Shown here one piece after another: positions 1-64,000 of a stretch of 64,000 nucleotides of DNA (positions are counted from its first letter, which is position 1; each line of letters starts with the position of its first letter). Source of the DNA: Nitrososphaerota archaeon. Lineage in GTDB: Archaea; Thermoproteota; Nitrososphaeria_A; Caldarchaeales; Calditenuaceae. The notes under the pieces are model-generated. The model saw only the letters and a list, made by a program, of their open reading frames with translations, was not told the DNA's origin and did not search any database. The stretch spans positions 1-64,000 of the forward strand of contig JBEPYO010000001.1 of the NCBI GenBank assembly GCA_041641295.1, written 5' to 3'. The translations under genes and the position numbers were made by a program.

Positions 1-1090
1 GGGCTACAGTGGTGGAGTACAGGTGACTGCGAGCCACAACCCGCCCGAGTGGAATGGATTCAAGCTGGTGCTGGGTGATGGCGAGACTGTATCAGAAGTG
101 CGCGGGATGAGCACACTCAAGAAAATCTTCTTCGAGGAGGTTAAGGCAGGCAGGCCCCGGAAAGCCGAGGCGGAGAAGGTAGACATAACCACGCATTACA
201 TCGAGAGGATTAAGGGTCTTGTAAAGCTTCGGAGGAGGGTTAGACTGCTTGTGGACTTCTCAAACGGAGCGGCAGGAATAATAGGTCCGAGGCTTTTGAG
301 AGAGATCGGATGCGATCTGACAGCCCTTAACGAGGAGCCTGACGGTCGTTTCCCAGCCCACCTGCCTGAGCCGACTCCCGAGACTCTAAAACAGCTCGCT
401 GAATCCATGAGGCGTGGGGTTGCGGACCTGGGGGCTGGACTCGACGGAGACGCCGACCGCTCCGTGTTCGTTGACGACAGGGGCCGGTTCCTTGAGGGCG
501 ACCTTACACTCACTGTCTTCCTCCACGGACTCGATAAAAGGGGTAGAATAGTCTATGACGTGAGCTGCAGTTCTGTGGTGGAGGAAGTAGGCTTGAGGCT
601 TGGATTCGAGCCGGTTCTCTGCAGGACAGGCCGCGCCTTCATGCTCAGCAAGGTCAGGGAGGTTGGGGCTGTCATAGGCGGTGAGAAGAGCAACCACATC
701 TACTTCTCAGAACTCCATGGATTTGACGACGGCCTATACGCCGTAGCTAAGATGGCTGAACTCGTCTCGAGGCTCGACCAGCCACTATCCAAGCTGGTGG
801 ACAGCCTCCCAAGATACTACGCTACAAGCATCAGAGTCATTGAGGTTCCTGACGAGCTGAAGCAGAGAGTTGTCGAGAAGGTTGCTGAGATTCTACGACC
901 CAAGGCCCAAAGAGTCATAGACATAGATGGCGTAAAGGCGTTCTTCAGGGATGGCTGGGTGCTTGTCAGACCATCCAATACAATGCCGCAGGTGAAGTAT
1001 ACTGCAGAGTCGACGACGCCAGACGGTCTTAACAAGCTTATCCTGATGGCGGAAGAGGCTATCAAAGAGGTGCTGAAACCGAGTGCCTGA
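1..1090 (+). CDS. Phosphomannomutase/phosphoglucomutase (5' end outside window)
   Basis: TASHNP phosphoserine loop, DGDADR metal loop, GEKSNH, RPSNT; frame is open to the window edge. Confidence 0.93.
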   Translation, partial: GYSGGVQVTASHNPPEWNGFKLVLGDGETVSEVRGMSTLKKIFFEEVKAGRPRKAEAEKVDITTHYIERIKGLVKLRRRVRLLVDFSNGAAGIIGPRLLREIGCDLTALNEEPDGRFPAHLPEPTPETLKQLAESMRRGVADLGAGLDGDADRSVFVDDRGRFLEGDLTLTVFLHGLDKRGRIVYDVSCSSVVEEVGLRLGFEPVLCRTGRAFMLSKVREVGAVIGGEKSNHIYFSELHGFDDGLYAVAKMAELVSRLDQPLSKLVDSLPRYYATSIRVIEVPDELKQRVVEKVAEILRPKAQRVIDIDGVKAFFRDGWVLVRPSNTMPQVKYTAESTTPDGLNKLILMAEEAIKEVLKPSA

Positions 1091-1772
1091 CTTCACAGTG
1101 CTGAGCGACTTCTTCAAGCAGCTTGAAATCTACGCTGTCAGGAACGGGTACCCGGGTGTCTTCCTCCTCTCGTTGGCTGGGAGCGCGATACCCTTCCTCC
1201 CCCTCCCCTATCTATTCATAGTAGTTATACTCTCGGGCGTCCTCGACCCTTTTCTCCTCGGACTTGTCTCGGGCCTTGGCGGAGCAATTGGAAAGATAAC
1301 CTCCTACCTACTTGGCAGGTTGGGGTATCGGTTTCTTGGACAGGAGAGGAGGCGGAGCATGGATGCACTCAACAGGCTGATTGGTAGGTATGGCGCGATA
1401 GGGGTCTTCATCTTCGCCCTTACGCCGCTCCCCGACGACGTCTACTACATACCCATCGGCATGACTAGATACTCCTTCGCAAAATTCATGCTTTATAGCG
1501 CGGCGGGTAAGATTCTCTTGGCAATCTTAGTCGCATATCTGGGACGGACCTACATGGAGGTTTTAGACATGCTTTTGAATGGAGGCCCCGGTGCAACCAT
1601 CATCTCGATAGTCGTGCTGGTGGTGATAACAATCATCATCTTGCGGGTGGACTGGGAGCTGCTTGCAAATCATCTTGAGAGAGGTGGGGTGAGGGCTGTT
1701 CTTGCGAATCTATCAGAGATACTTGCCCTGAGGCGGAACAAGGCTAGGTCCGGCGCCACGGCCCCAAAGTAG
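1083..1772 (+). CDS. DedA/VTT (YqaA-like) membrane protein
   Basis: Hydrophobic; GGAIGKITSYLLGR and FALTPLPDD motifs. Confidence 0.8.
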   Translation: MPDFTVLSDFFKQLEIYAVRNGYPGVFLLSLAGSAIPFLPLPYLFIVVILSGVLDPFLLGLVSGLGGAIGKITSYLLGRLGYRFLGQERRRSMDALNRLIGRYGAIGVFIFALTPLPDDVYYIPIGMTRYSFAKFMLYSAAGKILLAILVAYLGRTYMEVLDMLLNGGPGATIISIVVLVVITIIILRVDWELLANHLERGGVRAVLANLSEILALRRNKARSGATAPK

Positions 1773-1828
1773 ATAGACGCCCGTTTTCGCGGATAAGGTT
1801 TTAGACCCTGTCAGTCTATGAGGGGTTT

Positions 1829-3061
1829 GTGGGAGAGAAGAGGCTGCTTTCGGGCCGGCTGTACAGGGGCTACGAGATAGGAATAATCGATGAGAACTCT
1901 GCATACCTTGGTGTCGATAGGAGACTTCTAATGGAGAACGCGGGTGCTGCGGTGGCTAGGGTCGTGGCTGGGGAATCACCGGACCTCGCGTCGGCCAAAG
2001 TACTAGTCGTCGCCGGGCCTGGTAATAATGGTGGAGACGCCTTTGTTGCTGCGCGCCACTTGGCAGGCAGGGTTGCTAGACTGGCTGTTATCCTGCTGGC
2101 TAGGCCAGACCAGATAAGAACCTCCGAAGCGGCGGCCAACTGGGAGGCGATATGCAGAATGAGGCGGACAATCGACTATTATGTCGCGGACACGCTTGAG
2201 GGTCTCCAACGTATCCAGCAGCTCTTCAGAGACGCAGACATCATTATAGACGGCATATTCGGGACAGGTGTCAGGGGTGAGGTTAGAGAGCCCTACAGGA
2301 CGGCCATCAACCTCATCAACTCCTCAGGGGCTAGGGTCTTCTCCATAGACGTCCCATCAGGCATGGACCCGGACACGGGCAGATACACAGTAACAGTCAG
2401 GCCGAATATCACGATTACACTCCATGGAGCTAAACCATTCGTGACTCTCCAACCCGAACTGTCTGGCAAGACCTACGTCGAGCCGATCGGTGCACCGCCC
2501 GACGCAGAGGCCATAGCCGGCCCGGGCGACCTAGCCTACACCCTTACTAGGCTGAGACATCCTTCATCAGCGAGTGTGATGGGTGGGGGTGAGGAGGCTC
2601 AAGGAGCGGTTGACGCCTTGAGAATACTTGGCGTGGAGCCTAGAATGGGGTGGCTGGAAGAGGGGCTGGCTGTAAGTGTGGACGGCGTGTTGGCAGGCTA
2701 CGGCGCTGCTGAGGGTATGGAGGGTCTTAGAGCCGTAGTAAAGCCCCTCCAAGACCAAGCGGGGGTGGACGCGGCCAGCCTCTCGAAGAAGCTGGGGAAG
2801 CCTGTCTACCTCGTCGGCGGCTGGGACTCCATCTCAGACGGCGTTAGCCTGAAGTCCAACTGGATCGAGCCACCTGTCAGCTCAAAATATGTCCTTGGCG
2901 TTGTTACCTCACTCTCTGCAGCCTTCCTAGCGAGTGGTGTTGAGCCAATTTACGCGCTAGGCGCAGCCTGCTATGGGGCCCGGAGACCACTTAGGGGGAG
3001 AGGCCTTGAGGACAGGGAGGCATATTTGGATGGGCTCAGACAGCTCCTCTCTAGAAAGTAG
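1829..3061 (+). CDS. nnrE: NAD(P)H-hydrate epimerase (YjeF N-terminal) with degenerate C-terminal domain
   Basis: LMENAG, GPGNNGGD, DGIFGTG, DVPSG motifs. Confidence 0.88.
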   Translation: MGEKRLLSGRLYRGYEIGIIDENSAYLGVDRRLLMENAGAAVARVVAGESPDLASAKVLVVAGPGNNGGDAFVAARHLAGRVARLAVILLARPDQIRTSEAAANWEAICRMRRTIDYYVADTLEGLQRIQQLFRDADIIIDGIFGTGVRGEVREPYRTAINLINSSGARVFSIDVPSGMDPDTGRYTVTVRPNITITLHGAKPFVTLQPELSGKTYVEPIGAPPDAEAIAGPGDLAYTLTRLRHPSSASVMGGGEEAQGAVDALRILGVEPRMGWLEEGLAVSVDGVLAGYGAAEGMEGLRAVVKPLQDQAGVDAASLSKKLGKPVYLVGGWDSISDGVSLKSNWIEPPVSSKYVLGVVTSLSAAFLASGVEPIYALGAACYGARRPLRGRGLEDREAYLDGLRQLLSRK

Positions 3062-3064
3062 TGT

Positions 3065-3874
3065 TCAGCCATCCTTTAGGCTTTGGAGAATTCTGAGGAG
3101 ACCGTTGAAAGACTCAACTGTACCATCCTCCCTTTTCCCGCCCGGCGGAATATAATGTGTCTCGAGCGAGACAACGCCGTCAAATGTTCTCCCCAGCTCC
3201 CGGAGCTGCCCGAAATAGTCTATCATGCCGGCCCCAATGGGCTTAAACTTGAATGCACCATTCTCCACCGCAGCATCCTTCAGGTGGACGTGGACTATGT
3301 CTCCTTTCACATGCTCGTAGCCCTGTGGGTAGGGCTCCTCCCTCGCGAAGAAGGCATTCCCGGGGTCCCATAGCACTTTCAGCCACTGGCTCCTCATCTT
3401 ATCGAGGAGAATCCTAGTCTCACCCCCAGTCCCAACCATGCAGCTATACTCGTTCTCGACTGCGAGCACAACACCCTCGTCTGCAGCCAAGTCTAGGGCA
3501 GGGCTGAGAAGCTCAGCTATACGGTCGAGATGCCTGGCAAGCCCTCCTTGCCACCAGAAGGTGAATATCCTCGTGAATCTTAGGTCAAGCAGCTTTGTGA
3601 GCTCTATCGCCCTCTTAAGGGTCCTTAGGCTTTGGGCATGTCCTTCCCTGTCGTCGATATAGTTTTTGAAGGCGTAGGAGTCTATATTTGAGATCTCAAG
3701 CCCGTGCCTCTGGGCAATCTTCTTGAGTTCGAGGACTTCATTCTCGCTTAGTCCACAGACATTCTTGCCCCACACGTCGCGTATCTCGACGTGCGATGCT
3801 CCGAGGCGCTTCGCTATCTTGAACGCGTGGTCTGGGTCCTGCGATATCTCGTCAGAGATTATTCCGAGCTTCAT
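3065..3874 (-). CDS. Sugar phosphate isomerase/epimerase (xylose isomerase-like TIM barrel)
   Basis: VENE, WDPGN, HVHLKD, SLETH; ATG at 3874 overlaps the upstream stop. Confidence 0.85.
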   Translation of the reverse strand: MKLGIISDEISQDPDHAFKIAKRLGASHVEIRDVWGKNVCGLSENEVLELKKIAQRHGLEISNIDSYAFKNYIDDREGHAQSLRTLKRAIELTKLLDLRFTRIFTFWWQGGLARHLDRIAELLSPALDLAADEGVVLAVENEYSCMVGTGGETRILLDKMRSQWLKVLWDPGNAFFAREEPYPQGYEHVKGDIVHVHLKDAAVENGAFKFKPIGAGMIDYFGQLRELGRTFDGVVSLETHYIPPGGKREDGTVESFNGLLRILQSLKDG

Positions 3875-4644
3875 AACAGCCGCCTCAGATGGTCGCGATA
3901 GAGGGGAAGGATATAATCTCCGCTTGGTAGGTCTCTGTGCCAGAACCTCTCCCACTCCACGGAGATATAGCCAGTATATCCTGACCTTTTGAGGTCGGAG
4001 ACTATTTCTCCTAGGGGGACAACGCCTTCACCGGGAGGCGTAAAAACCCTCCTCCCCTCCCTTACCACAAAGTCCTTCAAGTGCACATGACATATCCGAC
4101 CTGCCAACAGCTTAAACGCCTCACCATGCGAACCACCGGCGAAGATTATGTTTGCCGGGTCGTAGAGGAATAAAGGCTCGTCCGAGAGGCGTAGCAGCTC
4201 CGCGATGTTAGAAGTATCCGCTAGATGGTCATGGGTCTCAATCAATATTTTGACACCATAGTCCCCCGCCATCCGGGCTAGCAGCTTGTAGCCATTAACT
4301 ACCGCCTCGGGGCTCTTCGGAAACTCGCCACCATAAACCCTTAAGCCCGATGCGCCAATCTCGGCAGCAAGTTTGACCAAATTATTCCCAAGAGAGAAGA
4401 CCGGACTTTTTTCACCACTATGTATTTCGGAGAGCCTGAGATAACTCGAGAGGACTGGGACTGGAAGGTTGTAGGACTTTAGGAGCTCCAGCTGTTGTCG
4501 CGGAATAGGCGAGACAGGCTTTAAGTGGACTCCGTCGTCAGCAACTCTGAGCTCGACTCCGTCAAAACCCATGGTGACCGCCCGCTCCAAAACCTCAGCC
4601 AAGCCTAGCTCAGGATAGGCCAGGCTCGTGAAACACAGCCTCAT
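3871..4644 (-). CDS. Sugar phosphate isomerase/epimerase (xylose isomerase-like TIM barrel)
   Basis: GFDGVEL, IETHD, YDPAN, HVHLKD, SVEWE. Confidence 0.85.
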   Translation of the reverse strand: MRLCFTSLAYPELGLAEVLERAVTMGFDGVELRVADDGVHLKPVSPIPRQQLELLKSYNLPVPVLSSYLRLSEIHSGEKSPVFSLGNNLVKLAAEIGASGLRVYGGEFPKSPEAVVNGYKLLARMAGDYGVKILIETHDHLADTSNIAELLRLSDEPLFLYDPANIIFAGGSHGEAFKLLAGRICHVHLKDFVVREGRRVFTPPGEGVVPLGEIVSDLKRSGYTGYISVEWERFWHRDLPSGDYILPLYRDHLRRLL

Positions 4645-5678
4645 AGAGGGCCATCACCCCGCTCGAGAGGTAGAGAAACCTTCACACCCCTCTCGGAGCT
4701 CAGATAAATAGCCTTGATAAGCTCGATGCTCTTAATACCCTCCCCACCACTAACTGGAAACTCTCTCCCACTCTTTACACACTCGGCGAAATCCGCTAGT
4801 AATGCCCTATGGAGGTCTCCAAACGCTATTCCGCTACCGTCGACCTGGGCCTCACCCTCATCCGTCCATACTCTAAGGGAGAGGTCATGTATCTCGGCGG
4901 ACCCCTTGGTGCCGAATACTCGTATCTTCCGATACTGCCTGTTGGTCGGCCGCATGTTCACTGTTGCGGAGATTGTTCCGAGAGCCCCGCTTCGGAACCT
5001 TATTGCTGCAGCGGCCACATCCTCAACCTCTATCGAGGGATGCGCTGCGTTGGATATGAATCCCGAAACCTCCTCAACATCTCCGCCGAGCCAGAGAACC
5101 AGGTCTAGCGTGTGTATTGCCTGGTTCATCAAGACCCCGCCACCCTCCGTCTCCCAATAACCCCTCCAACTCCGCGCGACCTCGTCCGACCTGTAATATT
5201 CGGCCTCACCCCTCCACCACTTAAGCTCTGCCTCAATCAGGTAGACCTTCCCCAGGCCGCCGTTTGAGACCAGCTCCTTAAGACGCCTCGCAGCCTCGAG
5301 ATACCTCTCCTGAAAAACAACCCCCAGTCTGAGCCCCATATCCTCTGCTGTCTTAGAGATTAGGCGCGCCCCCCTGAGCGTCGTGGCCATAGGCTTCTCT
5401 ACCAGAACATGTTTGCCGTGTTGGAGGGCGTAGAGTGTCTGAGGTGCGTGGAGGTATGAGGGAGTCGCAACCACCACGGCCTCCACCTCCGGGTCTTTAA
5501 CCACCTCGTCTATCGAGGTGTAAGCCTTGGCGCCAAACTGCTTTCCAACGAGCTCCGCCCTCTCCCTCACCTGATCTGCCACCGCTATGAGCCTGCAATT
5601 CTCAAGCATCGAGATGTTTCTCGCATGGACCTGTCCGATAACCCCAGCACCTAATACTGCAAAGCCAACCCTATCCAA
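4641..5678 (-). CDS. Gfo/Idh/MocA family oxidoreductase
   Basis: GAGVIG Rossmann motif, VEKPM, GGGVLMNQAIHTLD. Confidence 0.92.
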   Translation of the reverse strand: MDRVGFAVLGAGVIGQVHARNISMLENCRLIAVADQVRERAELVGKQFGAKAYTSIDEVVKDPEVEAVVVATPSYLHAPQTLYALQHGKHVLVEKPMATTLRGARLISKTAEDMGLRLGVVFQERYLEAARRLKELVSNGGLGKVYLIEAELKWWRGEAEYYRSDEVARSWRGYWETEGGGVLMNQAIHTLDLVLWLGGDVEEVSGFISNAAHPSIEVEDVAAAAIRFRSGALGTISATVNMRPTNRQYRKIRVFGTKGSAEIHDLSLRVWTDEGEAQVDGSGIAFGDLHRALLADFAECVKSGREFPVSGGEGIKSIELIKAIYLSSERGVKVSLPLERGDGPL

Positions 5679-5848
5679 GTCGTGAACAAGACACTAAAGG
5701 CCAGTGATAAATCCTCCCCCACCCACATCCTGTTTACAGCACAGCCACACAGAGTTGAGCCCACACCGATTATAGTTATGCATGTGTTTGTAGAATTCTG
5801 ACTAGGAGCCGTTAATCTTTATAAGCGGAATGGAAAGGACTAACTGGC

Positions 5849-6874
5849 ATGGAGTACGTACGTCTAGGATGGTCTGGGCTTAAAGTCTCAAGAATCTGTG
5901 TAGGCTGTATGTCGTTCGGCGATCCCAAACGTCAGCCAATGGGAGGTGGGGGATGGATTGTAGGTAAAGAGGAGGCATTCAAAGTGCTGAATAGGGCGTG
6001 GGACCTCGGGATAAACTTCTATGACACGGCAAACGTCTACTCCGCGGGCCTGTCAGAGGAGATCCTAGGCGAGTTCCTCCAAGGCAGGAGGGATGACGCA
6101 GTAGTGGCGACGAAGGTATTCTTCCCAATGAGCGACAAGCCTAACGACAGGGGGTTGTCGCGGAAACACATAATGAAACAGATTAAAGACTCTCTCCGCA
6201 GACTTAAGACTGACTATGTTGATCTCTACCAGACGCACAGGTGGGACCCGGAGACACCGATTGAAGAGACCCTCGCAACCCTCACAGACCTAGTTAGACA
6301 AGGCCTCGTAAGATACATCGGAGGATCAAGCATGTGGACGTGGCAGTTCGCAAAAGCCTTCTTCATCGCCGAGCTAAAGGGCTATGAGAAATTCACAAGC
6401 ACCCAGACGCCCTACAACCTCCTCTACAGGGAGGAGGAACGAGAAATGATCCCGTTCTGCAAGGCTCACAACATTGGATACATGGTTTATAGCCCAACCG
6501 CTGTTGGTGTCCTCTCGGGCAGATTCTACAGGGACGGAAAGCTCGTAGTAGGCCCTGATGCGCCTGACCGTCTCAAGCCCGAGACAGGCTTCTACGCCTA
6601 CAAGGCATACATAGAACCGCCGGAAAACGCGGAGATTGTGAGAAGAGTTATCGAGGTAGCTGAACGTAAGGGCGTAAAGCCATCCCAGATAGCCTTGGCT
6701 TGGCTCATCCACAAAGGCGTCACATCCATAATAATTGGTACTAGCAAAGTGGAGCACCTCGAAGAAGCGGTAGGTTCTCTTGAAATCAAGCTGACAGACG
6801 AGGAGATAAAATACTTGGAGGAGCCCTACAGGCCTAAACCAGTCATCCACATAACACAGCCAACCACCCGCTGA
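5849..6874 (+). CDS. Aldo/keto reductase
   Basis: DTANVY, VATKV, DYVDLYQTH, SQIALAW. Confidence 0.93.
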   Translation: MEYVRLGWSGLKVSRICVGCMSFGDPKRQPMGGGGWIVGKEEAFKVLNRAWDLGINFYDTANVYSAGLSEEILGEFLQGRRDDAVVATKVFFPMSDKPNDRGLSRKHIMKQIKDSLRRLKTDYVDLYQTHRWDPETPIEETLATLTDLVRQGLVRYIGGSSMWTWQFAKAFFIAELKGYEKFTSTQTPYNLLYREEEREMIPFCKAHNIGYMVYSPTAVGVLSGRFYRDGKLVVGPDAPDRLKPETGFYAYKAYIEPPENAEIVRRVIEVAERKGVKPSQIALAWLIHKGVTSIIIGTSKVEHLEEAVGSLEIKLTDEEIKYLEEPYRPKPVIHITQPTTR

Positions 6875-6920
6875 CAGCGGCGAGCGAAAAGATATATGAC
6901 CAGACATGCATTGAAGGTAC

Positions 6921-7199
6921 GTGCCGCATCACATTGAGCTCTTCATGGGAGGATGCCCGCTGTGTGAGGAGGTGCGCAACATGTTGGAGGTGGGCAAGTG
7001 TGCCGGCTGCAGGCTCGACATATATGACTTGGCAACAAGCTACGACTCTATCCGGGCCAAGATTCGCGAATACGGTATTAGATGTGTACCAACCATCGTG
7101 ATAGATGGAAAAATTAAGGTTGAAGGTCTTCCCCAATTCACGTTCATCTGCAGTGAAGAACTTTACCGTCAGCTAGAGGCGAACTACCGTTTTAGATAA
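6921..7199 (+). CDS. Small thioredoxin/glutaredoxin-like protein
   Basis: CPLC, VPTIVIDG; extra cysteines (CAGC, RC, IC). Confidence 0.75.
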   Translation: MPHHIELFMGGCPLCEEVRNMLEVGKCAGCRLDIYDLATSYDSIRAKIREYGIRCVPTIVIDGKIKVEGLPQFTFICSEELYRQLEANYRFR

Positions 7200-7229
7200 C
7201 ACGCCTAGCTTGGAGGTTTTACTGGAAAC

Positions 7230-8363
7230 CTAGCCCGGTACCCTCTGTACGGCAGTGCTCTTCGGCTCATATATGCAGGCTGGGTCAGTGGCTAGTGGGT
7301 CGCCGAATTCGGCATAGGCCCGCGCCCTAGAGCCCCCACATATCGACTTATACTCGCAGACACCACAGCGCCCGCTAAACATGCCTTGCCGCATTTTGAC
7401 GAGTAGGGGATGCATCCTGTATATCTCTACGAGGCTCCTCGCCTTGATGTTGCCGAGAGGATAGGGTAGGAAGCCTGAGGGATAAACGATCCCGTTATGG
7501 GAGACGAAAATTATTCCAAAGCCGTCTCTTGTCGGTAGTATGGTCTGGTCGGTGGCGCGGGTGGGATTACCCATGAGTGAGCGCAGCCCCTCAACCAACT
7601 CACGGTAGAGCGGCCCATCATATCCGTTTCCATTAGCTCTCTCCAGCTTGGCCCTCCTGAAGAATGGCGCCTCAACAGTGCGTAGCTGCAAGCCATACCT
7701 AGATACATCGACTAGGAACTGAACTACCTCCTCATACTCTTGAGGCGTTATGTCAAGTTCTCTCACGGCGCGTCCAGTAACAATTAGGAAGAAAACTTCC
7801 CAAATCCTGATCCCCAGATCAGTGATAAGTTTCACTATGCTTGGAAGTTCTCTGAGATTCTTCCTCCAGACGACCGTGTTGACCTGTACCAAAAGCCCGG
7901 CTTTAACAGCTCTCGATATTGCGTCTACCGTTGCTGCGAAGTTTCCGGGTATCTGCCTCATCTCCTCGTGTGTCTCGGCGGTAGCGCCGTCGAGGCTTAT
8001 GGATATGCTCTTCACACCCGCATCCTTGAGTTGCTTTAAAATCTCGCTCGAAAGGTTTGATGATACGGCCGGCGAGACAGCCACTGGCACACCATTCGAG
8101 CGCGCATGGTCGATCAGCTCAAAGAGGTCTCGCCGCATCAAGGGATCGCCACCGGTTATCACTAGCAGCGGTGTCGGGTTGCCGAAGGCAGCTACCTGTT
8201 CTATGAGGTTTTTCCCCTCACTTGTGGTCAGCTCGCCCGGCAGGGGCTTAAGTATAGCGTCTGCGCGACAGTGTTTACATGCTAGTGGACAGGCCTTGGT
8301 GGACTCCCAGAAGACAAGGAGAGGTGCTTCATGAAACCTGTTTATCCAGTCTTCAATCCTCAT
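7230..8363 (-). CDS. Radical SAM/SPASM protein, AhbD/NirJ-like (TIGR04053-like)
   Basis: CPLACKHC, TGGDPL, C-terminal CGVC..CGGSRARAY..DPAC; last gene of the hem operon. Confidence 0.85.
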   Translation of the reverse strand: MRIEDWINRFHEAPLLVFWESTKACPLACKHCRADAILKPLPGELTTSEGKNLIEQVAAFGNPTPLLVITGGDPLMRRDLFELIDHARSNGVPVAVSPAVSSNLSSEILKQLKDAGVKSISISLDGATAETHEEMRQIPGNFAATVDAISRAVKAGLLVQVNTVVWRKNLRELPSIVKLITDLGIRIWEVFFLIVTGRAVRELDITPQEYEEVVQFLVDVSRYGLQLRTVEAPFFRRAKLERANGNGYDGPLYRELVEGLRSLMGNPTRATDQTILPTRDGFGIIFVSHNGIVYPSGFLPYPLGNIKARSLVEIYRMHPLLVKMRQGMFSGRCGVCEYKSICGGSRARAYAEFGDPLATDPACIYEPKSTAVQRVPG

Positions 8364-8378
8364 ATATCGATATTCACC

Positions 8379-8867
8379 TCATGAGAATCTTAGTAGTGAG
8401 CCCAACCCTATTATGGCGAGCGTCAGATACAGTGTAGCCCACCCAACCACCAACATCTTCAACCTCTCCCGAGCATATTCAGGGCCATCCTCCATCTCGT
8501 AGAGCCTCCTCCCTAGGCTCGAGTGTAGGGGAAGCATTAGGAGCACCGCTGCGACTAAAATCATCTTGAGCAGCAAAATCGCGCCGAAGTGGGTCCCATA
8601 GAATTGGGAGCTTGTAAGCAACTGTACGCCAAACCCCCTCGTAAGAAGGAGGAGAGGCCCAGTTACAACGGCTATGTAGAGAGAATACCTCATAGGTCTC
8701 TGAATAGCCCTCCCAACAACTCCCAGCAGTTTCGTGGCCTCAACAGGAGGGTAGGTCTTCCTCAAACGCCTATTAACAATCACCGTGAAGAGTATTCCCC
8801 CAACCCATAGTGATGCGCTGACTATGTGGACCAGTTTAATAATTGTTAGGACCGTTAGGGTGCTCAA
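8379..8867 (-). CDS. CopD/HemJ-like 4-TM membrane protein
   Basis: KLVHIVSASLWVGG and LLLKMILV..LH; overlaps the hemE stop. Confidence 0.6.
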   Translation of the reverse strand: MSTLTVLTIIKLVHIVSASLWVGGILFTVIVNRRLRKTYPPVEATKLLGVVGRAIQRPMRYSLYIAVVTGPLLLLTRGFGVQLLTSSQFYGTHFGAILLLKMILVAAVLLMLPLHSSLGRRLYEMEDGPEYARERLKMLVVGWATLYLTLAIIGLGSLLRFS

Positions 8868-9901
8868 TGTTCTACACCGTCCTCCTCATATCCGTGGACA
8901 AATTCTACGAGGGCTGCCACGTTCTCAGGCGGGGTCTCTGGAAGCACTCCGTGGCCCAGGTTGAAAATGTGTCCCGGCCTATCTCTCGTCGCCTCCATTA
9001 TCTGACCAGCCCTCAATACAATGCTGTCGCGGTCCCCAAGCAGGACAGCGGGGTCTAGGTTCCCCTGAATACCCACATCAAATCCGATACTCCTCCAAGC
9101 ACGGCCAATGTCTACGCGCCAGTCAATACCTATCACGTTGGCTCCTGTCCTCCTCAAGAGTTCGAGCATCCCCGCGCTGCAGGTAGTGAAGTATATGACC
9201 GGCACCCCTCGACCTCTAATTTCATCGACCAAGGCTTTCACGTATGGGAGGACGCTCTCCTCGTAGTCTAGAGGTGAGAGGCTCCCAGCCCAGCTGTCGA
9301 AGATCTGGAAGACCCTAGCTCCCGCCTCGACCTGTGCTTTAGAGTATTGCGCCATAGCCATGGTGAGGATCTCCATTAGCTCCCTCCAGAGACGCGGTTT
9401 CATATGGATTAGTGACCTCGCTAGGGGGAAGTCTCGCGACCCCACATCACCCACAATGTAGCATGCGATGGTGAAGGGCCCGCCCGCAAAACCAATTATT
9501 GGTACTCTATCATTCAGGATGGACCTAGCAAGACGGATAGTCTCATAGACATAGTTGACCCTAGAGCTGTCAAACTCTCGTATATTTTTGACGCCCCACT
9601 CATCTCTAACCGGCTTCTCGACTACTGGGCCCTCACCATCAACCATTCTAAACGGCACGCCCAGGCCCTCGAGTGGCAGGGCTATGTCGGCGAATAGTAT
9701 GGCAGCGTCTACACCGAACTTTAAAACTGGCAGAGCAGTTAGCTCCGCAGCGGCCTCAGTGTCTTTGCATAATGAGAGTAGGTCGCGATCTCTTCTCAAC
9801 TTCCTGTACTCGGGCAGATATCTGCCAGCCTGCCTCATCAGCCAGACGGGCTTTTTATCGGTCTCTTCAAGCCTACACGCCTTTAGAAGCCTGTCATTCA
9901 T
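8864..9901 (-). CDS. hemE: Uroporphyrinogen decarboxylase
   Basis: PVWLMRQAGRYLPEYR, QIFDSWAG, FNLGHG. Confidence 0.96.
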   Translation of the reverse strand: MNDRLLKACRLEETDKKPVWLMRQAGRYLPEYRKLRRDRDLLSLCKDTEAAAELTALPVLKFGVDAAILFADIALPLEGLGVPFRMVDGEGPVVEKPVRDEWGVKNIREFDSSRVNYVYETIRLARSILNDRVPIIGFAGGPFTIACYIVGDVGSRDFPLARSLIHMKPRLWRELMEILTMAMAQYSKAQVEAGARVFQIFDSWAGSLSPLDYEESVLPYVKALVDEIRGRGVPVIYFTTCSAGMLELLRRTGANVIGIDWRVDIGRAWRSIGFDVGIQGNLDPAVLLGDRDSIVLRAGQIMEATRDRPGHIFNLGHGVLPETPPENVAALVEFVHGYEEDGVEH

Positions 9902-11226
9902 GCCGCCTCACCGATTACGCGGAAGGCTTCAGCAAATGCCTCAACCGCCCGCTTCACAACCGCCTCATCATGTGAGGCTGAAACGAAGATTGTCTCGAAT
10001 GGTGAAGGTGGAAGTAGGACTCCTCTCCTAACCATCTCCCAGAAGAGCTGCGTGAAGCGCGCCCTGTCACTGCTTTGCACGTCGCTGTAATTCTCGACCC
10101 TCCGTCTGTCGGTGAAGAATAGGCTGAACATCGAGCCAACCCTGTTGGTGAGTATGTTGGCGTTAGAGTTCTTTGCCGCCTCGACTACCCCTCGCTCCAG
10201 CGTCGAGGATAGGTGCTCGAGCCTCTCATACAGTTGGGGTGTGAGGAGGTCGATGGTGGCTATGCCAGCTGACATAGAGATAGGATTCCCGGAGAATGTC
10301 CCAGCTTGGTAGACTCTCCCGGTAGGCGTCAGTAACTTCATAATCTCTGCCCTGCCGCCGACAGCCCCTATTGGGAAACCTCCACCAATGATTTTTCCTA
10401 GGCATGTGAGGTCTGGGCGAACACCGTAGAGTTCTTGGGCCCCGCCCCTAGCGACCCTGAACCCCGTTATTACCTCATCGAATATCAGCAGGGAGCCATA
10501 CCTCTCCGTTATCTCTCTAAGCGCCTCGAGGAAACCCTGCTTAGGCGGCACGACACCCATATTCCCGGCTATAGGCTCGACTATCACGCAGGCGATCTCA
10601 GGGCCTGCTTGTTTGAAGACGCTCTCCACCGCGTCGGCATCGTTGTAGGGAACTGTTATCGTGTCCCTTGTTATTTCTTCCGGTACACCGTCTGAGGCTG
10701 GCAGCGAATAGGTCGCCAGACCTGAGCCAGCCTTCGTCAGGAGGTAGTCGAGATGGCCGTGGTAGCATCCTTCAAACTTCAGTATCTTCCTCCTGCCGGT
10801 ATAGGCCCTTGCCAGGCGGATTGCCGTCATGGCTGCCTCTGTCCCTGAATTGACGAATCTAACAAGCTCTATCGAGGGGAAAGCCTCGATTATACGCTCG
10901 GCCAGCTCTATTTCGAGCTCGTTTGTAAGACCGAGAATTGTCCCCTTCTCTAACGTTGCCTGAACAGCCTGTAAAACCTCCCTCCTCGCGTGGCCTAGTA
11001 TGAGCGCGCCCCATCCACAGATGAAGTCCACGTATTCGTTTCCGTCGGCGTCGTAGATGAAGGGTCCTTCTCCTCTTTCTACAATCAGGGGCTCACCCCC
11101 GACAGACATGAAGGACCTCACAGGGCTGTTGACCCCTCCAACCAACACTCTTGTGGCTCTCGCATACTGCCTGCGCGACTCCTCCAATCTCAGGATAGGC
11201 TGTTTGACCGTCACGCTTTTAGCCAC
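9898..11226 (-). CDS. hemL: Glutamate-1-semialdehyde 2,1-aminomutase
   Basis: [34 protein letters not shown]. Confidence 0.97.
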
Positions 11227-12203
11227 CCCGCAACCTGAGGTGCAAAATACGTGATTATGATGTCTGCTCCAGCCCTCTTAATAGAGGTCATAACCTCCAT
11301 GACCACACGCTTCTCGTCAATCCAGCCCTTTTCAGCAGCCGCCTTTATCATCGAATATTCTCCACTCACATTGTATGCTGCTATCGGGACGTTGAATTTT
11401 GAGCGAGCCCTAGCTATAATGTCCAAGTAGGCTAGGGCAGGTTTGACCATGACAATGTCCGCACCCTCCCTCAAGTCTAACTCTATCTCCCGGAAGGCCT
11501 CCCTAATGTTCGAGGGGTCCATCTGGTAGCTACTTCTGTCGCCGAAGGATGGGGAGGAGTATGCAGCCTCCCTGAAGGGGCCATACAGGGCCGAAGCAAA
11601 CTTAGCACTATAACTCATTATGGCGACATCCGTGAACCCGGCCTTATCGAGGCCCTCCCTGATAGCAAGTACTTGGTGATCCATCATAGCGCTGGGCGCC
11701 ACCACGTCGGCGCCAGCCTCTGCATGCGAGATGGCTATCCTCGCTAAAATCTCGACGCTCTCGTCATTGTCGATGCGTCCCTCCCTAACTACACCGCAAT
11801 GCCCGTGGGATGTATACTGACATAGACAGACATCAGTCATCACGAGCAGGCCGCCTACATTCTCTTTAACTGCCTTCGCAGCCTTCTGGACTATCCCGTC
11901 CGGTCTGTAGGCATAAGAGCCCAGCTCATCCTTAACTTGTGGGATGCCGAAGAGGAGTATTCCAGGTATTCCCAACTCCTTCACCATTGAAGCCTCCACA
12001 ACTAACTCGTCTAGTGAAAGACGGTAGACCCTCGGCATGGAGGGTATCTCCTCCCTCCCAACCAGTCCCTCCTTGACGAATATGGGGTAGATCAGGTCGT
12101 TGACCGAGAGTTCCGTCTCCCTGACCAGTCCACGTATCTGGGCGGTTCTTCTCAGTCTCCTCGGCCTCACTAGACCTCTTGTTCCGGCGATTGTTTTTAG
12201 CAT
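11211..12203 (-). CDS. hemB: Porphobilinogen synthase (Zn type)
   Basis: [31 protein letters not shown]. Confidence 0.97.
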
Positions 12204-12946
12204 GGGTGCAACACCTTAACCAGGGTCTCCACAACCCCCCAGACAGTGTGTGTCTCTGCGACTATGTCAGCCCTCAAACCGAGGGCCTCCGCAGCCCCAG
12301 CAGTTACAGGTCCAATACAACACACAGTAACATCGTCTCTAAGAGTCTCACCGTGTGAGTCCAAAGCCCTCTTCAACGCCGCCGCCGTTGAGGGGCTCGT
12401 CAATATCACCACGTCAAACCGCGGGAGTGGTGTTGAGCAGTCTACGGTGCTGACCTTGTATGCGGCCACCTGCTCGACAACAGCACCCCGCGCCGCTAGC
12501 ATCCTTACCATCGAATCGTCCACACCCTCACTCCGGACAAGCAATACCCTCTTGCCGGAAACGTCGGGTAGCTGTTCCGCTAGAACCATTGTCAGGTATT
12601 TGGGGGGAATGAAGGAGACTTTTAGGCCGTTCTTCTCAGCCTCCTCCGCCGTAGCTGGGCCGACTGCCGCAACCCTACCCTTCACTCGACTGAGGTCCAC
12701 TCCTCTATAATTGCTCCTCTCTACGAATGCTCTCACACCCGCCTTGCTTGTGAAGACTATCCAGTCATAGCTGTCCAGCCTGCCTAGAGCGTTATCCAGG
12801 GCAGACCAGTCGGTCGGAGGCTCCCTCCGTATAAGTTCGAGGGGGACAGGCTCTCCTCCCAGCTCGTATATTATTCTGCTCAGCTCGTCAGCTTCGTCGC
12901 TTGGCCTTAAGAAGAGGACTCTTCTACCCTTAAGCGGTTTTGTCAA
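12197..12946 (-). CDS. hemD: Uroporphyrinogen-III synthase
   Basis: [25 protein letters not shown]. Confidence 0.93.
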
Positions 12947-13863
12947 TGCTCACCACCCTTTGACGCCACTTGGGCCTTCACCGTCATGAGGCGGTCGGCA
13001 AGCCTGTAGCCAATCGCCTCGGCCTCTGAAACCTCACCATACTCAACAAGCCTAATGATTCCCCGAGAATCAGTTGAAGAAACCATACCCTCCAATAACA
13101 GCTTTCCATCCTCTACACGCGCATAAGCCGCCACAGGAATGTCGCACCCACCCCCAATCCCGGCCATGAAGGCCCTCTCCGCCTCAACGCAGACCCTCGT
13201 CTCGCGGTGATCTATCAGCCTCAATACCTCGATGATATCCTCATCATCCTCCCTGGCTTCCACAGCGAGGGCACCCTGGCCAGGGGCAGGTAACACCGAT
13301 TGAACCGGTAAGACCTCCGTTACCAAGTCGGCTAGACCGAGCCGCTTTAACCCAGCAAACGCAAGCACGATGGCGTCTAGATTAAGTTCCGAAAGTTTCC
13401 TTATCCGAGTGTCAACATTTCCTCTAATCTCCACGATATGCAGGTCAGGTCTTAGCGATAGGAGCTGAACCCTCCGCCTAATGCTACTGGTTCCGACCCT
13501 TGCACCCTCGGGTAGCTCTGATAATCCTTTCCCATGCCTCGAAATTAAAGCGTCTCGGGGATCCTCTCTAGGGGGAACGGCGGCGATTACCAGCCCTTTT
13601 GGCAGCCTAGCCGGCATATCCTTCATACTATGTACCGCGAAGTCAATCTCACCCTCTAAGAGTCGCACTTCTATAGCTTTGACGAAGGCATCCTTCCCCC
13701 TAACAGGCCGATTCCCCTTAAAGTCCTCATCACCTTCAGTAGCCATGGGTACGATCTCAAACCTCAGGTCAGGCCGAATAGATCGTAGAGCCTCCACTAC
13801 AGATTGGGTTTGGCTGATTGCGAGTCTACTCCTCCTACACCCTACCCTAATTACTCGGCTCAC
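12943..13863 (-). CDS. hemC: Hydroxymethylbilane synthase
   Basis: RRSRLA, HSMKD, GTSSIRR, RGNVDTR, GGGC; start taken at GTG 13863. Confidence 0.96.
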   Translation of the reverse strand: MSRVIRVGCRRSRLAISQTQSVVEALRSIRPDLRFEIVPMATEGDEDFKGNRPVRGKDAFVKAIEVRLLEGEIDFAVHSMKDMPARLPKGLVIAAVPPREDPRDALISRHGKGLSELPEGARVGTSSIRRRVQLLSLRPDLHIVEIRGNVDTRIRKLSELNLDAIVLAFAGLKRLGLADLVTEVLPVQSVLPAPGQGALAVEAREDDEDIIEVLRLIDHRETRVCVEAERAFMAGIGGGCDIPVAAYARVEDGKLLLEGMVSSTDSRGIIRLVEYGEVSEAEAIGYRLADRLMTVKAQVASKGGEH

Positions 13864-15094
13864 CAATCCCGAACAACTCCCTAGCAAGCTTCACGTAAAG
13901 CTCCCCGTGCTCTGACGCTGCAAGCCTCCTGAGCCGAACAGTGGGTTCATGCAACAGCTTGTTGACTATGCTCTTTGACAGTGCCTCCAACACGCGAATG
14001 TCACTCTCTTGAGAGCCGGCTAGGAGTCTGAGAGCCTTCGAAAGCTCCCTCTGCCTCAACATCTCAGCCCTAGCCCTTAGCGATTTTATTATGTCAGCCG
14101 CGCTAATAGCGCGCAGCCACGCAAAAAGCCTCTCAGCCTCCTCCTCCAACATCTCATCAACATCTACATTACCGTTAGAGAGCCTGGGTGCAGAAGTAAT
14201 CGATTTCAAGTCATCTATGTTGTAGAGCTCGGCAGAATAATTTGTTGAAAGGCGCGGGTCTATATTTCGCGGAACAGAGAGGTCTATCATCACGAGCCTT
14301 TTCCCATCAGAAACACCGTCTAACACCCCTTCATCTATCACATACCCCTTTGATGATGTGGCTACTATCACACCATCAACCCTGCCTAAGATTTCACGAA
14401 TGGACTCCAACCCCTCGACAGACTTCACAAGCCTCTTGACGTGCTGGGGGACCATTGAGGGGGTCCTCGTCGCGACGAATACCTCTTCAAACCCGGACCG
14501 GGCAAGCCCCTCTATCACGGCCCTCCCAATCTTCCCCGCACCTACAACCAATACTGGGCGCGTAGCGTCAAGCTTAGCCTTCAAGAACTGGACGGCGAGT
14601 GTGCCAATGTTTATCGAGTCATCTATCCCGACTGCCATCCTAATGCGCCTCGCCGCGTTATAGGACCTGATAAAGAGTTCCTTCGAAATCTGACTGTACC
14701 TTCCTATGCCATGAAATTTAGCGTCTCTCACCTGTTGTAATATCTGTGGCTCGCCGGGCGCGAGTGAGTCGAGCCCACAAGCCACCTTTATCAGATGTTT
14801 TATCGCCTCCCTCCCCTCCATCTTGTAAAACTGGCCGTTGGATACGCCAACTTCTGTGAAAAGTGCCTCGATTCTACGCCGTAACGCGGCCATCTTATCA
14901 GAAACCAAATACACCTCAAACCTATTACACGTGGATAGGATGGAAAGGCTGAAGTCGTCGCAGACCATGCCTAAAGCTTGAACAACCTTATCAGGCGTAA
15001 GGTTGCTGACAAGCCTTTCCAAGACGTCTAGCGAGCAAGTCCTAAAATTTGACCCTACGAGCAATATCTCCGGCTTAACCCCCTCCAAATCCAT
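13847..15094 (-). CDS. hemA: Glutamyl-tRNA reductase
   Basis: STCNRFE, GEPQILQQ, GAGKIG, DLSVPRNID, NKLLHEP. Confidence 0.93.
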   Translation of the reverse strand: MDLEGVKPEILLVGSNFRTCSLDVLERLVSNLTPDKVVQALGMVCDDFSLSILSTCNRFEVYLVSDKMAALRRRIEALFTEVGVSNGQFYKMEGREAIKHLIKVACGLDSLAPGEPQILQQVRDAKFHGIGRYSQISKELFIRSYNAARRIRMAVGIDDSINIGTLAVQFLKAKLDATRPVLVVGAGKIGRAVIEGLARSGFEEVFVATRTPSMVPQHVKRLVKSVEGLESIREILGRVDGVIVATSSKGYVIDEGVLDGVSDGKRLVMIDLSVPRNIDPRLSTNYSAELYNIDDLKSITSAPRLSNGNVDVDEMLEEEAERLFAWLRAISAADIIKSLRARAEMLRQRELSKALRLLAGSQESDIRVLEALSKSIVNKLLHEPTVRLRRLAASEHGELYVKLARELFGIGEPSN

Positions 15095-15600
15095 GCTGCA
15101 TAGGCACTCCAACAGATTCTATATTACTTTTCACTTTCAACAAAAAAACCAGCTATAATTGTGGAATCCACAAACCAACCCACCATCACCCACACCAATA
15201 TATAAAATGAGAATTAAAGAACCGGAGGAAAAGAAAAACTATTGGGTTTCACCCATTATATCCCTAAGTACTCTCCCCTTCTAAAAACGCGTTAGAAGTA
15301 AGTGCTGATACTCAGGACAAGCGTTCTTCAGTCTATAAGAGAAAGCCCAACGAAACGGTCTACAGCTTCCATAGCTGGAGGATTCTCGAGGTAGTCGGAC
15401 TGAGCCGTGAGGATAAGGGTAAGGCAGAGTCCAGATACGTCATGTAGCCATGTTTACCCATTTCTGCCAACCCCATCGCTGTGGGGTACGAGCGGCCGTA
15501 GCCTGAGGGAAGGCTATTATAACCTTTTAAAGCATTTTCGCAACATCCTCATCTATTGGTAGTTTCAGAATTTTTTTAAACCTCAAGGCAGGAACTATTA

Positions 15601-18600
15601 ATGAATTTGATTATTGATGAAAGATTTCTGAAGGAAAAAGGATATGATGTTTATAATGGAAACGAACTAATAATAAAAGGCGCACTGGAAGCCGGCATAC
15701 AAATAGCATCTGGCTATCCGGGTTCTCCGGTTGCTGAATTTTTCACATTCAGTGAGAAATACGCTGATTGGCTTATAGAAAATGGATTTTATTGGGAAGC
15801 TGCAAAAAACGAAGCCGAAGGGGCAGGTAGGCTTAACGGCGCAAGAATCATCAACAGGGATGCGATGGTTGTAATGAAGAGTGTTGGGTTAAATGTTGCT
15901 ATGGATCCTTTGGAAATTTCTAATTATCAAGCGGCTGCAACTATTGGATGGGGTGGAGTAGTTGTAGTTGGGGATGATCCACATGCTTCTAGCACACAGG
16001 TTGCTTCGAGCTCAAGATTTCTGCTAAAGAAGCTTAGGATACCAATTTTAGAGCCAAGCACCCCACAAGAAGTGAAAGATTACGTTGGAGAAGCATTGGA
16101 ATTATCACGGTCATCGCAGTTAATAGCCGGATGCATCATCCAATCATGGCAAGCTGATGGAATAGGGTCGGTCGAACTCTATAAAAACAAATACCCGCCT
16201 CGAGGTAAAGAAAGGATTGATATAAGCAAAATAAACGTAGAAAAGGAAGTAAGCCTCCCCCCAGTGACGGCAGAATTAGAAAGAGATATTGTCTTGAGGC
16301 GTCTTCAAGCTACAATACGTCATGCAAGAGCGAGGACTTTGAATAAAATACTTTATTCGAATGGTGGGAAAAGTAAAATTGGATTCGTCACCTCTGGATT
16401 GGCCTATTGCTATCTAGAACAAGCGTTGCATGAGCTTGGGGTGAGTTGGAGATTCCCTATTCTTAAATTGGGGCTAGTATACCCGCTTGATGAAATTCTG
16501 GTTAAAGATTTTGCGAGACAGGTTGAAAACATTTACGTGGTGGAGGAGAAAGAGCCTTTCATAGAGTCTGAGATCTCTTTGATTCTGAAGAATGCATATC
16601 AAAACAGAGAAATCGGATATGTTAATGTCTGGGGGAAAAGATTCCCTAACGATAGGGAGGGCTTCCCTGAGCATGGTGGCCTGAGTCCTACTGATGTGAT
16701 CAGGACAATAGGCGAAGAACTACTCATAGTGTTAGATAATCTGTCACATGAGGAGAGAAGGAGGATAAAAGAGGTGCTCAATCTTGTCGACGGCGCGAGC
16801 AAATACGTATTACAGGCGCCGAGGAGGATTCCTAGCTATTGTGCCGGCTGCCCGCATAGGGGAACTAATAGCGTTCTTAAATATCTGAGGAAGTATCCTG
16901 ATAACGATTTCCTCACAATACCAGACATTGGATGCTACTCGATGTCGGCTTTTACTCCTTGGAGGGAGGCCCACGCCTTCAACGCGATGGGTCGCGCAGG
17001 GGCTTCTGCATATTCGATGGGGCTGGTCGAGAATAAGAAAGTGCTTCTCATGGGTGATGGAACCTTCCTGCATGGCGGATACGTATCTGTCCAGGAAGCA
17101 ATAGACAAGAATCTAGACGCCATCATTGTAATATTATATAACCACTATGTTGCTATGACAGGTCATCAAAAAGTCCAGATCAGAGATGCAAAAGAGTTGG
17201 AGGAAAAAATCAAAGCCATGAGCAGAGGCAAGGATGTTTACATCAGGATAATAGATCCAAATGATAGGCGAGGCTACATCGAGGAGTTGAAAAAGCTTAT
17301 GAGTAAGAGAGGCACAGCCGTATTGATTTCTGATAAAGAATGCGGCATAACAAGGGAGAGGAGAAGGAGGGCTGAGAGGGCTGGAAGACCCAAGACGGAA
17401 TTCATAAACATAACTAACGAAGTCTGTGAGAACTGTAGGGAGTGCACCATTAACACGGGCTGCCCAGGGCTAACCCTTGTCAATACACCTTACGGCGAGA
17501 AAGTCGCGATAGACATGTCCGTATGTACCGAAGACGAGTATTGTGCGAAAATAGAGGCTTGCCCCTCATTCGAGAAGGTTAGAGTAGTCTATGCAGGAGG
17601 GAAACCGCAAGAGAGATTGCGTGATGCAGATCTGGATGACGTGCCGGAACCTGATGAAAAGGTGGAGTTTAACGATACTTACTCCATATACACCGGGGCT
17701 ATTGGTGGTATGGGTGGAGGGCTGCTCTCTGTCATTTTAGCCCGTGCAGGTGCGAAGAGCGGCTATAATATTGGTGGGTGGATAGGCCACGATAAGAAGG
17801 GTCTGGCTCAAAGAAATGGCGGGGTGTATAGTCATATAATGTTTACCAAAAACAATAATAGATTATCCCCTGTTATTGTATCTGGCAAGGCAGATCTGAT
17901 AATCGGGCTTGATAAGCTGGAAGGCTTAAGGGGGTTGAAGTATGCAAATGCTAATACGAGATTTGTTTCGAATCAAACAGAACTACCAACCATCCCTATG
18001 CTTGTTGGAGGTGAGGAGTATCCACACGATATAGACGATAAAATTAGAAGCAGGCTTGGTTTAGATAAATATTTTGGCCTACCAATTTCAGAGCTTGCTG
18101 AGTTCTACCTCGGAAGTAAACTATTCTCAAATATAGTCATGCTGGGTGTCTGCTACCAGCTAGGCTTATTACCACTGGACTCTAAAGATATTGAGGCCGC
18201 AATAATAGAGTCTGTTAAGTTTGAGAAAGAAAAGAATTTGAGAGCATTTAGGTTCGGGAGGAAGCTTGTCCATGACAAGAATTTCTTGGAGAGGTTGATG
18301 AATAACCCTGATTTCTTGAGAATATACCATGAAGACATCTGGTTTTCAAGAAAGTCGTTAGAAGAGGTGCTGTCTGAGAAAAAGTCGTATCTAAAGGATT
18401 ACTATTTGATAAAGTCGAGAGGTGTGAAAATTGCAGACATGTATGAGAAGCTAGTAAGAGATTTTATGATCGATAAAAAGTTGGATGAGGATACCCTGAA
18501 ACATCTTGCAATACGGGTTTACGACTTGATCAGGTGGGGCGGTATAGACTATGCTAAGAAATACATTGATCTGGTCTCCAAGGTTTATTATAAAGACAGG

Positions 18601-19242
18601 GAGGAAAAAGGATTTGCGGCTACCATAGCAGTCATAGAAAATTTGTACAAAGTAATGGCTATAAAGGATGAGTTGTGGGTTTCCGAGCTACTACTAAGTA
18701 GAGAGAAGCTTGAAAGAGACAGGATTAGATATAACGTGAACGTGGAGAGAGGTGATAGAATTGAATACATCCATTTGACAGAGCCTCAGATAGTTATCAG
18801 AGTGGGAAGACGTTTGGGGAAGATTATAAGTTTCTTGAAAAGACATTCGCCTAATTTGGCGAACAGAAAGGTTGAATTGGATGTCGAAAATGGCGTGCTC
18901 AAAATCAAATTTGTTATGAATACTAGAAACTGGCAGTTAAGAATTGTTAGAAGGATGAAGTTTCTCCGGAAATATTTGTTTAGACATAGAAAGGAAGAAG
19001 AATTCAGGGACTGGTACATTGAAAGAGTCATAAACTACTTCCTCGAAAACTCTGAACAGAATTATGGGCTCGCAGTAGAGTTTCTAAAGATGCCCCTTGG
19101 TTTAAATGTTCCGGGACGTGCTAAGGGAGTCACCGGCTTCAGGGAGGTCATATATCCTAAAATGGATCTGGCGAGAAGGACTTTTGAGAACCTGACTTCT
19201 TCCCACCTTATTTCCGAATTGGAGTCTTTAGGCAAGAAGTAA
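15601..19242 (+). CDS. Indolepyruvate:ferredoxin oxidoreductase family, fused alpha-beta polypeptide
   Basis: GYPGSP, MKSVGLNVA, CAGCPHR, GDG TPP motif, CENCREC/CP ferredoxin, GLAQRNG, AIKDE tail domain. Confidence 0.9.
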   Translation: MNLIIDERFLKEKGYDVYNGNELIIKGALEAGIQIASGYPGSPVAEFFTFSEKYADWLIENGFYWEAAKNEAEGAGRLNGARIINRDAMVVMKSVGLNVAMDPLEISNYQAAATIGWGGVVVVGDDPHASSTQVASSSRFLLKKLRIPILEPSTPQEVKDYVGEALELSRSSQLIAGCIIQSWQADGIGSVELYKNKYPPRGKERIDISKINVEKEVSLPPVTAELERDIVLRRLQATIRHARARTLNKILYSNGGKSKIGFVTSGLAYCYLEQALHELGVSWRFPILKLGLVYPLDEILVKDFARQVENIYVVEEKEPFIESEISLILKNAYQNREIGYVNVWGKRFPNDREGFPEHGGLSPTDVIRTIGEELLIVLDNLSHEERRRIKEVLNLVDGASKYVLQAPRRIPSYCAGCPHRGTNSVLKYLRKYPDNDFLTIPDIGCYSMSAFTPWREAHAFNAMGRAGASAYSMGLVENKKVLLMGDGTFLHGGYVSVQEAIDKNLDAIIVILYNHYVAMTGHQKVQIRDAKELEEKIKAMSRGKDVYIRIIDPNDRRGYIEELKKLMSKRGTAVLISDKECGITRERRRRAERAGRPKTEFINITNEVCENCRECTINTGCPGLTLVNTPYGEKVAIDMSVCTEDEYCAKIEACPSFEKVRVVYAGGKPQERLRDADLDDVPEPDEKVEFNDTYSIYTGAIGGMGGGLLSVILARAGAKSGYNIGGWIGHDKKGLAQRNGGVYSHIMFTKNNNRLSPVIVSGKADLIIGLDKLEGLRGLKYANANTRFVSNQTELPTIPMLVGGEEYPHDIDDKIRSRLGLDKYFGLPISELAEFYLGSKLFSNIVMLGVCYQLGLLPLDSKDIEAAIIESVKFEKEKNLRAFRFGRKLVHDKNFLERLMNNPDFLRIYHEDIWFSRKSLEEVLSEKKSYLKDYYLIKSRGVKIADMYEKLVRDFMIDKKLDEDTLKHLAIRVYDLIRWGGIDYAKKYIDLVSKVYYKDREEKGFAATIAVIENLYKVMAIKDELWVSELLLSREKLERDRIRYNVNVERGDRIEYIHLTEPQIVIRVGRRLGKIISFLKRHSPNLANRKVELDVENGVLKIKFVMNTRNWQLRIVRRMKFLRKYLFRHRKEEEFRDWYIERVINYFLENSEQNYGLAVEFLKMPLGLNVPGRAKGVTGFREVIYPKMDLARRTFENLTSSHLISELESLGKK

Positions 19243-19283
19243 TAAAGTATTCCTCCTCCAGCTAAGTGAGGGAAATGTGCTTA

Positions 19284-19361
19284 TGGCGGGCCCGCTGGGA
19301 CTCGAACCCAGGACTTCCGGCTCCGGAGGCCGGCGCCCTATCCATGCTAGGCCACGGGCCC
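19284..19361 (-). tRNA. tRNA-Arg(CCG), CCA encoded
   Basis: GGGCCCG/CGGGCCC acceptor stem, CCGGC-CTCCGGA-GCCGG anticodon arm, GTTCGAGTC T loop. Confidence 0.96.
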
Positions 19362-20114
19362 CTTACTCAAATCTTTCCTAATTTCCCTCATATAGTTAAG
19401 CATGATATCGGGGTGGTCTGTTGTGATGGTGTCGACGCCCATCTCGGCTAGTTTTGCAGCCTCTTCTACCTCGTTTATGGTCCATGCACCGATTGATAAT
19501 AGCCTTTTATGGGCATAGGTTACGACTTCCCGGCTCACGTGCCCGCGGTATAGGGCGAGGGCGTTGGCTCTACATGCTAACGCCCAGTGGATTGGTAGTC
19601 CTTTCTTAACGTCTTCTGCATCCCTTAGCCACCCCACTATTAGGCTTCTCCCTACCCTCGGCTCTAAGGAGTAGGTGTTCTTGATTACCTCCGTGTGGAA
19701 GCTTGTGATCAAAACCCAGTCTAGGGCTCCGCATTCTTTGATGACTTTTAGGACCGCCTCCTCTTCACCCGGCTCCTTCACCTCGACGTGTAGTACGACT
19801 CTTCCCACTGTCTCGGCTAACACCTCGTCCAGCCTGGGGACAGGCTCACCCCTGAACTCCTCACCCTTCCAGGAGCCTGCATCCAGCCTCCTTATCTCGG
19901 GCCAGGTCAAGTCCCTAACCCTTCCCCTACCGTTCGTCGTCCTTTCAACCCTCTCGTCATGCATCAAGACAACCACGCCATCACTGGTGGTCCGCGCATC
20001 CACCTCAATACCGTCAACTCCCAACCTCAATGCCTCCTTTACAGCCCTCAGAGTGTTCTCGGGGAACTTGCCAGAGAATCCTCTATGCGCCGTGATGAGG
20101 GGTTTATGGGGCAT
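19347..20114 (-). CDS. Glycerophosphodiester phosphodiesterase
   Basis: AHRG, PENT, IEVD, MHD, AWTIN, ITTDHP. Confidence 0.93.
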   Translation of the reverse strand: MPHKPLITAHRGFSGKFPENTLRAVKEALRLGVDGIEVDARTTSDGVVVLMHDERVERTTNGRGRVRDLTWPEIRRLDAGSWKGEEFRGEPVPRLDEVLAETVGRVVLHVEVKEPGEEEAVLKVIKECGALDWVLITSFHTEVIKNTYSLEPRVGRSLIVGWLRDAEDVKKGLPIHWALACRANALALYRGHVSREVVTYAHKRLLSIGAWTINEVEEAAKLAEMGVDTITTDHPDIMLNYMREIRKDLSKGPVA

Positions 20115-20185
20115 GTCTCAAGCCTCTGACACTTTTCTCAAGCTTTTAGGCTTTCCCGCCCCACAAGCTAGGTTGCTGCCTAGGT

Positions 20186-20920
20186 CTAATCGATGAGGAG
20201 GAGTTCTGGCCTTGAGTTTATTCTGGGTTGAAGGCGCATTTGTCCAATGCCTCTGGAGACGTAGAGCATGGCTCCGCTTGGGAGATGATAGGTTCCACGT
20301 GTATATTTTGAGTTGGAGTAGATTGTCATGCCGAATAAATTTAAGCCCCCGTGAGTGTGGCCTGCTAAGACTAGCGAGTCTGCCTCAACGCTGTCGGCCG
20401 CGTTGGGGTCGTGGGCGACTACAAGCCCTTCAAACTTTATGCGGGGATAGGACCTATTTTCACTCCAGTCATAGCCGTAGAGCCTGCCGACTGAGGTCTC
20501 TGTAAACTCGTTGAATAATGTTTTATAGCCGTGCTTCTTCAAAAGGTTGGCTACCCTACCTGCATGGTCGCTCCAGTACTCATGGTTGCCTAGGACAGCA
20601 ATGCTCTCCCGGCAGTAGATCTCCCTAAGTAGCCTCTCAAACCCCTCGAAATCGCTTGTCTCCTCGTCAACCATATCACCTCCCAAGACTATGATGTCGG
20701 GCTCAGCCCTTCTTATCGCATCCATCGCCGCCTCGACGTGTTTTTCCCCGCTAACGTGGAAGTGCAGGTCTGGGACAAAAGCGAGTCTTACCCCTAGCCC
20801 AACCTCTATGCGCGTAACCTCTAGCTCGTTGCTGAGCTGCGGGGTTGAGGAGGCGACTGCCCCGACCGCGACTCCGAGGATGGCTACGCCTATGAAACCT
20901 CTCCTGGATAGGCGGCGCAT
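20186..20920 (-). CDS. Tat-exported metallophosphoesterase (YkuE-like)
   Basis: SRRGFI signal; DLH, GGD, GNHE, AGHTHGG. Confidence 0.88.
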   Translation of the reverse strand: MRRLSRRGFIGVAILGVAVGAVASSTPQLSNELEVTRIEVGLGVRLAFVPDLHFHVSGEKHVEAAMDAIRRAEPDIIVLGGDMVDEETSDFEGFERLLREIYCRESIAVLGNHEYWSDHAGRVANLLKKHGYKTLFNEFTETSVGRLYGYDWSENRSYPRIKFEGLVVAHDPNAADSVEADSLVLAGHTHGGLNLFGMTIYSNSKYTRGTYHLPSGAMLYVSRGIGQMRLQPRINSRPELLLID

Positions 20921-20926
20921 GAGGGG

Positions 20927-22423
20927 CTAGCCTTTGACGACGCCTATAGGAACTAGTCTCGCAACTTTTGAGCTGATGCCCACGTTATGTGCTACTTCGA
21001 CAACGTCGTCGGGATTCTTGTAGGCCTCCGGGACCTCTTCGACGATTGTGTCAATTGTGTCGCCCTTGACATATATTCCCCTACTCTCTAGGGCGCGGAC
21101 CACCTGATCGCCCCGATACTGCCTCTTCGCACCAGCCCTGCTCATCTGTCTCCCAGCACCGTGCACTGTGCTTCCGAAAGTTAAGTCAAGCGAGCCCGGC
21201 ATACCCCGTAGTACCCAGCTTGCAGTCCCCATACTCCCTGGAACAAAGACGGGCTGCCCCAGGCCTCTATAGGTTTCAGGAATCATTTCGGAGTAGTATG
21301 TCACGCCGCCTGGGAAGCTTCTCGTTGCTCCCTTCCTGTGGACGAAGACGTCTCTGGTTTCGCCGTCGATCTTGTGTCTCTCAAGCTTTACAATGTTGTG
21401 GCAGACATCGTATACTATTCTCAGATCCATCTCCTCGGCCGGTCTCTTGAAGACCTGCTCAAAGCTCTGTCTAACCCAGTGGCTTATCGCCTGCCTGTTG
21501 GCGAATGCGAAGTTGACTGCACATCCAAAGGCCTTGAGGTATTGGGAGGCCTCTGGGCTGCTGGCTGGGGTGCAGGCCAGCTCCCTGTCGGGGAGCCTGA
21601 TGTTATACTTGTGGACAGCCCTCTCCATGACCTTAAGGTAGTCGCTGCATATCTGGTGCCCGTAGCCACGGCTTCCACAGTGTATAAGGATTGTTATCTG
21701 GCCCTCGGTGAAGATCCCCATGGCCTTAGCAGCCTCTCTGTCAAAAATCTTGTCAACCTTCTGGATCTCGAGGAAGTGGTTTCCACTTCCAAGCGTGCCT
21801 ATCTGAGACTCTCCCCTGCTCTTGGCCTCTCGAGAGACGACAGAGGGATCTGGGTCGGGTATGTTTCCTGTACGATACCTCGGGTATTTTCCCTCCTCCT
21901 CGATGTGTTTATAGTCTTCGTGCCATCCGAGGCCGTATCTCTCAACTACATACCTCGCCCCCTCAACAGCGATTCTGTCTAGGTCTGAGTGGGTGACTAC
22001 GAAGTCCCTCCTCCGCGAACCCAGCCCAGCGGGGACGTTTGCGAAAATGGTGTTGATAAGCTCGACGATCTTCGGCCTGACATCCTTCTCCGTGAGGTTT
22101 GTCACCATGAGCCTGACGCCGCAGTTAATATCATAGCCAACTCCGCCCGGCGATATCACTCCCTCCACCGCATCCATGGCCGCTACACCGCCTATGGGGA
22201 ATCCATACCCCTCGTGGGCGTCGGGAAGCACAGCGACATGCTTTTGGACGCCTGGCAAGGTTGCTACGTTCACTCCTTGGAGAAGCGTCCGGTCGGTCTG
22301 CATCTTCTGGAGCAGCTTCTCTGAAGCGAAAACGTAAACAGGCACCCTCATGTCGCTCCTATATTCCCTAGGAATAAGCCAAATGTCCTCAGCCACCCTT
22401 TGGAGAGGTATGCGGGCACTCAT
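20927..22423 (-). CDS. rtcB: tRNA-splicing ligase RtcB
   Basis: PDAHEGYGFPIGG, DINCG, GNHFLE, HRKGAT, HGAGR; no intein. Confidence 0.97.
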   Translation of the reverse strand: MSARIPLQRVAEDIWLIPREYRSDMRVPVYVFASEKLLQKMQTDRTLLQGVNVATLPGVQKHVAVLPDAHEGYGFPIGGVAAMDAVEGVISPGGVGYDINCGVRLMVTNLTEKDVRPKIVELINTIFANVPAGLGSRRRDFVVTHSDLDRIAVEGARYVVERYGLGWHEDYKHIEEEGKYPRYRTGNIPDPDPSVVSREAKSRGESQIGTLGSGNHFLEIQKVDKIFDREAAKAMGIFTEGQITILIHCGSRGYGHQICSDYLKVMERAVHKYNIRLPDRELACTPASSPEASQYLKAFGCAVNFAFANRQAISHWVRQSFEQVFKRPAEEMDLRIVYDVCHNIVKLERHKIDGETRDVFVHRKGATRSFPGGVTYYSEMIPETYRGLGQPVFVPGSMGTASWVLRGMPGSLDLTFGSTVHGAGRQMSRAGAKRQYRGDQVVRALESRGIYVKGDTIDTIVEEVPEAYKNPDDVVEVAHNVGISSKVARLVPIGVVKG

Positions 22424-22551
22424 TTTAGAATCCTGAGTAAAAAGCTAGGTTGTTTTATTTAAGTTGGAATTCTTGACACGGCTGTCTCCGGCGATTCTAT
22501 ATAGTCTATATATAAGAAAATAGGATATATCTCACCCAATAGTCTATTTAC

Positions 22552-23256
22552 ATGATGGCCACGTCCCAGTCTGAACTAACAATATCCTTGGCAGGGGTTC
22601 TCGCAGGATTCTTACAAGAATTTGTTGGACTGGGCTGGAGCAGCATAGTACTTAGGACGCTACTCTTAACGGGTGAAAGTCCTGGGAAGGTACTCTCAAC
22701 TACCCTCCTCTCAGATATTCTTCTTAATTTGGGTGGAAAAATATACACCACGAATAAGACAGTGGAGAAAGGCTCCTCAAAAGATGCTTCATTATTCTCA
22801 GGACTGAAACTATCAACTACCCTGCTTGCTAGTATAGCGGCCATGGGCTATATAGAGACTCCATATGAGAAGCACTTGTTGGTCGCGCTGAACCTGATTC
22901 TCGCCTCTCTACTTGCCATACGCTGGAAGGTAGATGATAGGGATGTCTCGTCCGAATCACAGAAATCCTTTCCACATGCCTCGGACAGAAGTAGTTGGCG
23001 GCTGAACCTGTATCCTATTCTGAATCAGCACTCAAGACTTTTACACCTATCGACCCTCCTGCCCAAAGTACTCGTCCTCGGACTTTTTGTACCACTACAT
23101 GATGCTAACATGCTCTATGCTCTTTTCCTGACCGCACCTGCACTGCCAGCGCTCTACATTGCAAGGCGAATAAGAAGCAGGATTGGCGAATCGGTGATGG
23201 GCAGGCTGGAGGCAACGGTCTTTGCCCTTAAAGGTTTGACCACCTTCATAACATAG
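22552..23256 (+). CDS. Divergent TauE/SafE (TSUP)-like membrane protein
   Basis: GVLAGFLQEFVGLG resembles the TSUP first-repeat motif; the rest is poorly conserved. Confidence 0.4.
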   Translation: MMATSQSELTISLAGVLAGFLQEFVGLGWSSIVLRTLLLTGESPGKVLSTTLLSDILLNLGGKIYTTNKTVEKGSSKDASLFSGLKLSTTLLASIAAMGYIETPYEKHLLVALNLILASLLAIRWKVDDRDVSSESQKSFPHASDRSSWRLNLYPILNQHSRLLHLSTLLPKVLVLGLFVPLHDANMLYALFLTAPALPALYIARRIRSRIGESVMGRLEATVFALKGLTTFIT

Positions 23257-23332
23257 CTTTACACCCTGTATAATGGATGGGCTGGCCCACGCTTTATCAA
23301 GCATAAATATTGCCAAATGTCATCTTTTGGCT

Positions 23333-23497
23333 GTGGCGAAGATTCGGCCGCCGAAGAAGCGGAAGTTCGGTAAGGGTGTGGCAACCTGTAGGCGTTGTGG
23401 CACCAGCGTAGGCGTGATCAGGAAGTATAAACTCTACATCTGTAGGCGCTGCATAAACGAGGTCGGGCCACTACTGGGGTTCAAAGTCTATAACTAG
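23333..23497 (+). CDS. rps14: 30S ribosomal protein uS14 (Zn type)
   Basis: KFGKG..CRRCG..IRKYKL.ICRRC..GFK; GTG start gives 54 aa. Confidence 0.95.
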   Translation: MAKIRPPKKRKFGKGVATCRRCGTSVGVIRKYKLYICRRCINEVGPLLGFKVYN

Positions 23498-24410
23498 GTT
23501 GGGGCGGAGGCCTCAACCCTTCAAATAGGTAGGAAAGCTCTAGTTCTTCTACTCGTCCACCGGCCGCCCTCTCATAAACGTCTAGGAACATGTTTGACCG
23601 CGCAGTTAGCTCTGTGAGATAGGATAATATGTTCTGGCTTAGGTCCCCCTTGCTCAGCCAATTCTCAGCTATCTTGACGCTGACAAGGGAGGAGGCGGCT
23701 AGGTAGTCTCCTATCCAAGGAGGCTTTACAAGCCCACTTCTTACCCCTGCTAGGAGGAGGGGCATTACACCCAATTCCACTCCCTTCCTCAGTGGGAGCG
23801 AGGCTCTGCACAGGACCCTTGGACGCCCCACTTCTTCGCCTACTTGAACATGGGTCTCAAGCCTGCTGTGAGGTACTGTGAGGCGGATGGATTGCCCGGA
23901 AAGGTCTAGAACCGCATCACCCACCGTTGGCAGGGAGGTTCCGATAACAATTCCCCCACCAGTCACCTTCCCATATTCTGTATCAATCAACACCCTTGTT
24001 GTGCCTTTGAGTTTTTCACCCGTCCTAGTTGAGACTACATACTCAACCTCCTCTCCCTCTTTCCGCCATTTTACATATCTGCACCAATGCTCCACCAAAC
24101 CCTCACCGATCGAAAACAATCGTTCAGATACCTTCCTAGCATCCCCGACGCAGACCTTAATGGCTGGGAAAAATCTCCCCCAAAAACTCTCCGAGGTCTT
24201 AAGCAGGATTCTATGCTCTTCAGAAAACTCATCCACACCCAACTCCTTGACGTATCTAGCCCACTCAGTCGTAAAGGGGAGGTAGGCTATCCGCTCCGAG
24301 ACCCGCATCGACCTATGAGCCAGAAGCACATGAAACCCTTCCCTACTGAGCTCATACCAGATTAGGGCAGCGGAGAGGTCGGAGCCGTGGACTAGGATAT
24401 CTACCTCCAA
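23481..24410 (-). CDS. Hypothetical protein, degenerate FAD-dependent oxidoreductase (GGR-like) fold
   Basis: N-terminal DILVHGSDLSAAL..LSREG echoes a Rossmann GxGxxG start, with the glycines lost. Confidence 0.45.
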   Translation of the reverse strand: MEVDILVHGSDLSAALIWYELSREGFHVLLAHRSMRVSERIAYLPFTTEWARYVKELGVDEFSEEHRILLKTSESFWGRFFPAIKVCVGDARKVSERLFSIGEGLVEHWCRYVKWRKEGEEVEYVVSTRTGEKLKGTTRVLIDTEYGKVTGGGIVIGTSLPTVGDAVLDLSGQSIRLTVPHSRLETHVQVGEEVGRPRVLCRASLPLRKGVELGVMPLLLAGVRSGLVKPPWIGDYLAASSLVSVKIAENWLSKGDLSQNILSYLTELTARSNMFLDVYERAAGGRVEELELSYLFEGLRPPPQPSYRL

Positions 24411-24425
24411 GCGTCAGCCAGCCCG

Positions 24426-24797
24426 CTAATCCATAGAGGCGGTTTTTAATACTTCAGGCGGTATTTTGTCCCCCCACCTTTCAATGAACTCTTTTTCACG
24501 CTTCCTATCCCTGAAATTGTCTGGAAGCATTATCGGTATCTCGTCGATAATCGCATACCACCTCCCACACCTCTTACAAATGAGAAGCCCATCCATTATC
24601 TCGTAGGAATAACACTCCACACATTTAGTCTCCTTTAACTGCTCAATCATGCCGTCGTGATAAGAGCAGTAGAGCTCACACTTCATCGCCTCATTGACGC
24701 TATATCTTGACTCCCTTCTAAATACGATCAGTCTTAAGGGGAAGTTCCTACACATCGGGCAGGCCAGAATATCCATTAACCTATACTTCAACTGCAC
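24426..24797 (-). CDS. Trm112 family methyltransferase activator
   Basis: LMDILACPMC..L.L, CKRCGRWYAIIDEIPIMLPD. Confidence 0.9.
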   Translation of the reverse strand: MQLKYRLMDILACPMCRNFPLRLIVFRRESRYSVNEAMKCELYCSYHDGMIEQLKETKCVECYSYEIMDGLLICKRCGRWYAIIDEIPIMLPDNFRDRKREKEFIERWGDKIPPEVLKTASMD

Positions 24798-24835
24798 AAA
24801 TCTATAATTACACCCCTATAAGAATATTCTCGGAC

Positions 24836-25690
24836 TTGAGGTTGAAGATGCTTGGCCACGAGGCGCTGCCACCAATAATCCTCACAGCCATTCTCTGGCT
24901 CTTCATCCTTAACCTTTTCCGTAGCGGGGTAGAGATGGAGCCTGTAGCCCCTGTTGTAGTGGTTGAGGAGCCGGCTGAGGCTCCTGCAAGCTCCCCAGCC
25001 CCGTACCTTAACACCCTTACACTACTCTCCGTTATAGCAGTCGCCGGCTTCACCCTATTCCTCATATTCAAAAAGTTTCCGAGACTAATATCGCTGATCT
25101 CGATCAGCGCCTTCTGGATAGTATCCTTCCTCACACTTCTGGTACACTTGGGATATGTCGGGCAACTATCTATTATTATGCCGGAAGGAGCTATTTTGGC
25201 CATCTCCCTACTCTCCTCAACACTTCTAGCCTTTCTGGTCAGGAAGGCTTCAGGGCCAGCAGCCCTAGCCGCGGCTAGTGTCACTGCAGCGGCGGGTGGA
25301 ACAATCATAGGATACATGATACCGTTATTCACGTTCATAGCCTTGACGGCTTCGCTGGCTGTCTTCGACCTAGTGATGGTTAAGCGCGGCTACCTCTCCC
25401 TCCTAAGCCAAGAACAGTATCGCGACAGGATATACCAGCTCAGAGGCCTAGTGGTTGAGGTGGGAAACATTAATCTCGGCTTAGGAGACCTACTCTTCTA
25501 CACAATAACCGTCACTGCAGCCTTCTTCAGACTTGGACTCGCCTCAGCAATTGCGTCAAACATAGCCATCGTGGCCGGATACTACCTAACCCTCCAACTC
25601 CTAAAGAAGTGGGACACCGTTCCAGGACTGACAATACCTCTCGCACTCGCACTACTCTCTGCCTTCGCCGTCCACTACCTACAACTCTAA
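24836..25690 (+). CDS. Presenilin-like intramembrane aspartyl protease (A22)
   Basis: Multi-TM; VFD, LGLGD and PGL (PAL-like) motifs. Confidence 0.85.
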   Translation: MRLKMLGHEALPPIILTAILWLFILNLFRSGVEMEPVAPVVVVEEPAEAPASSPAPYLNTLTLLSVIAVAGFTLFLIFKKFPRLISLISISAFWIVSFLTLLVHLGYVGQLSIIMPEGAILAISLLSSTLLAFLVRKASGPAALAAASVTAAAGGTIIGYMIPLFTFIALTASLAVFDLVMVKRGYLSLLSQEQYRDRIYQLRGLVVEVGNINLGLGDLLFYTITVTAAFFRLGLASAIASNIAIVAGYYLTLQLLKKWDTVPGLTIPLALALLSAFAVHYLQL

Positions 25691-25764
25691 GGCTTGATTC
25701 AGACGCGCAAAATTTAGACCAACATACACATCTCGTATTTATTTCGATTTGGATAGGGGGACGC

Positions 25765-27054
25765 GTGGGCTCCAGTAGTAACTCTCGAAGGAGTTTCTTA
25801 AACTCCGCTGGCAGGGCGCTTGTAAGTGGGCTGATTCTCGGTGGCATAGCCGGCTCGCTCGGCACCTACGTATCAACGGGCGGTGGAAGGGTTACAACGG
25901 TTGAACGAGAGGTCACACTCACAAGGCAGGTTGAGAAGAAGATAAAGGCGGGCTTCGTATACATAGGCCCCGCGAAGGACTTCGGATGGTCATACTCCCA
26001 CGACCAGGGGCGAAGATGGGCTGACAGCCGCGTTCGTGGGGTTGAGAGCGTATACATCGAGGGGGTCGGAGACGCGGATGTAAAAGGAGCTATGAAAAGC
26101 CTCATAGAGGTTGAGGGCGTCGATCTGGTGATTGGAACTAGCTTCGGCTACATGGATCCCATGGCCGAGCTCGCTGCCGAATATCCTGAGAAATACTTCG
26201 TCCACATAAATGGCTTCAGGGCTGGAGCACTGGGTAACGCCCCTGAGAACATGTCTGTGGGAGACATCAACACCTACCAGATCTATTATCTCGAGGGCCT
26301 AGCTGCCGGAGCTGTTACAAAAACAGGAGCGGTCGGAGTCGTCGCCACATTCCCTGTCCCAGTAATTACTAGGCTTGTCAACTCCTTCATACTTGGGGCT
26401 CGATACGCCTACAAGAAGAGGACGGGCAAGGAGATTAAGGCGAGGGTTGTCTGGTTGAACACTTGGTTCGACCCAACAAAGGCCCGTGAGGCAGTCATCT
26501 CACTAATAGACACGATAGACGCAGACGTTATATCCTCCTCCGAGGACTCACCCACCGCCCTCCAAGTGGCTGAAGAATACACCACACAGAAGGGAAGGCA
26601 GACCTGGTGCTTCAGCCACTACACCGACATGACGAGATTCGGCCCCAATTCTCATTTGACTGGCCACATAGTCAACTGGGGCGTGCTATATCTCGAGTTT
26701 TACAAGATGGTACTAACAGGTACGTGGCAATCCGTCGATATATGGGCTAAGCTGGGCGACTTCACGCCCTCTAGATGGGCCAAACCTCCAGAGCAGAGCA
26801 CACTGGGCAAGCCGGAGGGTCCAGTCTACATGGCCCCGCTCAACCCCGCTGTCCCCGATGATATGCAGCTCCTCATCAAGAAGAGGTATGAGGAGATGAA
26901 GGAGGGACTCTTCGAGCCGATAAGCAGTGAGGGTAACATGGGTGAGCCCATTCATGACACAAAGGGTGTGGAGAGGGTAGGTGTGGGTGAGAGGGCAGAC
27001 CGGACCATGCTAATGAACATGGACTGGATAGTAGAGTATGCAGCAGAGACATGA
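25765..27054 (+). CDS. BMP family (purine nucleoside) ABC substrate-binding protein, Tat signal
   Basis: SRRSFL signal after GTG 25765; GFVYIGP..DFGWSYSHDQG, GTSFGY, WFDP. Confidence 0.88.
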   Translation: MGSSSNSRRSFLNSAGRALVSGLILGGIAGSLGTYVSTGGGRVTTVEREVTLTRQVEKKIKAGFVYIGPAKDFGWSYSHDQGRRWADSRVRGVESVYIEGVGDADVKGAMKSLIEVEGVDLVIGTSFGYMDPMAELAAEYPEKYFVHINGFRAGALGNAPENMSVGDINTYQIYYLEGLAAGAVTKTGAVGVVATFPVPVITRLVNSFILGARYAYKKRTGKEIKARVVWLNTWFDPTKAREAVISLIDTIDADVISSSEDSPTALQVAEEYTTQKGRQTWCFSHYTDMTRFGPNSHLTGHIVNWGVLYLEFYKMVLTGTWQSVDIWAKLGDFTPSRWAKPPEQSTLGKPEGPVYMAPLNPAVPDDMQLLIKKRYEEMKEGLFEPISSEGNMGEPIHDTKGVERVGVGERADRTMLMNMDWIVEYAAET

Positions 27055-28364
27055 AGGAAGAGGCTGACATCCTAATAAGAAAAATAACAGTACTCGACCC
27101 GGCAGGCTCAAAAGTCCTTCACGATGTAGACATAGCAATAAAGGATGGAAAAATAGCCCAGATAGGTGATAGGGTCAAGGCAGACGCGGCCGAGGAGATT
27201 GAGGGGGAGGGGAAGATAGCCATTCCGGGCCTCGTCGACGCCCATACACACGTCTTCCAGATATTTCTGAGGGGCGCCCTCTCCCTCAAGGAGCTCCAAG
27301 CTCACCCGATCTGGCTCCGAGTCCTAATCCCATTCGAGGCAGAGCTAACACGTGACGAGGCGAGGATAAGCGCTGAGCTCGCCTGTCTAAACATGATTAT
27401 GAAGGGTGTGACGGCTTTCGCCGACGCCGGCGGCCCATACCCTGAAATACTGGCACAGGTGGCTACGGAGGCGGGTCTACGCGGACTGGTGACACACTCC
27501 ACGATGGATGCTGGGCCCGAAAACTATAGGCGGACAGCCCATATGAATAGGGAGCTGGTCCGGAAATATAGGAAAGGGCGAGTAAGAGGGTGCTACTCCA
27601 TCAGACAAATCATGACCTCAACAGACAGCCAGATAGACGAGACCTTCAAGTATGCGAGAGAGGACGACGCCCCAGTCCACATGCACCTAAATGAAGAAGT
27701 CTCTGAGATTCAACACAGCCTCAGCAGGTGGGGGTTGAGGCCGGTTGAATACCTCCATTATAAGGGATACCTGAACAGCAAGGTTATAGCAGCCCACTGC
27801 GCATTCCTAACCAGCAGAGAAATACAGCAACTCTCACAGTCAGGGGCCACCGTTGTTCACTGCCCAGCAATCGCGATGCTCTACATGAACTTCCCAAGAA
27901 TCCCGGAGCTAATCTCAGCTGGAGCGAATGTAGCTATTGGAAGCGATGGCGGCAGCTACAGGCCCATAGACCTATTCCTAGAGATGAACATCATGGTTAG
28001 CGGGCTCACAGGATACTACGGCACACCATACCACGACTTCAACATCATAGCACCCCAGACGGCACTAAGAATCGCGACATATAACGGATCGAAAGTGTTC
28101 GGAGACCGGCTCGGCAGGATCGAGGAGGGCTACACCGCCGACATAGCAATAATAGACACCCGCAAACCACACCTCACACCCCTCCACGACCCATCACTCA
28201 TCCCCCTATACGCCACAGGCGAGGACATAACAGACCTGATAATAGACGGCAAAACAGTGATGAGGAATAGACAAGTCCTCACACTCGACCAAGAAAAAAT
28301 CCTACAAGAATCCCGCGAAGCCCAGCTACAAATCCTAGAAAAAATAAAAAGGATACCCAAGTAA
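27051..28364 (+). CDS. Amidohydrolase (MtaD/guanine-deaminase-like)
   Basis: PGLVDAHTH, HMHLNE, AAHC, GSDG. Confidence 0.88.
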   Translation: MKEEADILIRKITVLDPAGSKVLHDVDIAIKDGKIAQIGDRVKADAAEEIEGEGKIAIPGLVDAHTHVFQIFLRGALSLKELQAHPIWLRVLIPFEAELTRDEARISAELACLNMIMKGVTAFADAGGPYPEILAQVATEAGLRGLVTHSTMDAGPENYRRTAHMNRELVRKYRKGRVRGCYSIRQIMTSTDSQIDETFKYAREDDAPVHMHLNEEVSEIQHSLSRWGLRPVEYLHYKGYLNSKVIAAHCAFLTSREIQQLSQSGATVVHCPAIAMLYMNFPRIPELISAGANVAIGSDGGSYRPIDLFLEMNIMVSGLTGYYGTPYHDFNIIAPQTALRIATYNGSKVFGDRLGRIEEGYTADIAIIDTRKPHLTPLHDPSLIPLYATGEDITDLIIDGKTVMRNRQVLTLDQEKILQESREAQLQILEKIKRIPK

Positions 28365-28393
28365 TCGATAAGCCTCATCAAACCCAACCACCT

Positions 28394-28465
28394 AGCCCGG
28401 GAGGGGATTCGAACCCCTGTAAAGCGGCTCTGCAGGCCGCCGCCTAGCCGCTCGGCCACCCGGGC
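28394..28465 (-). tRNA. tRNA-Cys(GCA)
   Basis: GCCCGGG/CCCGGGC acceptor, GCGGC-CTGCAGA-GCCGC anticodon arm, U discriminator. Confidence 0.96.
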
Positions 28466-28570
28466 CCAAAAGAAACCAACCCGAAGCTAAGTTAAAGTCT
28501 TTACCCCCATCATTAGACAGTAAACACCGCAATAGTTTATTTCCTAGGCGCCCCCACACTACCACTTGGA

Positions 28571-28701
28571 GCGGGGGTGGCCGAGCCAGGTCAAAGGCGG
28601 CGGGCTTAAGATCTCGTGGAACGAGATAGGGAGACCCGCTCCCGTAGGCCAGAAATCAAATCGGGCGGAAGGGTTCGTGGGTTCGAATCCCACCCCCCGC
28701 A
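28571..28701 (+). tRNA. tRNA-Leu(TAA) with two introns (28611-28633 at 37/38; 28648-28670 in the variable arm)
   Basis: Removing both 23-nt inserts gives an 85-nt canonical archaeal tRNA-Leu with variable arm TCCCGTAGGGGTTC. Confidence 0.9.
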
Positions 28702-28770
28702 AATCTTAGATGGGATGGAAAAGGATACATTGAATAGATATGCGTCTACAGTTCAGACGCTGAGTAGATA

Positions 28771-29565
28771 CTATTTCGTCTTAGACATCCTGTAAAGCGC
28801 TCGGATAAGTTCCAAGACCTCTTCTAGCTCCTTATCCGATAGAGTGTCCAGCTGGTTTATCTTCTTCATCACTACTTCCTTAACTTCTTCGAAGACCGTG
28901 TATCTTTTGGTCTGTTCTGCTGTGAGAAGCGCTGAGCCTAGGCTCGATATGAAGACACCCAGTATTGAGATCCCCGCTACCATTAGGATTGACCCTACGA
29001 TTCTTCCGAACAAAGTGACCGGTACTATGTCCCCGTATCCTACTGTTGTTACAGTTGCTAGGGCCCACCAAAAGGCGTCTCCGAAATCCTTGATCCTTGA
29101 CTCTGGGACATCCACTTCTAGCATAAATGCAGATATGGTCCCCATAAAAACTACTGCACTCGAAACAACTAGTAGATAGATCAAACGGCTTTTTCTCACC
29201 ACGTCTGTAATGTGGGAAAGCGCTCGGCTGGTCCGTGCTATAGTTACGGCCAGTCTGAAAAACCTGAGAAGTCTCAAAGACCTAAAAACGGCTCCAATAA
29301 ACGTCTGGGTTTCTAGAAAGTAGAAGAGAGCAACCGGAAGTAGGGCAAGAACTTCATACCAGTGCTCTATCAGGTACCTTGCAAATCTCCCGGATGACTT
29401 GGACCTTGAAAGGAGGTCTGTGAGAAGGACCAAGACTATTACGCCGTCGGCGATCATAATGGCAAAAAGCTCTAGAAAACTTGGCACGGTGAAATACTCT
29501 ACTAAGATTAAACCAATAGAGATTATGGCTGCTACCCCAACGATTAGCTCTCTTTTTGATGTCAT
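28771..29565 (-). CDS. Voltage-gated-type potassium channel
   Basis: TTVGYGD filter, WWA pore helix, S4-like RSLRLLRFFR. Confidence 0.93.
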   Translation of the reverse strand: MTSKRELIVGVAAIISIGLILVEYFTVPSFLELFAIMIADGVIVLVLLTDLLSRSKSSGRFARYLIEHWYEVLALLPVALFYFLETQTFIGAVFRSLRLLRFFRLAVTIARTSRALSHITDVVRKSRLIYLLVVSSAVVFMGTISAFMLEVDVPESRIKDFGDAFWWALATVTTVGYGDIVPVTLFGRIVGSILMVAGISILGVFISSLGSALLTAEQTKRYTVFEEVKEVVMKKINQLDTLSDKELEEVLELIRALYRMSKTK

Positions 29566-29863
29566 GGTTTGTAGCGGACAATTTTTGGATATAAGTTTTC
29601 GCGGATATTCATTGTTATTTCAGTGCAGAAGTGGTAGCTGCAGGCTCCAATGCTGTGATAGCGCATGGGATTACTTCATTTTTTCTCCATGAAGCTGCTA
29701 GTTTTATATGAGAGTGTCTACGAATATTGCTTCACATATTATCAGCGCGCTAAGAGAGAATGATGAAAGTGTAGCGACGACACGCAACTTATTATAACTC
29801 AAGAATACGTTGTCGCCGCGTGCTTATATCCATGCGATAGTTGACCCTTGAGGCAGAACTGCT

Positions 29864-30649
29864 GTGCAAGTGTCTTCGGAGGGAGTGGATATTGTGTATG
29901 ATGACGTGGGAAGGGGAGAGCCGGCCCTACTCTTTATGCCGGGCTGGTGTAGTAACCGAACTGTTTTCCAAGACTTGATCCCACGTTGTAGTCTGAACCG
30001 TCGTACACTTGCGCTCGATTGGCGTGGACATGGGGAGTCGGGAAAGCCTAAGGGAGATTTTGGTGTCGAGGCGCTGGTTTCGGATGCTTTAGCTGTAATA
30101 AAAGCCAGCGGGTCGCAACAGGTCGTCCCAGTCGCTCTTGCCCACAGTGGCTGGGTTGCCATAGAGTTGAGGCGTAGATTGGGGAAGCGTATTCCAAAAC
30201 TTGTTCTTGTCGACTGGCTTGTTCTCGAAGCACCTCAGCCTTTCTTGGAAGCCCTGAAGGGGATGCAGGATCCAGCTAAGTGGCGGCAGACAGTGGAGCA
30301 GGTCTTCTCTCTTTGGTTGCAGGGGGTAGATAATCAGCGGCTTATCGGCTTTGTTCGACAAGAGATGGGGTCGTATGGTTTTGACATGTGGGCGAGAGCG
30401 GCGAGGGAGATAAGTGCAGCCTATACAGAGGCGGGAAGCCCTCTCCAAGCCCTTTCCCGTTTGGACCCACCCGTGCCAGTATTGCATCTCTACGCGCAGC
30501 CACCTGACCCTAACTATTTGGCCGCTCAACAAAAATTTGCGGCTTCGCATCCATGGTTCAGTGTACGTAAGTTAGAGGCGCGCAGCCACTTTCCCATGTT
30601 CGAGGTGCCTGACCAGATGGCATCCGCTATTGAGCAATTTGTCGGCTAG
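29864..30649 (+). CDS. Alpha/beta-hydrolase-fold protein of the HOD/QDO/AqdC cofactor-independent dioxygenase family
   Basis: PGWC, DWRGHG, AHSGW, VDW, GSPL, HLYAQP, HPWF, SHFP align with remembered HOD motifs. Confidence 0.8.
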   Translation: MQVSSEGVDIVYDDVGRGEPALLFMPGWCSNRTVFQDLIPRCSLNRRTLALDWRGHGESGKPKGDFGVEALVSDALAVIKASGSQQVVPVALAHSGWVAIELRRRLGKRIPKLVLVDWLVLEAPQPFLEALKGMQDPAKWRQTVEQVFSLWLQGVDNQRLIGFVRQEMGSYGFDMWARAAREISAAYTEAGSPLQALSRLDPPVPVLHLYAQPPDPNYLAAQQKFAASHPWFSVRKLEARSHFPMFEVPDQMASAIEQFVG

Positions 30650-30682
30650 TAGAAAAATGAAGAGGCTGATTTCCATCGAGCT

Positions 30683-32104
30683 TTATTCCACGCAGCAGCT
30701 CATGCGTGTGAGAGGCCTGAGGAACGATTGGGCGGCAAGTTTTATGACCTCGGCATATGTCGGAAAAACATGTATTGTATCCACTATGTCCATCACTGTT
30801 CCGCCATGTTTCATATAGAGTGTTGCTTCAGTGATGAATTCTGCTGCGTTCGGTGAGAGTATGTGCATGCCCAGGACTCTTCCGTCGTTAGGACTTATGA
30901 CAAGCTTCGCCAGACCCCTTCCACCGCCTATTCTAGCCTTGGCCACGTTTTCTAATCCCACAATCCTACACGAGCATGCCCCGAACTTCTCCACCACCTC
31001 CCTTTCAGTCAGTCCTACCATGCCAACCTGTGGTTCTGTGAAAACCACCACTGGTACAGTTGAATAGTCTATTATGGAGGAGCCTTCTCTGACTATGTTG
31101 GATGCAGCGACGGCTCCCTCTCTAGCCGAGAGTGTTTCAAGCATCCATCGCTTGGAAACACAGTCGCCTGCAGCATAGATGCTGTGGTTGGTTGTGCGCA
31201 TAGTCTCGTCAACCTTTATGAAGCCGCGTCCATCTGTCTCAACCCCCGCCACATCTAGGTTTAATTTGTCTGTGTTTGGTACTCTGCCTGTAGCCAGTAG
31301 TAGTGCATCAAATTCTACGGACTTAGGGCCCTCACTGGTTAATACCGTGGCACAGGCGTGGCCGTCATGTTTTGAAAGTTCTACTATACTAGCCTTCGTG
31401 ATGATCTTCATCCCTTCACCCCTCAAAACCTCCGCAAGACTCTCAGATATATCGGGCTCCATCCCAGGGAGGATCCTGTCTAAGACCTCTACTAACGTGA
31501 CCTCACAGCCAATCCTCTGCATTGCCTGCCCTATCTCGAGTCCTACTGCTCCCCCACCCACCAGTAACAATCTCTCAGGCATGTCTTCTAAACTCCAAAT
31601 AGTATCTGTCGTGTAGTATGTTACCTCTTCAAGGCCTTTAATGTTTGGTATTGCTGGTCTCGAACCCGTCGCTATTAGGGCTTTATGGAAACCTATTTCC
31701 CTTGTGTTGTCGCCGGAAACTATTTGGAGGGTCCGTTTCGAGGTGAACGTAGCCCAGCCCTCGACAAACTCAACATTACCATACTGCTGTAGAACCATCT
31801 CGTATTTTTCACGCCTCATTTCCTCTACGAACCTGCGGAGTGATTTCATGAGTTTTCTGAAGTCTAGGTCTGCTCCCTTGGGACTGACCCCCTCGAACAA
31901 CACGCTATGTGATAGATGATAATGTTTGGCCGCCTCGATCAAGTATTTTGACGGGATGCATCCCACGTTGACGCATGTGCCACCCAAACTACCTGCCGAC
32001 ACCATCAAAATTTTCAGTTCACCGTTTGTGAGCTCACTCACTTTTATTGCAGCGGCGAAACCCGCCGCCCCCGCCCCAAGAATAACAAGGTCGTAACTAC
32101 TCAT
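30683..32104 (-). CDS. merA: Mercuric reductase (no N-terminal NmerA domain)
   Basis: GGTCVNVGCIPSK, HVFPT, C-terminal MSCC; ATG at 32104. Confidence 0.9.
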   Translation of the reverse strand: MSSYDLVILGAGAAGFAAAIKVSELTNGELKILMVSAGSLGGTCVNVGCIPSKYLIEAAKHYHLSHSVLFEGVSPKGADLDFRKLMKSLRRFVEEMRREKYEMVLQQYGNVEFVEGWATFTSKRTLQIVSGDNTREIGFHKALIATGSRPAIPNIKGLEEVTYYTTDTIWSLEDMPERLLLVGGGAVGLEIGQAMQRIGCEVTLVEVLDRILPGMEPDISESLAEVLRGEGMKIITKASIVELSKHDGHACATVLTSEGPKSVEFDALLLATGRVPNTDKLNLDVAGVETDGRGFIKVDETMRTTNHSIYAAGDCVSKRWMLETLSAREGAVAASNIVREGSSIIDYSTVPVVVFTEPQVGMVGLTEREVVEKFGACSCRIVGLENVAKARIGGGRGLAKLVISPNDGRVLGMHILSPNAAEFITEATLYMKHGGTVMDIVDTIHVFPTYAEVIKLAAQSFLRPLTRMSCCVE

Positions 32105-32348
32105 ATTCCCTTTGTAAAACATAAAGTATTTAAAACCTCTGGTAAAGATGCTTAACCTTTTTGAAATACTTGTAAAAATTTGCATTGGAAGAGTAACTTT
32201 GAGTTAACAACTCTTACAAGGTAGGGTTTTCCGCTAATGCTTTAACTCTTATCCTTCGGTTGGCTGTCTCTACAATCTACTTCTCAGGATATTTCCATAT
32301 TATAACGGAAGCGTTATATCCCACATATAATGACATTATGGTCGTAAG

Positions 32349-32885
32349 GTGATGAATGGCTTGACTGAGCTTAACGGCCTAAATCTGGAAAAGCTTGAGG
32401 AGCTTGTGAGAATAGTTGCTTCTCAGAAGGAGAAGGCTGAGGAACTCAATGTATGGAGGGCTAGAGTTAAGTGGACTGGAGGATTCCAAAGCAAGGCATA
32501 CGTGAGGAACCACACCTTCATCATAGATGAGCCTGCTGATCTAGCGGGTGTAGACATGGCCCCCAACGCTGTTGAATATGTGCTGTCGGCACTGGGTGCA
32601 TGCCTGACTGTAGGGTTTGTCCTAAATGCCACAAAGAGAAACGTCAAGATAGATGACCTAGAAATTAGCCTGGAGGGAAGGATAGACAATATACTTAATT
32701 TTCTGGGCTTGAGCGAGCAGGGTCATCCTGGATACCGTGAGATAAAGGCGAAACTATACGTTAGATCATCGGCCGATGCTAAAACCCTTGAAGAGATTTG
32801 GAAGAAGACGGTTGAGACATCTCCTGTGGGGAACACCCTCTCAAGAAACGTGAAGATAATTCCAGAACTATCTGTGGTGAGCTGA
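32349..32885 (+). CDS. OsmC-like protein (single Cys)
   Basis: DEPADLAG, PNAVEY..ALGACL; SPV in place of CPV. Confidence 0.8.
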   Translation: MMNGLTELNGLNLEKLEELVRIVASQKEKAEELNVWRARVKWTGGFQSKAYVRNHTFIIDEPADLAGVDMAPNAVEYVLSALGACLTVGFVLNATKRNVKIDDLEISLEGRIDNILNFLGLSEQGHPGYREIKAKLYVRSSADAKTLEEIWKKTVETSPVGNTLSRNVKIIPELSVVS

Positions 32886-32890
32886 TAAAA

Positions 32891-34051
32891 ATGGGCCGGC
32901 TGTTTACTACAAGTGTTGTTGGAAGCTGGCCTAGGCCCCCGTGGCTGCTTGCAGAGCTGAGGAGAAAGAACAAGGGCGAGATAAGCTATGATGAGTTCAG
33001 TGCCATAGCCGACGAGGCTGTTTTGTTAGCCGTAAAATACCAAGAGGATGCGGGCATAGAGGTTTTGACTGATGGGGAGCAACGTAGAGATAACTTCTAC
33101 TCCTTTGTAGCGGACAAGCTAGAGGGAATAAAGCTCATGACGGTGGCCGAGGTGATGGACTTTGTAGAAGACAGCTCAAGATATGAGCAGCTTTTAAGAG
33201 CCCTAGATGTCCCAGCCTTCGCCATCAAAAGCCCAGTAGTTGTTGGACCTGTCAAGAAGAAGAGACCAATTGCTCTAGACGAGTTGGAGTTCCTCCGTAG
33301 ACACACAAAACATGAGGTGAAGGTAACGCTCCCGGGGCCCTACATGCTCACCAGGGCGAGCTGGATAGACCCTGTCTCACGTGCAGCCTACTGGAATAGG
33401 GAGGAGCTTGCGAGGGAGTATGTTAGGCTGTTAAGGGAGGAGATAATCCAGCTAAGGGATGCCGGTGCGTCATTCATCCAGCTCGATGAGCCCACATTGA
33501 CAGAAGTTGTGTACGGCGAGGCGTCCAAGCAGACATTCATGTGCGCTGCCATCTTCTCAAAGATCGACCCGAAGGAGGAGCTGAACTTTGCAACCGAGCT
33601 GATAAACAAAACAGTTAAAGGAATTGACGGCGTCAGACTAGGGATCCACGTCTGCAGAGGAAACTGGAGCACAAGGGAGGAGGCATTGCTGAAAGGCGAC
33701 TATAGGCCGCTAATCCCATACTTCCAAGAGATGAAGGTGAGGCAATTTGTTCTCGAATTCGCAACACAAAGGGCTGGAGAACTCTCAGTCTTTAAAGACG
33801 TTTCAGGCATAGAAGAACTTGGGTTGGGAGTAATTAATCCGAGAGTACGTGAAGTTGAAAGCCCAGACTCGATAGTCAAGAAAGCCGAGGAGGCTGTCAA
33901 ATACTTCGACCCGGATAAAATCTTTCTAAACCCAGACTGTGGCTTCGGAACATTTGCAGAATCCCCTGTAAACACACCAAAAACGGCATTTCAGAAGCTG
34001 AAAAACATGGTTGAGGCTGCCTCGATACTCCGAAAAAGATACGGCGGATAA
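32891..34051 (+). CDS. Cobalamin-independent methionine synthase II-like (MetE core domain only)
   Basis: VGSWPRP, TDGEQRR, IQLDEP, HVCRGN, NPDCG Zn ligands. Confidence 0.88.
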   Translation: MGRLFTTSVVGSWPRPPWLLAELRRKNKGEISYDEFSAIADEAVLLAVKYQEDAGIEVLTDGEQRRDNFYSFVADKLEGIKLMTVAEVMDFVEDSSRYEQLLRALDVPAFAIKSPVVVGPVKKKRPIALDELEFLRRHTKHEVKVTLPGPYMLTRASWIDPVSRAAYWNREELAREYVRLLREEIIQLRDAGASFIQLDEPTLTEVVYGEASKQTFMCAAIFSKIDPKEELNFATELINKTVKGIDGVRLGIHVCRGNWSTREEALLKGDYRPLIPYFQEMKVRQFVLEFATQRAGELSVFKDVSGIEELGLGVINPRVREVESPDSIVKKAEEAVKYFDPDKIFLNPDCGFGTFAESPVNTPKTAFQKLKNMVEAASILRKRYGG

Positions 34052-34110
34052 TCCTATTTAACTACATAGCATTTTTTCTCGTCTCATGTATAGATCCTTC
34101 ATCATTGTGG

Positions 34111-34596
34111 TCAGGTTTTAGAAGTAGGTTGTTGCGGCGCTGTCAATTTAAAGGTGAAAACGCCCTTATCTGTGATGAGTGCTATGTTGTAGACTGTTCC
34201 GGGCTCCCAAGCAATCCCGATGTACAGATTTGTTATTCCGCGGGGAGGAATCACGCATTGCGAGCCAACTATGTATGAACATCTCCATCCCCCATAGGGG
34301 GCAAATACAGCCTCGCTCCCCCTAAATAACTGGGAGCTCGATAAAGGTTCAAACCTCAGCTCGACACCGTTCACCTTGATGCTTTTAATCAAGACAGGCT
34401 CTACATGCTCGTTCGCCACTGCCAGAGATAGCTGCGAAAGACCTCTCGCAAAGTTGTATCCTTTGATATTTAGCGTCGTGGAAACAGTTGGACTGTATGG
34501 CTTCATAAAGTCCAGTATACCTATTGATACGACTACCAAGCCTAGAGCCGCGACCAGCATAAGGGCTAGTGATGTCCGTCTTTGCGCGTCACCCAC
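34111..34596 (-). CDS. Membrane-anchored hypothetical protein (beta-rich external domain)
   Basis: N-terminal TM, Cys pair, WEPGTVYNIALITDKG; overlaps the upstream stop. Confidence 0.7.
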   Translation of the reverse strand: MGDAQRRTSLALMLVAALGLVVVSIGILDFMKPYSPTVSTTLNIKGYNFARGLSQLSLAVANEHVEPVLIKSIKVNGVELRFEPLSSSQLFRGSEAVFAPYGGWRCSYIVGSQCVIPPRGITNLYIGIAWEPGTVYNIALITDKGVFTFKLTAPQQPTSKT

Positions 34597-35536
34597 GCGG
34601 CATCCCCTCCCGCCTCAGCCTGAGAATAGATCGGACAGTCCACAGCACTATCATCCAAGCCGTTACGACGACAGATGTGGCCAAGACGACCAAGACAGTA
34701 TTTGCTCCCGCCTGAACGCCGACCAGCCTAGGGTCAGGCCACAGGTTCTCACCTCGAACGGATGTTTCAGAGAGATCGATTGGAAGCCGCGGTGGTGATG
34801 CAATAGTAGAGGTAATGGTGAGAGTTGCGTTCGCTGGCTTGAACCTTCCGCTTCCTCCAAAGACGGCTAAGATTTGTCTTGGACCAATTTTTGGTGGCTT
34901 GTATTCCAAGGCGGCTATTCCATCTATGTTGGTAGGTATAGCCCCTATGCTCACATATCCTAGAGGGGTATAGTCTAGGAACTCGACTAGGATTCCTTGT
35001 ACGGGTTGACCGTCCTCCGTCATAGCCTTGGCGGTGAGGAGATATATGCCGGGCTGACTCTCGTCGGCTAAAATGGTCAGGCGTAAGGACTCGATGGATG
35101 TCTCGGTCTCCCTGACAACTAATACCCCGTTTTGAAGGTTCTCATGACCCCTACAGCGTAATATGCATCTAATGCTGAATGCTCCGGGCTGGTTAATTGT
35201 CAGCTCTACAACCTTTTTCTCCTCCTCTCCGCTGAGTTCAACCTTTACACCAAATTTTTCAATCTCGATTATGTGGGGATTACCCATTTTCATGCCATGA
35301 TCTCCGTACAAAAAGGTTATCCTAACCGTGTCTCCTTGGTTCACCTCTATCCTGAGTTCTGCTGAGCCGTTGAACCCCATACTTGAGACGATTATTGTAA
35401 ACTCCTTCACCGAGGGTTGAGTGTTCGAGCTTGACACCTCTATTTGGGCCACTGCCGTATGTGGTAGGTGTAGGGCTACGAGATACAGGCTACTCAACAG
35501 CATGATAATTGTGAGAAGAGTTGTAGACCTCCTCAT
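34589..35536 (-). CDS. Secreted cupredoxin + Ig-like domain + C-terminal TM protein
   Basis: Signal peptide; GDTVRI, PHII, CILRCRGHENL; ATG 35536 overlaps the NrfD stop. Confidence 0.75.
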   Translation of the reverse strand: MRRSTTLLTIIMLLSSLYLVALHLPHTAVAQIEVSSSNTQPSVKEFTIIVSSMGFNGSAELRIEVNQGDTVRITFLYGDHGMKMGNPHIIEIEKFGVKVELSGEEEKKVVELTINQPGAFSIRCILRCRGHENLQNGVLVVRETETSIESLRLTILADESQPGIYLLTAKAMTEDGQPVQGILVEFLDYTPLGYVSIGAIPTNIDGIAALEYKPPKIGPRQILAVFGGSGRFKPANATLTITSTIASPPRLPIDLSETSVRGENLWPDPRLVGVQAGANTVLVVLATSVVVTAWMIVLWTVRSILRLRREGMPRG

Positions 35537-37476
35537 TTCAAGATCGCCTCCTCGATCTGCATGGCAAATCTCTTTAGTGCCTCCGCTCCGTAGTATCCAA
35601 GGATACTGACTTTGTAGTGGTTCTGCCACACCTCTAGCTTGGGCGGCGACGTTTTCTCATTTAGTAGGGCGACGCTGCCCCTCGGAAGTTCGAATTTAGT
35701 CACGTTCGGCAAAATCGTCTCAGGAGGGCCTAACTTGTCGCCTATCCTCTGGATAAGGACTAGAACGGATACCGGCTCATCGTAGAGGGTTAGACTGCGT
35801 GTTGAGGGGTCATGGAATGCTAGAGATATTAGGGCTGCCTGCCGGTTGTATCTTATGCTAGTGAGTCTGGCTGAGCCCAGCTTTTGAAGGGCCTCCCTCC
35901 TGACTCTGAGTCCTAAGTCATTAAAAGCACTCATATCGGATGCGATCCCCAGGACACCCAGGCTTCTTCTTAACGGCGTAGCGGCGCCTCTGCCGCTTGA
36001 CAAAGCCTTTATGAGGCTCTTAAGCTGCGCGCCCCCAACAAGGCCTGCTACCAGCCCCACCGCTGCTACAGCGACTGTCTTCATAGCACTCCTTCTAACT
36101 TCGATAGGCCTCTCAACCTGGGCTTCTGGATGTGGGACGATTAGTTTTAGAACTGGATAGGCAGAAGGCTCGGCAGCCAAGGCAGCCGGAGCCTGCTCAT
36201 GGCCCACCGTCTCCCATATAGATACGATGGGGAAGAGCTTGGTGAAAACCAAGTAGATGAGCATGAAGAGTGAAAATGCGCCCGCGGTTATCGATAGCTC
36301 GACCCATGTGGGAACATATGTCCCCCAAGGATATGGGAGCTGAGGCACTGCTAGGCTGGGGACAACGATGTTCCACCTCTCTAACCACATGCCAATGTTG
36401 ACTAGGATCGATGCAGCGAGGTAGCCCTTAATGTTGCGTGTGCCAGGGTAGGCGAGAAGGAAGGCCGGGACTATGAGGCCGCCAACTATCTGTACCCAGA
36501 AGTATGGAGCATAGGAGCCCCAAAAGAGTGATGAGAGCCACACACCCTCAAGCTCTTTAGTGCCTAGATACTTGTAGCCGACCACCAAGTGTTCATTGAT
36601 TGTCAGGTAGACGAGTATCAGAACTAGTGCGAGCATCAGTTTTGCCATTGTGTGTAGATGTTTTTCCGTGATAAACGCGTCTAGACCTAGAAGCTTTCTG
36701 ACGAGGGCCATGATGATAATCACTGTTGCTACTCCTGAGAGGACGGCCCCAGCCACGAAGTATGGTCCGAAAATTGTGCTGTTCCAGCCGACCCTCAACG
36801 TCATGGCAAAGTCCCAAGAGACAACTGTATGCACGGTTATCACCATGAATACTATTAGTATGGTGAGTATGCGCATGGCCTGCTCAAGTATTCTCCACTG
36901 TTCAGGCGTCCCCATCCAATTCAGAGACAGCAGGCTGTATAACCTTCTCCTCCATGATGATGCATCTTTCACAGAGTCTCTGAGTACTGCTATATCGGGA
37001 ATCATCGGAACATACAGGTACAGAGTGGACGTTACGAAGTATGTTCCAATCGCTATGAAGTCCCATATTAGAGGCGACTGAATTCTTCCAAACATCAGTA
37101 AGTTCAATATCCGGTCCGGCCTGCCTAAGTCTATTAAAGGCATAAGCATGGCGACAAACAGTGAGGCAAAGGTTACGGCCTCCGCCATTCTTGTTATCGG
37201 GCGCCGCCAATCAGAGCCTGTCAGCCTGAGGATTGCAGAGATGAGGGCCCCTACGTGGCTTATTCCGATGAAGAAGACGAAGTTTATGATATAGAACCCC
37301 CAAACGACCGTTCTCAAGCCCGTAACTCCTAGACCTGTGGCAAGCTGTACGGACCAGGCGTAAACCCCCCAAGCCACCACAGCTAAGAGGGTGGCGAAGG
37401 CTACGTAGAAGAGGGTTCCATGACGCTGTACTGGCCTGATGAGAGCGTCAATCTTCAGATAGGTTGATGCGGTCAT
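35533..37476 (-). CDS. NrfD/PsrC family quinol oxidoreductase membrane subunit, ActC-like, with C-terminal extension
   Basis: NFVFFIGISHVG, WRRPITRMAE, DLGRP, SPLIWDF, VHTVVSWDFA, GWNSTIFGPYFVAGA, GMWLER. Confidence 0.9.
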   Translation of the reverse strand: MTASTYLKIDALIRPVQRHGTLFYVAFATLLAVVAWGVYAWSVQLATGLGVTGLRTVVWGFYIINFVFFIGISHVGALISAILRLTGSDWRRPITRMAEAVTFASLFVAMLMPLIDLGRPDRILNLLMFGRIQSPLIWDFIAIGTYFVTSTLYLYVPMIPDIAVLRDSVKDASSWRRRLYSLLSLNWMGTPEQWRILEQAMRILTILIVFMVITVHTVVSWDFAMTLRVGWNSTIFGPYFVAGAVLSGVATVIIIMALVRKLLGLDAFITEKHLHTMAKLMLALVLILVYLTINEHLVVGYKYLGTKELEGVWLSSLFWGSYAPYFWVQIVGGLIVPAFLLAYPGTRNIKGYLAASILVNIGMWLERWNIVVPSLAVPQLPYPWGTYVPTWVELSITAGAFSLFMLIYLVFTKLFPIVSIWETVGHEQAPAALAAEPSAYPVLKLIVPHPEAQVERPIEVRRSAMKTVAVAAVGLVAGLVGGAQLKSLIKALSSGRGAATPLRRSLGVLGIASDMSAFNDLGLRVRREALQKLGSARLTSIRYNRQAALISLAFHDPSTRSLTLYDEPVSVLVLIQRIGDKLGPPETILPNVTKFELPRGSVALLNEKTSPPKLEVWQNHYKVSILGYYGAEALKRFAMQIEEAILK

Positions 37477-38273
37477 ACAGAACCGGCACCCCTAGGCGGT
37501 AGATAGATCACGCGCGGCTCTGTGCCTAACTCTTCTTTCAACCTGAAGGGCGCCCTACCTTTAACGATCTCTGACAGCCTGACAGTCTCATCGCCATTTG
37601 ACACGACGTCTTCAGAGGCGTCTCCGAAGAATAAGGCCCTGTGTCCCGCCCTCGTACATGCCTCTACACAGGCGGGCAGTCTCCCCTCTAAAATCCTGTG
37701 CCTACACCATATACACTTTTCAACAACCCCACGCCTGTGGGGAATATTGTAGTCTGGGGAGTAGGGGGTGTTTGCTTCGTCTTCACTTTGTGGGGGGTCG
37801 AACCAGTTAAAGAAGCGGCGCTGGTAGGGGCATGCAGTTATGCATATACGGCATCCGATGCATCTCTCCTGATCTATTAGGACTATATGGTCTTCTGAAT
37901 AGAATGTTGCGCCTACCGGACATACTTTGGCACACGGGGCATTCTGGCAGTTCTGACAGAGCACTGGCAAAAAATACCCATCCCTCTCAAACACCTCTAT
38001 CCAAGGCTGTCGCCCGTTGTAGTTATGCTCTCCCCAAGCAGGAGGAACCCTCATCTCTTCCTGGCAGGCCTCAACACATTTCATGCAGCCGTTACATCGA
38101 TCCGTGTCTATGACGAATACCCACTTTCTCTCCTCTGCCCTTACCCTCGAAACCTCCAGCTCTGTTGGCTGACTAGCCTCGGGAGTCGAGGCCGACGCTA
38201 CAGTACCGGCAAGCGCCGATACTACTCCAGCTAAGAGTTCACGTCTCGAGATCTTCACAGGCTCACCCTCCAA
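37473..38273 (-). CDS. Tat-exported multi-[4Fe-4S] protein (NrfC/QrcC/ActB2-like)
   Basis: SRRELL signal; CNGCMKC..C, CQNC..PC..CP, CIGCRIC..CPY, EKCIWC..PAC..C. Confidence 0.92.
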   Translation of the reverse strand: MEGEPVKISRRELLAGVVSALAGTVASASTPEASQPTELEVSRVRAEERKWVFVIDTDRCNGCMKCVEACQEEMRVPPAWGEHNYNGRQPWIEVFERDGYFLPVLCQNCQNAPCAKVCPVGATFYSEDHIVLIDQERCIGCRICITACPYQRRFFNWFDPPQSEDEANTPYSPDYNIPHRRGVVEKCIWCRHRILEGRLPACVEACTRAGHRALFFGDASEDVVSNGDETVRLSEIVKGRAPFRLKEELGTEPRVIYLPPRGAGSV

Positions 38274-38425
38274 AACATGGATAGGCCTAGATATTCACCA
38301 GCGTGCGTGGCCGTAGGTTCTATGCGTCTTTGCCCCAACGGAAACGCTCCCATCAAAACTGCTGAGGAAATCATAGTGAGAAGAATAGGAGTGATAATCA
38401 AACAATAATAAAAATTAGTGTGATG

Positions 38426-38432
38426 AAAAAAA
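38426..38432 (-). terminator. Possible oligo-T terminator after the cupredoxin gene
   Basis: T7 tract on the minus strand about 33 nt after the stop at 38465. Confidence 0.35.
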
Positions 38433-38464
38433 GGTGTGGGAGACCTTGTCGAGTACACATCAAC

Positions 38465-39040
38465 CTACCCCTCTAATACGACCAAGTATCCAACCATGTA
38501 TGCGTGATCTGCATCACAATCGTCTTTTTCATGATCAAATGGTATACCACATCTAAACTGGAACACTCCAGCTTTGTCGGCAACAAAGGACACCATCACG
38601 GTACGCTTAGCTTCGTCGGGCTGCTCCTCCTTCCCAGGTATCCTGCCTGTATCGACGCCAAAGTCTGCCAGAACAAAGGAGTGCGCGTGGCTCCGCGGGT
38701 TCTTCACCGTCAGCTCCACCTTGTCACCCTTCCGCACAACTAGAACAGGCGGCTCCCATCTATGGAACTCGCCCGTAAGCTCCTCTTCCTCATTCACCTC
38801 TTGTACTATCTTACCCTCACCCAGTACGATTGTAAACTTTTGAGTCTTCGGGCCTACCTTTGCCGTTAATTCGTCAAGAGTTACAGCCTGCTCGTTCAGC
38901 TGTCCAGACAGCCTATTGAGCTGGCCTGATATTGCATCGAGCTGAGCCGTTGTAGACGACGTTTGTCCGACGACTAGTGCTACCGCTGCGACGGCGATGA
39001 CCAAGCTGACAAGACTGAGAACCAAGTACGCTCTGCTCAT
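38465..39040 (-). CDS. Membrane-anchored cupredoxin with coiled-coil stalk
   Basis: N-terminal TM, heptad stalk, KGDKVEL, HSF, FRCG..CDADHAYMVG. Confidence 0.82.
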   Translation of the reverse strand: MSRAYLVLSLVSLVIAVAAVALVVGQTSSTTAQLDAISGQLNRLSGQLNEQAVTLDELTAKVGPKTQKFTIVLGEGKIVQEVNEEEELTGEFHRWEPPVLVVRKGDKVELTVKNPRSHAHSFVLADFGVDTGRIPGKEEQPDEAKRTVMVSFVADKAGVFQFRCGIPFDHEKDDCDADHAYMVGYLVVLEG

Positions 39041-39306
39041 GACCACATTCCCTCGCACATCTTGAACCGCTAACACGGAAAAATGCGTTTCTAGGGAATA
39101 CACTATGCAGGACCAAACGCAAACCCTATTCCCTACCAGAAATGCAACGGAAATTTTCTATTGTCGTAGGGAAAGAAAAATTTCCGCTGGTTTTTCTCTC
39201 AAACCATCCTCTATCCTCGGAAAAACTTAAGTAAAAGGTAAAGATATTTCACCGGCGCCGGACATCGAATATATAAGAGCCTGCATAACATTTACAGTGA
39301 CCTTCT

Positions 39307-40113
39307 CTGAGCTCGAGGAAGCCTCAAGAAGATAAGGGGCAAACTGAGGATGATTTTTACCGCGTCCTCTGCCACCCGCTTAGGCGAAAGATCATTGTTC
39401 TGCTCCACGAAAGAATAGAGCTGTCATATTCTGAGATGTTAAGAGAGCTTGCGGTGGAGGAGGGTCTCTTCAACTTTCATCTAAGATCTATGCGTAAACT
39501 CATAGACATAACAGAGGATGGAAAATATGTCCTATCAAACATGGGAAGGCTTGCATACGACGTCATCACCAAGGTGCAGTCCAGCTTAGCCACCGTGGAC
39601 ACGCTCTTTCCGAAGCCAGCCCTCACCCACAACATATTGGCGAGAAGAGTCGCAGCCTTCCTTATCGACGGTCTAATCTTCTTCGTATTCAGCGGAGTAT
39701 GGTTAGACCCATTCCTCTGGAACGCTCTTATGCAATCGATAATGCACATCACCGAGCTGAGAGTTCTCCACCCCTGGCTATTCCACCCAGAGCATATCCC
39801 TGAGATCGGGGGATTGATCTTTCGAGTAGTTGCAGCCTACTCACATATCTTCTTCGCCATATTCATCACGCTCACACTACTGGATGCATACAAGGGTCAA
39901 ACCCCGGGACGCTATCTTCTCGGGATAAGAGTGGTAACAATAGCTAATCGAAGGCTGGATCTAATAGAAGCAGGGATAAGAAACATTGGGAAGGTCTTTC
40001 TACTCCCGCTGGACCTAATCATAGGCCTTCTCTTCTTTTACAAGCGCGGCTACATAAGATTCTTCGACTACTACACAAAAAGCAAAGTGGAGATGGTGAA
40101 AGGAGGTCTCTAG
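39307..40113 (+). CDS. Winged-HTH (ArsR-like) + RDD membrane-domain fusion; probable CTG start
   Basis: In-frame FYRVLCHPLRRKII upstream of the called ATG; RRVAAFLID and GQTPG RDD motifs. Confidence 0.72.
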   Translation: MSSRKPQEDKGQTEDDFYRVLCHPLRRKIIVLLHERIELSYSEMLRELAVEEGLFNFHLRSMRKLIDITEDGKYVLSNMGRLAYDVITKVQSSLATVDTLFPKPALTHNILARRVAAFLIDGLIFFVFSGVWLDPFLWNALMQSIMHITELRVLHPWLFHPEHIPEIGGLIFRVVAAYSHIFFAIFITLTLLDAYKGQTPGRYLLGIRVVTIANRRLDLIEAGIRNIGKVFLLPLDLIIGLLFFYKRGYIRFFDYYTKSKVEMVKGGL

Positions 40114-40435
40114 CAAGCATTAAAGGGTCTTAACAGGATGTAACAAAGAATGTTTTAAGGGGCCCGGTCATATCATCGCCTCCACACCAGCCTTGGCCAA
40201 GAGACATGTCTAGGCTGAAAGGCTTGGCAGAAGCGAAAAATGCGCCTCACCCCAGCTGCTGGGTATGATACACATCTATGCAGGATGGTTAGGATCTTCT
40301 CTTGACCCTTTTATTGGTTCCGGATACCTTTATAATTTATGGGTAAGGTAAGCAGATAACCATATCACAACATCAAAGAATTACACATACCGTGGAGACA
40401 TTGGTTTTAAATCATAGTTTTTATAGCACTGATGA

Positions 40436-41023
40436 ATGTTAAACGGTATCATGCACAATGTCACTATTAAGGTGTTAACACCAGCTCTGCTTGAGGATTA
40501 TCTAAAATTTTTTGACGAATACGCGTTCGCAGATAACCCACAATGGTTCGGCTGCTACTGCATGTATTTTCACTTCAACGGAAGTAATGAAGAATGGGAC
40601 GCCCGCCCTCCTTTAGAAAACCGAGACGCGGTCAGCGAACTTATCCGTCGTGGTAAGTTTCAAGGCCTTCTTGCATATGTTGATGGCAAGCCTGTTGGCT
40701 GGTGTCATGCTGCACCACGTATGGAAATGTCTAGACTAGGCACAATCCCTGAACTGCGGATTGAGGATGCTGAAAGAGTTGGCTCGATCGTCTGCTTTAT
40801 CATAGCTCACCCGTTTCGTCGCAGGGGAATTGCCCGCCTCTTGCTAGATGCTGCATGCGACTTGCTCTCTAGTCTGGGTCTCTCAATTGCAGAGGCCTAT
40901 CCAGTTAAGGAGGCGAAGACAGATGCAGAGAACTATAGAGGGCCACTAACCCTGTACTTGTCGGCTGGCTTCAAACCCTTCAGAGAACTTAAAGACACGA
41001 TAATAGTGCGTAAAACACTGTGA
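40436..41023 (+). CDS. GNAT family N-acetyltransferase
   Basis: CYC, VGWC, CFIIAHPFRRRGIA, EAYP, AGF. Confidence 0.88.
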   Translation: MLNGIMHNVTIKVLTPALLEDYLKFFDEYAFADNPQWFGCYCMYFHFNGSNEEWDARPPLENRDAVSELIRRGKFQGLLAYVDGKPVGWCHAAPRMEMSRLGTIPELRIEDAERVGSIVCFIIAHPFRRRGIARLLLDAACDLLSSLGLSIAEAYPVKEAKTDAENYRGPLTLYLSAGFKPFRELKDTIIVRKTL

Positions 41024-41252
41024 AGTAATTTATGACTTTGTTCAACCGCGGTCAGACATTTCGAGTGATTGGATCACATCAAGTGATCGTATAATTTTAG
41101 ATAACTCCTAAACTGTCTTCTGGCATATAGATATCACGCTTCGGAATACAAAACTAATGATTGGACATAAAATGGCGCAGCAGTTAAGCCAAGAGCAGGC
41201 CTCTTTTTGGGATATTTGTTTTGCTTGTTAGGCCCGTTCATGATGTATGCCC

Positions 41253-41618
41253 TTATAGGGGTTTGGCGTATTTGGCTACAGTATCTTGGGAAAGCTCCAG
41301 TGCTATGAATGGCTCGTCTCCAACAACCCACGCATCATGGCCAGGCAAGATTTCATAGGCGCTTCCAGGCTGCAGCTCAGCGACTTCCTTGCCATCACTC
41401 GCAACCACCTTAAGACGACCTGAAATCACATATCCTATGTGATGTAACTGACAACTATCAGTCTTTGTAATCGGCTTGATAGACTTTGACCACCTCCATC
41501 CAGGCTGCAGGATCATACGCATTATAGAGAATCCTCCTAGATTCACCACCTCTACTTTCCCGTTCTCAAAGCTTCTCACATCATCCGGCGATTCTAATCG
41601 TTTATTCCTTATGCTCAT
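41253..41618 (-). CDS. Cupin domain protein
   Basis: PGWRWS, CQLHH.GY.ISG, PGHDAWV. Confidence 0.85.
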   Translation of the reverse strand: MSIRNKRLESPDDVRSFENGKVEVVNLGGFSIMRMILQPGWRWSKSIKPITKTDSCQLHHIGYVISGRLKVVASDGKEVAELQPGSAYEILPGHDAWVVGDEPFIALELSQDTVAKYAKPL

Positions 41619-41775
41619 GACTAACTCTTATTTACGTACATATTAAGTCTAGCTGGCCCACCGATTTTAACGTAGTTCAACATGGATTAATAGGTAAACC
41701 GGGAGCACGTATGCGTGCCAATCCGTGTAGGGATATTATCCTTTGCCGCGGCATAGTTACAGATAATTTATCAGG

Positions 41776-42405
41776 TTAGTTTGTTTGTTTTTGTTTGAGT
41801 TTCTTGATTCTGGTGCGATACTTTTCTCTATAGAGTTGGAGGCATGAACGGCAACATAAGAAGGCGTATGCGCCTCCAGCCCTAAATGTAAGCGGCTCCC
41901 CTCTGATGGGTCCGCCACAGTAGTCACACTTCAGCTCGACCACTACCCCTTCTTCCAGTGGGAAACCTGGCTCATCCCTCAAACTACGGATAATCATGAT
42001 TACATTGTTTATCTCAAGTCCTTCGATGCGTGCTAGCTCTTCCTCGAACCGCTGGAATCCAACAAGGTCCTTGCAGGCAACCTTGATCAGTAGGTTACTT
42101 TCCCCACTTATGAGAAAGACACCACGTACCTGCTGCATAGCTAATATGCGTTCAATTATTTCTCTTGCCGTATTGCCTTTCACCTTGGCGAATATTAGGC
42201 CGGCGGCCCCCCTGCCGAACGACTCAAGGTCTAGAACTGGAATGAAGCCTTTGAGCAATCCAGCCTTCTTGAGGCGCTCGACCCTATATGCAATTGTAGG
42301 CGTTGTTGTTCTCAGGGTGCGGGCTATTTGTCTATATGATGCCCGCGCATCCCGCATGAGAGCCTGCAGTATTGCTATGTCTAACTTGTCAAGAGTTAGG
42401 GGCAT
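41776..42405 (-). CDS. copR: Lrp/AsnC regulator with C-terminal TRASH domain (archaeal CopR type)
   Basis: DKLD..IL..L..DAR HTH; CDYCG..LCCRSC. Confidence 0.82.
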   Translation of the reverse strand: MPLTLDKLDIAILQALMRDARASYRQIARTLRTTTPTIAYRVERLKKAGLLKGFIPVLDLESFGRGAAGLIFAKVKGNTAREIIERILAMQQVRGVFLISGESNLLIKVACKDLVGFQRFEEELARIEGLEINNVIMIIRSLRDEPGFPLEEGVVVELKCDYCGGPIRGEPLTFRAGGAYAFLCCRSCLQLYREKYRTRIKKLKQKQTN

Positions 42406-42467
42406 GCACAACATCATCACTATGGGGATATATATGGTTGCGGTACTTTTCATCCATAGAGCCCTGC

Positions 42468-43415
42468 TTATTCTGAAGCCATCTCCTCTACAAAATTCCA
42501 TTCAAAGACCCTGTCAACACCGTACAACCCTTTCAGGATAAGTCTGATAGAGCGGGGTTGGTAATCTAATGGTGGGAATGTTAGTATCCCGTCTCTATGA
42601 TGACCGCCCGGAGGAGATCCATTCCATGACTTTGGATAATAAATTCTACCATTATCGTCCTGAAGTATGGCGACAGAGAGCATGTCCCAATATAGGTCAC
42701 CTACGTGAGTATCCATTTTAATATTGAAGGAGAGTTCTTTGCCTACCGAGTATGGGAGTGGGGTCACCTCTACTGTCAGCCCATTTGCCTCACTGACTTG
42801 CTTGGGGAGCATTATCACGTTGCTGCTCTCCTGCTCTGATGACATGGCGACAGTACCTAGAATTCCCCAGCCCAGCATAAACGAGCCTATTATAACAGAA
42901 GTTACTAGTGCCGTATTTTTAGCCTTAGCCATATTTATACGCATCAATCCAGCTAGGATACCCTTGTCTTCATAGAGTCTGTGCCTCTGTATCAGGTTTA
43001 GCATGAAGGTGATGCCAACAACATTTGATAGCAGCCCTACGACGATGAGGTATGGTTGGTAGGCTGTAAGGAATATGGCCGCGGCCGTAAACCCTACCAG
43101 GGGCAAAACATCAGTTATGTGGTGGATGCAGCAAGCTAACATGGCGGTTGTTGAAACCCCTCCCGTTATGGATACGCAGGCAGTGCCTTCGTGTAGGGTT
43201 GCGGCTCTGTGTCTCGCGTAGGAGAAGAGTGAGACTTGGACACCAAATCCCGCCAACAATGGAATCATCAGAGGCGAGAGGAGAATAAACTGTTCAACGG
43301 CGGCCGCTAGAGACTGTGCAATAACCATTATGAAGAAATAGACGGTGAACAAAGCCCCGGCAGACAGCAAGCCGATGGCTACGTGCCTGTTCAAATAATT
43401 TGGCTTAGCTACCAT
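42468..43415 (-). CDS. Membrane protein with ACCxHH motif and His-bearing soluble C-terminal domain
   Basis: MLACCIHHITDVLP, MDTH, PPGGHHRDG; in the copper cluster. Confidence 0.7.
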   Translation of the reverse strand: MVAKPNYLNRHVAIGLLSAGALFTVYFFIMVIAQSLAAAVEQFILLSPLMIPLLAGFGVQVSLFSYARHRAATLHEGTACVSITGGVSTTAMLACCIHHITDVLPLVGFTAAAIFLTAYQPYLIVVGLLSNVVGITFMLNLIQRHRLYEDKGILAGLMRINMAKAKNTALVTSVIIGSFMLGWGILGTVAMSSEQESSNVIMLPKQVSEANGLTVEVTPLPYSVGKELSFNIKMDTHVGDLYWDMLSVAILQDDNGRIYYPKSWNGSPPGGHHRDGILTFPPLDYQPRSIRLILKGLYGVDRVFEWNFVEEMASE

Positions 43416-43568
43416 GGGGCATCCCCTCCAAAGAGATACCTTGTACTGCGCAACAATAGTCTGAAGACAGGCTGGGCAGCATCATGCATTACCTCCTTTC
43501 ATACATTAAATCCTTAAACTAAAAGATATGCCTTCCTTGTTACAAATAAAAAGTGTGAGACTCGCATA

Positions 43569-43584
43569 CTTTACATGTGTAAAG
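43569..43584. promoter_or_regulatory. Palindromic operator CTTTAC-N4-GTAAAG (copy 1)
   Basis: CTTTACATGTGTAAAG, about 8 nt upstream of TATTTATT and 38 nt before ATG 43622. Confidence 0.65.
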
Positions 43585-43621
43585 ACGGATGTATTTATTG
43601 GAGCAGGTCTTATACTATTTG

Positions 43622-44095
43622 ATGAAAGGTAAGAAAACAAAACGAAGGCAGCGAGGCCTCCTTGATGCATTGAAGGCAGCTCTTCCACTTATTCTGTTTA
43701 TTATCTTCTTGGGTTGGCTGCTCTGGCCTCAGACACCACAGTCATACTCACAGTCGCAGATAACGTCGCAGTCCCCGGCACAGTCTGGAGCTGGCAGGGT
43801 AGTAGAAGTCCAAGCAGATATGGCTGGCTTTAGACCAAATATAATCCGAGCAAGGGTGGGAGAGAAACTGACTGTAAGACTTGTCAGTCTAGACAATGAG
43901 TACCACGTTGATGGAGGGGGCAAGCACCAATTTGCCATCGACGAGATGGGTGTGAATATAGTCGCGCCTCCCTTAGGCGCAAGTGAAGCTTCCTTCACAC
44001 CTACTCAGGCAGGAACCTACGTATTTTACTGCGATATCTGTTGCGGCGGCCGTAATAACCCGTCAATGAGGGGCCAGTTAATAGTCGAGAGTTAG
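43622..44095 (+). CDS. Membrane-anchored cupredoxin with CxxCC motif
   Basis: TM; GEKLTV, HQF, GTYVFYCDICCGG..PSM.G. Confidence 0.8.
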   Translation: MKGKKTKRRQRGLLDALKAALPLILFIIFLGWLLWPQTPQSYSQSQITSQSPAQSGAGRVVEVQADMAGFRPNIIRARVGEKLTVRLVSLDNEYHVDGGGKHQFAIDEMGVNIVAPPLGASEASFTPTQAGTYVFYCDICCGGRNNPSMRGQLIVES

Positions 44096-44214
44096 AAACG
44101 ACTTCACGATTGATCGGTCTACTGCGGGTCACGTATTAAAAATCCGCCTAATAGGTTCCTCTCTTAAATGTGTATTCGTATAGTCTGATACATGTTAGAT
44201 TTTTAGTCCCCATT

Positions 44215-44230
44215 CTTTACATTCGTAAAG
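44215..44230. promoter_or_regulatory. Palindromic operator CTTTAC-N4-GTAAAG (copy 2)
   Basis: CTTTACATTCGTAAAG, about 8 nt upstream of TTTTTA and 42 nt before ATG 44272. Confidence 0.65.
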
Positions 44231-44271
44231 AGCTAGCTTTTTACTCGACTGTGCTCAATATTGTGGTGAAG

Positions 44272-44490
44272 ATGTTCGGGTTCGGGAAAGCTAAGGATCC
44301 TGTGTGTGGCATGAGCGTAGAAAAGAAGAAAGCGATCAAGAGAATTGTCGGAGGTGTTGAGTATTATTTTTGTAGCGAGCATTGTGCAAATGAATTTGAA
44401 AACAAGCATGGGGGGTCAGTTGAACTTGAAGAGGACGAGCTGCACAGCCACGGTGGACATAGAGGGCACCATCATACGGGCTGTTGTTGA
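44272..44490 (+). CDS. YHS/TRASH metallochaperone with His-rich tail
   Basis: DPVCGM..YYFCSEHC; tail HSHGGHRGHHHTGCC. Confidence 0.85.
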   Translation: MFGFGKAKDPVCGMSVEKKKAIKRIVGGVEYYFCSEHCANEFENKHGGSVELEEDELHSHGGHRGHHHTGCC

Positions 44491-44545
44491 TAACTGGTGC
44501 GGCTTACAAGACTTTTTGGACGTATCTCAGTAGAGGTGTAATTTT

Positions 44546-47077
44546 GTGAAGGAGAAGAAAATAGACCTGCAGATTGGTGGAATGCACTGCGCCTCATGCG
44601 CTCAGACGATAGAGAAGGCTCTAAGAGGCTTAGAAGGAGTGATAGATGTGAGTGTTAACTTCAATGCTGCTAAAGCTTACGTCGTGTATGACCCGGGTAA
44701 AGTGCACCTCTCTGACTTGAAGAGGATTATAAGTGATGTGGGGTATAGAGTTCTCACAAATAAGGTTACCTTAAAGATTGAGGGGATGACTTGCGCCTCC
44801 TGCGTCCAGAAGGTTGAGAATGCGCTCAGAAATGTGGATGGAGTCTTTGATGCTACGGTAAATTTGGCCTTGGGTAAGGCAACAGTCGAATACGCATCTG
44901 ACGTTAAAATTTCGGAGATGGTTAAAGCGGTCAGGGAGGTAGGTTATGAGGCGTCGGAGGCTGTTGAGGCAGAGCTGACGATTGACAGGGGAAAGCTTGA
45001 GAGGAGGAAGGAGATAAGACGGCAGACAATCAACCTTGCCCTTGCAACTCCACTAGCGTTGATAGTTATGCTGGGAGAGTTCCGCATGTATTGGCTGAAC
45101 TATTTTTATGTTCCCGAGTTTATGGAGAATAAATTCTTCCTCCTTGCTATCACTTCTATAGTAGTGTTTGGTCCTGCTAGGCAGTTCTTTGTTAACTCCT
45201 TTAGAGGGCTGATGCACGGCGCAACGGACATGAACCTTCTCTACGCCACAGGTATAGGCGCTGCATACTCAGTCAGCGCTTTCAGTACATTCTTCCCCTT
45301 CGGGGGTGGGCTCCCAAGCGTCTGGTTTGAGGCAGCAGCCCTTCTAACAGCCTTCATAGTCCTAGGACGCTTCCTAGAGGCTATAACGCGTGGAAGAACC
45401 TCAGAGGCCATCAGGAGGCTCATGGAGATTAAGCCTAAGACTGCGAGGGTGATCCGGGATGGTGAAGAGGTGGAGATATCAGCGGATGATGTTCAGATCG
45501 GGGATGTAGTCTTAGTGAGGCCAGGTGAAAGGATTCCCGTAGACGGTATAGTGATTGAAGGATACTCCTCCGTAGATGAGTCCATGATCACGGGGGAAAG
45601 TATGCCAGTGGACAAGAAGGTAGGTGATGAGGTTATAGGTGGAACGGTGAACAAGGCAGGCTTTCTCAAGTTTAGGGCAACTAAAGTTGGTAAGGATACC
45701 GCTTTAGCACAAATTATAAAGCTTGTTGAGCAGGCTCAGACCTCTAAGCTCCCAATTCAGAGGCTGGCAGACTGGGTTGCAGGAAACTTCATCTTCGCCA
45801 TACACGTTTTAGCTCTGATAACGTTTCTCTTCTGGTTCTTCATTGGCTATGAAGCATTCTTCGTACCTAAGGGCGAGGAGATCTTTACTGGGTTCTGGTA
45901 CCGCGTCGTTCCCCAAGCCTCTCCAGCCACACTCGCCCTGCTTATCTCAATAGCTGTACTAGTCATCTCATGCCCATGCGCCGTGGGCCTCGCCACTCCC
46001 TCAGCTGTTATGATGGGAACAGGCAAGGCGGCGGAGAACGGGATACTGATAAGAAGTGGTGAAGCCCTAGAAATGGCCCATAAGCTTGACGTCATCATCT
46101 TCGATAAGACAGGTACTCTAACTAAAGGGGAGCCGTCAGTAACCGATGTAGTGCTAAAGGCAGCACCAGCTATACGCGCCAACCCACATCCTCGTGACGA
46201 GAGATGGCTGCTCTTGATGGCGGCTATTGCTGAGAAGAGGTCGGAGCACCCGCTAGCGAAGGCAATTGTGAAAAGGGCTAGGGAACTTGGTCTCGACATA
46301 CCAGACCCAGAGTCATTTGAGGCTATACCGGGGCAGGGGGTCCAAGCAGCATACAATGGAAAGACAATCCTTCTAGGCAACAGAAAACTGATGACCAGCA
46401 AGGGAATAAGGATAGACGATCTGGAGGAGAAGATAGCAGCCCTGGAGGACGAGGGGAAGACAGTTATGATCCTCTCTTATGATGGCGAGGCCTGCGGAGT
46501 TATAGCGGTCGCAGACACTCTTAAGGAACACTCTGCAGAAGCCGTTAATATTATTCAGGAGATGGGCATCGAAGTTGCCATGCTCACCGGTGATAACAGG
46601 AGGACGGCAAACGCGATAGCTAAGCGTCTTGGCATTAAGCGTGTATTGGCAGAGGTCCTGCCGCAGGACAAGGCGGAGGAAGTAAGGAAGCTTCAGGCCG
46701 AGGGTAAGAAGGTGGGATTCGTAGGCGATGGAATCAACGATGCTCCGGCGCTAACCCAGGCGGATGTCGGCATAGCGCTAGGAAGTGGTACAGACATCGC
46801 GATGGAGGCGGGGAAGATAGTCCTTATCAAGGACGACCTCCGAGACGTGGTGAATGCCATCGACATCAGCAAACGCACTATGAGAAAGATTAAGGAGAAC
46901 TTGTTCTGGGCATTCTTCTATAACGCCACTGCCGTGCCATTAGGCATGGGCATCCTCTACCCGTCCATGAGCTTCGTAGTGAGCCCCGAACTAGCAGCCC
47001 TGCTAATGGCCCTCAGTTCTTTCACCGTAACCATGAACACCCTCACGATGAAGAGGATGAAGCCGAGAGTCAGGTGA
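44546..47077 (+). CDS. copA: Cu(I)-transporting P1B-type ATPase
   Basis: Two CASC HMA domains, TGES, CPC, DKTGT, SEHP, GDGIND, YN, MALSS. Confidence 0.96.
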
Positions 47078-47295
47078 TGCAAATGAGCCGTGTGACTGCT
47101 AGGTTAGTTACAGCGGGCTCATGCCTATTGCTCGCCGGCCTAGTAACCACACTCTTTGTGCTGGCTGCACTACAGCTCGGCAAGTATTCGCAGATTGACA
47201 TCTACATAGGAGCCGCATGGGTCTTCACCCTCTCACTCATCATCTCATCACCAATATTGGTTCCGCTCATCCGCAAAAAGTTGAAAGGGGAATGA
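47074..47295 (+). CDS. Small 2-TM protein coupled to copA
   Basis: Overlaps the copA stop; two hydrophobic segments and a basic tail. Confidence 0.65.
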
Positions 47296-47364
47296 ACGGG
47301 GCAGCTGTTCCGGGTTGATATGAGGGAAGCGATTGGAGATTGGAATCGTGAATATGTACGCGTG

Positions 47365-47982
47365 TTAGAATGGGTTGAGTATCCCAAGCCTTAGATTAGC
47401 CATCACATAGATTAAGGCCAGCTGGAAGATCGCTTGGCTTCCAGTCATCCTGAAGATGCGAAGACCTAGCCGGACTATCTTATCCTTGTCCGGAACCTCC
47501 TTCCTCAGCTCCCTGTATATCCTTATCTCACTGGGTAATATTATTCCGAAGCCCTGTATCACAAGGACAGTCACTACCACAACGGCTATCACAATCATGG
47601 GATACTTAAAGTCAAGAATGTTGTAGCGTAGAGCCAATGTAATTCCTGATGTTATTGCCACCCCCGCTAGGACAGGCACGAAGAATACCGCGATTGGAAC
47701 TATCCTCTTTACAAACTCTGCCCGAGAATCTGGAGTGAGCCCCTTCATCACCCGGCTCAACACCAGCCCATAGAACAAGTCTATACCGGTCCATGTCCCA
47801 CCTGTTATGACGTGCGTATAAATGAGGAGCCTGAGATCTCTAGACGCAAGCGCTATGATGAGACCAGCTATCGGTACGATTAATGTGGCGTATGATAGTG
47901 GGGTAACAGTCCGGGGTGCAGGAACTCCCTCCTGCATGTGCTTGGAACCGGCGGGTGGGATAAAACTCTTCCACATGTACAC
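47365..47982 (-). CDS. Hypothetical multi-TM protein (DUF2269-like)
   Basis: YTHVITGGTWTGIDLF; hydrophobic; start uncertain. Confidence 0.6.
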   Translation of the reverse strand: MYMWKSFIPPAGSKHMQEGVPAPRTVTPLSYATLIVPIAGLIIALASRDLRLLIYTHVITGGTWTGIDLFYGLVLSRVMKGLTPDSRAEFVKRIVPIAVFFVPVLAGVAITSGITLALRYNILDFKYPMIVIAVVVVTVLVIQGFGIILPSEIRIYRELRKEVPDKDKIVRLGLRIFRMTGSQAIFQLALIYVMANLRLGILNPF

Positions 47983-48194
47983 GTGAGTGACATATAAAAT
48001 AAATATGAGATTATGGTGAGCTGATTACTGTATTTTCTACCCTGTCTCTTAATCTCTTCTATACTAGAATTGCATTTTCGCAGGGGTGGGCAGAGCTCAG
48101 GCAAGCTATATGAAATTTAGAACGTTGAGGGCGCCTACAATGTAAGAGGGGGCCGTCTTTAGGCCATCTACATGGCAGATTCCGTGTCTGGCGA

Positions 48195-48902
48195 CTAGTG
48201 GGTGGTCAGAGCTCCCCAGAGTATGAGGGCCGACACAATTACCATGACGACGCCAAGCCACAGCTTCGCTAGCCCATGCCTACTCGTCAGCCATCTGCGT
48301 ACCCGAACTGCCACATGCCTATTGGTACAAATCAGTAGTATGGTTGTGGAGGGGGTTATGAAGAGTGTGTTGTAGAGAAAGAGGTAGAAGAGATTCAGGC
48401 TACTCTGCATAGAGAGGGTTGAAAGAAATAGCGTATATATTCCGCCTGTACATGCGCAGGGAAAGCTATGCAGCCCAGTAAGTACGCCAGCCCCTATAAG
48501 TGCTGGGAACGCCACCATTTTTGTCAACTGAACAGCACCCTTCTTCATCAAATATACAGCACCTTTTGCAAAGTATTCTGAGACATTGTATATCGGCAAC
48601 AGGCCCGGGTAAAAGTAATTTACTATGTTGGCGGATCCTATAAAAAGCATGATCGCGGCGCTGATTCTGGCTAATATGTGAGGAACAGTTGGGAACCCCG
48701 AGATAGATATGAGGAAGCCGAGCCCGACAACAAAGTACGATGCATAGACTGCGGCAATGAAGGCAGCACCCATCAATAGGGTTTGGATCCTACTCAAACC
48801 AAATGTAAACATCAGGGATATCAGTAGAGCGGTTATACTAAGAACGCAGATATTTAGACCATCAACCAGAGCGAGGGGCAAAAGGTACGAGATCTCCGAC
48901 AT
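48195..48902 (-). CDS. CcdA/DsbD-like transmembrane thiol-redox protein
   Basis: DGLNICV and FPCACTGGIY Cys motifs, YN..F..P. Confidence 0.7.
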   Translation of the reverse strand: MSEISYLLPLALVDGLNICVLSITALLISLMFTFGLSRIQTLLMGAAFIAAVYASYFVVGLGFLISISGFPTVPHILARISAAIMLFIGSANIVNYFYPGLLPIYNVSEYFAKGAVYLMKKGAVQLTKMVAFPALIGAGVLTGLHSFPCACTGGIYTLFLSTLSMQSSLNLFYLFLYNTLFITPSTTILLICTNRHVAVRVRRWLTSRHGLAKLWLGVVMVIVSALILWGALTTH

Positions 48903-49143
48903 ACCCCTTTTACGGATATCCAACCCCACATTCCTATATATGTCTTGTTATTGTTATGTATGAAATGTTAGAACCGTTTATACACACCAGCCCATTCTCT
49001 TCTCGGAAATGAGGACTGAAAAATTTTCGCCTAAAGGGTATAGAAATTTTGCGTCCAAAGCCAAAATATGTCCACGACCACCACGCCGGTTATGATTAGA
49101 CTCTGACAAACTTTAATTAGTTCTTTGATAGCATCTTTGTGGG

Positions 49144-49578
49144 ATGAAAATGAGAAATAGAGTGAAGAAGCGCACCAGTAGTAAACTGTCGTCAACTCTA
49201 AAAGCCCTTCTTCCGCTTATCTTATTCTCAGCCCTCATTGCTTGGCTTGTCTGGCCTCAGACACCCTCCCAGACATCTTTGGGTACTATTGAAGGTAGAA
49301 AACCCGTCTTAAACCCTGACCTTTTCAAGGGTGTTGTGAGGGAAGCATACATGACAGCCAAACAGTATCCAGAACTCCTTGAACAGATAAGGTGCTATTG
49401 TGGCTGCGATAATCCAATGCACACCCCCTACCACAGAAGCCTGTATGAATGCTTCACTGATACACACGGATCAAACTGCCAAGTATGTGTTGATGAAGCG
49501 ATACTCGCGAGGAACCTCTACCTAGAAGGAAAGACACCCGCAGAAATCAGGTCAATAATCGATCAAAGATACGCTTGA
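49144..49578 (+). CDS. PCYCGC-motif family membrane-anchored protein
   Basis: RCYCGC, HRSLYECF, HGSNCQVC, IDQRY. Confidence 0.85.
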   Translation: MKMRNRVKKRTSSKLSSTLKALLPLILFSALIAWLVWPQTPSQTSLGTIEGRKPVLNPDLFKGVVREAYMTAKQYPELLEQIRCYCGCDNPMHTPYHRSLYECFTDTHGSNCQVCVDEAILARNLYLEGKTPAEIRSIIDQRYA

Positions 49579-49707
49579 TAAGCCCTTTGCTATGAAGCGT
49601 CTAAATCTTGCGAGCTTTTCCACCATTTCTGAACTAAAAAACAGGGGGTCTATAAGGATAGGGAGATGCCTCACTGGTTTAACACCTCTCATACCGGCCT
49701 GTAAGTG

Positions 49708-50781
49708 TCAGGTGAATGGCGTATCACGCCATTTAGTGGCGTTAGCCTCTATTACTCTCAACGCATTCCCGTAAGCTATCTTTTCTACGTCTTGCTTCGA
49801 TAATCCGCGTGACAAAAGCTCGCTCCAGAGATTCCCGAACATCGTGATATCTTCTAGGCCTCGGGGCTCGTCAAGATGCATGATGCCGAAGAAATCGGTT
49901 CCTATTGCCGGTATATCCGGGCCGAAATTATCATGTATGTAAATTATATGGTCCGCGACTCTTTTTACGTCTGCGTCTTTCCCCAACGTTGGTAGAATCA
50001 TAGTGATGCCAACAACGCCCTTATTTCTTTTCAAAGCGTCCAGTTCTTCGTCGTCGAGATTGCGTGCATGTTTTTGTATGGATGCAGCGTTTGCGTGACT
50101 AACAATTGCTGGCAGCTTGGAGAGGCTCAGCGCTTCGATGGTGCTCTTCTTGCTTGCGTGGGCCAAGTCTATTATGACGCCGAGCTCGTTACACCTTTCA
50201 ACTAGGTCTTCTCCGTCGCCTGTTAAGCCGTAGTCCCGCTTAGACATGCATGAGGCGGCATACTTGTTGTCGAAGTTCCAGGTGAGCTGGAGAGACCTAA
50301 TACCTAGCATGTAGAACAGGTCTATGTCCTCAACATCCTCAAGCGGCTCGGCACCCTCTATAGCCATTAAGAACCACGTCTTTCCACCTCTCCGCGCTTC
50401 ACCGAGGTCTGAGGAAGTCCTTAAAAGCCCTAAATCGTTTTTATGTGCTGACAGGAGATTATAGTACGTCTTGACATGTTCTAGGGTTACCATCGTGGGT
50501 GAGCGTATCCTCATCGCTCCGACCTTTACACCATAACCCGTTACCTGCTGTCTAAGCCTGGACGGATTCTGCGTAGGGATGATGTGGGCTATGGAGGAGA
50601 AGACGATCCTGACATCGGCTCTCTTGAACTTGGGGATGTCGCCATGCCTTCCTTTTAAGTCGACGTCGAAGCTCTCCGGCTTAAATTTTAACCCATAGCC
50701 TCCAAGAAAGTAGTATAGCGAGATGTCCTCGTGCAAATCTATTAACGGTGGGCTAAGCCTCGTAGCCAATCCCTCAGGCAT
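49708..50781 (-). CDS. Membrane dipeptidase (peptidase M19)
   Basis: IDLHED, IEGAE, LTWN, DLAH, SHAN, GTDF, GNALRV. Confidence 0.9.
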   Translation of the reverse strand: MPEGLATRLSPPLIDLHEDISLYYFLGGYGLKFKPESFDVDLKGRHGDIPKFKRADVRIVFSSIAHIIPTQNPSRLRQQVTGYGVKVGAMRIRSPTMVTLEHVKTYYNLLSAHKNDLGLLRTSSDLGEARRGGKTWFLMAIEGAEPLEDVEDIDLFYMLGIRSLQLTWNFDNKYAASCMSKRDYGLTGDGEDLVERCNELGVIIDLAHASKKSTIEALSLSKLPAIVSHANAASIQKHARNLDDEELDALKRNKGVVGITMILPTLGKDADVKRVADHIIYIHDNFGPDIPAIGTDFFGIMHLDEPRGLEDITMFGNLWSELLSRGLSKQDVEKIAYGNALRVIEANATKWRDTPFT

Positions 50782-50875
50782 CAGGCATAGCCCGCTTCTT
50801 TATACATTTTACCCCATCCCCATTGAAATTCTGCCACGGGAAAAGGAGCTCTTTGACCCGCCCATTTCCATTATT

Positions 50876-51814
50876 CTAAGCAGTCCGCTGCTTTGCTATA
50901 CTCTTGAGTATCTGTGATGCGAGTCTACGCGCGTCTCCGCGGCTATTCATGCGTGTGTCTAGGACTAGGCATTGTCTACCCTCCGCCTCGATTTTACTTG
51001 CCAGTTCAGCGTCTTCTACGTCAATTACCATTACGTCTATTATGTCTCTGTAGAGTGAGTAGACACCGTATGCTGTGGGCTCGACTCCGATCATTTGGAG
51101 CATCTTATCGGCTGGGCCCTTTATTGTCTTGCCGCCGATTATGGGGCTGACTGCTATTTTCTTCGCCGGGCTTCTTTTTAGCGCGTCTCTGAAGCCTTTG
51201 AGGCCCAGTATAGGTCCTATACTCACGATCGGGTTGCTGGGGGCGATAGCTATTATGTCCGACTCGAGGACTGCTTGGATTGCCTCATGGAGGGGCTCAG
51301 CCTTCTCAATGCCCTCAAACCATATACGCCTCACATCTACACTGTATCCATGTTTGACGAAGTATTCTTGGAATCGCAGCACGCCTAGCTCAGTCTCGAC
51401 CATGGTCCTCACACGGTCGTTAGTCATCGGCAATATTCTCGCCCTCACCCCTAGGGCTTTTCTAAGCCTTTCAGTTGCCTGCGAGAGTGTGAAACCTTCT
51501 TTTAACATCTTGGTCCTTATCAGGTTTAATGCTAGGTCTTTGTCGCCTATCTTGAACCAGTTTTCTATGCCGAGCTTTCCTAGCATTTCGTTGCAGTTGA
51601 AAGTATCGTTTCTTATCCCCCATCCACGCTCCCAGTCCCCGACCCCCGCCAGAGTGTAGAGGACGGTGTCTATGTCTGGGGAGACATGGAGGCCGTAGAA
51701 CTCCTCATCGTCAGCAGTATTGACTATAACTACGACCTCCTCGCTTTCCGGTGTCTCGTCGAGGACTCCGGCGGCGAACCTCGCACCGCCAACACCGCCA
51801 GAAAGTATTGTTAT
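50876..51814 (-). CDS. cofD: 2-phospho-L-lactate/PEP transferase (F420 synthesis); ATA start
   Basis: In-frame N-terminus ITILSGGVGGARF..VNTADD..SPDIDTVLY; also GDKD, FQEYF, PSNPIVSIGPI, KGPA. Confidence 0.92.
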   Translation of the reverse strand: MTILSGGVGGARFAAGVLDETPESEEVVVIVNTADDEEFYGLHVSPDIDTVLYTLAGVGDWERGWGIRNDTFNCNEMLGKLGIENWFKIGDKDLALNLIRTKMLKEGFTLSQATERLRKALGVRARILPMTNDRVRTMVETELGVLRFQEYFVKHGYSVDVRRIWFEGIEKAEPLHEAIQAVLESDIIAIAPSNPIVSIGPILGLKGFRDALKRSPAKKIAVSPIIGGKTIKGPADKMLQMIGVEPTAYGVYSLYRDIIDVMVIDVEDAELASKIEAEGRQCLVLDTRMNSRGDARRLASQILKSIAKQRTA

Positions 51815-52443
51815 GATATCGGCTCACCCCACATGTTTCTGTAAGCTATCTCCTTAACTGGTTTCCGGGTTTTGGGGCGTGTGCCTCCTGGGTGTGCTAT
51901 CTCGATTAGGGCTTGGGGTTCTAGGTGTGGGGGTAGTTTTAGGACCCTGCGTACGGCTTCTGGTGCGAAGAGGGGGCCGCAGCGCCAGCAGGCGCCTAGG
52001 CCTTGGATGTGGAGTGCAAGTAGTAGGTTCTCGATGAAGGCGCCTATGGACTGGACTGCCATTACATATTCGCACCTCTGCCTTCTCTCGTCAGGGTACT
52101 TGTCCATCTCTTCCATCGTTAGGCAGACAACTATCACCACAGAGGCCCTCAAGGTCCTCTTCTTCGACTCCTCTATTATTATCTCCACCTTCCAGTCAGG
52201 GAGGCCGTCCCCCTTCAGGTCGCGCCTCCACTCAGCAGCCATCTCTTCAAGCAGCCTCTCCAAAACGACTCTATCATCGATAACCACGACACGCCATGGC
52301 TGGGAGTTGTGCGCGCTCGGAGCCGAGATTGCGGTCTCTAGCGCCCTAATTATCTTTGAGAACTCCACTTCCCCTGGGGTTAACAGTTTTGAAGAACTCC
52401 TACCCTCGATCATCTTAAGTAATTGCTCGGTACTAAGTTCCAT
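51811..52443 (-). CDS. Nitroreductase-fold protein, FbiB C-terminal/FbiE-like
   Basis: APSAHNSQPW, W..DL..DG, YPDERR..E..MAVQS.GA, GLGACW. Confidence 0.8.
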   Translation of the reverse strand: MELSTEQLLKMIEGRSSSKLLTPGEVEFSKIIRALETAISAPSAHNSQPWRVVVIDDRVVLERLLEEMAAEWRRDLKGDGLPDWKVEIIIEESKKRTLRASVVIVVCLTMEEMDKYPDERRQRCEYVMAVQSIGAFIENLLLALHIQGLGACWRCGPLFAPEAVRRVLKLPPHLEPQALIEIAHPGGTRPKTRKPVKEIAYRNMWGEPIS

Positions 52444-52488
52444 GTCGCCTAGATGGGCCCTGTAGTGATGATTTAACTCTTCGCCGAA

Positions 52489-53154
52489 TTATCCATCTTT
52501 TTTTAGAAAGTCCTCAGCGATATGGATGTCTTCTAACGTGTTTATATTTATTCCCAACTCTCTAAACTCCAGTGATATTAAATTGGGGGTTGAGAAGTCT
52601 GGCGGACCCTCGCTATCTTTCCTGAAGATCCTAAGGCCGGCTGGCTGATATTCCACACCACCGTGTCGGATGATTGTCGGGACTCTAGACAGACCCTTAA
52701 CACTGTCATAGGGCAATACATAGACAATGTACTTAACCTCATGTTGTTGCGAAATGTCTAATGCAGTTTGGATGTGGTGTGGCTTCAGGGTTGGGATGTC
52801 GCAGGATACTATCAGATAGGTGGCTTTTTGCCGCGGTGTTAGGTATTCTGAGAGGTCGTTTAGGAAGCCTGCGCCCTGGGCTATATACGGCTCGTACCCC
52901 ATCTCTTGGAGGTATTTTGTGGTCTGGGGAGTGTGTATGCTCGTCACGAAGTCGACGCTTTTTATGGCGCTGCAGCCCTGTATGGCGCCTAGGGTATAGC
53001 TGATGAGTGGCTTTCCTAAGACCTTGACTAGGGGCTTTTCTCGCCCGCCCATTCTCGCTCCCCTGCCCCCACACATAACGACGGCGATTACTTTCCATGC
53101 CTTTTCATTATAGAAGCTTGGAGTATGCGGCGTATCCATTATCCTGTTATTCAC
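52489..53154 (-). CDS. NTP transferase, CobY-like guanylyltransferase
   Basis: MCGGRGARMG.EKPL, SCDIP, NINT..D; start may be 53139. Confidence 0.7.
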   Translation of the reverse strand: MNNRIMDTPHTPSFYNEKAWKVIAVVMCGGRGARMGGREKPLVKVLGKPLISYTLGAIQGCSAIKSVDFVTSIHTPQTTKYLQEMGYEPYIAQGAGFLNDLSEYLTPRQKATYLIVSCDIPTLKPHHIQTALDISQQHEVKYIVYVLPYDSVKGLSRVPTIIRHGGVEYQPAGLRIFRKDSEGPPDFSTPNLISLEFRELGININTLEDIHIAEDFLKKDG

Positions 53155-53728
53155 CTCCTCTCATTTTTGAGTAGACGATTATGGCGATGAGTGTGGGGAT
53201 GCCTATCCATAGTGAAGTGTAGGATAGGATTCTGATGAGTGAGTAGGTTTCAGCCTCGTTCTCCGATACTATTTGGAGGCTGCCTTCAACTCTTCCAGAG
53301 CCCTCCGGTCCCGAGATTATGAAATATACGTCATAGACCCCGGCTTCATCAATTCTGTAGGACCAAGTCTTGATGCCGAGGTGGGTCGCCTCAGGGCCCC
53401 CAACTATCGAGAGACGCCCCGGCTTTAATAATATCAGCGTGAAATTGATTGGGGTCGAGCCGAGTGAGGCCCCCTGTATCGAGGCTGTTATTTGGAACTC
53501 CTCGCCGACTCTAGGTGTGGCAGGGATTACGTAGGCCTCAAAAAGATAACCTCCCACTCTGGTGGGCGTACATATGGCTCTAGCCGGCCCCTCAGGAAAT
53601 GCAAAAGAATTAACGTAAACTAAAGCTCCAGCTGATACTGCCATTAATAGTGAGAGCGCTAGTATAGCAACTCTAACGCCCCTTAACAAGTCCCTACCGG
53701 CCGTCTCTATTTTTGGGGATTTAAACAT
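53147..53728 (-). CDS. Hypothetical protein: TM, Ig-like domain, TM
   Basis: Two hydrophobic ends; PRVGEE, AGVYDV beta motifs. Confidence 0.65.
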   Translation of the reverse strand: MFKSPKIETAGRDLLRGVRVAILALSLLMAVSAGALVYVNSFAFPEGPARAICTPTRVGGYLFEAYVIPATPRVGEEFQITASIQGASLGSTPINFTLILLKPGRLSIVGGPEATHLGIKTWSYRIDEAGVYDVYFIISGPEGSGRVEGSLQIVSENEAETYSLIRILSYTSLWIGIPTLIAIIVYSKMRGGE

Positions 53729-53803
53729 GCGGCCACTATAGAAGGTATTCCAGAGCGAAATTAGCTTTAAGAACAGGCACCAAGTTATATCCTGAGAGCC
53801 GGA

Positions 53804-54343
53804 TTGACGGCCCGGAGACGACTACTGCAGGGGATATTGGCGACAGCTGCCATAGTCGTGGTATCCCCATTCACCCAACTCATCAATTTCTTCTACAGGA
53901 AGGAGGAAGGAAAAGCGCAGCGACAAAAGATAGCTAATTTGAAGGACCTGTCCCCAGGCTCCTACATCTACTTCTCATACCCCCAGACTGGCGACCCGAA
54001 GGTTGATAATGACCCGTTCAGACAATTCGTCCTCATAATGACGAGTGACGGCCAGTTGAGAGTGTACAGCAGGGTCTGTGTCCACCTCTGGTGCCTCCCC
54101 TCCTACATCCCCTCTAGAGGCCAGCTCATCTGCCCCTGCCACGGCTCAATCTACCGGAACTCGGATGGAGTGGCTATAGGAGGTCCGGCCGCCTATCAGC
54201 CCTATCCAACAAATGCCCTGCCGATGGGTAGGATAGAGGTTGACAATAATGGGGATATCTGGATGGTCGGCGTTGAGGGTAGGATAGGGTATGGTAGAGA
54301 GTGGCGTAATGTTAAGCCTGAGGACCTAGTTAAGCGGGTGTAG
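53804..54343 (+). CDS. Rieske [2Fe-2S] protein (bc complex)
   Basis: Tat RRRLL; CVHLWC and CPCHGS. Confidence 0.93.
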   Translation: MTARRRLLQGILATAAIVVVSPFTQLINFFYRKEEGKAQRQKIANLKDLSPGSYIYFSYPQTGDPKVDNDPFRQFVLIMTSDGQLRVYSRVCVHLWCLPSYIPSRGQLICPCHGSIYRNSDGVAIGGPAAYQPYPTNALPMGRIEVDNNGDIWMVGVEGRIGYGREWRNVKPEDLVKRV

Positions 54344-54348
54344 CTATT

Positions 54349-55725
54349 ATGTCCTCTAGTGCTAAGACTATGCGTGAGCTCGTCAATAATCTTTGGAAGT
54401 GGACAGTCGATAGGCTTGAAAGGACAACCATCGTGGTGTACAAGTTTACTGTGCCTAAGCAGTATGTTAGCCCCTTTGGTTATCTCGGCACCCTCACAGC
54501 GATTGTCTTCGCGATTCTAGGAGTATCAGGGGCCTTCCTCATGTTCTACTACAGGCCAGACGTTGAGCTCGCATTCCTGAGTGTACAGGAGATTCAGGAG
54601 AAAGTCCCGTTTGGCTTCATAATGAGAAACATACACTACCATGCCTCGAATCTAATGGTTCTCCTCGCAGTTCTACACCTCTACTACCAATACTTCTCAG
54701 GCCGCTATAAGATAAAAAACGAGGTTCTTTGGGTTACGGGCGTAATCCTAGGGGTTTTGACAGTCTTGGAGGCCTATACTGGTTACAACCTCATAATGAA
54801 TCAGAGGGCTATGCTGGCGGTAAATATAGGGATGGGGTTGACATTCTCTGCGCCTGTTCTCGGCCCCTCGGTAGCTCCCATCTTCCTAGGTGGTGGCCTG
54901 TTCGATCTAATCATAAGGTTCTATGCCCTCCACGTCTTCATACTCCCTCTGCTCATGTTGCTGCTGGCGGCTGTCCATTTTCCGAGGGCTCTAATCATCG
55001 ACTTCCCGGTCATATCAGCGGTAGTCGGTGTAATATTCATCTCGGCAGGCCTCTTCCCAGCTGAGCTCGGCATCAAATTCGACCTGACGCGTGGGATAGT
55101 AGAGGTTCCCGAATGGTATCTTACGGCAATATACGCCTTCCTTAGGGCTGGTACGGAGCGGTTCACAGCCGGGGCCCTACTTCCTTTGCTCTTCGTAATA
55201 CTCTTCCTCATAGTCCCATTCGTAGACAAGTCTAGGAGGTTGTCCTGGAAGGATAGGCCATTCTTCACTGGCCTCGGTGTTGCAAGCATCGCGTTAATTG
55301 CCATCACCACTGTCTGGGGCTTCTATGTAGACTTCTCAAAGGAGACGGCCTTCGACCAGCTGTATATTGAGCCGACGCTATTTTACGGCACGATAGGCGG
55401 TGTGACAGTGGCCAGCTTCTACGCCACATATTTTTACATGTCTAGGCAGAAGAGAGGTGCTAGGCCTACACCGACAAGGCCGATCATGCTCAGCCCCAAG
55501 GCCTCCACCAGCCTGATGATAACACTCCTCATATTCATCGCGGCAGCGGTGGCGGCGACATTTTACACCTACTCGATAAACCTGCCCAACCACTCCATGT
55601 TCTATCTAGGTATCGCCTTCTTCCTATTCGGGCTGCTACTGCATATATATAGGCACTCACTTTCGGTTGAGGAGCGGCTCAAGGCCCAAAAACAGCAGCA
55701 AAAAGCCGAAGCAGCCAGCCAGTAG
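54349..55725 (+). CDS. Cytochrome b of Rieske/b complex
   Basis: RNIHYHAS, LHL, YALHVF..VHF heme ligands; PEWY; PFVD. Confidence 0.93.
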   Translation: MSSSAKTMRELVNNLWKWTVDRLERTTIVVYKFTVPKQYVSPFGYLGTLTAIVFAILGVSGAFLMFYYRPDVELAFLSVQEIQEKVPFGFIMRNIHYHASNLMVLLAVLHLYYQYFSGRYKIKNEVLWVTGVILGVLTVLEAYTGYNLIMNQRAMLAVNIGMGLTFSAPVLGPSVAPIFLGGGLFDLIIRFYALHVFILPLLMLLLAAVHFPRALIIDFPVISAVVGVIFISAGLFPAELGIKFDLTRGIVEVPEWYLTAIYAFLRAGTERFTAGALLPLLFVILFLIVPFVDKSRRLSWKDRPFFTGLGVASIALIAITTVWGFYVDFSKETAFDQLYIEPTLFYGTIGGVTVASFYATYFYMSRQKRGARPTPTRPIMLSPKASTSLMITLLIFIAAAVAATFYTYSINLPNHSMFYLGIAFFLFGLLLHIYRHSLSVEERLKAQKQQQKAEAASQ

Positions 55726-55825
55726 CTCCTGATCATTTTTAAAGCCGAAGGTTTTAATCGGAGAAGAGTCTGGCCGCCTAGCGGGTGGGATAGGGCTGGA
55801 AGAGGTTACGGACGTCTTAGAGGAG

Positions 55826-56014
55826 TTGAGGAGGATTGTGGATGGGTGGGGTGAGGTTGAGGAGGAGTATGGCGGCTATGCCATTAAAGTAGTCAATGGG
55901 GCTAAACTACCCTGGAGTAGAATTTGCGAACTGCTCCTCAGGATAAATCATGAGATATGGATTGAGCGGCGCGGAGAGGATATGTACATAGTGTCTAAGC
56001 CCCTAGCTGACTAG
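55826..56014 (+). CDS. Small hypothetical protein (start may be CTG 55796)
   Basis: Protein-like ORF with its own TTTTAA element upstream. Confidence 0.55.
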   Translation: MRRIVDGWGEVEEEYGGYAIKVVNGAKLPWSRICELLLRINHEIWIERRGEDMYIVSKPLAD

Positions 56015-57420
56015 GGCATTAGTGGGATCTGCAGATATATCAGTAGGAGGGCTAGTGAGAGGGTGAGTAGGCTGACTATTGCGCCAATCTTAAACCACTC
56101 CATGAAGGTAATATGTCCAAGCCTCTGCCTCTCGACCATACCTATGGCGACTATGTTGGCGGTGCTTCCGATCATCGTCATATTCCCCATGAGCGTACCC
56201 GCGAAGAGAAGGACCCACCAGAGGGGGTAAATCGGCAGGCCTGTCTGTCCCAGCTCTTGGAAAATCGGAATCAAGACTGCTACCGCCAATATGTTATCCA
56301 TGAATGCGGTCATCATTCCTGAAATGAACCCTAGTAGCGGGATGGCGAGCGCTATATTTCCGCCAGTTAAGTTAGCAAATATTGAGCCGAAGACGCTGGT
56401 AACTCCCACATACTTAAGCGTCCCCACGGTCGCGAAGAACATTAGGAAGAAAGTCAGGGTCCACCAGTCAACACGCTTCTCCAAGAGCTCCCTCGCATGC
56501 TCTCCTTGGAGGAAGAGTGCAGCAGAAGCCCCTATGAGGGGTGCGGCGATAAGCATTGTATTCTTCTCGAGTGAGAGGGCATTTTCTATCGCCGTATGCC
56601 CGATTAGGAGGGACATGGTGAATAGGAAGAGAAATAGAGCCTTCTTATCCAGCTTGTCAGGCCCTCCATTATCCGGCTGTGCTTTCGCGGCTACGAGCCT
56701 GTATTCTGCGAGCCTTTCATCCATCAGCTTAAAGTACTTCCTATAGTACGTATATCCGACAAGCATCGTAACTAGGAGTGCCGCTATAGAGATCGGCGTT
56801 GCCCATCTAAGGAACTCTGCAAAGCTCAGACCCGCCCTGAGAGCTATCATTACGCCGACTGGGTTGCCAACAACTGTTGCACTGCTCCCAATATTAGTGG
56901 CGAAGATAACCAATATCAGCAAGGGTATGAAATTAATCGCCAGCCGGCTTGTCAAGCGCAAGACCAACGCTGTCATGAACAAAATTGATGTAACCTCGTC
57001 TACAAGAGCGGCTGAGAATGCCGCCATCCCCATCAACAAAACCATCGATGATCGGGCTGTCCGGGCAGCACCCATTATCCGGTTTAGCAGGTATTCGAAG
57101 AAGTGCCTCTCCTCGAGATATCCAACCACGATCATCATGCCGATCAGGAATATTATAATATCCAGTCCTGCGAACTCGACTAAGTGAGTAACATCTAATA
57201 GTCCTGTGGAAAGCAGTGCGAAAATACCGATAAATGCGAACGCCACCCTAAGCCTCCAGAAGAGTAGAATACTCAGGATAATGCCTAAAAATACCGTGAA
57301 AGATATGACTTGCGTACTAGTGAATAAGCCTGTAAAGCTAATGAAGGCGTAGGCAAGTATAACCCCCAAAATCCATGCAAGTAACCGGTAGCGAATCATA
57401 CGAATAATCCTCCCACTCAC
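56011..57420 (-). CDS. ArsB/NhaD/SLC13 family permease
   Basis: SAALVDEVT, ATNIGSSATVVGNP, DN, GSTAN. Confidence 0.88.
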   Translation of the reverse strand: MSGRIIRMIRYRLLAWILGVILAYAFISFTGLFTSTQVISFTVFLGIILSILLFWRLRVAFAFIGIFALLSTGLLDVTHLVEFAGLDIIIFLIGMMIVVGYLEERHFFEYLLNRIMGAARTARSSMVLLMGMAAFSAALVDEVTSILFMTALVLRLTSRLAINFIPLLILVIFATNIGSSATVVGNPVGVMIALRAGLSFAEFLRWATPISIAALLVTMLVGYTYYRKYFKLMDERLAEYRLVAAKAQPDNGGPDKLDKKALFLFLFTMSLLIGHTAIENALSLEKNTMLIAAPLIGASAALFLQGEHARELLEKRVDWWTLTFFLMFFATVGTLKYVGVTSVFGSIFANLTGGNIALAIPLLGFISGMMTAFMDNILAVAVLIPIFQELGQTGLPIYPLWWVLLFAGTLMGNMTMIGSTANIVAIGMVERQRLGHITFMEWFKIGAIVSLLTLSLALLLIYLQIPLMP

Positions 57421-57454
57421 GATTTATAATTTTCCCTTCGACGTACACACCAGC

Positions 57455-60349
57455 TTAGACGAACTCCGTATAGATTCCAGGGCGTAGAGGCACTGCGGTC
57501 GCAGCCTTCCCCATCGGGTCGTATTCTGCCTCTTCAGCCCTCAGAACCTGTATGGCACCTCCACACTCATTCTCAAGGTATTCGCGATTTTCCCGATACA
57601 GGTCATACTCTTGGTCCGCGACGCTTAAGATGGTTTCGACGCTGTATCTCTGGACGTAGCTCTGCATCATCTCGAACAGTCTTTTGGCAATCGTGGGTAG
57701 CTTGCTCCTCTCTATGTTTTCGATCTTCACTATCTCGCCTATTATGCTGCTGTATCCTCTCTGGGTTATTACTTCCCAGTTCTCTGCCATTCTTTTAATG
57801 ACGGGTATCATTGATTTCTTGGAGACGTATATGTAGATTTTAGACGGCCTCTTCTTCGTTGTCTGTGCTATGCTTTTGATGTCTTCTATAATGCTATCTA
57901 AGACCTCGTCCCTGAGCAGTAGCTCTGTGTTTGCTTTCTCTACGCTAGGCCAGCTTGAGAGCGACACGTATCCTTTGCCGCCTATCATGCTCCAAGCCTC
58001 CTCTGCGGTGAATGGGGCGGCTATGGAGAGCATCTTTATCCAAGACTCTATTAACGTCTTTGCGGCTGGCCCCATACGGCCTCCCCGCCTCCTCAAGTAT
58101 TTCCGCCACAGATTGTCCATGTCGTAGAGGATTTTAGAGGCGGCTGTACGGGTCTTTAACACTTTCATACTCTGCTCCACCTCCTCAACCACTTGTCTTA
58201 GCCGCGCCAGAGCCCACCCGTCAGCCTCCAACCAAGCATCATCTGCAATGGATGAACGGTACTCGCCGATAATTCTAAGGAAGTTGTCGAGAAATCTCCT
58301 GACGCTCTCTGCGTTCTTCCATTTCCAGTCTGGGTCATCCATATCCTCTGCCGAAAGTATTATGGCAAGCCTCGTCGCATCGGCGCCTACACGTGATATA
58401 GCCTCTTTCAGCGACACGAATATGCCTCGACTCTTATGCATCTCCTCCCCCTCAATCCTAACCATTCCGTTAATGCCTACTGCGCGCGGCCACTTGTCTG
58501 GTGGGAAGATCGCTACGTGCTGGAAGATGTAGAATGTGAGGTGGTTTGGGAGTAGTTCCTTAGCGGACACTCTGAGGTTGACGGGGTACCAGTAGTCAAA
58601 CTCCCTCTTCATTGCTTCTAGCAGCTCTGGGTTAACCCCTGTCTTTCTCGATACCTCATCCCTGTCCCCTCTGCCTCTAAAAACGTAGTCGAATAACTCG
58701 TGCCTAAGCTGCTCAGGCTTCACGAGGCCGGTGTTAACGTATTTGCTAATGGTGTATAGTGCCTGGTATATGGTTGAGTCGCTCAGCGTCTCAACGATCC
58801 ATGCATTATCGAATGGAAACCTGGTTCCAAGCCCCGTCTTACGGGTGCATGGCCAGTCTTTAAGCCAGTCTACTACGTTCAAGAACCATTGCCTAGCCCC
58901 CTCCGGATAAATCTCCATTTCATTGATGTGTTTTCTCACCTGCTCCTTCCAGTCCTCGTCGCCATAGGTGACGAACCACTGGTCCTCCACGACCTTGACT
59001 ATGCATCTGTCTCCGCTCCTGCAGACTACGGGCTGGGGCAGCTCATACATGATAGTGGCCAGCTTCTCAGAGATGAGGCGTGACTTGACCGTGTCGCGTG
59101 CCTCTTTTACCGTCATACCCTTATACTCGCCGCAAAGCTCGTTGAGCTCGCCACCATAGAATTCCTTGGAATAGATCTCCTGGGTAAAGTCTTCTAGTCT
59201 AGGGTCTGTCGAGGAGGTTACTCCTGCCTTATCCACAATTTCGACAGCGGGGTGAGGAGATAGGCCCGGTGTCGAGATGATACTGATGGGTTGTAGGCTC
59301 TCTATTATTGAGCGATCTATTCCATATTCCTCAAGCCTCTGTGGCTTCATCCTCAACTCTTTCAGCCCGGCATAGTCGTAGGGAGCGTGGCTGGGTACAC
59401 TGTAGACCACGCCCGTGCCTAGGTTGGGGTCAACAAAATCAGCCGGCAGTATGATCAGCCTCTTGCCTGTTATGGGTGCGATGCAGTATTTGCCAATCAG
59501 CGCGCGTCCATCGATTATCCTCCCAGTACCGGCCACGCCCTTATGCTGCTCCTTCAGCTTAACTACAGCCTCGCGACTCACAATGACCCGCGCACCCGAG
59601 AGGACAATCTCAACATACTCGGCCTCCGGCTTGACCCAGACGTTAGTAGCGCCAAAGATTGTCTCCGGGCGTAGAGTGGATGCTGCTAGATAAACCTCCT
59701 CACCCTCAAGCTTGAAAAATACGAGGGTAAACTCGACCGGGGATACACCCTCACCCACCAGCCTGTCATGGTCCCCTGTTGGGCTCTCACAGACCGGGCA
59801 CCATACCACTGGGTGTGAGCCCTTTCTAAGCCTACCTAGCTCGTATAGCGTCCTATACTGCCATTCTATGAACCTGCTGTAGTATGGGTGTAGGTCTGAG
59901 GTGTAGAACTCCCTCCTCCAGTCTATGGAGAACCCCATCATCTTAACCGTCTCCCTATTCTCCTCTGTGTAGTATCTGCTGATGAAGGCGGGGTCTGTGA
60001 ACCGTGGGAGCAGGTCTTCAGGAACCTTGTCAATCTCCCTGAGCATCTTTAAGACAGCGGGGTCGCCGCGCCTCAGCCTCTCAGCAGTCCCTGCAACCGC
60101 CTCGCCTGTCCAGTGCCAAGCCCAAGGAAAGAGGACGTTGTAGCCCTTCATCCGCATGTATCGGGCATACATGTCAACCCTAGTTGCCGTGAAACAGTGG
60201 CCGACGTGCAGTGGCCCATTCTGGTAGGAGTAAGGGAAAGTGACGAAGACCTTTGGCCTACTAGGGTCAGGGTCTGCCTCGAAGACCCTATCCTCATAAA
60301 TCTTCTTAGCCCATTTCTCCTCATATGCTACGGCTGAGCGGGTAGGCAT
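57455..60349 (-). CDS. leuS: Leucine--tRNA ligase (archaeal)
   Basis: FPY..G.LHVGH, HDRLVGEG, TLRPET, SVPSHAPYD, LSDSTIY, NHL, EMHKS. Confidence 0.96.
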   Translation of the reverse strand: MPTRSAVAYEEKWAKKIYEDRVFEADPDPSRPKVFVTFPYSYQNGPLHVGHCFTATRVDMYARYMRMKGYNVLFPWAWHWTGEAVAGTAERLRRGDPAVLKMLREIDKVPEDLLPRFTDPAFISRYYTEENRETVKMMGFSIDWRREFYTSDLHPYYSRFIEWQYRTLYELGRLRKGSHPVVWCPVCESPTGDHDRLVGEGVSPVEFTLVFFKLEGEEVYLAASTLRPETIFGATNVWVKPEAEYVEIVLSGARVIVSREAVVKLKEQHKGVAGTGRIIDGRALIGKYCIAPITGKRLIILPADFVDPNLGTGVVYSVPSHAPYDYAGLKELRMKPQRLEEYGIDRSIIESLQPISIISTPGLSPHPAVEIVDKAGVTSSTDPRLEDFTQEIYSKEFYGGELNELCGEYKGMTVKEARDTVKSRLISEKLATIMYELPQPVVCRSGDRCIVKVVEDQWFVTYGDEDWKEQVRKHINEMEIYPEGARQWFLNVVDWLKDWPCTRKTGLGTRFPFDNAWIVETLSDSTIYQALYTISKYVNTGLVKPEQLRHELFDYVFRGRGDRDEVSRKTGVNPELLEAMKREFDYWYPVNLRVSAKELLPNHLTFYIFQHVAIFPPDKWPRAVGINGMVRIEGEEMHKSRGIFVSLKEAISRVGADATRLAIILSAEDMDDPDWKWKNAESVRRFLDNFLRIIGEYRSSIADDAWLEADGWALARLRQVVEEVEQSMKVLKTRTAASKILYDMDNLWRKYLRRRGGRMGPAAKTLIESWIKMLSIAAPFTAEEAWSMIGGKGYVSLSSWPSVEKANTELLLRDEVLDSIIEDIKSIAQTTKKRPSKIYIYVSKKSMIPVIKRMAENWEVITQRGYSSIIGEIVKIENIERSKLPTIAKRLFEMMQSYVQRYSVETILSVADQEYDLYRENREYLENECGGAIQVLRAEEAEYDPMGKAATAVPLRPGIYTEFV

Positions 60350-60423
60350 CCTCCTTATTGCAGTAAGATGGTGCTCATATATCTTGAGCGGGGCTGTCTA
60401 CTTGAGGGCAACTCTAGCTGGGT

Positions 60424-61422
60424 TCATATACGGTGGCTGCTGAAGTGTCTCCAACCCCTACCACTGAGCTCGTAGCGTTTCCCGTCAAGCCACGCGACGA
60501 TGGATTTCTCCCTCGTAGCCTCGCCTATGGGGATGAGCCTACAGCCCAGTCCTCTCAGAACGGCTGCGGCGTCGTCAAGACTCTCTCTAGGTATCGTCAG
60601 GACGAGTTCGTATTCCTCCCCACCCCTGAAAATAGCCTCAAACATGTCGAGGTTGTAGGTTGTTGCATATTCTGCGGCTACTGAGTCTATGGGCGGATCT
60701 GTCACCCTGAAGCCCACACCACTCCACTGGGAGAGCTCGGAGAGACAGGCCTCCAGCCCGTCACTAGAGTCTATAGAAGCCGTCACAAGCCTAGCTCTCC
60801 CAAGCGCTAGCCCCTCTCTCAGCCTAGGCTTTGGGTTAAAGACAGCATCAAGGAGTGGCCGCCACTTCTCTTCCGTGTTTGAGTTTAATGCGGCGTGTAG
60901 ACCGGTGTATGTCTTCCCGAACTCGCCTGTAACTGCAAGTATATCGCCCGGCCGCGCCCCACTACGGGGTATAGGGGCCTCTGAATACCCTATCCCTACC
61001 ACACCTATAGAGACCTCACCGGCCTGGTTTGTGTCGCCCGCAACCACCTCGCCGCCAAAACTCCGCGCCGTCTCGAGTATGCCCGACCAGAGCTCGAGAA
61101 ACTCGTTTCCACGCATCTCCCTAGGGAGTCCCAGCTCAACAACAAAGAAGAGGGGCTGCGCAGCCTTTGCCGCAAAGTCGCTGACAACGCTCACCACTGC
61201 TTTAGAGCCTGTTTGACGGTGCGTCATGCCCGGAGGAACGTCAGTGGAGGCCACTAGCATATCCCCCGATACTATTATCTGCCCGTTGACGCTTAACTCC
61301 ACCGCGTCGTCGCCAATTTGCAGCCGACCCTTCTGAACCGGCTTGAGCGAGTTCAGAATCACAGACAGTATCCAATCCTCACCTAGCTCCGATAAAGAAC
61401 TCTTATGCGTCTCCTCTACCAT
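60424..61422 (-). CDS. thiL: Thiamine-monophosphate kinase
   Basis: IGDDA, SDFAA, GDT, DSSDGL, GEEYEL. Confidence 0.93.
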   Translation of the reverse strand: MVEETHKSSLSELGEDWILSVILNSLKPVQKGRLQIGDDAVELSVNGQIIVSGDMLVASTDVPPGMTHRQTGSKAVVSVVSDFAAKAAQPLFFVVELGLPREMRGNEFLELWSGILETARSFGGEVVAGDTNQAGEVSIGVVGIGYSEAPIPRSGARPGDILAVTGEFGKTYTGLHAALNSNTEEKWRPLLDAVFNPKPRLREGLALGRARLVTASIDSSDGLEACLSELSQWSGVGFRVTDPPIDSVAAEYATTYNLDMFEAIFRGGEEYELVLTIPRESLDDAAAVLRGLGCRLIPIGEATREKSIVAWLDGKRYELSGRGWRHFSSHRI

Positions 61423-62351
61423 GAGCGACGACCCTTCCTCTCCAGAGCAAGGACGAGCTGGGTCAATAATGTATTGGCAGGGGCCGGCTTTCCTGCTGAC
61501 CTTAGGACCCTCGACAGGGCTCCGTTGATGAACTCTATTTCTGTCCTCCTACCCCTCTCTATATCCTGAAGCATGGAGGACTTGTTCTCGTATGTTGCTC
61601 TAATCGCCTCATAGACCCTATTTTTCACATGCTCAGGTGATAGCCTAGCCCCTAGTAGGGAGCTTGCCTCCACACCCTCCAGCACCAACTCATCAATCAC
61701 CCATGATAACTCCTGCACCTCCAGCAGCACACCATTCTTCACGCCAAGAATAGCCGTCAGGGGGTTTATCACAGAGTTGATGATTAACTTAGTCAGTACC
61801 TCGGGGTAGACGTTTTCTACCGCCGCGGTCTTCACACCCATTTTCGTCAACTCGTCGGCTACTTGTCTTATCTTTTCTACAGGTGTTTTGGTGGAGGGGT
61901 GGGAGCCGAGTACTGTTTCGCCGTCATAGGCGTGGAAGACGCTGTTCAGACCTGTAAGTGTGGAGGCCTGAAGGGTGTAGCCCGCAACAACCCTCTCTGG
62001 GCCGAACACCTCGGCAAGCCGCTCCACGTTGTTAAGCCCATTCTGTACTGTGGCTACTAGGCACTGCCCACTTAAGTAGGGTGAAACCATCCGCGCAGCG
62101 GCCTCAGTGTCATATGACTTGACACAAATCAGACAGAGGTCGGCTCTGGATGCCTTTCTGGGATCTGTTGTACACTCAGGCCAAGCCCTCCAAGAAGAAC
62201 CCCCCTCGCTGATGATCACTCCGTCAGAGCTAATCGCTTCAGCCGCTTCCCGCCTCCGCGTTAGGATCACAACATCTCCGCCATGGCGACTTATAACTCC
62301 GGCAAACAATATTCCGAGGGCTCCTGCACCTACGACCAGTATCCTCATCAC
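61416..62351 (-). CDS. panE: Ketopantoate reductase
   Basis: GAGALG, VKSYD, QNG, KLIIN..INPL, SSMLQD, TEIEFING. Confidence 0.94.
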   Translation of the reverse strand: MMRILVVGAGALGILFAGVISRHGGDVVILTRRREAAEAISSDGVIISEGGSSWRAWPECTTDPRKASRADLCLICVKSYDTEAAARMVSPYLSGQCLVATVQNGLNNVERLAEVFGPERVVAGYTLQASTLTGLNSVFHAYDGETVLGSHPSTKTPVEKIRQVADELTKMGVKTAAVENVYPEVLTKLIINSVINPLTAILGVKNGVLLEVQELSWVIDELVLEGVEASSLLGARLSPEHVKNRVYEAIRATYENKSSMLQDIERGRRTEIEFINGALSRVLRSAGKPAPANTLLTQLVLALERKGRRSW

Positions 62352-63196
62352 GGCCTTCTTACTTTACTGAGGAATTCCTCAAACGTCTCCTTCTTCATGT
62401 GCCTTGTATGCTCCTCGGATGGGAATACTCCTTCGAGAACCTCTGACTTATATCTTGAGATTGCATCCTTTACGATCGACGCAAGATCTACGTACCTCTT
62501 AGAGAAGGGTGGAGACCTGTCGTATAGTCCTAGGATGTCGTGGAGTACGAGTACTTGGCCGTCGCACCCGGGTCCGGAACCTATTCCGATTACAGGTATC
62601 TTTAGCTGTTTAGAGATGTACTCAGCAACCTCGGCTGTAACGTATTCGGCGACTATGGCAAAGGCGCCCGCCTCCTCTATGGCCTTTGCATCCTCGACTA
62701 TTTTGAGGGCGTCGTCAACATCTTTTGCCGTCAGTCTGTATCCGGTGGTCGAGGCGGCGCTCTGCGGTGTTAAGCCGATATGACCCACAACTGGTATACC
62801 GGCATTAACAATAGCCCTGACAACCTCCGCGTACTCGACTCCTCCTTCAAGCTTGACTGCGTCAACCATCCCCTCCTTAACAAGCCGGCCGGCATTTCTG
62901 ACAGCCTCCTCCTTCGATACTTGGAACGACATGAACGGCATATCTCCCACTACAAGAGCCCTCTCAACACCCCGCGATACAGACTTGCAAAAAGTTATCA
63001 TGTCTCTGAGCGTCACAAACCGGGTGTCCTTATACCCCATCATGACCATGGAGGCCGAATCGCCTACAAGCACTATGTCGACGCCAACTTGGTCTACGAG
63101 TCGGGCAAAAGCATAGTCATACGCCGTTATCATGACTATTTTCCTCCCCTTCTTCTTCAGCTGGATTATGTCCCTTGCGGTTAGTTTCTCGTTCAA
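62348..63196 (-). CDS. panB: Ketopantoate hydroxymethyltransferase
   Basis: TAYD, LVGDS, DMPF, KLEG, GHIGLTPQ, DGQVLV. Confidence 0.97.
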   Translation of the reverse strand: MNEKLTARDIIQLKKKGRKIVMITAYDYAFARLVDQVGVDIVLVGDSASMVMMGYKDTRFVTLRDMITFCKSVSRGVERALVVGDMPFMSFQVSKEEAVRNAGRLVKEGMVDAVKLEGGVEYAEVVRAIVNAGIPVVGHIGLTPQSAASTTGYRLTAKDVDDALKIVEDAKAIEEAGAFAIVAEYVTAEVAEYISKQLKIPVIGIGSGPGCDGQVLVLHDILGLYDRSPPFSKRYVDLASIVKDAISRYKSEVLEGVFPSEEHTRHMKKETFEEFLSKVRRP

Positions 63197-63960
63197 GGCA
63201 GCTCCTCCAACCCCGCTAGGCGTGTCAGATGCCTCAATATGAGTTCTATCATCCTTCTGAGGTTTTCCTCGTTGTTGAAGGAGTGGTATATCTCCTCCAG
63301 CTCTTTGGCTGTATAACCCTTCAACTCCTCGACGGCCCTGCAGAGGTTTGGCATAGCCCTAACAACGTTGTCAACTATCGAGATTGTAGCGGCCCTCGAC
63401 GTCCGCGAAAGCGGGTTAAGATCAATGGCCACGATCCTCTTCCCAAGGGCCACCAGCTTCTCGGCTCGGTCCCCATCCTCCAATGGTACTAGTACCGTGT
63501 CTGCAGAGTATATCCCATTCCTCGAGACGAACCGTCTCTGACTGCTTAGGCCAGGGATCTCCACAAGATCTGAATCTCCCAACACGTTTTCAGCCCCTCT
63601 ACCCTCGAGAAACTCCTTAATCCTTCTGATTCTCTCGGGTGAGCGGTGGAACAGGTTTACCTCGATTCTCGCGTTGAGAGTTTTTGCGAGTCTGACCACC
63701 TCGTCTGGGACAAGTGCAGCCGTGTTGCCGTTCACGGAGATTACTGGGTGTTTTGAGAGGAGGAGTAGTGCCGCCGCGGCCCTTGTAGCCTCTAGGGCAG
63801 GCGGGTGAGTCTCCTCGCCTAAAATGTAGTCTAGTGCCTCCCCCCTCCCGTGGGCCAATAACCCGTGTGGAACAACTATCCCCGCCTCAAACCCCTTCAC
63901 AATCCTCTCCCTGATCATGAGGGAGACGTATCGAGGATGGTCTCGAGGTATCTCCTCCAC
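63193..63960 (-). CDS. 4-phosphopantoate--beta-alanine ligase (archaeal phosphopantothenate synthetase)
   Basis: HPRY.SL, AHGRGEA.DY, SVNGN, VPLEDGDR, IDLNPLSRT, VDN. Confidence 0.95.
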   Translation of the reverse strand: MEEIPRDHPRYVSLMIRERIVKGFEAGIVVPHGLLAHGRGEALDYILGEETHPPALEATRAAAALLLLSKHPVISVNGNTAALVPDEVVRLAKTLNARIEVNLFHRSPERIRRIKEFLEGRGAENVLGDSDLVEIPGLSSQRRFVSRNGIYSADTVLVPLEDGDRAEKLVALGKRIVAIDLNPLSRTSRAATISIVDNVVRAMPNLCRAVEELKGYTAKELEEIYHSFNNEENLRRMIELILRHLTRLAGLEELP

Positions 63961-64000
63961 TCCACCTCACCCGGCTTGAAAACCCTAACTATGGGTAGTG

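Follow-up and report, generated by a model that had tools for sequence, protein, structure and literature searches.

A stand-alone member of the cofactor-free HOD/QDO/AqdC dioxygenase family in a thermophilic archaeon

Does a thermophilic archaeon encode one of the alpha/beta-hydrolase-fold dioxygenases that work without a cofactor and, if so, on what substrate would such an enzyme act? Cofactor-free dioxygenases with a hydrolase fold are a textbook curiosity, since they activate O2 without metal or flavin, and they are candidate quorum-quenching agents against Pseudomonas aeruginosa. The question is raised by an open reading frame (ORF) in the window, a 64-kb stretch of DNA that forms the start of a 1.55-Mb contig in a genome of 1.56 Mb and 94% completeness. 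From its motifs, the first-pass annotation had read this ORF as a relative of three characterised enzymes: AqdC, the PQS 2,4-dioxygenase of Mycobacteroides abscessus (6RA2/6RA3); HOD, also called MeqE, the 1H-3-hydroxy-4-oxoquinaldine 2,4-dioxygenase of Arthrobacter sp. Rue61a (plasmid pAL1, 2WJ3); and QDO, the 1H-3-hydroxy-4-oxoquinoline 2,4-dioxygenase (3IBT). [quoted passage not shown] It is already known that the family, which is well studied, occurs outside bacteria, and public records name close archaeal homologues as HOD; Wullich and colleagues are said to have reported, in 2020, family candidates from all domains of life. What is new, and modestly so, is the placement of an archaeal and bacterial clade outside the characterised enzymes and the accessory nature of the gene in a thermophile.

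Family assignment from sequence and fold

Each motif named by the first-pass annotation could be placed by residue number in the 261-aa translation of 29864..30649: PGWC at residues 26-29, AHSGW at 93-97, VDW at 116-118, EMGSYGFDMWAR at 167-178, GSP at 191-193, HLYAQP at 208-213, HPWF at 229-232 and SHFP at 241-244 (coordinates of the features are collected in Table 1). Homologues of 262 aa, aligned over 99-100% of the query, have N-termini that agree with the long version of the ORF; an alternative database gene call is 251 aa long, so that two start positions are on record and the GTG start is provisional. Purifying selection acts on the gene, as dN/dS is ~0.09 and ~0.13 relative to two orthologues from the same genus.

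Table 1. Features of the query gene; positions refer to the window, and conservation to 118 close homologues.
Feature	Position	Strand	Details and basis
Whole ORF, homologue of the cofactor-free dioxygenases of the HQD family	29864..30649	+	261 aa plus stop, GTG start; PDB sequence matches, AlphaFold model, Foldseek
Possible promoter and ribosome-binding elements	29823..29853	+	TATA-like CTTATAT ~35 nt and GAGG ~11 nt upstream of the GTG; read from the letters
PGWC loop with Trp28 (HOD Trp36)	29939..29950	+	Trp in 118/118
'Nucleophilic elbow' AHSGW: Ala93 in the place of the Ser nucleophile, His94 (HOD His102); H-x2-W motif	30140..30154	+	His94 in 118/118; alignment and motif mapping
Asp117 (HOD Asp126), acidic dyad partner, right after strand beta6	30212..30214	+	Asp in 112/118, Glu in 6/118; model strand 113-116
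Helical cap domain, residues ~125-198, five helices	30236..30457	+	Secondary structure of the model
Hydrophobic, substrate-lining cap pocket residues F127, L131, M134, V147, W151, M168, W176, I183	within 30236..30457	+	Mapping to the HOD contacts in an excerpt of PMC10548524
Trp151 (HOD Trp160)			Trp in 118/118
Trp176 (HOD Trp185)			Trp in 118/118
HFPMFEVP with His242 (HOD His251), predicted catalytic base; HFP-x4-P motif	30587..30610	+	His in 118/118

When the query was compared with the PDB by phmmer, 134 distinct sequences matched at E <= 0.01, and the top nine were exclusively AqdC, HOD or QDO, with E-values running from 4.1e-61 (AqdC, 6ra2) through 1.2e-59 (HOD, 2wj3) to 4.1e-48 (QDO, 3ibt). 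The tenth match, which is the best chain outside the family, was a 'putative hydrolase' at E 2.4e-8. Taken at the sequence level, the match of motifs and family is far beyond chance. An AlphaFold2 model of the query, built from a 49-sequence alignment (mean pLDDT 98.2, pTM 0.95), was superposed by Foldseek on AqdC, HOD and QDO at TMq 0.93-0.96 and rmsd 1.4-1.8 A. AqdC is the best PDB match (TMq up to 0.96, rmsd 1.4 A), and it resembles the query in its natural alanine at the elbow, its His/Asp dyad and its helical cap. HOD (38.8% identity, TMq 0.94-0.95) is also close, and QDO (TMq 0.95) is the one whose sequence is furthest from the query. The next chains were esterases and dehalogenases at TMq <= 0.81 and rmsd >= 3.3 A. 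Sequence and fold therefore bear out the proposed family, and the clustering with esterases that would have spoken against it was not seen. Counted as 50%-identity representatives, 107 clusters are reached at E <= 1e-30, 577 at 1e-10 and 5364 at 0.001, and these counts portray the HOD/QDO/AqdC family as a small, distinct family within a large superfamily.

Wullich and colleagues reportedly proposed, in 2020, criteria for the HQD family, the 3-hydroxy-4(1H)-quinolone 2,4-dioxygenases, that include H-x(2)-W at the elbow and HFP-x(4)-P around the catalytic histidine. The query has HSGW at residues 94-97 and HFPMFEVP at 242-249, and among the genome's ORFs of at least 150 aa it is the only one that combines HFP-x4-P with an upstream H-x2-W. 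The acidic residue expected at the end of beta6 is Asp117, which follows the model strand 113-116; the helical cap is present as five helices (125-198) on a fold that matches 6ra2, 2wj3 and 3ibt; and the hydrophobic cavity residues F127, L131, W151, M168, W176 and I183 are identical to those of HOD. Two further criteria gave another result: two IQ-TREE trees did not place the query within the clade of characterised enzymes, and neither the window neighbours nor a genome-wide search with FAD_binding_3 revealed a genomic tie to quinolone catabolism.

Active site and substrate contacts

Active-site residues were compared across three aligned sets, the first of 118 of the 119 close homologues P0002-P0120 (one 237-aa sequence was left out for its length), the second of 64 of 150 representatives that are 235-345 aa long, the remainder being fragments, and the third of HOD (pAL1), AqdC2, encoded on plasmid pRLCBG43 of Rhodococcus erythropolis BG43 (36.2% identity at 98% query coverage), and a homologue from a Pantoea plasmid. 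The His/Asp dyad attributed to this protein is retained, His242 and Asp117 being aligned with His251 and Asp126 of HOD. Trp28 is retained as well; according to excerpts of PMC3961685 and PMC10548524, in HOD the backbone of the equivalent Trp36 bonds to the NH of the substrate and provides the oxyanion hole or O2 site.

At the elbow, alanine replaces serine, as had been noted, and this is Ala93. HOD differs from the query here in having Ser101, whereas the excerpted text of PMC10548524 describes AqdC with a natural alanine. Among the close homologues the residue is Ser in 73/118 and Ala in 45/118, and a change between the two in such closely related proteins cannot be reconciled with a nucleophilic serine. 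It agrees with the published account that the nucleophile is dispensable in the family and that AqdC has a natural alanine at the elbow (excerpts of PMC10548524 and PMC3961685). We therefore regard as very improbable the reading found in some source annotations, under which the query would be a conventional serine hydrolase or esterase. This reading can appeal to the Pfam matches, which are limited to Abhydrolase_6 and Abhydrolase_1, and to homologues named 'alpha/beta hydrolase' or 'pimeloyl-ACP methyl ester carboxylesterase', but a serine hydrolase should carry Ser, Cys or Asp as the nucleophile of the Sm-x-Nu-x-Sm elbow, where the query has alanine, all 15 NCBIfam matches lie far under their cut-offs (the top one at 49.4 bits against 390), and the esterase chains stay well below the dioxygenases in TMq. 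That a pipeline would call the gene a generic hydrolase held for some sources only. Most of the best 120 homologues are nameless and some bear one of these two hydrolase names, but the homologues from the archaeon HR04 and bacterium HR11 MAGs are already labelled '1H-3-hydroxy-4-oxoquinaldine 2,4-dioxygenase'.

The alanine rules out covalent catalysis but does not alone prove oxygenation. Perhaps the His/Asp pair serves a reaction without O2, such as that of a decarboxylase, lyase or isomerase, as in some other serine-less enzymes of the alpha/beta fold; the tomato decarboxylase MKS1, which lacks the canonical triad, is an example mentioned in an excerpt of PMC10548524. We find this quite improbable, because the sequence and fold matches are specific to dioxygenases, which lead the other chains by ~40 orders of magnitude in E-value and by 0.15 in TM-score, and because the residues that contact O2 and the substrate are conserved.

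How far do the contacts speak for a quinolone? An excerpt of PMC10548524 lists 19 ligand contacts of HOD, of which 11 are identical in the query, 15 in AqdC2 and 13 in P0170, a QDO-like protein that is nearest to QDO (3ibt, E 7.7e-58). In the pocket for the benzo ring (B-ring), which has been validated with xenon, 6/8 residues are identical to HOD and the other 2/8 are conservative replacements (L143M and L156V). Besides S101A at the elbow, five ligand contacts change from HOD to the query, namely H38S, H100L, G103S, S188A and G189A; the query residues at these five are S30, L92, S95, A179 and A180. At HOD positions 38 and 100 the query thus carries Ser and Leu in place of the His that AqdC2 keeps at both. 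These two positions vary inside the characterised clade too, as P0170 has Gln and Cys. Overall, the pocket suggests a quinolone-like bicyclic compound as the substrate.

It is possible, though on balance unlikely, that the same cofactor-free, base-catalysed dioxygenation acts on a conserved and widespread substrate other than an alkylquinolone, for example another 3-hydroxy-4-one heterocycle or a damaged endogenous metabolite, and that the query stands for an orthologous group of its own, which would serve housekeeping or damage control. This proposal draws on residues that are nearly invariant in the query clade (R32 in 117/118, L92 in 101/118, E182 in 114/118 and A179 in 118/118); together with A211 they are fixed there yet differ from the characterised clade. 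However, Arg at position 32 and Glu at position 182 are also in the majority in the rest of the family (38/53 and 35/53 of the other representatives, respectively), so that, judging from the alignment, R32 and E182 may serve as a pair in the structure instead of determining the substrate. Moreover, the benzo-ring pocket and the NH-binding Trp are kept, which makes a quinolone-like bicyclic substrate the simplest guess.

Placement in the family and lateral origin

Two quick IQ-TREE trees were built, one of 86 rows rooted on two unrelated hydrolases, which form long branches and leave the root uncertain, and one of 73 rows, from which L042 (a short match) and L054 (an internal stop) were left out. 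HOD, AqdC2 and P0170 share one clade in both (13 rows with SH-aLRT 99 in the first tree, 9 rows with SH-aLRT 100 in the second), and the query clade is separate from it (SH-aLRT 98-99). The grouping with HOD, QDO and AqdC thus stands at the level of the family, but not as a position inside the clade of HOD, AqdC2 and the QDO-like protein: the query belongs to a different clade from AqdC and AqdC2, and P0170 sides with the characterised enzymes rather than with the query. Since the query also differs at H38, H100, G103, S188 and G189, a quinolone substrate can be put forward only tentatively.

Within its own clade, the query falls in an archaeal group (6 rows with support 100 in the first tree, 10 rows with support 99 in the second) that, by record titles, comprises Thermoproteota/Nitrososphaerota MAGs, Ca. 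Caldarchaeum, Ca. Nitrosocaldus and archaeon HR04. This group adjoins Ignavibacteriales and a deltaproteobacterial sequence; further out lie Thermoflexus, HR11, Methylococcus and an alphaproteobacterium, followed by Binatia, Acidobacteriota and Rokuibacteriota. The nodes that nest the archaeal group among bacteria have moderate support (89-93), with the root not fixed. The orthologues of Thermoflexus hugenholtzii, Methylococcus sp. ANG, HR04 and HR11, which are 67-74% identical to the query over 93-100% of its length, with 71% for Thermoflexus and 67% for Methylococcus, belong to the query's clade and have the same pocket residues, including R32, L92 and E182. The three bacterial ones among them (Thermoflexus, Methylococcus and HR11) all have Ser at the elbow, in contrast to Ala in the query. 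In the literature covered by the searches, there is no characterisation of these four orthologues, no reported activity of any member of the query clade and no study of an archaeal family member.

A word-indexed homologue search returned 1575 proteins at E <= 0.001 among 2857 candidates, and the best 120 of these are 64-100% identical to the query. The few of the best 120 that carry an organism name are from Nitrososphaerota, Caldarchaeum, Nitrosocaldus, Thermoflexus, Methylococcus, Ignavibacteriales and Alphaproteobacteria. A clade of this size, unusually conserved (64-87% identity) across hot-spring archaea and several bacterial phyla, again speaks for a widespread substrate other than an alkylquinolone. 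Four relatives have a further archaeal type, with 55-57% identity to the query, which branches elsewhere in the second tree. Two independent archaeal acquisitions were considered, but a single clade of all 14 archaeal rows was not rejected (AU test, p-AU 0.38); as this grouping was also named after the tree had been seen, we make no claim of two acquisition events.

The distribution of the gene is patchy. It was found in 8/41 genomes, the window's own genome (G000) counted and many of the genomes being incomplete; with incomplete genomes again included, it occurs in 3/7 other genomes of the same genus, in 0/11 genomes of other genera of the family and in 4/9 genomes of the sister family. Such patchiness inside one genus suits an accessory function better than a housekeeping role. 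Synteny of the flanks is kept in a sister genome (G005), at 75-86% nucleotide identity, but the slot lacks the query gene; instead, the interval between the K+ channel and oxidoreductase genes spans ~7.8 kb and holds eight ORFs, with one Pfam match (DUF350). In another genome (G007), an orthologue that is 87% identical adjoins HisRS and is thus at a different locus. The GC content of the query gene is ordinary (59th percentile), and in codon-usage distance it ranks at the 96th percentile among 495 similar-sized genes. The patchy spread in the genus, the variable slot and the atypical codon usage support lateral acquisition. With the archaeal clade nested among bacterial sequences, the horizontal origin proposed earlier is sustained, and the query is most likely an accessory gene acquired laterally from bacteria. 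No convincing direct repeat was found flanking it.

Genomic setting and proposed function

That the host is an archaeon, as the first-pass annotation took it to be, is supported by the closest loci, which come from Caldarchaeales/Nitrososphaerota MAGs. The query gene is part of the main contig (1.55 Mb), and other genomes of the genus share its flanks, so that it is no binning contaminant. Next to it, a K+ channel gene is divergent and a pyridine-nucleotide disulfide oxidoreductase gene convergent; other neighbours are a Bmp-type binding protein, an amidohydrolase, tRNA-Cys, an intron-bearing tRNA, OsmC and a MetE-like protein. Among these window neighbours there is no aromatic-catabolic gene, no hydroxylase that would form a 3-hydroxy-quinolone and no amidase for the product. 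Genome-wide, FAD_binding_3 gave N-terminal or partial matches only, and no full-length monooxygenase of this type was found. The earlier remark that quinolone-catabolic genes are missing next to the query is therefore accurate. The setting is different for the characterised relatives: the HOD gene follows a FAD monooxygenase in the cluster of the quinaldine pathway, and aqdC2 is clustered with aqdR, a gene of the carboxylesterase family and a FAD-dependent oxidoreductase, whereas the query gene stands alone.

Gene context across the clade was also considered as a clue to the substrate and discarded. In a survey of 112 related loci, whose 406 neighbouring ORFs were clustered and then searched against Pfam, no functional partner recurs in the query clade. 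There is recurrent synteny internal to Nitrosocaldus (a class-III aminotransferase at position -1 in 6 loci, enolase, HTH and aconitase); neighbours encoding a FAD monooxygenase, an AMP-ligase and an ADI-like protein recur solely in a distant actinobacterial clade (44-50% identity). Nitrosocaldus synteny excepted, this absence of a conserved functional neighbour favours a substrate other than an alkylquinolone. In a separate observation, a DUF4149 membrane protein recurs at five loci whose identity to the query is 56-59%.

On the sum of this evidence we favour, with somewhat better than even confidence, the view that the ORF encodes a soluble, cofactor- and metal-free alpha/beta-fold dioxygenase of the 3-hydroxy-4(1H)-quinolone 2,4-dioxygenase family, carried as a stand-alone lateral gene, with a mechanism proposed from homology. 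By analogy with the characterised enzymes, we infer its chemistry, substrate class, CO release and physiological role as follows. A bicyclic N-heteroaromatic 3-hydroxy-4-one would dock between the core and the helical cap, with its NH bonded to the carbonyl of Trp28 and its benzo ring in a pocket formed by H94, F127, L131, M134, V147, W151, W176 and I183. His242, tuned by Asp117, would take the proton of the 3-OH, upon which O2 in the oxyanion hole beside Ala93 would attack the substrate anion at C2 and C4. The resulting endoperoxide would break down to a product of the N-acyl-anthranilate type and CO. Three COX1 genes of the host score above the Pfam cut-off, and O2 is thus available to this organism. 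As a stand-alone gene, the query would probably serve to detoxify or scavenge an exogenous heteroaromatic compound rather than to feed a catabolic pathway, detoxification being our preferred guess.

The separate clade, the altered polar contacts and the lack of pathway partners nevertheless allow another substrate. Two considerations count against the quinolone reading. Alkylquinolone producers are not known from hot springs like the probable source of this archaeon. Nitrosocaldus, which is represented in the clade, comprises ammonia oxidisers that live autotrophically and are unlikely to degrade aromatic compounds. The proposal of a different substrate can be put in a stronger form, to which we assign a low probability: a distinct, very conserved group of dioxygenases would have spread laterally over hot-spring archaea and many bacterial phyla to act on another widespread heteroaromatic compound instead of an alkylquinolone of the Pseudomonas type. 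If so, it would be a stand-alone enzyme of 'oxygenolytic detox', directed for example against an environmental toxin or a damaged metabolite, and CO would be released in hosts with several genes of the Mo-hydroxylase/CO-dehydrogenase family. The present genome has four genes for Mo-hydroxylase large subunits, one of them just past the end of the window. To identify the natural substrate of this large conserved clade would broaden knowledge of the family past quinolone catabolism.

Whether or not a quinolone is the substrate, the favoured assignment as a cofactor-free dioxygenase gains interest from the temperature at which the host would live. The IVYWREL fraction of the proteome is 0.451, and a regression of growth temperature on IVYWREL, reportedly due to Zeldovich and colleagues in 2007, predicts growth near 88 C; it is this proteome composition that points to a very high growth temperature. 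The thermostability of the query, which the first-pass annotation had considered possible, is plausible from its host, although its own composition is unlike that of the host proteome (6.5th percentile for IVYWREL and 1.7th percentile for (E+K)/(Q+H) among 964 ORFs). The enzymes known to cleave PQS are heat-labile; an excerpt of PMC9687290 puts the catalytic half-life at 37 C at 0.49 h for AqdC and at 0.22 h for the enzyme of Streptomyces bingchenggensis. A homologue working in a hot-spring archaeon could supply a naturally robust scaffold. The DNA of the window is present in three hot-spring metagenome runs from two studies; these runs, on which the hot-spring origin is based, may represent the sample from which it came.

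A strain-variable slot beside two tRNA genes

The slot that holds the dioxygenase gene is strain-variable and lies about 1 kb past two tRNA genes, one encoding tRNA-Cys and the other, divergent from it, spanning 131 nt. The latter presumably contains an intron, which presumably also accounts for ARAGORN having missed it. When its two halves were searched against five genomes of the same genus, 4-7 matching places per genome were found, at 69-100% identity. In the sister genome G005, the stretch at approximately 563-8407 of locus L081 (contig C52) is equivalent to window 29570-30680, and here the dioxygenase gene is replaced by approximately 7.8 kb carrying eight ORFs, only one of which has a Pfam match (DUF350).

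Genes around the dioxygenase homologues

The convergent oxidoreductase downstream of the dioxygenase gene ends in ...MSCCVE, a C-terminal Cys pair that recalls mercuric reductase. An OsmC-like gene resides 1.7-5 kb from the dioxygenase homologue both in the window and at two Nitrosocaldus-clade loci, a closeness that could be chance.

Features in and beyond the window
Feature	Location	Strand	Remark
Fused POR/TPP/DUF6537 protein, 1213 aa	window 15601-19239	+	10 kb upstream of dioxygenase gene
tRNA-Cys	window 28393-28466	-	divergent to 131-nt tRNA
Second tRNA, 131 nt	window 28571-28701	+	Rfam, 46.3 bits; no ARAGORN call
Pyridine-nucleotide disulfide oxidoreductase, 500 aa	window 30683-32185	-	convergent to dioxygenase gene, gap 33 nt
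OsmC-like gene	window 32349-32885	+	
OsmC-like gene	L006 10318-10848		Nitrosocaldus-clade locus
OsmC-like gene	L008 616-1146		Nitrosocaldus-clade locus
Mo-hydroxylase large-subunit gene	G000:C1:65439-66134		one of the genome's four; begins just past window end

In a distant clade of soil actinobacteria (44-50% identical; L014, L024, L026, L022 and other loci), FAD_binding_3 monooxygenases often adjoin the homologue, and an AMP-binding ligase and an ADI-like protein are also often found beside it. These neighbourhoods resemble the aqd and meq clusters, in which a monooxygenase is paired with a dioxygenase. At one cyanobacterial and one unclassified bacterial locus (L013 and L041), several SnoaL-like cyclases and an amine oxidase surround the homologue, with a GMC oxidoreductase nearby in L013, and these surroundings look like a secondary-metabolite cluster.

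Further HQD-like genes

Four other Caldarchaeales genomes (G038, G024, G030 and G003; loci L050-L053) encode a divergent second HQD-like type that is 55-57% identical to the target protein; its elbow residue is Ala, and query positions 30/92 are occupied by Asp/Thr. An additional copy in genome G040 (contig C6, L054) is 81% identical and has a TAA stop at codon 19.
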